Source: a virus
Taxonomy: Duplodnaviria > Heunggongvirae > Uroviricota > Caudoviricetes
Direction: 5' to 3' (one strand)
Length of the DNA: 5,615 nt
IMG/VR virus record: IMGVR_UViG_2700989509_000032
In this document: in pieces, positions 1 through 5,615 of the stretch
Layout: each line of letters opens with the position of its first letter
Position numbering within the stretch: position 1 is the stretch's first letter
Translations under genes and position numbers: made by a program
Notes under the pieces: generated by a model
The model's input: the letters and a program-made list of their open reading frames with translations, nothing else
What the model was told of the DNA's origin: nothing
Database searches by the model: none

Positions 1-655
<655 letters not shown>

Positions 656-663
<8 letters not shown>

Positions 664-880
664 GGTGCACCTCCTGCACATCAGCCATGATAATTTTTCC
701 GGCCTTATCCAGTGCCTGATCGGCTTTTAGCTGCACAAATGCTAAATAATGGGAGATGCATTCTGATTCTCTGGCTGCGTGTTTATGCGCCACACCAGCG
801 ATAGCAGAAATCTCAATAAGTGAATCCATCAGCGTTTTGATAGCGTCTACCGCTGCATCAGGCCATGTTGCATTACACAT
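656..880 (-). CDS. Hypothetical small protein, 74 aa, middle gene of the overlapping operon
   Basis: ATG at 878-880 with AGGAGGTG 5 nt upstream. Start overlaps the stop of the upstream gene (ATGTGTAA) and its own stop overlaps the start of the downstream gene (ATGCATAA). No family recognised. Confidence 0.6.
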
Positions 881-1076
881 GTTCCACCTCCTGGCGAATA
901 CGGGCGGCGAATACCATCACGCAGCCATCAGGAGATTGCTGGCGTGCTTCCTGTTCGCTGGTGGCCTCGATGTGAATTACGCGCGGTTGTGCCGTGCTCA
1001 GGGCGATAAAACGCCAGATGTATTTATTCAGGTTGTGCGAGTCCCGCCCTTGCGGGTGTGTGGTATGATTTCTCAT
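873..1076 (-). CDS. DUF987-like small protein (YeeT/YpjJ-like), 67 aa, first gene of the operon
   Basis: Track ORF 873..1271, trimmed to the internal ATG at 1074-1076 (GAGG 5 nt upstream) because the N-terminal extension is junk-like and would run through the operator region. MRNHTTHP...KYIW...GCVMVFAARIRQE resembles recalled DUF987 proteins (MRIHQQHP...KYRW...GVLAVFAERRKD). Confidence 0.5.
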   Translation of the reverse strand: MRNHTTHPQGRDSHNLNKYIWRFIALSTAQPRVIHIEATSEQEARQQSPDGCVMVFAARIRQEVEHV

Positions 1077-1171
1077 AGCTACCTCGATACTCTTGCTATC
1101 GTTGGTGGTTAGACGCCCTGCATGTGTGCCACCACTGCGGGGCGTTGTCGTTTCTGCACCTTGCATCAACA

Positions 1172-1227
1172 AGGTGTTGAACACCAATTTAAGCCCAGGT
1201 GTTAAACACGTCAAGTGTTGAACACTT
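1172..1227. promoter_or_regulatory. Three palindromic operator-like sites (GGTGTT-N-AACACC type) in the divergent intergenic region, overlapping a candidate promoter for the 1275 gene
   Basis: AGGTGTTGAACACCA at 1172-1186, AGGTGTTAAACACG at 1197-1210 and the perfect palindrome AAGTGTTGAACACTT at 1213-1227. A TTGAAC -35-like hexamer inside site 3 (1218-1223) and a CATACT -10-like hexamer at 1239-1244 lie upstream of the ATG at 1275. Confidence 0.45.
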
Positions 1228-2179
1228 ATTTTTTTCCTGCATACTGCATTTGTTTTTTGTAAGGGGTACACAACATGGCGACAAAAGCAGTAAACGCAAA
1301 ATCACAAACAGTTGCGGCAAGGGTTCCGCATGAAGTTATGAACAATGTTGAGGCGGTAAAAATGCCTGGTGAAAGTACAGGGCAGTTTGTAACAGCAGCA
1401 TTAAAGCGAGAAGTTGAATACCGCCAGCGCCGCAAGGCCAAAGAACAGGAGTAACCATCACCAGCGCCGTGGTGTGAGGAACTACGGTGCATTGTTTTAC
1501 AGGGCTGCGCCATGACCAACAAAGAATCAACCAATACACCATCACCGGCACGGAAAAGACAGCGCAGAAAGATAGCGTACGAGCATGAGTCAAACAGATT
1601 CGCGCCCTGTGCGTTTATCCTTGAGAAATTCCTTAAAGAGTACAGGCGCACAAAAATGGGGTCGCATACCTGGAAAACATCGCGGCATGGCAATGTTAAA
1701 GAGCAGGAATAGCCCACCAGCAAGCCAGCATATTCACCATAATGACCCTCAGTTAAACATAGAGTCATTGGTGCAAAGCTGACACATTGCCCACCAGCCG
1801 CAAATCTGGCATTGTTGGCGATGCGTTCAAGTATGTAGCTTTCCCACTGGCGGCCCTCTGCGGTCGCCTTTGTTTTATCCAGAACGAAATCAGACATCAG
1901 ATTGATCAGCACCTGGCGACCTGACAAAATCGCATCAGTCGCGCCACCAGCAAAATTTTTTGCTTTCCGGACAGTGTGACCAACGACATTTTGCAGCAAA
2001 ATATTCTGCATTTCTGGCGTGCTGTAGTAACGGTGATCAGCGCCTTCACTCTGTGCGACCACAACGCTATAATCTGCCTCGTAGACAGTAAGCAATATGG
2101 CGCAGTAGGCTATTCGTTCACAAAGGCGCTCCGGCAACGGGGCGCTTTCTCTTTTTGTAACGGTCAGAGCGTTACACAT
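1226..2179 (-). CDS. Hypothetical protein translationally coupled to the antirepressor-like gene; only the N-terminal ~150 codons look coding, true 3' end uncertain
   Basis: ATG at 2177-2179 with GGAGG 9 nt upstream, overlapping the stop of the 2172..2972 gene (ATGTGTAA). The first 140 codons have 51 G-initial codons (36%); after about plus coordinate 1750 the frame becomes T1-rich and Cys-rich (antisense-like) but stays open to 1226, running antisense through the 1275..1454 gene. Confidence 0.35.
   Translation of the reverse strand: MCNALTVTKRESAPLPERLCERIAYCAILLTVYEADYSVVVAQSEGADHRYYSTPEMQNILLQNVVGHTVRKAKNFAGGATDAILSGRQVLINLMSDFVLDKTKATAEGRQWESYILERIANNARFAAGGQCVSFAPMTLCLTEGHYGEYAGLLVGYSCSLTLPCRDVFQVCDPIFVRLYSLRNFSRINAQGANLFDSCSYAIFLRCLFRAGDGVLVDSLLVMAQPCKTMHRSSSHHGAGDGYSCSLALRRWRYSTSRFNAAVTNCPVLSPGIFTASTLFITSCGTLAATVCDFAFTAFVAMLCTPYKKQMQYAGKK
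1275..1454 (+). CDS. Small ribbon-helix-helix-like DNA-binding protein, 59 aa (putative regulator or antitoxin-like)
   Basis: ATG at 1275 with AAGGGG 8 nt upstream; translation MATKAVNAKSQTVAARVPHEVMNNVEAVKMPGESTGQFVTAALKREVEYRQRRKAKEQE; TAA at 1452-1454. 26 of 59 codons start with G (coding signature), no Cys, basic C-terminal helix. Below the track length cutoff. Conflicts with the antisense long ORF 1226..2179. Confidence 0.5.
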   Translation: MATKAVNAKSQTVAARVPHEVMNNVEAVKMPGESTGQFVTAALKREVEYRQRRKAKEQE

Positions 2180-2972
2180 GGCTGTTTTCCTCCATGCGAC
2201 GGGCTAACCAACGCTGCGAAAGACGAATTAATTCAGCCTTCCGCTGGTGGTAGTCCTGGCCTAACTCAATCAGCGTGATATTGCTCTGCTCAAGGTAAGA
2301 AAGGTGCTCAAGCTGCAACGTGCTCATGTGGTCGCGTGGTTCGCCTGTAATGCCGTTCGCCAGTGCCCACTGTTTTGCAGTCATGCCACCCAGCACGATA
2401 CGCGCCAGCATGTTCGCTTCCGTGGTGTAGTGGTGCTGGAGTGTGTTTTTACCCAGTTCAGCCCGGTACGCCTCCAGCGCGGCACACATTGGCTTAAAGT
2501 AGCTGGCAACTGTGATACGGGCTTTCAGTTCCCGGCGTAACGCTGCGGAACGAACAGGCGCAACCTTGTGTAGCTCCTCCTCGCATTTGATAAAGTACTG
2601 GCGAACGGCGCGGCCCTGTTCGGTACGTTCGACCATCGCCAGTTCTTTCGCCATGTTCACTGTGATGATGTACTCAAGAGCGGTTTGCTGGCGAGATTTT
2701 GCGCTCACCGGATCGGGTCGGCTCAAATATTCAACAACCTCATAATCCACGCCTTCCGTGAACCCGTATTCTTCAATGCGCCCCTTGATCCACGAACGGA
2801 AAACGCGCCCTACACCTAACGCCTTATGTAACGCTCTGGCGCTAACAATAGTGGTTTCACTCCCGCCAATAACGCCGGAAATAATCGGGATAATTTCGCC
2901 GAAATTTTGCAGATTCTGGTTTTCAGGCCGAACGAAGCCCCGCCCCTGTACGGGCGTTTTTGGAAATTTCAT
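2172..2972 (-). CDS. Phage antirepressor-like protein (AntA/Rha-type N-terminal domain), 266 aa
   Basis: ATG at 2970-2972 with AGGAG 5 nt upstream. N-terminal region ...ARALHKALGVGRVFRSWIKGRIEEYGFTEGVDYEVV... and ...ITVNMAKELAMVERTEQGRAVRQYFIKCEEEL carry the recalled signature of antirepressor (AntA/Rha/Bro-N-like) domains. Family call is from memory. Confidence 0.75.
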   Translation of the reverse strand: MKFPKTPVQGRGFVRPENQNLQNFGEIIPIISGVIGGSETTIVSARALHKALGVGRVFRSWIKGRIEEYGFTEGVDYEVVEYLSRPDPVSAKSRQQTALEYIITVNMAKELAMVERTEQGRAVRQYFIKCEEELHKVAPVRSAALRRELKARITVASYFKPMCAALEAYRAELGKNTLQHHYTTEANMLARIVLGGMTAKQWALANGITGEPRDHMSTLQLEHLSYLEQSNITLIELGQDYHQRKAELIRLSQRWLARRMEENSHV

Positions 2973-3023
2973 AAAAACTCCTGCTATCGAATTAAGTTAC
3001 TTTTATTTGCTGGTGGATAGCTG

Positions 3024-3038
3024 GGGGCAATAGCCCCG
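3024..3038. other. Short GC stem-loop (GGGGC-AATA-GCCCC) in the alpA/antirepressor intergenic gap
   Basis: 5-bp perfect stem with a 4-nt loop, but no adjacent U-run on either strand, so not a canonical intrinsic terminator. Confidence 0.25.
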
Positions 3039-3049
3039 TAGCCATTTAA

Positions 3050-3247
3050 TCAGGTAGCTGTTCCGCGTGATTCCGCAATACGCTGATTAATCCACTCGTC
3101 AATTTCACTCTCAACGAAAGCAATAGCTCGCGAGCCAATTTTAACTGATGCAGGAAATTTACCTTGCCCCATAAGGCGATAAATCCATGCCTTGCTATAT
3201 CCAGTTCTACGCTGAACTTCTGTTAAACGAATAAGCGTATTTGACAT
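3050..3247 (-). CDS. alpA: AlpA/Vis-family prophage transcriptional regulator / excisionase-like HTH protein, 65 aa
   Basis: ATG at 3245-3247 with GAGG 7 nt upstream. MSNTLIRLTEVQRRTGYSKAWIYRLMGQGKFPASVKIGSRAIAFVESEIDEWINQRIAESRGTAT carries the AlpA-family hallmark E-x-EIDEW-x-x-QR and an HTH (TGYSKAWIYRLM). Confidence 0.9.
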   Translation of the reverse strand: MSNTLIRLTEVQRRTGYSKAWIYRLMGQGKFPASVKIGSRAIAFVESEIDEWINQRIAESRGTAT

Positions 3248-3315
3248 ATATTTACCTCATAACGTCTACTCAATTTGACGAGGTAATCATGGCACAGAAA
3301 TAACGAATATTTTCA

Positions 3316-3460
3316 TACCCTCAGGCCTAATGGTTACCGGAAGGAAATCTACCCTAAGGGTGATGGTAATCGGGAGGAAATCTACCCTAAGGGTGATGGT
3401 AAAATTGACGGGGAAGATAAAAAAATACCCTCAGGGTAACAGTAAATCACCCTCAGGGTA
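3316..3460. promoter_or_regulatory. Cluster of four complete and one partial ACCCT-N-AGGGT palindromes upstream of alpA; candidate operator or iteron array
   Basis: ACCCTAAGGGT at 3351-3361 and 3383-3393, TACCCTCAGGGTA at 3426-3438, ACCCTCAGGGT at 3449-3459, plus half-site TACCCTCAGG at 3316-3325. All lie in the 227-bp gap between the alpA start (3247) and the stop of the 3475..4272 gene. Confidence 0.5.
3339..3402. repeat. Tandem direct repeat, 2 x 32 bp, each unit containing an ACCCTAAGGGT palindrome
   Basis: 3339-3370 GGAAGGAAATCTACCCTAAGGGTGATGGTAAT and 3371-3402 CGGGAGGAAATCTACCCTAAGGGTGATGGTAA are near-identical head-to-tail copies. Confidence 0.85.
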
Positions 3461-3474
3461 TGCGGTATGGTGCG

Positions 3475-4272
3475 TTAATCCGGCTTTGCGTTCTTTTGGC
3501 TGTTGTCTCGGTTAATAGGGCAGGCAGTCCTCTCTATGAGCGTTGCAAGTGCATTACTTGCCCCCCACTGCTTAAGCTCCCTGGTTATCGCTTCTTGATT
3601 TCCCCTGGTGGCAAAATCATTTTCTGGATCGTAATTGGCCCACTCTCTGTTTCTAATCTCAATAGCCTTAGCTAATGGGTCTTTATCCCAGTATTTATAT
3701 AAGTGTATCGGGCGCTCTTGCTCTAACTGCTCTATCCTTGCCCTTAACTCTGCGTTTTCTTTTTCCAGCATTGCGATTTGGGATAATAAATCATCCTCTG
3801 TACGCAACTCTTTCTTTTCAATATCGCGTCCTTGTGCCTCGTCATTTTCAGAAGAGTTAGCGCCTTCCAGCTTCGTTAACGCGTCAAGGACATCGGGAAA
3901 AATTGAGAAAATTTCACCCCTTATAAATCCAATGTTCTCAAATTCGGGATCTTCCCAATAACCGGACACCAGAAAACCATTTTCATCCCTCTCACCAGGT
4001 AAACAACCACGTTTCCGAACCGCATTCAGATTTCTATAAAGAACATCATTATCAAATTCATCCCGATACGGGTTACAAAAAGATTCCAACAGCTTAAATT
4101 CATTTACTGTGTACAGGCGGATATGTTCTCCGCTTATTCTCCTGAGTATCCAAGTTATGACATCTGAAACATCATAATCATCACCAGCGACCTTAAGCAC
4201 GACCTCAAGAAATTCACGTAAAGAAATAAAATCTTTTTTGTATTCGTTTAATTCGGCATGAATATCAATCAT
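3475..4272 (-). CDS. Hypothetical protein, 265 aa, low-GC orphan gene between integrase and alpA; acidic with a central coiled-coil segment
   Basis: Track ORF 3475..4278 begins with GTG; the ATG two codons in (4270-4272) is preferred because GAGG lies 7 nt upstream (MIDIHAELNEYKKDF...). Sampled 60-bp blocks are about 33-40% GC against about 55-60% in int and the antirepressor gene. Coiled-coil-like LLSQIAMLEKENAELRARIEQLEQERP and an acidic linker. No family recognised. Confidence 0.7.
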   Translation of the reverse strand: MIDIHAELNEYKKDFISLREFLEVVLKVAGDDYDVSDVITWILRRISGEHIRLYTVNEFKLLESFCNPYRDEFDNDVLYRNLNAVRKRGCLPGERDENGFLVSGYWEDPEFENIGFIRGEIFSIFPDVLDALTKLEGANSSENDEAQGRDIEKKELRTEDDLLSQIAMLEKENAELRARIEQLEQERPIHLYKYWDKDPLAKAIEIRNREWANYDPENDFATRGNQEAITRELKQWGASNALATLIERTACPINRDNSQKNAKPD

Positions 4273-4400
4273 ACGCACACCTCAGCGTCCTCTACTGTAG
4301 TGGCTGTACCAGTCCGTCGAGGTGTACGGATTTTCGGGAGCGACCCTAGACACAGCCTTTTCTTTCGTCGCTCAAAGTCTACTACTGTATACTCAACCAG

Positions 4401-5615
4401 TCACCCGCATTTTCCGAACTCACCATGCACCACATTTCCGCCATGCTCGAGCGAATCCATATAATCAGCGTACCACTGAAGCATTTCCCGCCGCCCATCC
4501 AGATATTGCGCATGGTTGTATGTGCCACGAATTGAGTTTTTATCGACGTGCGCAAGCTGTGTCTCTATCCACGCGGTGTTATAGCCCTGCTCATGCAAAA
4601 TGGTGCTCATAGTGTGCCGGAAGCCATGACCAGTAACCTTTCCGTTATAGCCGATGCGTTTAAATACTTGGTTTATGCTAGCCTCGCTCATTGTTTTCCT
4701 TGGATCATTACGGCCGGGAAACATAAGCGGATAATTGCCAGTTAGTTCTTTAATCTGCCCAATAAGCGAAAGAGCCTGCTCAGACAAAGGCACTACATGA
4801 GGGCGACGCATTTTCATCCGTGAAGCAGGTATCTCCCAGATAGCCTTGTTGAGATCGATTTCATCCCATAATGCACCGCGCAGTTCGCCAGTCCGCAAAC
4901 CGGTGATAATCAGTAAACGAGCCGCCATAACAACCAATGCACTTCCTGAGTAACTGGACAATGCCTTGAAAAAATCAGGTAATTCTTTGGCTGTGAGGAA
5001 AGGATAATGATTAGATTCATGACCTTGCATCGCGCTGGTGAGATCCGGTGCAGGGTTATACTCAGCACGTCCAGTGACAATTGCATAGCGGAAAACTTCC
5101 CCACATCGCTGCCTCACTTTTTTGGCTTTTTCGGTAGCACCGCGCCCCTCGATGCGCCGCAGCACATTCAGCAGTTCAAGTGGTTTGATTTCGGCGATTG
5201 GTTTTTTGCCAATGTAAGGGAACACATCTTTGTTGAAGGCTTCGAGGATGTCTGAAGCATAACCAGCAGACCATTTTTTTAATTTGCTGCTGTGCCACTC
5301 AAGGGCAATATCTTTGAAGGTGTTGTTTAACTGCGTTTCCCGGGCAATCTTTTCCTCTCGTTTCGCTTCCATCGGATCGATACCCCCAGCGATACCCCTT
5401 TTAGCTTCTTCACGTTTTGCACGAGCATCAGCCAAGGTAACTTCAGGATACACACCTAGTGCTAACAGCTTCTCTTTACCAGCTACACGATACTTGAAGC
5501 GCCAATATTTTCCTCCACTAGGTTTTACCAAGAGATACAGACCACCACCATCAGCCAGCTTGTAAGCCTTCTCTTTTGGCTTGGCAGTGTCTATTTGACG
5601 GGCATTGAGTTTCAC
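4401..5615 (-). CDS. int: P4-type tyrosine recombinase (integrase), 404 codons in window; N-terminus at the window edge and possibly incomplete
   Basis: N-terminal KPKEKAYKLADGGGLYLLVKPSGGKYWRFKYR is the hallmark of the P4-integrase arm-binding domain. Catalytic-domain motifs are present: HxxR (GHGFRHTMSTIL) and the tyrosine region (RGTYNHAQY). First in-window codon is GTG at 5613-5615, so the true start may be just outside. Confidence 0.9.
   Translation of the reverse strand: MKLNARQIDTAKPKEKAYKLADGGGLYLLVKPSGGKYWRFKYRVAGKEKLLALGVYPEVTLADARAKREEAKRGIAGGIDPMEAKREEKIARETQLNNTFKDIALEWHSSKLKKWSAGYASDILEAFNKDVFPYIGKKPIAEIKPLELLNVLRRIEGRGATEKAKKVRQRCGEVFRYAIVTGRAEYNPAPDLTSAMQGHESNHYPFLTAKELPDFFKALSSYSGSALVVMAARLLIITGLRTGELRGALWDEIDLNKAIWEIPASRMKMRRPHVVPLSEQALSLIGQIKELTGNYPLMFPGRNDPRKTMSEASINQVFKRIGYNGKVTGHGFRHTMSTILHEQGYNTAWIETQLAHVDKNSIRGTYNHAQYLDGRREMLQWYADYMDSLEHGGNVVHGEFGKCG

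Follow-up and report, generated by a model that had tools for sequence, protein, structure and literature searches.

We analysed a 5,615-nucleotide stretch of viral DNA (the window) in which a small gene and an operon diverge from a group of palindromes. The explanation that fits best, and which we consider likely from comparison of the sequence with its relatives, is that a 59-aa protein of the YlcI/YnfO family, probably of the ribbon-helix-helix (RHH) type, acts as a repressor at three sites in a phage-inducible chromosomal island (PICI) of the EcCICFT073 type. The sites, the family membership of the protein, the promoter geometry, the covariation between protein and sites, and the swap of a cassette between related islands were all established in the analysis.

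Table 1. Features of the window discussed in the text, with positions counted from its first nucleotide
Feature	Coordinates	Strand	Remarks
Icd/Kil-like 67-aa gene, first of the leftward operon	873..1076	-	NF033153, E 3.8e-20
Conserved leader hairpin, between the operators and the Icd/Kil-like start codon	1113..1145	-	inverted repeat
O1, candidate operator	1174..1184	none	GTGTTGAACAC; 13-bp palindrome 1173-1185
Leftward promoter (Icd/Kil-like and replication operon)	1186..1214	-	TTGACG 1214-1209, 17-nt spacer, TAAATT 1191-1186
O2, candidate operator	1199..1209	none	GTGTTAAACAC; 11-bp palindrome 1199-1209
O3, candidate operator	1215..1225	none	GTGTTGAACAC; 15-bp palindrome 1213-1227
Rightward promoter candidate (RHH gene)	1218..1245	+	TTGAAC 1218-1223, 16-nt spacer, CATACT 1240-1245
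Eta-like long ORF, 317 aa here	1226..2179	-	shortened by a stop at 1226-1228
59-aa YlcI/YnfO-family protein, probably RHH, proposed repressor	1275..1454	+	ORF; Shine-Dalgarno AAGGGG at 1261-1266
Terminator-like hairpin and T-run, directly past the RHH stop codon	1464..1490	+	consensus match only
66-aa basic protein, downstream of the RHH gene	1512..1712	+	phrog_21027, E 7.8e-32
antA, Bro/AntA family	2172-2972	-	PF08346, E 2.5e-23
alpA	3050-3247	-	PF05930, E 2.4e-19

Palindromic sites and the two divergent promoters

An earlier note on this DNA had pointed out three near-identical palindromes, about 25 and 16 bp apart, upstream of the small gene. We found exactly three copies of GTGTTNAACAC in the window when at most one mismatch was allowed (O1 to O3), with start-to-start distances of 25 and 16 bp, which bears out this description. 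By chance 0.23 copies were expected, and no further copy was found in the rest of the window or in L001, the 21.5-kb locus that includes the island. Read from the sequence, the palindromes come to 13 bp at O1, 11 bp at O2 and 15 bp at O3.

The three sites fall on promoter elements. O1 lies across the point at which the leftward promoter is predicted to start transcription, and O2 occupies the spacer of the same promoter and abuts its -35. This promoter was picked up by the promoter scan tool; the CGTCAA adjoining O2 is kept in most related loci, and a -10-like hexamer lies 17-18 nt away where this was checked. O3 overlaps the -35-like TTGAAC of the rightward promoter, which indeed lies inside the site as had been claimed. 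The rightward promoter matches 8 of 12 consensus positions, which is weak by consensus; it was read by eye because its score fell below the threshold of the scan tool. Most related loci have TATACT or CATACT equally far from the ATG.

The palindromes might have clustered by chance, or might serve recombination or DNA structure and have no part in regulation, which we regard as exceedingly improbable. Three copies were reached in none of 200 shuffles, the positions of the sites relative to the promoter hexamers are conserved, and all copies within a locus have changed together, in 13 classes.

The 59-aa protein and its covariation with the sites

The 59-aa protein matched NF041551 (YlcI/YnfO; DUF3950) with 59.7 bits, where the curated cutoff is 30 (E 2.1e-16, all of model positions 1-42 covered), and an identical protein in RefSeq carries the name YlcI/YnfO family protein. 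The family spans the Enterobacterales, with S10, R16, H19 and G32-E33-S34 invariant. The protein has the two-helix core of RHH proteins, with a G-x-S/T/N turn starting helix 2, and we propose a beta-strand at residues 11-17, a helix at 19-28, the turn at G32-E33-S34 and a second helix at 35-58. A fold prediction, which the earlier note had suggested, modelled the helices of the core with confidence; the monomer model contained no strand, and residues 1-20 had a pLDDT of 59-68. The N-terminal residues show an alternating pattern that is statistically weak. Arc aligned in register with residues 9-31, in a weak alignment (hhalign E 0.008, probability 5%) that places its DNA-reading residues Q9, N11 and R13 on residues 12, 14 and 16. 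These observations point to an RHH fold, which we call probable and not conclusive. A tblastn search of the phage collection with the 59-aa protein returned no match, and in the literature on YlcI, YnfO, DUF3950 and PICIs combined with ribbon-helix-helix or master repressor, the protein was nowhere described as a regulator.

Another reading is that the 59-aa protein is the RHH antitoxin of a toxin-antitoxin pair, with the 66-aa ORF or the Kil-like protein as its toxin and the palindromes serving toxin-antitoxin autoregulation only. We judge this quite improbable and reject it because a partner gene is not conserved. The 66-aa ORF is present in just a few related loci (EcCICFT073 has a 57-aa homologue at the same place) and matched no toxin family among the Pfam, NCBIfam and PHROG profiles. 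Past helix 2, the RHH protein ends in a basic tail of only about 10 residues and carries no toxin-binding domain. Neither the conserved adjacent toxin nor the toxin-binding C-terminus of type II systems was found. Moreover, of the three sites, O1 and O2 fall on the divergent promoter and not on the promoter of the RHH gene itself.

Support for the repressor reading came from 34 related loci of many genera, each of which was searched without bias for its most repeated 11-mer. The layout is kept in thirty-odd related loci, and in 31 of the 34 the sites lie at about -102, -77 and -32 from the RHH ATG. The sites at about -102 and -77 are the equivalents of O1 and O2. The site at about -62 (O3) occurs only in the QT[VIL]AAR class, formed by the window, L002, L006 and L046, and the autoregulatory site at about -32, which sits just after the -10 in most relatives, is absent from the window. 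The overlap of a site with the -35, pointed out in the earlier note, is a peculiarity of this specificity class.

The hexapeptide at residues 11-16 fell into 13 classes, each with its own site, for example KKLEAR with GTGTCAGCCAC, KRFDVR with GTGTCCGACAC and QSVTAR with GTGTAAGACAC; the site ends are usually GTG...CAC, and S10 and R16 do not vary. This covariation could partly reflect linkage rather than recognition, because the operators directly neighbour the 5′ half of the gene. L006, from Kosakonia, has the operator of the window and a QTIAAR strand, and its Icd-like protein, AlpA and integrase are 35%, 35% and 27% identical to those of the window. The near-identical E. coli island L038 showed the reverse arrangement. 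From 891 to 1100, no 30-nt step falls below 87% identity to the window; identity is about 70-93% over the leader hairpin and reaches 97-100% from 1370 to 1429, but it is only 33-73% across 1161-1369, which covers the operators, the promoters and residues 1-31. We propose that the operators, together with the first 31 residues, make up a specificity cassette that can be exchanged, like the immunity types of phages.

These comparisons also bear on the possibility that another factor (AlpA, the Icd/Kil-like protein, or a helper-phage or host protein) binds the sites and that the 59-aa protein does something else, which we think unlikely. In its favour, PHROGs label the Icd-like families 'transcriptional repressor'. 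However, this label most likely traces to the historical 'cI' ORF of P4, which is still annotated as a repressor, and immunity in P4 is carried by RNA (PMC10111431). The window and L007-L009 have AlpA proteins of 80-84% identity, and the window and L038 have Icd-like proteins of 91% identity, but the operators differ in both comparisons. A host or helper factor would leave the 13 island-specific site classes unexplained, and the only coding sequence within the swapped cassette, besides an antisense stretch of the eta-like ORF, is the N-terminus of the RHH protein.

The island, its leftward operon and the antisense reading frame

Judged by gene order, the window belongs to a PICI of E. coli of the EcCICFT073 type. 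From the tRNA-Thr end, L001 carries int, alpA, antA, the RHH gene, the Icd-like gene, DUF4222, a DUF5906 primase, ProQ/FinO and PerC, and EcCICFT073 shows the same order with the same pair of RHH and Icd-like genes. The co-oriented int and alpA, the variable Bro zone and the primase replication zone are those of Gram-negative PICIs of this type, which measure roughly 14 kb and adjoin a tRNA gene.

The divergent operon had been labelled DUF987 in the earlier note. No ORF tested, including the three divergent ORFs between 169 and 1076, matched Pfam DUF987, and the label was dropped. On its family matches, the operon is that of an Icd/Kil-like gene followed by the DUF4222/primase replication genes of a PICI satellite. 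The Icd/Kil-like gene overlaps the next ORF by 8 nt at its 3′ end. Its product is homologous to P4 Kil in that the Kil region of the historical 'cI' ORF of P4 matched the same NF033153 model (E 7.8e-21), while direct BLASTP between the two was weak (E 0.08). In the phage collection, the Icd-like protein matched one record, which was satellite-sized. The leader hairpin upstream of this gene showed compensatory changes in 11 of 13 predicted pairs in an alignment of 22 leaders. An Rfam scan of the leader gave no significant family (best, R1162-like antisense RNA, 16.5 bits, E 1.5), and no immunity RNA of the CI/C4 type, with its seqA-type target in the leader, was found in the window, where C4 and isrK gave no match even with E up to 10 on 1030-1300. 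The relative L042 carries both C4 (77.6 bits) and isrK (66 bits).

In intact relatives, a long minus-strand ORF with the Icd/Kil-like domain at its end encloses the RHH gene and its operators, which lie antisense to it. The start of this eta-like ORF overlaps the last 8 nt of antA, and the ORF passes antisense through both the 66-aa gene and the RHH gene. In the window, the loss of one base breaks the frame; with one more T at window position 1229, the frame of L001 runs on to the Icd/Kil-like stop codon. As a result, the Icd/Kil-like domain is the end of a longer in-frame ORF, as in P4, in L001 (443-codon stop-free frame, 435-aa ORF), in EcCICFT073 (433 codons) and in most relatives, but not in the window. 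At 117 at-risk positions we counted no T-ending codon against 35.9 expected, and by this measure the frame is kept free of stop codons by selection. These stop-avoidance tests ruled out that the long ORF is an annotation artefact, and the precedent of P4 eta explains it. The earlier note had missed the antisense nesting of gene and operators, which bears on how the switch may be overridden.

The selected minus-strand frame, together with the 435-aa protein annotated in many E. coli records, could suggest that the long 'Icd-like protein' (134 or 435 aa) is the real gene, the 59-aa ORF no gene, and the palindromes coding or origin-type repeats. We hold this to be very improbable. The 59-aa protein has a curated family model, residues invariant across genera and a confident helical model, whereas the minus-strand translation of this stretch abounds in Cys and Ser, does not resemble natural proteins and has a family match only at its Icd-like end. 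Furthermore, the equivalent in P4, eta, matters through its translation and holds an internal promoter (PMC10111431). Since P4 eta is translated and yet has an internal promoter, the plus-strand repressor gene and the minus-strand ORF are compatible and do not exclude each other.

Proposed control of the island and comparison with known systems

The idea of the earlier note that one RHH-type repressor controls two divergent promoters is supported by the family membership, the fold comparison, the promoter geometry and, above all, the comparative covariation; binding, repression and the reading residues we infer from the sequences. According to our model, the 59-aa protein would bind the three GTGTT-N-AACAC operators as an oligomer. 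Occupancy of O1 and O2 would shut the promoter of the Icd/Kil-like gene and the DUF4222/primase replication operon, and the island would be quiescent because of this block. The protein would also limit its own synthesis, because O3 overlaps the -35 of its own promoter. Residues 12 and 14 of the proposed beta-strand would read the specificity of the site. The upstream and co-oriented alpA/antA region is the presumed source of read-through into the eta-like ORF: AlpA-activated transcription, sustained by eta-like translation as in P4, would traverse the repressor gene and, by this analogy, may reach the kil and replication genes, bypassing the repressed promoter. This override may not work in the window, because the eta-like frame is broken there.

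AlpA is the activator of EcCICFT073, and Gram-negative PICIs are reported to be induced through it, while those who described EcCICFT073 called the global repressor of these islands unclear (PMC6092414). We tentatively suggest, at chances somewhat below even, that the YlcI/YnfO-type RHH protein is this missing master (immunity) repressor of Gram-negative PICIs of the EcCICFT073 type, with a cassette of operators and reading head that sets a dozen or more immunity types. Under this proposal, the antisense nesting of the gene and its operators would be deliberate, the surrounding eta-like ORF would stay open for the sake of anti-termination, and AlpA-driven, translation-protected read-through would both bypass the repressed promoter and silence repressor synthesis, which would make the system a protein-based counterpart of the RNA immunity of P4 in the same scaffold. 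As satellites, Gram-negative PICIs are widely distributed, and they mobilise genes for virulence and defence. If our reading is right, the YlcI/YnfO (DUF3950) family gains a function, and EcCICFT073, as the model island, acquires a specific repressor candidate whose operators are defined. The classes of specificity, about a dozen, would then be a natural set of orthogonal repressor-operator pairs and might predict cross-repression among islands. An ORF under selection for nothing but its open frame, with a repressor gene nested antisense in it, is also a clean case of selection on overlapping frames.

The arrangement resembles several known systems. Arc and Mnt of the phage P22 immI region are RHH proteins of 53-83 aa whose palindromic operators lie over the close divergent promoters Pant and Pmnt, and they combine repression of the opposing operon with autoregulation. 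The window likewise pairs a small proposed RHH protein with palindromes over divergent promoters. However, its protein has no significant sequence similarity to Arc, there are three or four separate sites of 11-15 bp here instead of one 21-bp operator, the controlled genes would be the kil and replication operon of a satellite, and another ORF encloses the repressor gene in antisense orientation. In the immI operon of P1 (c4 RNA, icd, ant), an Icd-family gene also comes first; downstream expression needs translation of icd, and the promoter is under the protein repressor C1. The window shares the Icd-family gene at the head of the operon, whereas the P1 repressor is unrelated and encoded elsewhere, and no c4-like RNA was detected in the window.

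YlcI (DLP12) and YnfO (Qin) of E. coli K-12, both DUF3950, are close likenesses in that the window protein passes the model bearing their names, and YlcI shows the same strand-helix-turn-helix pattern by eye. Unlike the window gene, YlcI has nohD and not an Icd-like gene as its neighbour, in a lambdoid prophage, and the sequence upstream of it showed no repeated GTG-N5-CAC sites. The Stl proteins of Gram-positive PICIs are much larger and of the helix-turn-helix type, in contrast to the far smaller and probably RHH-type 59-aa protein. Nevertheless, Stl and Rpr, the master repressors of these islands (SaPIs), are also encoded divergently from the excision and replication operon of the satellite and keep it quiescent, and Stl is inactivated through binding of helper-phage proteins (PMC6092414).

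A comparable scaffold is that of P4 with its nested kil and eta genes, in which translation of eta from the upstream promoter prevents termination, according to the summary of Forti et al. 1999 in PMC10111431. The window differs from P4 in that the transcript of the internal promoter of P4 is controlled by the CI RNA, and in that eta of P4 encloses neither a divergent protein repressor gene nor operators. As in P4, a long ORF ending in a Kil/Icd-like protein of the same NCBIfam family comes after an AlpA homologue, with a promoter inside the long ORF and small ORFs and a primase downstream. The leftward promoter is the analogue of PLE, the constitutive promoter internal to eta, and the homologous frame is kept open by selection in this module.

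Operator sites and promoters between the divergent genes

Across the whole 5,615-base window, GTGTTNAACAC (at most one mismatch) occurred three times against 0.23 expected, and none of 200 dinucleotide-preserving shuffles gave three copies, confirming an earlier note that three palindromes lie between divergent genes. The copies (O1, O2 and O3) are spaced 25 and 16 bp, start to start, and no further copy was found in the related 21.5-kb locus of E. coli N1420 (L001), which spans the whole island and chromosomal flank. The 59-aa ORF proposed in that note was confirmed from the sequence and is preceded by AAGGGG; the DUF987 identity it gave to the neighbouring operon was wrong, as no Pfam DUF987 match was found.

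A promoter scan together with reading of the sequence placed a leftward promoter among the sites, and a weaker rightward candidate was read from the sequence at a position that suits the ATG at 1275. O2 fills the spacer of the leftward promoter and touches its -35, O1 covers the expected start point (near 1179), and TTGAAC of the rightward candidate lies inside O3, 3 bp right of the leftward -35, bearing out the suggestion that the third site overlaps a -35-like hexamer. Because O1 and O2 lie on the leftward promoter and O3 on TTGAAC, a bound protein would block both promoters; the leftward one would be blocked at two positions.

Coordinates of features in the window
Feature	Position	Strand	Detail
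Transposase fragment	5-127	-	Rfam isrC, 150 bits
Fused ORF	169-663	-	165 aa
Icd/Kil-like gene	873-1076	-	first of leftward operon
Eta-like ORF	1226-2179, on to 873 in L001 (L001:8769-10073)	-	in a stop-free frame of 443 codons with the extra T of L001
Leader hairpin	1113-1145	-	5' of Icd/Kil-like start codon
O1	1174-1184		palindrome
O2	1199-1209		palindrome
O3	1215-1225		palindrome
Leftward promoter	1214-1209, 1191-1186	-	-35 TTGACG, 17 nt, -10 TAAATT
Rightward promoter, weaker candidate	1218-1223, 1240-1245	+	-35 TTGAAC, 16 nt, CATACT
AAGGGG	1261-1266		precedes 59-aa ORF
59-aa ORF	1275-1454	+	proposed RHH repressor
Palindrome cluster	3315-3460		just 5' of alpA
int-alpA RNA motif	4289-4356	-	Rfam RF02996, 45.5 bits

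The 59-aa protein scored 59.7 bits on NCBIfam NF041551 (cutoff 30) and also matched phrog_949, and 74 database homologues were identified in Escherichia, Salmonella, Klebsiella, Pectobacterium, Serratia, Proteus and Xenorhabdus. Among 37 aligned sequences M1-A2-T3, N7, S10, R16, H19, G32-E33-S34, Q37-F38, E46 and R50 were invariant, and residues 11-15 and the helix 1 surface were variable. Arc contacts bases through Q9, N11 and R13, and these fall on residues 12, 14 and 16 in an in-register but weak profile alignment (E 0.008); a CopG alignment runs through the G-x-S turn. Foldseek and sequence searches of the PDB and Pfam gave no match. The ribbon-helix-helix (RHH) fold suggested in the earlier note is likely but not proven: the AlphaFold2 model (mean pLDDT 80.7) gave two confident helices (19-28 and 35-58) and Arc aligned in register, but the N-terminus was of low confidence, the strand was not formed in the monomer model and the Arc match was weak.

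Two further proteins were noticed. K-12 YlcI (L049:8251-8445), one namesake of the family, also has a strand-helix-turn-helix pattern, but its context is unlike that of members on phage-inducible chromosomal islands (PICIs): ylcI is divergent from nohD across a 388-bp gap that, by eye, seems to contain a lambda-type cos site, and no GTG-N5-CAC repeats were seen there. Downstream of the first RHH gene in another locus lies a second 59-aa ORF (L040:3685-3864, plus strand), unrelated to it and with an N-terminus like that of Arc (PPFQFRLDPDLREKM...). A hairpin upstream of this ORF is similar, by eye, to the one in the leader beside other RHH genes, and the whole looks like a tandem second regulatory module.

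Covariation of the sites with the presumed DNA-reading strand

Related loci came from a scan of one genome per species (36 loci) and from look-ups of further homologues. Without presupposing a pattern, we took the 135 nt 5' of the ATG from the window and from 34 related loci (35 sequences in all) and looked for the 11-mer repeated most often, in either orientation. At least three copies, at about -102, -77 and -32, were found in 31 of the 34 related loci. In the QT[VIL]AAR class, which includes the window, a further copy stands at about -62. Neither the window nor L002 has the copy at -32; both have those at -102, -77 and -62. Two loci (L015, L025) have two copies each. No repeated site was found in L004, whose upstream region is unrelated and has no Icd-like gene.

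Which site is repeated varies from locus to locus and follows the hexapeptide formed by residues 11-16: loci of the same class have an identical or closely similar site. In the island EcCICFT073 (hexapeptide QALKAR) the site is GTGTGGCCCAC, as in the QSLKSR class, and K14 is common to both.

Repeated site for each hexapeptide class
Hexapeptide	Site
QT[VIL]AAR	GTGTT[G/A]AACAC
QSVTAR	GTGTAAGACAC
QSLKSR	GTGTGG[C/T]CCAC
KKLEAR / RKLEAR	GTGTCAGCCAC
KKIDVR	GTGTCAGACAC
KRFDVR	GTGTC[C/G]GACAC
QKLQ[A/T]R	GTGGACTCCAC
QKIHAR	GTGGAACAC
QKMSAR	CTGGCACCCA
QKTSVR	GTGnnGGACAC
QKIQAR	GTGGAGTACA or CTGGATTCCA
QALRAR	GTGTAGACCA
AQKKIR	GTGGGGGTACA

That the copies within each locus changed together argues for one island-encoded reader. 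Two other candidate readers do not follow the sites: the AlpA proteins of the window and L007-L009 share 80-84% identity, and the Icd-like proteins of the window and L038 share 91%, yet the operators differ in each case. Linkage by itself could yield a correlation of site and hexapeptide, and two dissociations matter for this reason. A Kosakonia locus (L006) shares the operator and strand of the window, with identities to it of 35% for the Icd-like protein, 35% for AlpA, 27% for the integrase and 60% for the RHH protein. Identity between the window and an E. coli locus (L038) never falls below 87% in any 30-nt step from 891 to 1100 and is about 70-93% over the leader hairpin as far as the O1 edge; it drops to 33-73% across 1161-1369 and is 97-100% from 1370 to 1429. 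In the alignment the divergence begins inside O1, after GGTGT, and stops at the G32 codon; therefore, the swapped stretch comprises the operators, the promoters and residues 1-31. The L038 operator (GTGTAAGACAC) and strand (QSVTAR) are both unlike those of the window.

A long minus-strand frame antisense to the RHH gene

The one difference between L001 and the window across this region is an extra T in L001 (window position 1229), which opens a stop-free minus-strand frame that begins around the antA end (first ATG at 2179, 8 nt inside antA), runs antisense through a 66-aa gene and the RHH gene and over the operators and leader, and enters the Icd-like gene in frame. Of the 32 sequences examined, 31 have this frame open through the RHH gene. 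In most of these it reaches the Icd-like stop codon or about the Icd-like start position, and many of the long ORFs start with a good Shine-Dalgarno sequence. In the 165 nt 5' of the RHH ATG the frame is stop-free in 26 of 29 distinct sequences, against 1/29 and 0/29 for the two remaining frames of that strand.

The two strands share their wobble positions within the RHH gene, and an antisense stop arises where a CAN codon follows a T-ending one or a TAY codon follows one that ends in T or C. In 32 distinct RHH genes, none of the 117 at-risk codons with a T-ending synonym ends in T, versus 35.9 expected if T were used as often as in identical codon boxes at other places in these genes (nominal P 2e-20, overstated because the sequences are related). 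Position 36 alone has nine different codons, none T-ending. T-ending cases occur only in L004, the locus outside this architecture. By both tests, stop-free upstream sequence and codon choice, the eta-like frame is kept open by selection.

Phage P4 offers a known precedent. Summarising Forti et al. 1999, PMC10111431 describes kil as the terminal part of a longer ORF, eta, with a constitutive promoter inside eta; eta is coupled to the alpA homologue and is translated only on transcripts of an upstream late promoter, and termination is prevented when eta is translated. The P4 Kil region and the window's Icd-like protein match the same NCBIfam model, and the nested arrangement is matched by the minus-strand ORF ending in the Icd/Kil-like gene. 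By this analogy, stop avoidance is explained. Relative to P4, the operators flanking the internal promoter and the divergent repressor gene antisense within the eta-like ORF appear new.

Annotation of the Icd-like gene is inconsistent: 134 aa in N1420, where PGAP calls it up to and overlapping the RHH start codon (L001:8766-9170), 66 aa in CFT073 (L048:15852-16052) and a 435-aa 'Icd-like protein' in many other GenBank records (protein P0075). The PHROGs label of the family, 'transcriptional repressor', is probably inherited from the obsolete 'cI protein' annotation of P4.

The island and a proposed switch

About 100 complete E. coli genomes contain a chromosomal island with 99.8-100% identity to the window. 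In N1420 the island adjoins the tRNA-Thr gene next to proA and carries, from the tRNA end, genes for an integrase, a 265-aa hypothetical protein, AlpA and an AntA/Bro-family protein, then the 59-aa 'YlcI/YnfO family protein' gene and the 66-aa gene, both on the opposite strand, followed by the Icd-like gene, several small ORFs, DUF4222, a DUF5906 primase, ProQ/FinO and PerC. This is the published Gram-negative PICI organisation of integration, Bro, replication and late zones (PMC10111431). Similarly, in the model island EcCICFT073 of CFT073 the YlcI/YnfO protein (C_RS30120) is divergent from an Icd-like one (C_RS30125) between alpA and the primase.

The window's copy looks damaged in three ways. 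First, it has 7 T (1229-1235) versus 8 in L001 and L002, and a stop at 1226-1228 cuts the eta-like ORF to 317 aa; the exact product is in 11 contigs, whereas the 435-aa variants listed add up to more than 1,000 contigs, and the shorter run may reflect either true mutational inactivation or a sequencing error in the homopolymer. Second, about 77 bp are absent relative to L001, fusing two small ORFs (121 and 77 aa) into one whose product occurs in 35 contigs. Third, homology to L001 ends at 196, at an IS3-type transposase fragment (HTH_Tnp_1, E 3.5e-4, just below the Pfam cutoff), which suggests from sequence that an insertion sequence removed the left part of the island. The isrC match encodes the transposase N-terminus, and what the isrC model describes seems to be the beginning of a transposase gene.

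Those who described Gram-negative PICIs left the repressor question open (PMC6092414). Our literature search found no regulatory function described for the YlcI/YnfO (DUF3950) family, no mention of its protein as a candidate repressor in EcCICFT073-type PICIs and no account of its gene nested antisense in a selected eta-like ORF. On comparative and structural evidence, we propose the YlcI/YnfO protein as a candidate for this repressor. In quiescence, RHH protein made from its own weak promoter would occupy O1-O3, closing the leftward promoter that serves kil and the replication genes, and would limit its own synthesis. On induction, by analogy with P4 and EcCICFT073, a helper phage would turn on alpA, whose product activates island transcription in EcCICFT073 (PMC6092414). 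The alpA/antA transcripts would be translated through the eta-like ORF and thus shielded from Rho. Crossing the repressor gene antisense, they would extend into kil and the replication genes and so bypass the repressed promoter, and convergent transcription would in addition hamper repressor synthesis. The closest analogue is P22 Arc/Mnt, a familiar kind of switch in which an RHH repressor has operators over divergent promoters.

Several other elements were noticed. The leader hairpin is conserved: over 22 loci, 11 of its 13 predicted pairs show compensatory changes. No Rfam family fits it, the best being an R1162-like antisense RNA (E 1.5). Downstream, to 1077, lie a conserved UCUAACCAC motif and a small stem with the Shine-Dalgarno in its loop. 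No match to C4 or isrK immunity RNA was found in the window. In the leader of an E. coli locus with a KKLEAR-class RHH protein and operators (L042, 2492-2677, minus strand), C4 antisense RNA scored 77.6 bits and isrK 66 bits. Both lie within a 186-aa 'Phage_ASH' ORF with an Icd-like domain at its end, and protein and RNA immunity seem to coexist in some islands. The cluster 5' of alpA holds five copies of the palindrome TACCCT[A/C]AGGGT, including a 33-bp tandem duplication; these may be bound by AlpA or by a different regulator acting on the alpA promoter. The int-alpA RNA motif, above its gathering score, lies between the integrase gene and a 267-aa ORF and is also present in L003, L007, L009 and L026.

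Follow-up and report, generated by a model that had tools for sequence, protein, structure and literature searches.

Translation of a leader ORF controls Rho-dependent polarity or downstream expression in tnaC-tnaA and, with the tap leader peptide and the CopA antisense RNA, in plasmid R1; in P1, translation of icd is needed for downstream gene expression. In P4 (X51522), the ATG of eta, an ORF of 197 codons, overlaps the stop of the preceding AlpA-like ORF88 of 88 aa (8761-8767), and eta ends at 8168. The kil gene of P4 (65 aa, ATG at 8365) has its own SD and is nested in frame in eta. In the P4 model of Forti et al. (1999, J Bacteriol 181:5225), as summarised in PMC10111431, there is coupling between eta and the alpA homologue, translation of eta prevents premature termination, and a constitutive promoter, seqA, and the CI RNA are located inside eta; Kil is described as a truncated form of Eta. 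Genes of the Bro network have already been noted as hosts of immunity RNAs (PMC10111431). Here, we describe an E. coli island in which a long ORF of this kind is crossed in antisense by protein genes.

Gene layout and the long ORF

The window, i.e., the whole stretch of 5,615 nucleotides that was analysed (IMGVR_UViG_2700989509_000032), is part of an integrative island adjoining tRNA-Thr and proA in E. coli. It shares 99.9% identity with NZ_CP176489 (L001), and the same stretch is present in 78 complete E. coli genomes. Located on the minus strand are int (4401-5615), a gene for a 267-aa protein (3475-4278), alpA (3050-3247; Pfam Phage_AlpA), antA (2172-2972; Pfam AntA), a long eta-like ORF of 317 aa with an ATG start (1226-2179), and an Icd-like gene (873-1271). 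Further small genes lie beyond the Icd-like gene, followed in L001 by a DUF5906 primase gene. Nested within the same region is a 67-aa kil/icd-like gene (873-1076, minus strand) with an ATG at 1076 and an SD of its own (GAGG, 1082-1085), which is annotated as a separate gene in L087. Two plus-strand genes are located antisense within the long ORF and have the same phase, namely, a 59-aa RHH gene of the YlcI/YnfO family (ylcI; 1275-1454) and a 66-aa gene (1512-1712) matching phrog_21027 (E=8e-32). The current RefSeq annotation comprises a 135-aa Icd-like protein and the two plus-strand genes and leaves 1713-2171 (about 460 bp) unannotated; older annotations show a 435-aa protein carrying the NCBI name "host cell division inhibitor Icd-like protein."

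The start region of the long ORF (2172-2193, minus strand) contains GGAGG at 2189-2193, positioned 9 nt 5' of the ATG at 2179-2177, and this ATG overlaps the antA stop TAA (2174-2172) within ATGTGTAA (2172-2179). The same overlap of -7 nt with the upstream stop was found in 17 loci. An antA/alpA-type gene was identified upstream in 46 loci, and in 44 of these the ORF starts between -7 and +58 nt from the stop of that gene, the offset being -7 for antA and +10 to +58 nt for alpA. The original prediction, made from this sequence alone, of an open frame with a good SD that is coupled to the antirepressor gene and runs antisense through the RHH gene was thus borne out, and the 66-aa gene, which was absent from it, is crossed by the ORF as well. 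The predicted shift in composition after about 140 codons was also observed. Specifically, codons 1 to 140 start with G in 36% and with T in 15% of cases, and in codons 141 to 317 the fraction starting with T is 35%, with 6.8% Cys, 9.6% Ser, 6.8% Phe, and 1.1% Glu. The G-rich first codon positions of codons 1 to 140 would be left unexplained by an ORF whose sequence is irrelevant, unless they are left over from an older gene.

Between 1000 and 2400, the sole difference between the window and L001 is a homopolymer at 1229-1235 (minus strand), which has seven A in the window (A7) and eight in near-identical genomes (A8); on the plus strand, it reads as seven T in the window and eight T in L001. 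The ORF stops at 1226-1228 only because this homopolymer has 7 A, not 8. With A7, the sequence is GGA AAA AAA TAA in the ORF frame, from which the Icd frame is offset by -1, so that the ORF ends 150 nt ahead of the Icd start codon and the short gene is not nested in the long-ORF frame as it is in the A8 relatives. With A8, the minus frame misses the TAA at 1228-1226, enters the Icd-like gene, and stops at 873, resulting in a 435-aa ORF of which the window's ORF represents the 5' three quarters; comparison with homologous islands, as suggested originally, thus placed the native stop at 873. The continuation in the A8 relatives (873-1228, minus strand) ends in an Icd/Kil-like domain. The C-terminal domain is homologous to that of P4 Eta, with C-terminal matches to NF033153 (phage_ICD_like) at residues 144 to 191 of P4 Eta (E=1.2e-20), at residues 387 to 430 of relative P0001 (E=5e-19), and in the window's 67-aa protein (E=3.8e-20).

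A protein search with the 317-aa sequence returned mostly 435-aa proteins that are 100% identical across the query and occur on hundreds of contigs, along with mosaic relatives of 406 to 528 aa, versus 11 to 14 contigs encoding the exact 317-aa product. A7 is either an allele carried by a minority of islands or a sequencing error in the homopolymer. The original prediction also considered an assembly artefact; one of large size is excluded by the occurrence of this stretch in 78 complete E. coli genomes, and a sequencing error confined to the homopolymer is possible. It appears highly improbable that A7 is deliberate, in the sense that A_AAA_AAA followed by TAA would constitute a programmed -1 frameshift or transcriptional slippage site setting the ratio of the short product to an Eta-Icd fusion. 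A slippery heptamer is indeed present (GG A_AAA_AAA TAA), the Icd frame is exactly -1, with the shifted frame giving ...KKISVQ... and then Icd, and the 317-aa allele recurs; however, besides the predominance of the 435-aa form, in all 11 other fetched loci carrying the window's module, the run is A8 and the ORF simply stays in frame, and the shifted arrangement is not conserved among relatives. Moreover, of three 317-aa occurrences examined, two lie on contigs broken off at the A-run, suggestive of a homopolymer problem. The tract is positioned between two divergent predicted promoters, just 5' of the Icd-ward -35 and within the spacer of the ylcI-ward promoter, which could account for its conservation. 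If real, A7 may weaken read-through or may be rescued through slippage on A_AAA_AAA.

Tests for selection on the open frame and on its product

For comparison, 89 loci out of approximately 1,350 E. coli hits were fetched. Eighty IMG/VR loci, 68 of them distinct, were selected by the 85-aa Icd-like domain alone, since loci with an already called long ORF would otherwise have been favoured. The frame was assessed by counting stops in each frame; indels in low-identity BLAST alignments, which were not multiples of 3, were judged unreliable. The Icd frame was open for at least 200 codons upstream in 51 of the 68 distinct loci, and an Icd-frame ORF fully spanned the antisense ylcI in 51 of the 57 loci having this gene. 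Within the 999 nt upstream of the Icd domain, the Icd frame of most loci contained 0 to 3 stops and the other frames 11 to 30 each; for the long frame of the window's relatives, the count was 0 stops in about 1 kb versus 13 and 19 in the other two frames. The stop-to-stop length of the Icd-frame ORFs varied between 91 and 653 codons, with dozens of different values and many mosaic architectures.

Exceptions were of several kinds. Three Icd-bearing islands (L005, L065, and L075) have no long ORF at all. In the frameshifted loci L073, L079, L082, and L003, a long ORF is present in another frame and ends 19 to 32 nt before the icd ATG, and in L046 and the window the long ORF ends about 150 to 170 nt before it. 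With the frame being broken in 6 of the 57 ylcI-type loci and also in the window allele, the in-frame fusion is therefore not indispensable.

Both plus-strand genes are in the phase in which their third codon positions coincide with those of the minus frame; synonymous choice can therefore avoid antisense stops. To estimate how often the antisense frame would stay open, synonymous codons were resampled from the codon usage of int, antA, and alpA, with YlcI lineages defined as those below 75% identity. The resulting probability of an open frame, P(open), was 0.08 to 0.8 for single small genes. The antisense frame is open in every one of the 12 divergent YlcI lineages and in all 6 lineages of the 66-aa gene, with product P(open) values of 10^-6.2 and 10^-1.7, respectively, which overstate independence because the loci are related and mosaic. 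Despite this relatedness, the direction of the result is clear.

The long open frame is not due to chance. We consider it very unlikely that the ORF is meaningless, being open by chance or through antisense compositional bias, with the conserved pieces being merely DNA or RNA elements such as Chi, terminators, and an antisense sRNA. Such a reading would agree with the absence of amino-acid constraint described below, with a chance P(open) of 0.1 to 0.8 for each single small gene, and with the fact that the two conserved nucleotide blocks are accounted for by plus-strand terminators, a promoter, and a Chi site. It is at odds with about 435 stop-free codons versus 13 to 20 stops in each other frame, with dozens of architectures that are always Icd-phased or end just before the Icd start, and with a start that is consistently coupled to the upstream gene.

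The conservation of the frame does not extend to the amino-acid sequence. Among codons 1 to 140, variant alleles were distributed over the three codon positions as 42/41/49, and the synonymous fraction was 0.27 compared to 0.23 for random changes; by the same method, values of 0.52, 0.48, 0.52, and 0.62 were obtained for antA, alpA, icd, and int, respectively. Evolution has kept the frame open, not the amino-acid sequence. The first 140 codons, regarded as coding-like in the original prediction, are so in composition but show no purifying selection on amino acids. Consistently, no family was found for the 317-aa ORF or its first 140 aa in Pfam, PHROGs, and NCBIfam, and the first 155 aa had no match to PDB sequences at E<=1. 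AlphaFold2 yielded no confident fold for these 155 residues (pLDDT of 39.8, pTM of 0.27), which is weak evidence given a shallow alignment of 10 rows. A blastn search of 1200-2250 against 50,697 phage records gave no match. Phage_ASH (PF10554), a profile built on the old P4 "cI" ORF, returned no hit at a threshold as lax as E<=10, either with the whole ORF or with the first 140 aa; as positive controls, the P4 cI ORF and L003 were detected with 4e-16 and 6.5e-11, respectively.

These data bear on the main rival explanation, according to which the long ORF encodes a functional multidomain protein of 435 aa, of the Bro-network/Eta type with an Icd-like C-terminus, whose sequence matters and whose DNA is truly shared with two antisense genes. 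The good SD, the coupled start, the G-rich first positions of the first 140 codons, the conserved open frame, the existence of NCBI-annotated 435-aa "Icd-like" proteins, and the placement of P4 eta in the Bro protein network (PMC10111431) would all fit such a protein. We nevertheless hold it to be unlikely, as the synonymous fraction equals the random expectation, the three codon positions are equally variable, and divergence inside the overlaps follows the codon pattern of the plus strand. Furthermore, the middle of the ORF is freely swapped, deleted, and inserted between islands, no match outside the Icd domain was obtained in Pfam, PHROGs, NCBIfam, or PDB, the pLDDT was low (again with the reservation of a shallow alignment), and RefSeq in its current form annotates nothing in the part upstream of the 66-aa gene.

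The antisense ylcI cassette and conserved nucleotide blocks

The product of 1275-1454 matches the NCBIfam family YlcI_YnfO_N (NF041551) with 59.7 bits (cut-off of 30, E=2e-16) and phrog_949 with E=4.7e-22. Between close ylcI variants, 13 of 13 changes are synonymous in the gene's own plus frame, and across 27 variants of 59 aa, the per-site divergence amounts to 0.28 at the first, 0.175 at the second, and 0.43 at the third codon position of the plus strand. The order of position 2 < position 1 < position 3 is the pattern of a plus-strand gene, and the 66-aa gene follows the same pattern more weakly. Thus, ylcI is under protein-level constraint in its own frame. In the original prediction, conservation of the long ORF was to mean that the RHH ORF is spurious; both the minus frame and the plus-strand RHH gene are conserved, and this either/or therefore fails. 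Of the options it offered, a real long overlapping gene pair comes closest. A literature search for the function of YlcI/YnfO returned nothing.

A putative Icd-ward promoter matching the consensus (TTGACG-17-TAAATT, 1186-1214, minus strand) is predicted within the full-length long ORF, where it would be a positional analogue of P4 PLE; divergent variants have a TTGAC/TTGAA -35-like hexamer at the equivalent place. It is flanked by three operator-like 13-mers with the core GTGTTnAACAC (1172-1184, 1197-1209, and 1213-1225, no strand assigned). From locus to locus, the repeat sequence changes together with the sequence class of YlcI, each class having a repeat of its own, but the layout of three sites is retained, with one copy beside the ylcI-ward -10, one abutting the -35, and one downstream. 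Judged by these sequence features, the cassette looks like a repressor with its operators, i.e., an immunity module, and the YlcI/YnfO RHH protein is probably the immunity repressor.

In P4, the Rfam elements isrK and C4 are found inside eta, and the same holds for the Ash-type relatives L003 and L005. Neither element was detected in the window, even at E<=10, or in L002 and L004, and in these three sequences the antisense ylcI cassette takes their place. A search of the whole window against Rfam, supplemented by lax filters on 1200-2250, gave only chance-level matches (ctRNA_p42d, 15 bits). That the cassette occupies the isrK and C4 position of P4, L003, and L005 could be taken, together with the composition shift at about codon 140, as a sign that insertion of the RHH module cost a once shorter gene downstream of antA its native 3' end, the remainder being accidental read-on. 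This was the main idea of the original prediction, and it now appears very improbable: a stop near 1760 occurs in no relative, the ORF of the relatives crosses the RHH module in frame to the Icd-like domain, and the Icd phase is kept whichever of 12 divergent YlcI types is present, in short as well as long versions, and whether or not the 66-aa gene is there. The truncation in the window is actually located at the A-run.

Two nucleotide blocks, A and B, recur in conserved form among many islands that differ otherwise. Block B (1779-1878, plus strand) contains an invariant Chi site (1791-1798, minus strand) and a plus-strand hairpin resembling an intrinsic terminator (1849-1868) followed by TTTGTTTT; in this hairpin, a compensatory change between GC and CG is present in 17 of 39 sequences. 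The possibility that block B is a P4-like CI RNA was considered and rejected, as C4 and isrK map elsewhere in the Ash-type relatives, with block B located upstream of them. Block A (2045-2158, plus strand) is antisense to codons ~8 to 33 of the long ORF and features a -35-like TTCACT (2045-2050), a -10-like TATAAT (2068-2073), and a terminator stem (2123-2148) with a T-run, the terminator hairpin part of the block spanning 2100-2158. The -10-like hexamer occurs at a fixed distance ahead of the hairpin in all three sequence families, as TATAAT here, as TAAAAT in one family, and as TGATATAAT in the majority. This arrangement suggests a plus-strand antisense RNA of about 80 nt over the first codons of the ORF. 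When the candidate plus-strand RNAs were searched for complementarity in trans elsewhere in the window, only 9-mers at chance rate were found. That the blocks are conserved at the nucleotide level plausibly explains the protein-like look of strongly conserved stretches once they are translated. Finally, the minus-strand RNA of 1299-1428, antisense to ylcI, contains 28 to 33% C and 13 to 18% G, a composition that would make it a plausible candidate for a Rho loading region if left untranslated.

Proposed role of the ORF and comparison with known systems

Taken together, the data make it probable that the ORF is a frameshifted counterpart of P4 eta in an E. coli island of the P4/PICI type and that it is kept for its translation, not for its product. 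By analogy with P4, ribosome passage along the ORF, and not the encoded protein, would be what counts. In the normal allele, the ORF crosses the whole putative immunity region and ends in frame in the nested Kil/Icd-like gene. Transcripts from an upstream, presumably induced, promoter on the alpA/antA side would stay under translation for about 1.3 kb, as far as icd or into it. We infer that continuous translation would shield these transcripts from premature, probably Rho-dependent, termination and allow them to reach the downstream icd-like and replication genes; the internal repressible promoter, a putative analogue of PLE, would be under YlcI control and express just the short Icd-like gene. 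The immunity module of P4 is RNA (seqA/isrK and CI/C4), and its role may be taken here by the opposite-strand cassette encoding YlcI/YnfO and the 66-aa protein. As the wobble positions of this cassette coincide with those of the ORF, synonymous sites could be chosen such that the antisense frame has no stop.

On a more tentative level, the arrangement may be a switch of undescribed design, in which the immunity repressor genes (ylcI and the 66-aa gene) are placed antisense in a leader of several hundred codons that must stay translatable, their synonymous sites are selected to leave the opposite strand stop-free, and induced read-through translation from alpA/antA runs head-on into repressor expression. 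The putative cis-antisense sRNA at the leader start and two orientation-specific terminators would then add control, and A7 or A8 at the junction of promoter and ORF could uncouple the leader from Icd or couple it. This is possible but clearly doubtful compared with the translation-dependent role proposed above.

A counterpart of eta kept for its translation would explain why the annotations of thousands of E. coli genomes conflict time and again, with a 435-aa "Icd-like" protein on the one hand and a 135-aa protein with antisense genes and a gap on the other. It would extend the eta/kil principle, i.e., an ORF retained for translation and not for its product, to a large island family in which a cassette encoding a repressor protein on the opposite strand has replaced the RNA immunity module. 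If true, the locus would provide a clear natural case in which synonymous sites of real genes are selected purely to keep an antisense frame open, as well as a testable model of how satellite islands bypass their own immunity upon induction.

In the literature searched, an ORF of the P4 eta/kil type with wobble-aligned antisense repressor genes is an undescribed variant. The window shares the order of int, alpA, a Bro/AntA-type gene, and a replication module with the "Bro zone" of enterobacterial PICI/HE-PICI (PMC10111431), and that paper mentions neither antisense protein genes inside Bro-zone ORFs nor YlcI. As in P4, a long ORF leads, in the A8 form, from the stop of the upstream gene, which is AlpA-like in P4, across the immunity region and an internal promoter, here a predicted one, in frame into a Kil/Icd-like gene of about 65 aa with its own SD. 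In contrast, P4 eta comprises 197 codons, whereas the ORFs of the window's family comprise 300 to 650. P4 eta holds the sense-strand isrK/seqA and C4/CI elements, both of which are missing from the window's family, as is a Phage_ASH match; instead of these RNA immunity elements, the family has two protein genes on the opposite strand. Also, the window's ORF is coupled to antA and not to an alpA-type gene, and its frame is broken at the A-run.

The immI region of P1 (c4 RNA - icd - ant) likewise has an Icd-like cell-division-inhibitor domain and an antirepressor-family gene. Unlike immI, however, the window has no C4 RNA, its antA lies upstream and not downstream of icd, and replication genes, including the DUF5906 primase gene, follow downstream. 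With the tnaC and tap leaders, the proposed mechanism would share the principle that the downstream genes are reached by transcription or translation depending on ribosomes on a leader ORF, as well as a cis-antisense sRNA-like unit near the leader start, for which block A is the candidate here. Those leaders span tens of codons, whereas the leader in the window's island family spans hundreds and overlaps real genes.

Conflicting annotation and Chi sites

The DNA between window positions 873 and 2179 (positions 3874 to 5181 of the closely matching record NZ_CP176489, L001) carries conflicting public annotation. Many NCBI records assign it to a 435-aa Icd-like protein, whereas in current RefSeq the same DNA holds two antisense genes along with a 135-aa protein, leaving a 460-bp gap without annotation; in related islands, pseudogenes are called as "ash family" or "BRO-N".

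The Chi sequence (GCTGGTGG) is strongly enriched in the window and in the related loci L007 to L086, the mean density in these 80 loci being 1.07 per kb, and phage P4 contains no Chi sites. In the 5.6-kb window, six sites were found versus 0.19 expected, and none of 200 shuffles reached this count. The sites are located at positions 957 to 964, 2243 to 2250, and 3009 to 3016 on the plus strand and 1714 to 1721, 1791 to 1798, and 1944 to 1951 on the minus strand; a cluster of three, spanning at most 240 bp, lies inside the stop-less ORF.

RNA-like elements and repeats

Positions 2045 to 2158 (plus strand), antisense to approximately codons 1 to 30 of the ORF, have the appearance of a putative sRNA gene, with a −35 element (TTCACT), a −10 element (TATAAT), and a terminator stem (2123 to 2148) with a T-run. 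The unit matched no Rfam family; its −10 element and terminator are kept in 29 distinct relatives. Between ylcI and the gene for the 66-aa protein, a terminator-like hairpin (1464 to 1490, plus strand) is conserved in the related loci L002 to L004, with two copies in L002. Elsewhere, Rfam matches on the minus strand comprise isrC at the window's left edge (5 to 127; 150 bits) and the int-alpA RNA motif between int and the gene for the 267-aa protein (4289 to 4356; 45.5 bits). Upstream of alpA, five ACCCT(A/C)AGG(G) repeats form an array (3315 to 3460), including a 33-nt tandem duplication, which may be a binding-site array.

The predicted Icd-ward promoter and immunity

Three operator-like 13-nt repeats (1172 to 1226) surround the predicted Icd-ward promoter. 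Among relatives, each change of YlcI/YnfO variant is accompanied by a change in the sequence of the repeats, a pattern suggestive of immunity specificity. Between this promoter and the icd Shine-Dalgarno sequence, the icd leader (approximately 1100 to 1135, minus strand) contains a hairpin, CGCCCCGCAGTGG...CATGCAGGGCG, whose stem, by inspection, varies in sequence between islands with pairing kept.

The isrK and C4 RNAs are located at 1131 to 1316 in L003, 1743 to 1931 in L005, and 8420 to 8692 in P4; the Pfam family Phage_ASH was built on the old P4 "cI" ORF, which overlaps the CI RNA. The antisense ylcI cassette of the window lies at exactly the position that this P4-type RNA immunity occupies in the related "Ash"-type islands.

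Follow-up and report, generated by a model that had tools for sequence, protein, structure and literature searches.

The window analysed here, a 5,615-nucleotide stretch of DNA filed as a caudoviral record (IMGVR_UViG_2700989509_000032), carries, all on the minus strand, an integrase gene (int), an unannotated gene that occupies the slot between int and alpA (the slot gene), alpA itself, and a gene for an AntA-domain protein. The order int / orphan / alpA / antirepressor-like and the positions of the four genes are as given in the first-pass annotation, and searches of Pfam, PHROG and NCBIfam returned no structural or lysis families in the 5.6 kb, as it had also stated. The features of the locus are as follows.

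4401–5615, minus strand: int, a P4-type tyrosine integrase of 404 aa, specific for the 3′ end of tRNA-Thr(CGT) thrW.
4289–4356, minus strand: int-alpA RNA (RF02996), a structured RNA motif.
3475–4272, minus strand: the int-alpA slot gene (the 'orphan'), 265 aa.
3318–3460, no strand assigned: array of five ACCCTNAGGGT palindromes, candidate operators of the alpA promoter.
3426–3460, minus strand: terminator-like hairpin formed by the two distal palindromes (RNA fold).
3253–3285, minus strand: alpA leader hairpin, the 3′ arm of which includes the ribosome-binding GAGG.
3050–3247, minus strand: alpA, 65 aa, AlpA-family HTH regulator and excision factor.
2172–2972, minus strand: antA, an AntA/Bro-network protein of 266 aa, first gene of the PICI 'Bro zone'.
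2123–2148, no strand assigned: GC-rich hairpin of 11 bp, 24 bp beyond the antA stop.

The integrase is matched by PF13356 (Arm-DNA-bind_3, 3.6e-29), PF22022 (1.3e-34) and PF00589 (4.2e-26), and is 97% identical at the amino acid level to IntS_1 of the E. coli element EcCIMP1, 42% to P4 Int and 38% to CP4-57 Int. AlpA (PF05930, 2.4e-19) is 81% identical to the AlpA of EcCIMP1, which is needed for excision and transfer of that element (PMC11773190), with 37% identity to P4 Vis and 33% to CP4-57 AlpA. The antA product matches PF08346 (2.5e-23) and the PHROG family 'anti-repressor Ant' (2e-41), is 58% identical to the 'antirepressor' of EcCIMP1, and has only a weak PADLOC match (candidate PDC-S22, 2.9e-9). 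'Antirepressor' is a domain name here and as a function is putative; the 'Bro zone' that antA opens follows the zone concept for Gram-negative PICIs (PMC10111431). The hairpin at 2123–2148 is probably the antA terminator. The same hairpin also closes a possible short transcript on the plus strand. Upstream of alpA, pairing of the leader hairpin (3253–3285) is possible in 89% of cells across 14 relatives, with covariation no higher than in shuffled controls. A search for a sigma-70-like promoter between int and alpA found none, which is compatible with co-transcription of int and the slot gene and with an activator-dependent alpA promoter.

As the last position of the window is the int start codon, the att site lies outside the window and is unreadable from it. 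E. coli N1420 is 100% identical across window positions 196–5615, save for 88 bp missing from the window, and there the window corresponds to the inner end of a 14.6-kb island (about 14.58 kb). In N1420 the tRNA-Thr gene thrW, adjoining proA, is located 166 bp beyond the int start, in agreement with the expectation of the first-pass annotation that an att site or tRNA should lie just past 5615. The island is flanked by a direct repeat containing the att core GATAATAGGA, found both in the tRNA-Thr 3′ end and at the island's far end. This core is the reverse complement of the core att TCCTATTATC of EcCIMP1, an element at the same thrW/proA site whose excised circle was sequenced to define it (PMC11773190). 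In every locus examined that carries this int allele (95–100% identical integrase, counting the fetched loci in which upstream DNA is covered), the tRNA-Thr 3′ sequence with the att core is again 166 bp from int.

The 14.58-kb att-bounded island contains no structural or lysis genes by gene list, Pfam or PHROG, and a megablast search against 50,697 phage records gave no match. A full copy (L001) encodes a 601-aa D5_N/DUF5906/Pox_D5 primase-helicase (PHROG DNA primase, 1e-152) followed by four CTGTCTACCAAC-type iterons, and the island also encodes PerC and ProQ. The order int/alpA, Bro, replication and late zone is that of Gram-negative PICIs (PMC10111431), and three of the five SatelliteFinder PICI core components are detectable in the full copy (int, alpA and pri-rep), which corresponds to 'Type C' under the rules of that program (PMC10085698). 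Neither a capsid-morphogenesis gene nor a clear small-terminase/Rpp gene was found in the full copy by Pfam or PHROG; the first 42 residues of a 175-aa island protein weakly resemble a TerS HTH (4e-6), and no similar solved structure was found by sequence. The copy of the island in O104:H4 bears PARIS at its 3′ (far) end, in keeping with the anti-phage cargo that had been anticipated. The combination of int, alpA and primase is a pattern that also fits other int-alpA-primase islands (PMC10085698), a point against the PICI assignment.

Taken together, window positions 2172–5615 very probably represent the integration and control end of a Gram-negative phage-inducible chromosomal island (PICI), a helper-phage satellite, inserted at thrW next to proA in E. 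coli. The earlier reading of the gene order as a satellite- or PICI-like island is supported by near-identical full-length copies, which have the thrW att beside int and no virion or lysis genes, and whose flanks hold no full set of phage structural genes. The island and the experimentally studied EcCIMP1 (E. coli MP1; Pick, Stadel & Raivio 2025, PMC11773190; NZ_CP139039) are mosaic siblings, and it is from the latter that we infer excision and helper dependence for the window's island. EcCIMP1 occupies the same tRNA-Thr site (proA/yagU) beside the same vat/MarR island, has the same core att, points int and alpA inward on one strand, and shares the AntA protein (58%), an Icd-like gene, DUF4222 and PerC. 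EcCIMP1 is 20 kb, against 14.6 kb for the window's island in full copy, and lacks an int-alpA gene, CCCTNAGGG sites and the int-alpA RNA. Its own features are a TOPRIM/DUF927 primase, P22-like ejection proteins, a second alpA and C4/isrK RNAs (RNAs of this type are present in EcCIMP1 and three relatives), whereas the full copy of the window's island has the D5_N/DUF5906 primase, ProQ and other late-zone genes. The resemblance extends to EcCICFT073 and other E. coli PICIs, in which int, alpA and pri-rep are unidirectional with ori after pri, the size is likewise about 10–15 kb, lysis or tail genes are lacking, and AlpA is the helper-induced activator (Fillol-Salom et al. 2018, PMC6092414). Judging by the design of the reporter used for EcCICFT073, alpA probably follows int directly there, unlike in the window's island, and, again unlike EcCICFT073-type PICIs, the thrW island has no recognisable capsid or Rpp/TerS-type packaging gene.

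The state of this particular copy is a separate matter from the kind of element. Window positions 1–195 are one end of an insertion sequence of the IS3 family, with 100% identity to such ends at other places in E. coli, and island homology starts only at 196. The 88 bp absent from the window are present in all best-matching copies, and their deletion fuses two small genes, such that the 171-aa ORF at 166–681 joins two PHROG families and continues into the IS. The IS/island junction is absent from all complete E. coli genomes, none of which covers at least 80% of window positions 1–700. The window's copy, interrupted by the IS at 195 and carrying the 88-bp deletion in front of the replication module, may therefore be defective, and that the element in its source genome is a decaying, immobile remnant instead of a working satellite is a serious possibility to which we give somewhat less than even weight. 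Against it, all four genes from int to antA are undamaged and match copies in intact islands at 100% identity, and any remainder of the island beyond the IS, with its primase, would lie outside the window.

The slot gene forms an ORF at 3475–4278 (GTG at 4278, 267 aa), although the most likely start, judged from the sequence context, is the ATG at 4272 (265 aa) with a ribosome-binding GAGG at 4280–4283. Its product has no match in Pfam, PHROG, PADLOC or NCBIfam and no fold match, including none to a known DNA-binding fold. The protein is no orphan, however: it belongs to a family of 31 clusters at 90% identity, and a profile search finds 94 representatives at 50% identity. Its N-terminal domain is acidic and variable; a disordered linker and a coiled coil (about residues 161–188, counted from GTG 4278 in the 267-aa form) follow, and the C-terminal domain is small, helical and conserved, with ACPI-x-R at its end (AlphaFold2 model, pLDDT 71). 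The N-terminal part has a charge of -16 and the C-domain, with a net charge of 0, is not basic; GC falls to 0.39–0.41 across the gene. Across the family, one conserved C-terminal part is joined to differing N-termini, the C-terminal parts forming one group and the N-terminal parts five BLAST-unlinked groups. All 66 loci retrieved with the slot-protein query keep the order int, slot, alpA, and in these and in 30 alpA-upstream regions with a strong domain match, the C-domain occurs only directly upstream of alpA.

The int-alpA RNA lies 45 nt from the int stop on one side and 16 nt from the slot ATG on the other, and matches RF02996 over model positions 1–71 of 71 (45.5 bits versus a gathering score of 35.8, E = 2.9e-7). 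It is in the same position in six of six relatives with the slot family, and was not found in EcCIMP1, in the locus L011 or in CP4-57. Rfam types RF02996 as a candidate sRNA, whereas here and in the six relatives it directly precedes a coding gene of one family, and it is not found without that gene, which suggests a cis-acting element; the RNA is probably the leader of the slot gene.

Between the slot gene and alpA lie four exact CCCTNAGGG palindromes (3352–3360, 3385–3393, 3428–3436 and 3450–3458) and a fifth, degenerate ACCCTNAGGGT palindrome (3318–3326), with centres 75, 109, 142, 185 and 207 bp upstream of the alpA ATG. The spacings from the alpA-proximal site outward (34, 33, 43 and 22 bp) are near multiples of 11. 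The four exact sites compare with 0.06 expected, and no CCCTNAGGG palindrome is found elsewhere in 35.5 kb of L001. Such palindromes are present in 30/30 alpA-upstream regions with the slot C-domain versus 0/36 without it (Fisher 2e-19, uncorrected for linkage). Their sequence and distance to the alpA ATG are kept where C-domains are 39–54% and AlpA proteins 70–82% identical, and identical AlpA proteins occur with and without the cassette (L135 versus L136, L145 versus L147). We treat the palindromes as candidate operators for alpA transcription. The two distal palindromes also pair as RNA and are followed by T7, giving an intrinsic-terminator-like hairpin right after the slot gene; the RNA fold of 3240–3480 has a free energy of -67.3 kcal/mol (z = -3.3), and the U-tract is missing in several relatives.

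At least nine unrelated families fill the int-alpA slot on the same strand, several of them accompanied by pairs of palindromes particular to the family, spaced ∼21 bp apart at about -75 to -110. In this sub-lineage the occupant of the slot is one of at least nine alternative cassettes, not random cargo. From these patterns we infer, as a proposal rather than a proof, that the slot protein is a cassette-encoded regulator of alpA. Going by what has been published on AlpA, Int and the four-zone layout (PMC6092414, PMC11773190, PMC10111431, PMC10803314), and by extension from EcCIMP1, EcCICFT073 and PICMI115, the integrase would be made constitutively and a helper phage would turn on the alpA promoter. 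AlpA would then raise its own expression and, with Int, drive excision at the GATAATAGGA core, after which the island would replicate and be packaged in helper virions. Each cassette brings a protein of its own, together with a distinct set of repeats over the alpA promoter. In the cassette of the window, the slot protein would dimerise via its coiled coil and its C-terminal domain would bind the phased ACCCTNAGGGT sites. A conserved TATGAA abutting the proximal palindrome, read by eye only, is the likely -10 element. Bound slot protein would gate alpA expression, and the variable acidic N-terminal domain would set what relieves or triggers it.

We tentatively, and with clearly less than even confidence, extend this proposal to the 1–1.5-kb int-alpA interval as a whole in this clade of enterobacterial PICIs, which would be an exchangeable 'specificity cassette' of a regulator and its own operators, acting as the repressor or gatekeeper that determines, in the manner of Stl, which helper phage is able to turn on the island. 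The regulator would comprise a variable sensor part and a DNA-binding part; the coiled coil and C-domain would bind the five helically phased sites over the alpA promoter, and the int-alpA RNA would serve as leader. The likeness to SaPI Stl, a regulator beside int with a conserved DNA-binding part and a variable helper-recognising part, is an analogy in function only, without relation in sequence or architecture: Stl is transcribed divergently from the genes under its repression and carries a recognisable HTH, whereas the slot cassette is entirely co-directional and its binding is predicted. Several observations speak against a regulatory slot protein. The slot gene and the palindromes are physically adjacent, such that their co-occurrence is perhaps plain linkage; the uncharged C-domain matches no known DNA-binding fold; the two distal palindromes double as a terminator-like hairpin; and EcCIMP1 is helper-inducible without any slot gene.

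Alternatively, the slot gene could be accessory cargo (anti-phage or anti-defence) in the known 5′ hotspot of PICIs for accessory genes, with the palindromes serving as a terminator and as alpA promoter elements for another factor. PICIs are reported to bear immune systems at their 5′ or 3′ ends (PMC11364771), and accessory genes between int and the regulator have been reported (PMC10085698). The variety of at least nine unrelated families in the slot, the low GC over the gene and the resemblance of palindromes 1 and 2 plus T7 to a terminator are consistent with this explanation. DNA-mimic proteins are strongly acidic, as is the slot N-terminal domain. However, the slot protein has no PADLOC match, its C-domain stays constant directly upstream of alpA while the N-terminus varies, and the terminator is absent in several relatives. 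Moreover, the palindrome sequence and its distance to the alpA ATG are conserved at 40% protein identity, which indicates a sequence-specific binder. We regard cargo as unlikely.

A role not as a transcription regulator but as an excision cofactor, expressed along with Int and required beside AlpA for assembly of the excision complex, like IOLG/ICG of the Vibrionaceae PICMIs, appears quite improbable. Excision of PICMI115 requires its int-alpA gene, and 13 unrelated families of undefined function occupy that position across PICMIs (PMC10803314). The pattern here matches: many unrelated families, on the same strand, straight after int and with no promoter of their own detected. However, the palindromes are ∼2.3 kb from the att core and not in the attP arms, EcCIMP1, whose Int is 97% identical, needs no slot gene to excise, and the slot protein has no sequence similarity to IOLG/ICG. 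PICMIs differ further in that iolg usually overlaps int, their size is ∼6 kb and their helpers are virulent (PMC10803314), and neither an operator array nor an RNA leader is described for them.

That the element is a P4-like satellite, a CP4-57-type cryptic element or the end of an ordinary prophage is very remote, despite the P4-type Int (42%), Vis-like AlpA (37%) and alpha-like helicase (49%) common to P4, the tRNA/tmRNA-type att, and a gene order that recalls intA-yfjH-alpA of CP4-57, since the island contains no psu, delta, sid, epsilon, cII, gop or beta, no virion or lysis genes and no match to a phage record. A tblastn search of the island with all P4 proteins found only int, alpha (helicase part) and vis, and C4, isrK or c4-a1b1 RNAs were not found in the window at E up to 0.1. 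A P4-like satellite was accordingly rejected on the absence of the psu-delta-sid operon, epsilon and the C4/isrK (CI) immunity RNA, and a complete temperate prophage on the absence of head, tail, terminase and lysis genes from the att-bounded element. The comparison to CP4-57 in the first-pass annotation stands as a distant likeness and fails as close kinship, given the Int (38%) and AlpA (33%) identities, the use of thrW instead of ssrA and an unrelated YfjH (hhalign probability 0.4%, with yfjH on the opposite strand).

A PICI-type satellite at a known site, closely related to an element characterised in 2025, is ordinary by itself. Such islands matter in that they mobilise defence and virulence genes, as illustrated by PARIS in the O104:H4 copy and by the PerC-type regulators that affect LEE expression in EcCIMP1. 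The founding paper on Gram-negative PICIs considered it 'unclear' whether these islands have a repressor, and left open the route by which a helper activates alpA. Here, an unannotated protein family, an unexplained Rfam motif and a set of phased palindromes come together as one cassette that swaps independently of AlpA, offering a lead on the PICI repressor question; the slot gene and its palindromes may constitute an unrecognised switch.

The four genes at the right of the window, including the slot gene between int and alpA, all lie on the minus strand and read inward from the right edge, and smaller genes follow on both strands.

Genes of the window
4401-5615, minus strand: int, with the arm-binding, central and catalytic domains of P4-type integrases (Pfam)
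3475-4272, minus strand: slot gene, 265 aa, without any family assignment
3050-3247, minus strand: alpA (PF05930, 2.4e-19)
2172-2972, minus strand: antA, 266 aa, with an AntA/AntB N-terminal domain
1512-1712, plus strand: second small gene
1275-1454, plus strand: small gene with a match to the YlcI/YnfO family
873-1271, minus strand: Icd-like gene, start at ∼1271, with small conserved hypothetical genes further left

The coordinates, strands and family searches confirm as written the int/orphan/alpA/antirepressor order without structural or lysis genes described in the first-pass annotation; in Pfam, PHROG and NCBIfam searches no window protein resembles a capsid, tail, terminase or lysis gene product. 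A 317-aa ORF at 1226-2179 (minus strand) was set aside as spurious, having no family matches, overlapping two PHROG-supported plus-strand genes and being unannotated in RefSeq. The Icd-like and YlcI/YnfO-family genes have overlapping, back-to-back starts (1226-1290), a layout typical of a divergent regulatory switch before a replication module. C4/isrK immunity RNAs occur at the equivalent place in EcCIMP1, the experimentally characterised phage-inducible chromosomal island (PICI) of E. coli MP1, and in three relatives, and are absent from the window. At 2045-2160 (plus strand) a promoter-like TTCACT-17-TATAAT (10/12 matches) is followed ∼50 nt on by a GC-rich 11-bp hairpin plus a T-run; this feature, which has no Rfam match, may specify a short RNA (∼75 nt) antisense to sequence immediately beyond antA, or may simply act as a bidirectional antA terminator.

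The window derives from E. coli: strain N1420 matches positions 196-5615 at 100% identity, with 88 bp absent from the window as the sole exception, and at least 80% of the window is present in 101 of 5,426 complete genomes. ARAGORN finds no tRNA in the window, as expected of a stretch that ends right at the int start codon. In N1420, a tRNA-Thr lies 166 bp beyond that start and is followed by proA, and a second copy of the int 5′ end and upstream region, extending into the first 6 bases of the tRNA 3′ end, lies ∼14.57 kb away. This far copy marks the border with an adjacent vat/MarR island, which retains only an integrase fragment; both island junctions contain GATAATAGGA. The excised circle of EcCIMP1, which has the same tRNA-Thr/proA insertion site and the same vat/MarR neighbour, was sequenced by Pick et al., who give the core att as TCCTATTATC (PMC11773190), the reverse complement of GATAATAGGA. 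In 34 of the retrieved loci that carry this int allele (95-100% identity), either an intact tRNA-Thr(CGT) or, in tandem arrays, a 3′ fragment plus core is present at the same distance (four further same-allele loci, whose sequences do not cover the upstream DNA, were left out of this count). The tRNA-Thr, the flanking direct repeat with its core at both ends, the att match and the 34 loci thus bear out the expectation that a tRNA/att site lies just beyond position 5615.

The gene order of the full-length N1420 copy (locus L001) follows the Integration, Bro, Replication, Late scheme of Gram-negative PICIs (PMC10111431).

Zones of the N1420 island
Integration/Bro side: int, slot gene, alpA, antA, two plus-strand genes, Icd-like gene, small genes
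Replication: DUF4222; 601-aa D5_N/DUF5906/Pox_D5 primase-helicase
Iterons, L001 12314-12646, just downstream of the primase-helicase gene: four CTGTCTACCAAC-type repeats, CTGTCTACCAAC(T)GTCTAC; probable origin of replication of the island
Late part: ProQ/FinO, PerC, five hypothetical proteins
Far end: protein of 175 aa bearing a TerS-like HTH, followed by two terminal cargo genes

The size, att behaviour and missing virion genes fit the original Gram-negative PICI definition (PMC6092414), and only 3 of the 5 SatelliteFinder PICI core components are recognisable. The element is a thrW PICI (thrW being the tRNA-Thr gene next to proA) related to EcCIMP1, of an already known kind; the first-pass view of a satellite- or PICI-like island rather than a complete prophage stands, the N1420 copy being att-bounded, in PICI zone order and without virion genes. 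By analogy with its relatives, the island would depend on a helper phage. Its Int, AlpA and AntA are 97, 81 and 58% identical to those of EcCIMP1, whereas the replication and late zones are unlike, which makes it a mosaic sibling of EcCIMP1 but a separate element. Similarity to phage P4 is confined to Int (42%), Vis (37%) and the helicase half of alpha (49%); P4 psu, delta, sid, epsilon and CI/C4 RNA are absent, and an Rfam search of the window found no P4-type immunity RNA. CP4-57 is a distant relative only, and phage records gave no match at megablast level.

The remark that such islands often carry anti-phage cargo holds for the copy in E. coli O104:H4 C227-11 (L003), where the 3′ cargo slot of the same backbone (1-1447) encodes PARIS (AriA 5e-43, AriB 3e-13); in N1420 the same slot holds two unannotated genes (phrog_13337, phrog_8999). 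A relative in E. coli A3176 (L004, 13153-17064; integrase 67% identical) directly adjoins cas5e of a type I-E CRISPR-Cas system, whose upstream cas genes lie beyond the fetched locus; the island may have landed inside the cas operon or replaced some of it. Relatives at L009 (Citrobacter braakii, 1-5873) and L003 (14663-16698) adjoin phage baseplate/tail genes or a second integrase, recalling helper-embedded or tandem arrangements described for PICIs.

In the window's own copy, the four genes from int to antA are intact. Positions 1-195 form one end of an IS3-family element and match other E. coli copies of it at 100% identity, with the transposase start at ∼123 (minus strand) and an Rfam isrC match at 5-127; island sequence starts at 196, inside a small gene homologous to WP_001204082.1 that the IS interrupts. 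Relative to all best-matching E. coli copies, 88 bp are deleted at ∼382-392 (L001 15198-15274), which fuses two small genes into a 171-aa ORF (166-681) that runs into the IS. This IS junction was found in no complete E. coli genome. Because of the IS insertion and the 88-bp loss, the copy in the source strain may be disabled.

The slot gene is not an orphan. At 90% identity its family comprises 31 clusters, from E. coli, Salmonella and Citrobacter. A profile search of 1.84 billion representatives yields 94 proteins; in many of these the match is confined to the C-terminal 100 residues, the N-termini being unrelated, and no Pfam domain is present in any. With this C-domain as sole query a homologue search returned only 4 proteins; a scan of genome contigs found no family member, and viral and metagenome collections gave matches. 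The N-terminal parts fall into five BLAST-unlinked groups and the C-terminal parts into one. A structural model (pLDDT 71) predicts, from N to C terminus, a folded domain, a disordered acidic linker, a long helix (161-188) and a small helical domain, and structure searches gave no significant match; YfjH of CP4-57 was rejected as a homologue on comparison of the two proteins. The order int, slot family, alpA is invariant in 66 loci retrieved with the slot protein from genomes, IMG/VR and metagenomes, in which the integrases span 42-100% identity and use tRNA-Thr, tRNA-Gly, tRNA-Arg or tRNA-Leu. The Rfam int-alpA motif RF02996 matches at 4289-4356, above the gathering score, beginning 45 nt past the int stop and ending 16 nt before the slot-gene ATG. 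It occupies the same place in 6/6 relatives with the slot family and is absent from EcCIMP1, L011 and CP4-57; owing to its position before the slot gene and its presence only with the slot family in the loci compared, it looks like a slot-gene leader rather than a free-standing sRNA. No sigma-70-like promoter was found between int and alpA.

Between the slot-gene stop and the alpA ATG lie four exact copies and one degenerate copy of the palindrome ACCCTNAGGGT (four exact copies observed versus 0.06 expected), which is found nowhere else in 35 kb of N1420. Their centres are 75, 109, 142, 185 and 207 bp from the ATG, a spacing of ∼2, 3 or 4 helical turns, and the proximal copy abuts a conserved TATGAA/TATAAA that by eye appears to be the alpA −10 element. 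A tandem 33-bp unit bearing one palindrome (3330-3395; also L003, L043 and others) differs in copy number from strain to strain, so that the slot gene and alpA are 194, 227 or 260 bp apart, with 4 to 6 sites. In distant relatives the palindromes recur at about −75, −108, −152 and −174, with the C-domain 39-54% and AlpA 70-82% identical and the surrounding sequence diverged. Within the alpA leader, a conserved hairpin at 3253-3285 (minus strand) carries a ribosome-binding GAGG in its 3′ arm and is kept in L011 and L068 with different arm sequences in a shifted register; in an alignment of relatives its covariation is not above shuffled controls.

A further 80 loci were fetched through AlpA alone, and 66 unique alpA-upstream regions were classified by slot C-domain match.

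Regions with at least one exact palindrome
Strong C-domain match (E < 1e-30): 30 of 30
Weak C-domain match: 0 of 9
No C-domain match: 0 of 27

Fisher's test on these counts yields 2e-19, uncorrected for linkage or ancestry. A role of the palindromes as attP arm sites was rejected, since they lie ∼2.3 kb from the core. AlpA is rejected as their binder, since AlpA proteins of identical sequence are present both with the cassette and without it (L135 versus L136/L137; L145 and L143 versus L147), and E. coli L011 and L012, with AlpA 97% identical to that of the window, have a different slot protein and no palindromes. Int and AntA fare no better, as the palindromes are kept across an Int identity range of 42-100% and in loci without a detected AntA homologue. 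On these grounds all three proteins are poor binder candidates.

The int-alpA interval invariably spans 1.0-1.5 kb and contains a gene on the same strand, drawn from at least nine unrelated families, two of them DUF6387. Several of these other cassettes have their own paired palindromes ∼21 bp apart at about −75 to −110, for example CCGCAATTGCGG twice and TTTGCATGCAG twice, each pair 21 bp apart. At L102, L104, L141, L107 and L126, paired palindromes or inverted repeats lie 75-200 bp upstream of alpA alongside unrelated slot proteins.

These comparisons establish the parts, order, conservation and co-occurrence of the cassette. From published relatives, Int and the slot protein would be expressed constitutively at a low level, the alpA promoter would be activated by a helper phage, AlpA would reinforce its own expression and, with Int, excise the island at the tRNA-Thr core, and the primase-helicase would replicate it from the iterons. 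We propose that the slot protein may dimerise via its coiled coil, occupy the phased palindromes through its C-terminal domain and gate the alpA promoter, with the variable N-terminal domain determining the signal. This proposal, drawn from sequence, is tentative, and we hold it to be somewhat more doubtful than probable: the co-occurrence is explicable by simple linkage, the C-domain is charge neutral with no recognisable DNA-binding fold, and the two distal palindromes with T7 also form a terminator-like hairpin. EcCIMP1, moreover, has neither slot gene nor palindromes and is inducible nonetheless.

There are two main alternatives to promoter gating. The slot gene may be cargo in a known 5′ hotspot. 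By analogy with IOLG of PICMI, the slot protein could instead be an excision cofactor. The slot cassette, with its probable RNA leader, two-part protein and candidate operator array, is the only part of the island that could be new biology.

Follow-up and report, generated by a model that had tools for sequence, protein, structure and literature searches.

The 5,615 nucleotides analysed here, referred to below as the window, make up the integration end of a chromosomal island in E. coli, a satellite of the Gram-negative PICI/P4-like type. Its int gene, the RNA motif RF02996, orfX, a group of short palindromes, alpA and antA follow each other in this order, with all genes on the minus strand (coordinates are those of the window):

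4401-5615, minus strand: int, a tyrosine integrase gene with a P4-type arm-binding domain
4289-4356, minus strand: Rfam motif RF02996, 'int-alpA RNA' (45.5 bits, E = 2.9e-7), 16 nt 5' of the orfX start
3475-4272, minus strand: orfX, 265 aa (WP_000565285.1), encoding the candidate cognate binder of the palindromes
3248-3474: intergenic region of 227 bp, from orfX to alpA, which holds the palindromes
3050-3247, minus strand: alpA, 65 aa, Phage_AlpA/HTH_17 (Pfam PF05930, E = 2.4e-19; RefSeq WP_000072422.1)
2172-2972, minus strand: antA, a gene of the AntA/AntB antirepressor family

The layout of the island agrees with the four-zone organisation of Gram-negative PICIs (PMC10111431). An identical copy of the window is present in E. 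coli F9792, where the rest of the element contains an Icd-like gene and genes for DUF4222, P4-type primase, ProQ/FinO and PerC proteins. Relatives of the element are integrated at tRNA-Thr (beside proA) or tRNA-Gly. The PerC and primase genes of the F9792 island are annotated as frameshifted pseudogenes (positions 7546-7834 and 8743-10547 of the 28.5-kb locus L001), and that copy of the island may be unable to replicate alone. A full-length match to the Hfq-binding sRNA isrC (RF01387, 150 bits) was found at 5-127 on the minus strand, at the start of the Icd-like gene region, and a C4 antisense RNA, isrK or c4-a1b1 is found at the equivalent place in related satellites, which suggests an RNA immunity module of the P4 CI/C4 type. 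Two small genes, one of the YlcI/YnfO family (phrog_949, 1275-1454) and one of phrog_21027 (1512-1712), are located between the Ant gene and the Icd-like/isrC region on the plus strand, opposite to the rest.

The palindromes lie upstream of alpA and downstream of the 265-aa ORF, where the sequence-only reading had placed them. Four perfect copies of ACCCTNAGGGT (ACCCTnAGGGT) and one degenerate copy are clustered within 145 bp at the candidate alpA promoter. They are listed here together with the other features of the intergenic region:

3449-3459: S5, ACCCTCAGGGT, exact match, the palindrome furthest from alpA, 14 nt past the orfX stop; its position is kept in relatives
3427-3437: S4, TACCCTCAGGGTA, 22 bp from S5; a pair spaced by 21-24 bp is kept in most arrays
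3384-3394: S3, ACCCTAAGGGT, in the second 33-bp unit
3351-3361: S2, ACCCTAAGGGT, in the first 33-bp unit
3317-3327: S1, ACCCTCAGGCC, degenerate and promoter-proximal, with two mismatches and one good half-site only
3330-3402: tandem repeat, period 33 bp, 2.2 copies, 92% matches (TRF)
3425-3461, minus strand: hairpin of S5 and S4, 15 bp with one G.G mismatch (terminator scan; MFE and centroid fold)
3312-3317, minus strand: candidate -10 hexamer TATGAA (TATGAT in some relatives), abutting S1, proposed from its conservation
3254-3284, minus strand: alpA leader hairpin ACCUCGU...AUGAGGU, predicted to sequester the Shine-Dalgarno sequence

By chance, 0.09 +/- 0.32 sites would be expected with one mismatch allowed (dinucleotide-preserving shuffles of the window), and none of the 200 shuffles contained at least four. 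The sequence-only reading had counted five palindromes, of which four are perfect and the copy at 3317, with its two mismatches, is degenerate. It had also described a perfect tandem duplication of 32 bp. The duplication exists, but its period is 33 bp and it is not perfect, since 3 of 33 positions distinguish the full units, 3330-3362 and 3363-3395, from each other (91-92% identity). The 26-nt cores of the repeat, 3345-3370 and 3378-3403, are 96% identical, with a single mismatch at the last base. S1 is part of CCCTCAGGCCTAATGG (3317-3333), a hybrid of two wide palindromes of relatives, CCCTCA-N4-TGAGGG and CCATTA-N4-TAATGG; in the window the hybrid CCATTAGGCCTGAGGG at 3318-3333 is non-palindromic. 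Among the relatives, one form of this proximal wide palindrome occurs in L127, L167, L171 and L174-L179 and the other in L168, L185, L202 and L212, and no co-variation of the form with the AlpA sequence was seen across the loci. Two TTGACG boxes (3274-3279 and 3404-3409, plus strand) are embedded in a 12-nt direct repeat (AATTTGACGAGG and AAATTGACGGGG) and point away from alpA.

In the sequences scanned, the motif is confined to such arrays. No further perfect copy is present in the rest of L001, related enterobacterial loci amounting to about 100 kb have none beyond their arrays, and a random 50-kb stretch of the same chromosome contained no perfect motif and two one-mismatch matches, which is the chance level. 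A dispersed element of the REP, BIME or ERIC kind, and with it the genome-wide repeat that the sequence-only reading had allowed for, was rejected on these counts. Since the rest of the element has no copy of the motif, an activator of the other operons does not use it as a general target. When contigs were scanned for pairs of palindromes separated by 10-35 bp, the only matches were unrelated repeats from Chloroflexota, Roizmanbacteria and similar groups. The core CCTNAGG is the Bsu36I/Eco81I restriction site; a link to restriction was dropped, since the outer A and T are conserved as well and no restriction-modification genes are present. Arm sites of the integrase were also rejected, because over 2 kb separate the array from the att end on the far side of int.

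Comparison of related loci showed what is kept in the array and what is allowed to change. The intergenic region is present in 148 of 5,426 complete E. coli genomes, with lengths of 194, 227 and 260 bp, and of 293 bp in strain ISHS7, which correspond to one, two, three and four copies of the 33-bp unit. The unit is thus in effect a VNTR, whose copy number in E. coli ranges from 1 to 4 (four in L122 at 3290-3430, three in L145, one in L149). In the IMG/VR loci L139 and L151, a deletion of 22 bp merges the two distal palindromes into one. Both natural indel sizes, 33 bp and 22 bp, are whole helical turns, and the register of the sites is preserved. Loci from E. coli (L123, L124), Citrobacter (L126), Salmonella (L127, L128) and Yersinia (L156) contain 3-5 T-ACCCT-n-AGGGT-A sites each, and the arrays of relatives as a whole 3-6 sites. 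In the diverged loci the palindromes stay while the surrounding intergenic sequence diverges. The 26 distinct arrays comprise 47 perfect sites, 30 with one mismatch and 18 with two, and not one of the 48 variant sites carries a compensatory double change. Any base can stand at the centre (A 11, C 24, G 18, T 24), and the flanks are biased to T and A, which gives the consensus ccTtACCCTnAGGGTaa. Distances between neighbouring sites (n = 60) fall into clusters at 21-24, 29-34, 42-44, 54-55, 66-67 and 76 bp, with a period of about 10.8 bp (resultant vector 0.78), and the sites therefore lie on one face of B-DNA. The conservation of sequence rather than structure, the lack of compensation and the phasing suggest that the palindromes near the alpA promoter are protein-binding DNA sites, in line with the multi-site operator which the sequence-only reading had proposed.

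The S5/S4 hairpin also deserves consideration as an RNA structure. It lies 14 nt past the orfX stop codon and is followed by a U7 tract that is encoded by the A-run 3419-3425, and the predicted fold of the complete intergenic RNA is more stable than those of shuffled sequences (z = -3.3). In the lineage of the window, and only there, the hairpin and U7 form a credible intrinsic terminator. The corresponding T-run is missing in L123, L124, L126, L168 and L174, all of which bear palindromes, and termination is therefore a lineage-specific extra and not the conserved function. One might nevertheless assume that the array acts as RNA, forming the 3' end of the int-orfX transcript with hairpins that terminate transcription or stabilise the mRNA and insulate alpA, and that no dedicated DNA-binding protein is involved. 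This would account for the 15-bp stem and U7 on the coding strand after orfX and for the folding score, as well as for the clear hairpins that follow the stop codon directly in other orfX clades (in one of them a canonical terminator) and for an array between convergent genes in L246, where a terminator would be expected. We consider this explanation quite unlikely. Besides the loss of the U-tract in the five loci named above, the flanks diverge around a stem of constant sequence, the reverse of what the evolution of terminators would produce, and the compensatory changes that a paired RNA would be expected to show are absent. Moreover, the sites extend up to the alpA -10 region, and multiples of about 10.8 bp, as found in their spacing, are characteristic of B-DNA and not of RNA. 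No Rfam family matched 3248-3474 at E <= 1; the only Rfam matches of the window, RF02996 and isrC, are elsewhere.

On the alpA side, the array runs into the probable promoter. A GGTATGAWAAT block directly follows the proximal site and is conserved across the diverged loci. We place the alpA promoter from this conservation, since a scan of 2900-4450 with the sigma-70 consensus found no promoter. The proposed -10 hexamer is not preceded by a good -35, which is in keeping with this negative scan and with an activator-dependent or tightly controlled alpA promoter. If the proposed -10 hexamer is taken as the reference, the sites would be centred at about -20 (the proximal one), -51, -84, -127 and -149. 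Further downstream, six pairs of the stem in the alpA leader persist across 14 diverged sequences; most of the changes are G-U wobbles, and there is one double change. This hints at translational control of alpA via the leader hairpin.

The distribution of the array was used for the assignment of a cognate protein. Protein searches turned up orfX-family genes with overall identities as low as 32%, and an array comes after each of them: the genes concerned share 60%, 38-39% and 32% identity and come from Citrobacter, Salmonella and E. coli, and a split homologue with 41% identity in Yersinia is also followed by one. Among non-redundant IMG/VR loci of the two enterobacterial clades of the OrfX C-terminal domain, all 30 have the array. 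In the reverse search, 33 of the 48 IMG/VR stretches with a close pair of perfect palindromes adjoin a gene for the orfX C-terminal domain, as counted at the BLAST cut-off used, and 3 more are cut at the contig end, with alpA alongside. The remainder are unrelated environmental repeats, except L246. This locus is a prophage-type immunity region with a Cro-like operon and encodes a distant protein of the orfX family (hhalign 97.9%, E = 5e-13). Its orfX gene is followed directly by two copies of TACCCTCAGGGTA and two degenerate copies, and downstream there is no alpA; a convergent XRE/Arc gene is found instead. An operator of alpA can thus not be the only role of the array.

The converse arrangement, alpA without the array, was also found. 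The AlpA protein of L125 is identical to that of the window except for two N-terminal substitutions, and the intergenic region of this locus (3209-3467) does not contain a single ACCCT or AGGGT. The L125 ORF between int and alpA gave no BLASTP match to orfX, and only its C-terminal domain is a distant homologue (hhalign 90%). AlpA of the experimentally studied PICI EcCIMP1 (locus L225; PMC11773190) has the same recognition region, RRTGYSKAWIYRL, and EcCIMP1 possesses neither orfX nor RF02996 nor ACCCTnAGGGT anywhere in its 21.5 kb. In the Salmonella clade L154, L180 and L182, on the other hand, a near-identical motif, TACCGTGAGGGTA, is kept despite a very different AlpA. The replication module differs under the same array as well, L001 having a primase of the P4 type and L130 an AAA_25 protein. 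The forward and reverse searches and the dissociations in L125, EcCIMP1, L246 and L154 show that the array goes with orfX; neither AlpA or AntA nor the integrase or the replication module accounts for its distribution.

The sequence-only reading had named an AlpA/Vis-type winged-helix protein as a possible binder, with another dimeric regulator as the fallback, and had also had the antirepressor-like protein in view. AntA was rejected, since it is also encoded in L125 and EcCIMP1, which are both free of the palindromes. AlpA was rejected from the pattern of co-occurrence over loci with and without orfX and alpA, and the fallback fits the evidence best. In a broader form, the palindromes could be operators for some protein other than OrfX, be it AlpA in autoregulation, a host factor or a regulator of the helper phage by which alpA is turned on, with OrfX as a mere neighbour. 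Two points favour this: every locus with ACCCTnAGGGT beside alpA has an AlpA of the RRTGYSKAW[IL]YRL type, and OrfX is acidic and has no recognisable DNA-binding fold. We still judge such a binder to be unlikely. For AlpA, the dissociations just described stand against it, as does the lack of the motif in the rest of the element, where AlpA should act too. A helper-phage or host factor would leave unexplained why the array and orfX moved as a block into a context without alpA and why the motif changes between the orfX clades. Moreover, neither P2 Cox boxes (TTAAAGNCA repeats) nor the TGT-N12-ACA sites of Ogr/Delta were found in 3248-3474, and their counts over the window are at the chance level.

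Repeated and phased short motifs in a mobile element could also be iterons of a replication origin or packaging repeats bound by terminase, as the sequence-only reading had considered. P4-type satellites have repeated alpha-binding sites at ori and crr, and cos or pac regions contain repeated TerS sites. The sites of the array are palindromes, however, and not direct repeats, and they are located about 4 kb from the primase gene (14312-14420 for the array and 8743-10547 for primase in L001). The same array occurs with the two different replication modules mentioned above and tracks orfX, but no replication or packaging gene, and EcCIMP1 replicates and is packaged without such sites (PMC11773190). 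A role in replication or packaging is therefore highly improbable.

The motif changes with the clade of the protein. Where the C-terminal domain belongs to another clade, the short palindromes after the gene have a different sequence, namely ACTATnATAGT or CTATCA/TGATAG, CTATATAG and ACCGTGAGGGT, and CCATT...AATGG palindromes come after the distantly related protein of L125. This co-variation at the level of clades supports a cognate pair of motif and domain. The link between the array and the adjacent orfX holds in loci with both orfX and alpA, with alpA only and with orfX only, the co-variation being at clade level only. Rules of specificity at the level of residues (e.g. RNREW with ACCCT) failed on L246, L126 and L158: L246 (VQRDYW...) and L126 (IRRDYW) have ACCCT sites and L158 (TRNREW) has ACTAT sites. 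Neighbouring features are inherited together, so that a part of the co-occurrence of array and orfX is simple linkage. Non-functional hitch-hiking of the array takes the probability that is left by the other explanations. The L125 ORF in the position of orfX (3468-4181, minus strand, 237 aa) is followed by the palindromes CCATTCATAATGG and AATGG-N6-CCATT, which suggests that int-proximal proteins form a wider superfamily whose members each have a site set of their own.

OrfX consists of a variable N-terminal region, an acidic linker, a leucine-zipper-like coiled coil (about aa 159-186) and a conserved C-terminal helical domain (about aa 190-255). The coiled coil and the C-terminal domain were modelled with an AF2 pLDDT of 89.7, and the predicted architecture fits a dimer that reads a dyad. 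No match to OrfX was found in Pfam, PHROGs, NCBIfam or PADLOC, no known fold was matched, and a sequence search of the PDB returned coiled-coil noise only. A coiled coil with a helical domain is compatible with DNA binding, without being diagnostic of it. The protein is acidic overall: the pI of the N-terminal part is 4.5, and the C-terminal domain is roughly neutral (pI 5-9). In the literature that could be searched, we found no description of the orfX family or of the palindrome motif.

The RNA motif RF02996 belongs to the same cassette. It ends 14-20 nt upstream of the start codon of an orfX-family gene in 13 of 16 diverse loci. Besides the window, it was detected in L127, L128, L130, L154, L156, L160, L167, L185, L195, L198, L212 and L223, it is kept in L160 where no integrase adjoins, and it is absent from L125 and EcCIMP1, both without a close orfX. 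From this placement and these absences, RF02996 appears to belong to orfX, as its leader, and not to int or alpA.

Taken together, we favour an explanation in which dimeric OrfX binds the palindromes as a multi-site operator and thereby controls the alpA promoter or insulates it, and we give it about an even chance, the binding itself being inferred from distribution and sequence. OrfX would dimerise through its leucine-zipper-like coiled coil, and one dimer would occupy each two-fold symmetric TACCCTnAGGGTA site. Since the sites lie on one face of the helix, from just past the orfX stop to the alpA -10 region, bound OrfX would have two effects: it would determine how active the weak alpA promoter is, most likely as a repressor, and it would block transcripts of int-orfX from running on into alpA. 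In the lineage of the window, the S5/S4 hairpin with its U-tract may reinforce this block as an intrinsic terminator. The variable N-terminal region of OrfX may receive the inducing signal, e.g. a helper-phage protein. Expansion and contraction of the 33-bp unit, which comprises three helical turns, would change the number of operators and leave their phasing intact. Several points weigh against this explanation: OrfX is acidic, its residues do not pair cleanly with the motifs, and the proximal site is a wider palindrome of another kind. A control hub for excision or induction, as the sequence-only reading had assumed, is plausible.

A more far-reaching proposal is possible but doubtful, namely that orfX and the array are an unrecognised master switch in a subset of Gram-negative PICI/P4-like satellites. 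A new DNA-binding family, with a leucine zipper and a novel C-terminal domain, would hold alpA off via a phased array of variable copy number, and the fast-evolving N-terminus would sense a helper-phage protein. The switch as a whole would be the functional counterpart of SaPI Stl, and the regulator gene would be controlled by RF02996 as its leader.

In the current view, Gram-negative PICIs have no master repressor and rely on the activator AlpA (PMC6092414). The way in which helper phages turn on the gene of this master activator is an open question, and the inducer has not been identified (PMC6092414; PMC11773190). A conserved and portable cassette composed of the RF02996 leader, orfX and the phased array is located at the control point of alpA in many Enterobacterales satellites, and OrfX, a protein without a known fold, can be named as a candidate regulator for the gating of the master activator in some Gram-negative satellites. 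In addition, the orphan Rfam motif RF02996 gains a gene context, the natural variation in operator number (1-4 units) could tune thresholds of induction, and the natural assumption that the sites are AlpA operators is corrected.

Among the known systems, the array would work most like the operator arrays of temperate phages, and its position and possible logic resemble SaPI Stl, although it is a member of neither group by sequence or fold. As in lambda OR/OL, P22 and 434, several two-fold symmetric sites are arranged in helical register with a regulator gene adjacent, and the promoter-proximal copy probably overlaps the promoter that starts the lytic or induction programme. In contrast to those phages, the putative binder OrfX has no HTH of the Cro/CI kind and belongs to no known family or fold, orfX is co-directional with and upstream of the operators instead of divergent, and the sites are 11 bp long with a free central base and vary in number through a 33-bp VNTR. 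With Stl of the Gram-positive PICIs, OrfX would share the role of a satellite regulator that is encoded beside int and gates induction, and a modular build of a conserved part and a rapidly diverging part able to sense helper-phage proteins. Unlike Stl, to which it shows no sequence or structural similarity, OrfX is encoded in only a subset of the elements, and its function is proposed here from the genomic context.

EcCICFT073 and EcCIMP1 are elements of the same type, with int, alpA, an Ant/Bro zone, a C4-like RNA and primase, and with the same AlpA HTH; their alpA promoter is inducible by the helper and autoregulated by AlpA. The module described here is an extra cassette between int and alpA when compared with EcCIMP1, which has no orfX, RF02996 or ACCCTnAGGGT. 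The array is not the AlpA-autoregulated promoter of these elements, since at least EcCIMP1 is without the whole cassette. RF02996 shares the int-alpA interval and the conserved cassette with the array, but it is a separate element (4289-4356) on the 5' side of orfX and does not overlap the palindromes. The late promoter PLL upstream of vis in P4 is similar in that a satellite promoter for an AlpA/Vis homologue is preceded by phased protein-binding repeats, which in P4 couple the promoter to the helper phage. The Cox boxes are direct 9-bp repeats and the Ogr/Delta sites have the form TGT-N12-ACA, neither of which occurs here, whereas the motif of the array is palindromic and linked to a gene encoded by the element itself.

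Follow-up and report, generated by a model that had tools for sequence, protein, structure and literature searches.

AlpA is the master activator of satellite excision and replication and activates its own promoter (PMC6092414, PMC11773190). In the 2018 paper that founded the Gram-negative PICIs, the global repressor was called 'unclear', and the phage inducer of alpA was not known (PMC6092414). Among the closest described systems, Stl of the SaPIs and Rpr of the Gram-positive PICIs are satellite regulators encoded beside int that gate the induction switch. Both combine one conserved DNA-binding module with one highly divergent module that reads the helper phage, and both show allelic diversity among islands that are otherwise alike. 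In lambdoid immunity cassettes, a protein and its adjacent repeats are swapped together while the background is conserved. The AlpA/Vis/HTH_17 proteins are small, satellite-specific regulators of induction, and the Bro-N/KilA-N/AntA network is marked by module shuffling (PMC10111431).

Gene X, located between int and alpA in the satellite analysed here, shares with Stl and Rpr the position beside int, a proposed role in gating induction, the pairing of a conserved module (in X, proposed to bind DNA) with a highly divergent one, and the diversity of alleles. However, its product has no sequence or fold relation to Stl or Rpr and no XRE-type HTH, and the domain order is reversed, with the variable part N-terminal and the conserved part C-terminal. 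Stl and Rpr are transcribed divergently from the str/xis induction operon, while the minus strand here encodes int, X, alpA and antA alike, and X would act upstream of the activator AlpA, which Gram-positive elements lack. As in the lambdoid cassettes, protein and adjacent repeats differ together between two loci (L001 and L004) on a conserved background, yet X has no homology to CI or Cro, and its repeats form arrays of 3-9 phased 13-bp palindromes at a single promoter instead of tripartite OL/OR sites. X occupies the same locus and regulatory region as the AlpA/Vis/HTH_17 regulators, but its architecture is unrelated and its repeat motif is independent of the AlpA sequence. Likewise, its module shuffling resembles that of the Bro-N/KilA-N/AntA network, which is found in the same islands with antA after alpA, although X belongs to the 'integration zone' and not to the 'Bro zone' (PMC10111431). 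If the function proposed below is correct, X would be a satellite master-switch regulator built from unrelated parts.

The satellite and its int-alpA region

The window, i.e., the whole stretch of DNA analysed, comprises 5,615 nt of the virus IMGVR_UViG_2700989509_000032 and has a GC content of 47.8%. Positions 382-5615 are 99.9% identical to E. coli STEC276, where the copy is an island of ~15 kb at tRNA-Thr beside proA that encodes a primase, ProQ/FinO and PerC but lacks phage structural genes. Judged by its sequence, the window element is an E. coli PICI-type phage satellite at tRNA-Thr/proA. EcCIMP1 is a relative with an integrase 97% identical and the same tRNA-Thr/proA site (site and island: PMC11773190). 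On the minus strand, the gene order is int (5615..4401), X (4272..3475), alpA (3247..3050) and antA (2972..2172), followed by YlcI/YnfO and Icd-like genes. The int gene encodes a P4-type tyrosine integrase with the Pfam domains Arm-DNA-bind_3, Phage_int_M and Phage_integrase, and tRNA-Thr/proA adjoins it in locus L001. The presumed target of X, alpA, matches Phage_AlpA (E 2e-19), and antA, an AntA-family gene, has a Pfam AntA match.

In agreement with the original prediction, X is an ORF of 265 aa on the minus strand at 3475..4272, situated between a P4-type int and alpA, with an ATG start and a plausible Shine-Dalgarno sequence, GAGG, 5 nt upstream. Translation might instead begin at a GTG located two codons before it (4278), but the N-termini of all homologues read MIDI, MVDI or MLDI. 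The ORF, its homologues and its synteny with alpA are the features from which we propose it to be a regulator of the alpA promoter.

A much lower GC content than in flanks of 55-60% had been taken to indicate separate acquisition of the gene. The GC content of X is indeed lower (41.4%, ranging from 28 to 52% in 60-nt blocks), but no flank is as high as supposed: int has 47.7%, alpA 42.9%, antA 53.3% and the two spacers 42.7% and 52.3%. By GC3 (0.30 in alpA vs 0.39 in X), alpA is equally AT-rich. Since the dip in X is modest, ~6 points, and common to the neighbouring alpA, it speaks weakly for a separate origin.

An undescribed protein family

No family had been recognised for X by eye, and database searches bear this out. 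X matched nothing in Pfam, NCBIfam, PHROGs or PADLOC beyond coiled-coil noise, with no informative PHROG, and a Pfam scan of 57 family members (X and 56 relatives) returned coiled-coil noise alone. In these Pfam searches, no HTH_3, HTH_31 or related domains were found in X and its relatives, and no Bro-N, KilA-N, AntA, ANT or ORF6C-type domains in the 57 members. X also has no match to HTH_17 (PF12728) or Phage_AlpA (PF05930), whereas the neighbouring alpA does. Searches of PDB sequence profiles with the whole protein and with its C-terminal domain gave coiled coils at most, and the predicted fold of X matched neither PDB nor viral folds, with no DNA-binding fold clearly recognisable. No homologues were detected by tblastn in 50,697 phage genomes, while an exhaustive HMMER search yielded 69 representative clusters. 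X is, on these sequence comparisons, a member of an undescribed protein family confined to phage satellites. The family, its C-terminal domain, the candidate operator motif described below and the link to alpA are absent from curated libraries and searchable papers: the PICI papers searched give no description of a gene between int and alpA, and a literature search with the palindrome sequences gave nothing relevant. In addition, X is missing from the two E. coli PICIs investigated to date.

The predicted model, together with Pfam and PDB coiled-coil hits, matches the earlier sketch of an N-terminal region, an acidic linker, a coiled coil and a C-terminal region. The N-terminal domain (residues 1-135; 3868..4272, minus strand, like all parts of X) is fast-evolving and exchangeable, and is proposed to be a sensor or partner-binding module. 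Its pLDDT is about 88, and residues 1-65 have a winged-helix-like topology. It is followed by an acidic disordered linker (residues 136-158; 3799..3867) with a net charge of -3 and a pLDDT of 33-43, and by a coiled coil (residues 159-186; 3715..3798), the presumed dimerisation helix, which is predicted as one long helix with a pLDDT >90 and gives sub-threshold DivIC/bZIP Pfam hits as well as PDB coiled-coil hits. Finally, the conserved C-domain (residues 187-256; 3505..3714), proposed to bind DNA, consists of four short helices (pLDDT 85) and is weakly basic inside a very acidic protein. It carries the motif PILLxxYRxDDPLxxAIxIRNxEWxNYDP...AxAIExVACPIxR, and an alignment of 26 sequences shows its D, R, W, A, I, E, C, P and R to be invariant.

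The ~70-aa C-domain is present in about 90 of 105 collected proteins, always at the extreme C-terminus. Across the X family, it is preceded by the coiled coil, while the sequence N-terminal of the coiled coil is hypervariable, and lengths range from 109 to 515 aa. Minimal members of about 100-120 aa consist of coiled coil and C-domain alone, and a third-round protein search with the C-domain profile gave 13 members, all short. Conversely, an X-like N-domain is also found joined to an unrelated "Y-type" C-domain (P0069/82/84/87/100). When X is compared with an E. coli allele, the N-domain has a dN/dS of 0.77 and a dS of 0.33, and the C-domain a dN/dS of 0.15 and a dS of 1.8-2.0. This contrast in dS indicates that gene X is a mosaic whose two parts meet at a junction, and shuffling of N- and C-modules between X alleles is extensive. 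Homologues in several genera and strong purifying selection on the C-domain (dN/dS 0.15-0.19) mark X as a real gene.

Association of X with alpA

In 46 of 46 loci encoding the C-domain, the X-family gene is the immediate upstream neighbour of alpA, with which it shares the strand, at a distance of 70-260 bp. These loci were drawn from E. coli, Salmonella, Kluyvera, Pantoea, Xenorhabdus, Photorhabdus, Orbaceae, IMG/VR contigs and metagenomes. The same adjacency was found in three more loci, one from Mannheimia and two on terminase-bearing contigs, giving 49 of 49 loci across Enterobacterales, Orbaceae, Pasteurellaceae and unassigned assemblies. The upstream partner of X varies, being an integrase of 100, 66, 44, 38% down to about 35% identity, or absent altogether. 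In Mannheimia, the order is int-ParE-HTH-SocA_Panacea-...-X-alpA-antA, with cargo between int and X, and L053 and L054 show terS-terL-...-X-alpA with no adjacent integrase. Among E. coli genomes, the allele of alpA plus spacer was found 164 times, X 148 times and related integrases 1059 times. From this synteny, X is tied to alpA and not to int.

The region after int is nevertheless a mosaic, and the idea of a variable slot holds to that extent, although the X family itself is tied to alpA throughout. The slot is empty in EcCIMP1 and EcCICFT073, and holds a DUF6387 gene in L003. In L004, it holds a gene for a different 238-aa protein, X', whose C-domain is a divergent copy of that of X (hhalign 88%). 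Y-type proteins fill the same position upstream of alpA. Between L001 and L004, the integrases are 99.8% and the AlpA genes 97% identical, and everything between them has been replaced. Two slot genes were considered as relatives of X and rejected: yfjH, located between intA and alpA of K-12 CP4-57, is on the opposite strand with an hhalign probability of 0.15%, and the DUF6387 gene of L003 has no similarity to X.

These observations bear on the suggestion that X is independently acquired cargo, namely a single-gene anti-phage or abortive-infection protein in an int-side hotspot. The mosaic post-int region, in which some islands carry DUF6387, ParE or SocA_Panacea genes, is in keeping with such cargo, as are the hypervariable N-domain, which many immune sensors also have, the slightly low GC content and the fact that satellites are known to carry defence genes. 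Yet X matched 0 families of PADLOC-DB v2 at E <= 0.1, and no effector-type domain (nuclease, NADase, pore, kinase, ATPase) was found by Pfam in X and its 56 relatives or by structural matching, leaving no enzymatic, pore-forming or nucleotide-binding domain to act as an effector, while the smallest relatives are a coiled coil and a 70-aa domain. Across Enterobacterales, Orbaceae and Pasteurellaceae, it is alpA and not int to which the gene is locked, the Mannheimia cargo is located upstream of X, and a dedicated repeat array, matched to the C-domain, separates X from alpA (see below). The original prediction had itself counted recurrence of the gene at this site in all related islands as evidence against cargo, which is nearly what the 49 of 49 loci show. 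Judged from these sequence features, the cargo or defence reading is not supported, and we regard it as improbable. Taken together, the lock to alpA, the absence of an effector domain, the minimal forms and the repeat array point to regulation and not to abortive infection.

Candidate operators in the X-alpA spacer

The spacer between X and alpA (3248-3474) contains four exact ACCCTnAGGGT palindromes, against an expectation of 0.09 for the whole window, and all four are in the spacer. No further ACCCTnAGGGT sites occur in 32.8 kb of L001, even at 2 mismatches. In 25 distinct X-type spacers (5.4 kb), there are 67 in-phase TACCCTnAGGGTA palindromes and 0 in the 221.7 kb around them, and half-sites occur at 23 per kb in the spacers vs 0.28 per kb around. 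Centre-to-centre distances are mostly 22, 33, 42-44 and 54-55 bp, with 29 and 31 bp also seen. Most spacings are near multiples of 11 bp, which would place most sites on one helical face. Repeat copy number differs between near-identical strains.

In the window, the operator-like palindromes are O1 (TACCCTGAGGGTG on the gene strand; 3448..3460), O2 (TACCCTGAGGGTA; 3426..3438), and O3 and O4, both CACCCTTAGGGTA and both within a 33-bp tandem repeat (3383..3395 and 3350..3362, respectively). A degenerate promoter-proximal site, O5 (AGGCCTGAGGGTA; 3316..3328), follows, and its proximal element CCTnAGGGTATGA is retained in loci from Kluyvera, Pantoea and Salmonella, among others. O1 can pair with O2, followed by U7, to form a putative intrinsic terminator on the minus strand, 14 nt past the X stop codon (3418..3461). 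The hairpin has a predicted RNA folding energy of -24.8 kcal/mol (z -4.9), with 0 of 200 shuffles as good, and terminator-like sites were also flagged by a separate scan. Downstream, sequence and conservation suggest an extended -10 of the alpA promoter, TGcCATGAT (3286..3294, minus strand), with a poor -35 region. A strict sigma-70 scan found no alpA promoter, while the predicted -10 is conserved as TGCCATCAT or TGCAATGAT in L006, L007 and L017 and in TGnCATCAT-like form across genera. Counted from the transcription start predicted by this element, the centre of O5 would lie at about -43. In every locus, the repeats stop at the alpA -35 region.

Two simpler readings of the palindromes were rejected. 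As mere terminators, they would be accounted for at O1 and O2 alone, and as integrase arm sites they would lie >2 kb from the att core, while they always adjoin the alpA promoter. A related possibility is that X serves in DNA architecture, recombination or replication, for example as an excision-directionality helper or an iteron-binding initiator, with the repeats as its assembly site. Phased arrays of variable copy number do resemble iterons or arm-type sites, and X neighbours both int and an excisionase-like AlpA/HTH_17 protein. Set against this are the distance from the att core at tRNA-Thr, the end of the array at the alpA -35 region, the presence of X beside alpA without an adjacent integrase in L053 and L054, and the mapping of PICI origins downstream of pri (PMC6092414). 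We consider such a role very improbable.

Covariation of repeats and C-domains

Natural exchanges between loci show which protein the repeats track. In L004, AlpA is 97% identical to that of the window, the C-domain is the divergent one of X', and the spacer has no ACCCT but ATGGT-type repeats; the homology break lies 21 bp before the alpA ATG. L055 (AlpA 77%) combines an X-homologous N-domain with a Y-type C-domain and has six direct ACTTCC repeats and no ACCCT. L056 (AlpA 68%), also with a Y-type C-domain, has three direct ACTTCC repeats and again no ACCCT. Conversely, L012, with an AlpA of 28-34% identity and an X-type C-domain, has kept TACCGTGAGGGTA. L053 and L054 are near-identical in the AlpA-like N-terminal sequence and the proximal spacer, while their C-domains differ and so do their distal repeats. 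In the Orbaceae type, AlpA identity is low or undetectable, and an Orbaceae-type C-domain goes with ACTATnATAGT palindromes. The repeat motif is unchanged whether the N-domain is of type A, of another type or missing. Across these loci, repeat class follows C-domain class, and neither AlpA nor the N-domain. The DNA encoding the C-domain adjoins the spacer, and the covariation may be plain linkage within one recombination cassette. Yet the motif has been preserved over deep divergence and the rest of the spacer has not, which speaks against pure linkage.

AlpA was considered as the palindrome binder and judged unlikely from these swaps. It figures in a broader alternative, in which X is a protein-binding adaptor, either an anti-activator sequestering AlpA or an acidic interference factor directed at a helper-phage protein, with the palindromes bound by AlpA or by a host or helper-phage factor. 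In its favour, X is strongly acidic (pI 4.7, net charge -19) and AlpA basic (pI 10.1), no DNA-binding fold is clearly recognisable in X, autoactivation by AlpA is documented (PMC6092414, PMC11773190), and physical linkage could explain why C-domain and spacer vary together. However, X-type C-domains pair with AlpA proteins that are 28-100% identical, and Y-type or divergent C-domains with AlpA proteins that are 68-97% identical; AlpA proteins with the same HTH segment, RTGYSKAW, are found behind three repeat types. Phased palindrome arrays also fit a dimeric binder, while AlpA has 65 aa and no dimerisation module. An adaptor role for X is, in our assessment, unlikely, though it comes ahead of the cargo and architectural readings.

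The int-alpA RNA element

Between int and X, cmscan identified the Rfam int-alpA RNA, RF02996 (4289..4356, minus strand; 45.5 bits vs a gathering threshold of 35.8), which ends 16 nt before the X start. The match is full length (model positions 1-71), with the three consensus stems kept. The Rfam entry describes an sRNA named for its position between int and alpA, whereas here the element sits between int and the slot gene. The same motif is found just upstream of the slot gene in 11 other loci, whether this encodes X, a Y-type protein or DUF6387, with 14-16 nt between its end and the start codon where coordinates were checked. This constant position just upstream of any slot gene suggests that RF02996 is probably the leader of that gene, and in the window the leader of X. 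The second hairpin has a loop, CACCUC, that complements GAGGUG, the Shine-Dalgarno sequence of X, and an inverted repeat is present at 4271-4283/4319-4331. An alternative fold that pairs the Shine-Dalgarno sequence with the loop has a z of -1.3, which is not significant.

A proposed switch upstream of alpA

We propose that X regulates the alpA promoter as a coiled-coil protein with sequence-specific DNA binding, a reading to which we give slightly better than even chances. X would form part of the regulatory backbone of the satellite and would probably be dimeric through its coiled coil. Its expression would come from the int side, with the int-alpA RNA as leader, and its transcript would be halted before alpA by the O1/O2 terminator. 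The C-domain would bind the in-phase palindromes between the X stop codon and the alpA promoter, and their occupancy would set alpA transcription and hence excision and replication. The exchangeable N-domain would serve as the input module, most plausibly as a receptor for a helper-phage protein, and such sensing would couple induction of the satellite to a particular helper. The gene itself, its domain layout and selection pattern, the synteny, and the repeat arrays with their covariation with C-domain type are observed, while in this scheme we infer DNA binding by X, its target promoter, the sign of regulation and its sensing role.

As for the sign, repression relieved by the helper, in the manner of Stl, is modestly favoured over helper-dependent activation. 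The Stl analogy and a terminator that would insulate alpA from upstream transcription speak for repression, while the predicted proximal site at -43 and the poor -35 region speak for activation. A position of about -43 is typical of activators.

Several points count against X as the regulator. Many related satellites function without X; AlpA autoactivates and so also binds somewhere in the X-alpA region; the O1/O2 terminator alone explains two of the five sites; linkage could account for the covariation of C-domain and spacer; and the C-domain, with no DNA-binding fold clearly recognisable, is weakly basic in a very acidic protein.

A wider and more tentative version, which we hold to have appreciably less than an even chance, is that X, X' and the Y-type proteins are the missing helper-sensing master switch of many Gram-negative satellites. 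Here, a coiled-coil dimer with a new ~70-aa DNA-binding domain would occupy the phased operators and hold the alpA promoter off, a hypervariable N-terminal receptor would be triggered by a specific helper-phage protein, and the int-alpA RNA, as a leader acting on translation or termination, would determine how much of the regulator is made.

Implications for satellite biology

X is more interesting than a generic orphan gene, though for a reason other than the one first proposed. The locus cautions that genes beside satellite integrases are not automatically defence cargo. An orphan Rfam motif gains a likely job as the leader or cis-regulatory element of the slot gene, and the family brings with it a small new domain for which a candidate DNA motif can be specified. 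The X family is also a concrete candidate for the helper sensor in many satellites and could explain their helper specificity.

The int-alpA RNA as a probable leader of the slot gene

The gene filling the interval between int and alpA, here the 265-aa gene X, is preceded on the minus strand by a match to the Rfam family RF02996, "int-alpA RNA" (4289-4356), scoring 45.5 bits against a gathering score of 35.8. The same motif is found directly 5' of the slot gene in 11 other loci, regardless of whether that gene is X-type, Y-type (with an unrelated C-domain) or DUF6387, and the distance from motif to start codon is 14-16 nt in the loci with coordinates checked. From this recurrent placement, the element looks like a leader of the slot gene and not a free sRNA. 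In the window copy, CCACUAC takes the place of the consensus U7 tail. In addition, hairpin 2 of the int-alpA RNA has the loop sequence CACCUC, which is complementary to the GAGGUG of the X Shine-Dalgarno sequence (minus-strand segments 4271-4283 and 4319-4331). An extended alternative fold pairs this loop with the Shine-Dalgarno sequence and thereby sequesters it, with a z of -1.3 that does not distinguish it statistically.

Terminator and repeats between X and alpA

Immediately 3' of the X stop codon, the first two of the operator-like palindromes of the X-alpA spacer, O1 and O2, pair as a hairpin (-24.8 kcal/mol) followed by U7, forming an intrinsic terminator (3418-3461, minus strand). As judged from this arrangement, O1 and O2 may serve a double role, acting as a terminator in the RNA and as operators in the DNA. 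The spacer also includes a 33-bp tandem repeat (3330-3395) with one palindrome per unit, present in one, two or three copies among otherwise near-identical islands. Two loci (L021 and L033) are without the 22-bp unit that holds O1. The X-less spacer of the EcCIMP1 type carries a single AGGGTA-GCTC-TACCCT element ~176 bp 5' of alpA, consisting of the half-sites of the X-type palindromes in reversed arrangement. Either a relic or a chance occurrence could account for this element.

Other regions of the window

Between the YlcI/YnfO gene and antA lies an interval of ~700 bp (1455-2171), in which the RefSeq annotation gives only a 66-aa hypothetical ORF and where A strongly outnumbers T (skew of 0.41 at 1401-1600). 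A 317-aa minus-strand ORF in this interval is probably spurious, with homologues absent from every library searched. The C4/isrK immunity-RNA motifs that occur in related islands, a few genes 3' of alpA, were not detected in the window at E <= 1. At the far end, the Hfq-binding sRNA isrC (RF01387) is strongly matched at 5-127 on the minus strand (150 bits, E 1e-37), and positions 1-195 have no counterpart in the STEC276 locus (L001). Compared with that locus, ~66-77 bp (L001 12830-12906) are missing from the window, which joins two small hypothetical genes into a single 171-aa ORF (166-681, minus strand).

Slot genes of other islands

X is split in Kluyvera into two adjacent ORFs of 106 and 152 aa (L006 5417-6213) and in Xenorhabdus into two overlapping ORFs of 154 and 84 aa (L008 5520-6201); such splits could reflect pseudogenes, errors in sequencing or true two-gene forms. 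The island of APEC E123 (L004) is 99.8% identical to the window in int and 97% in alpA, yet its slot protein differs, being a 238-aa protein (5454-6170, minus strand) with a C-terminus that is remotely homologous to the C-domain of X and terminates in the basic tail RIGRRPKKQKVK. Its spacer (5199-5453) has ATGGT(G/A) repeats instead. In islands of Pectobacterium and Proteus (L055 4254-4547; L056 4275-4483), the slot of X is occupied by a Y-type protein, whose C-domain is unrelated to that of X and bears the motif FAGKDTALMxIAGL...GGKxNKSAIA. The spacer between this gene and alpA holds three to eight direct ACTTCCA(AA) repeats on a single strand, and protein and repeats together look like a second class of regulator and operator.
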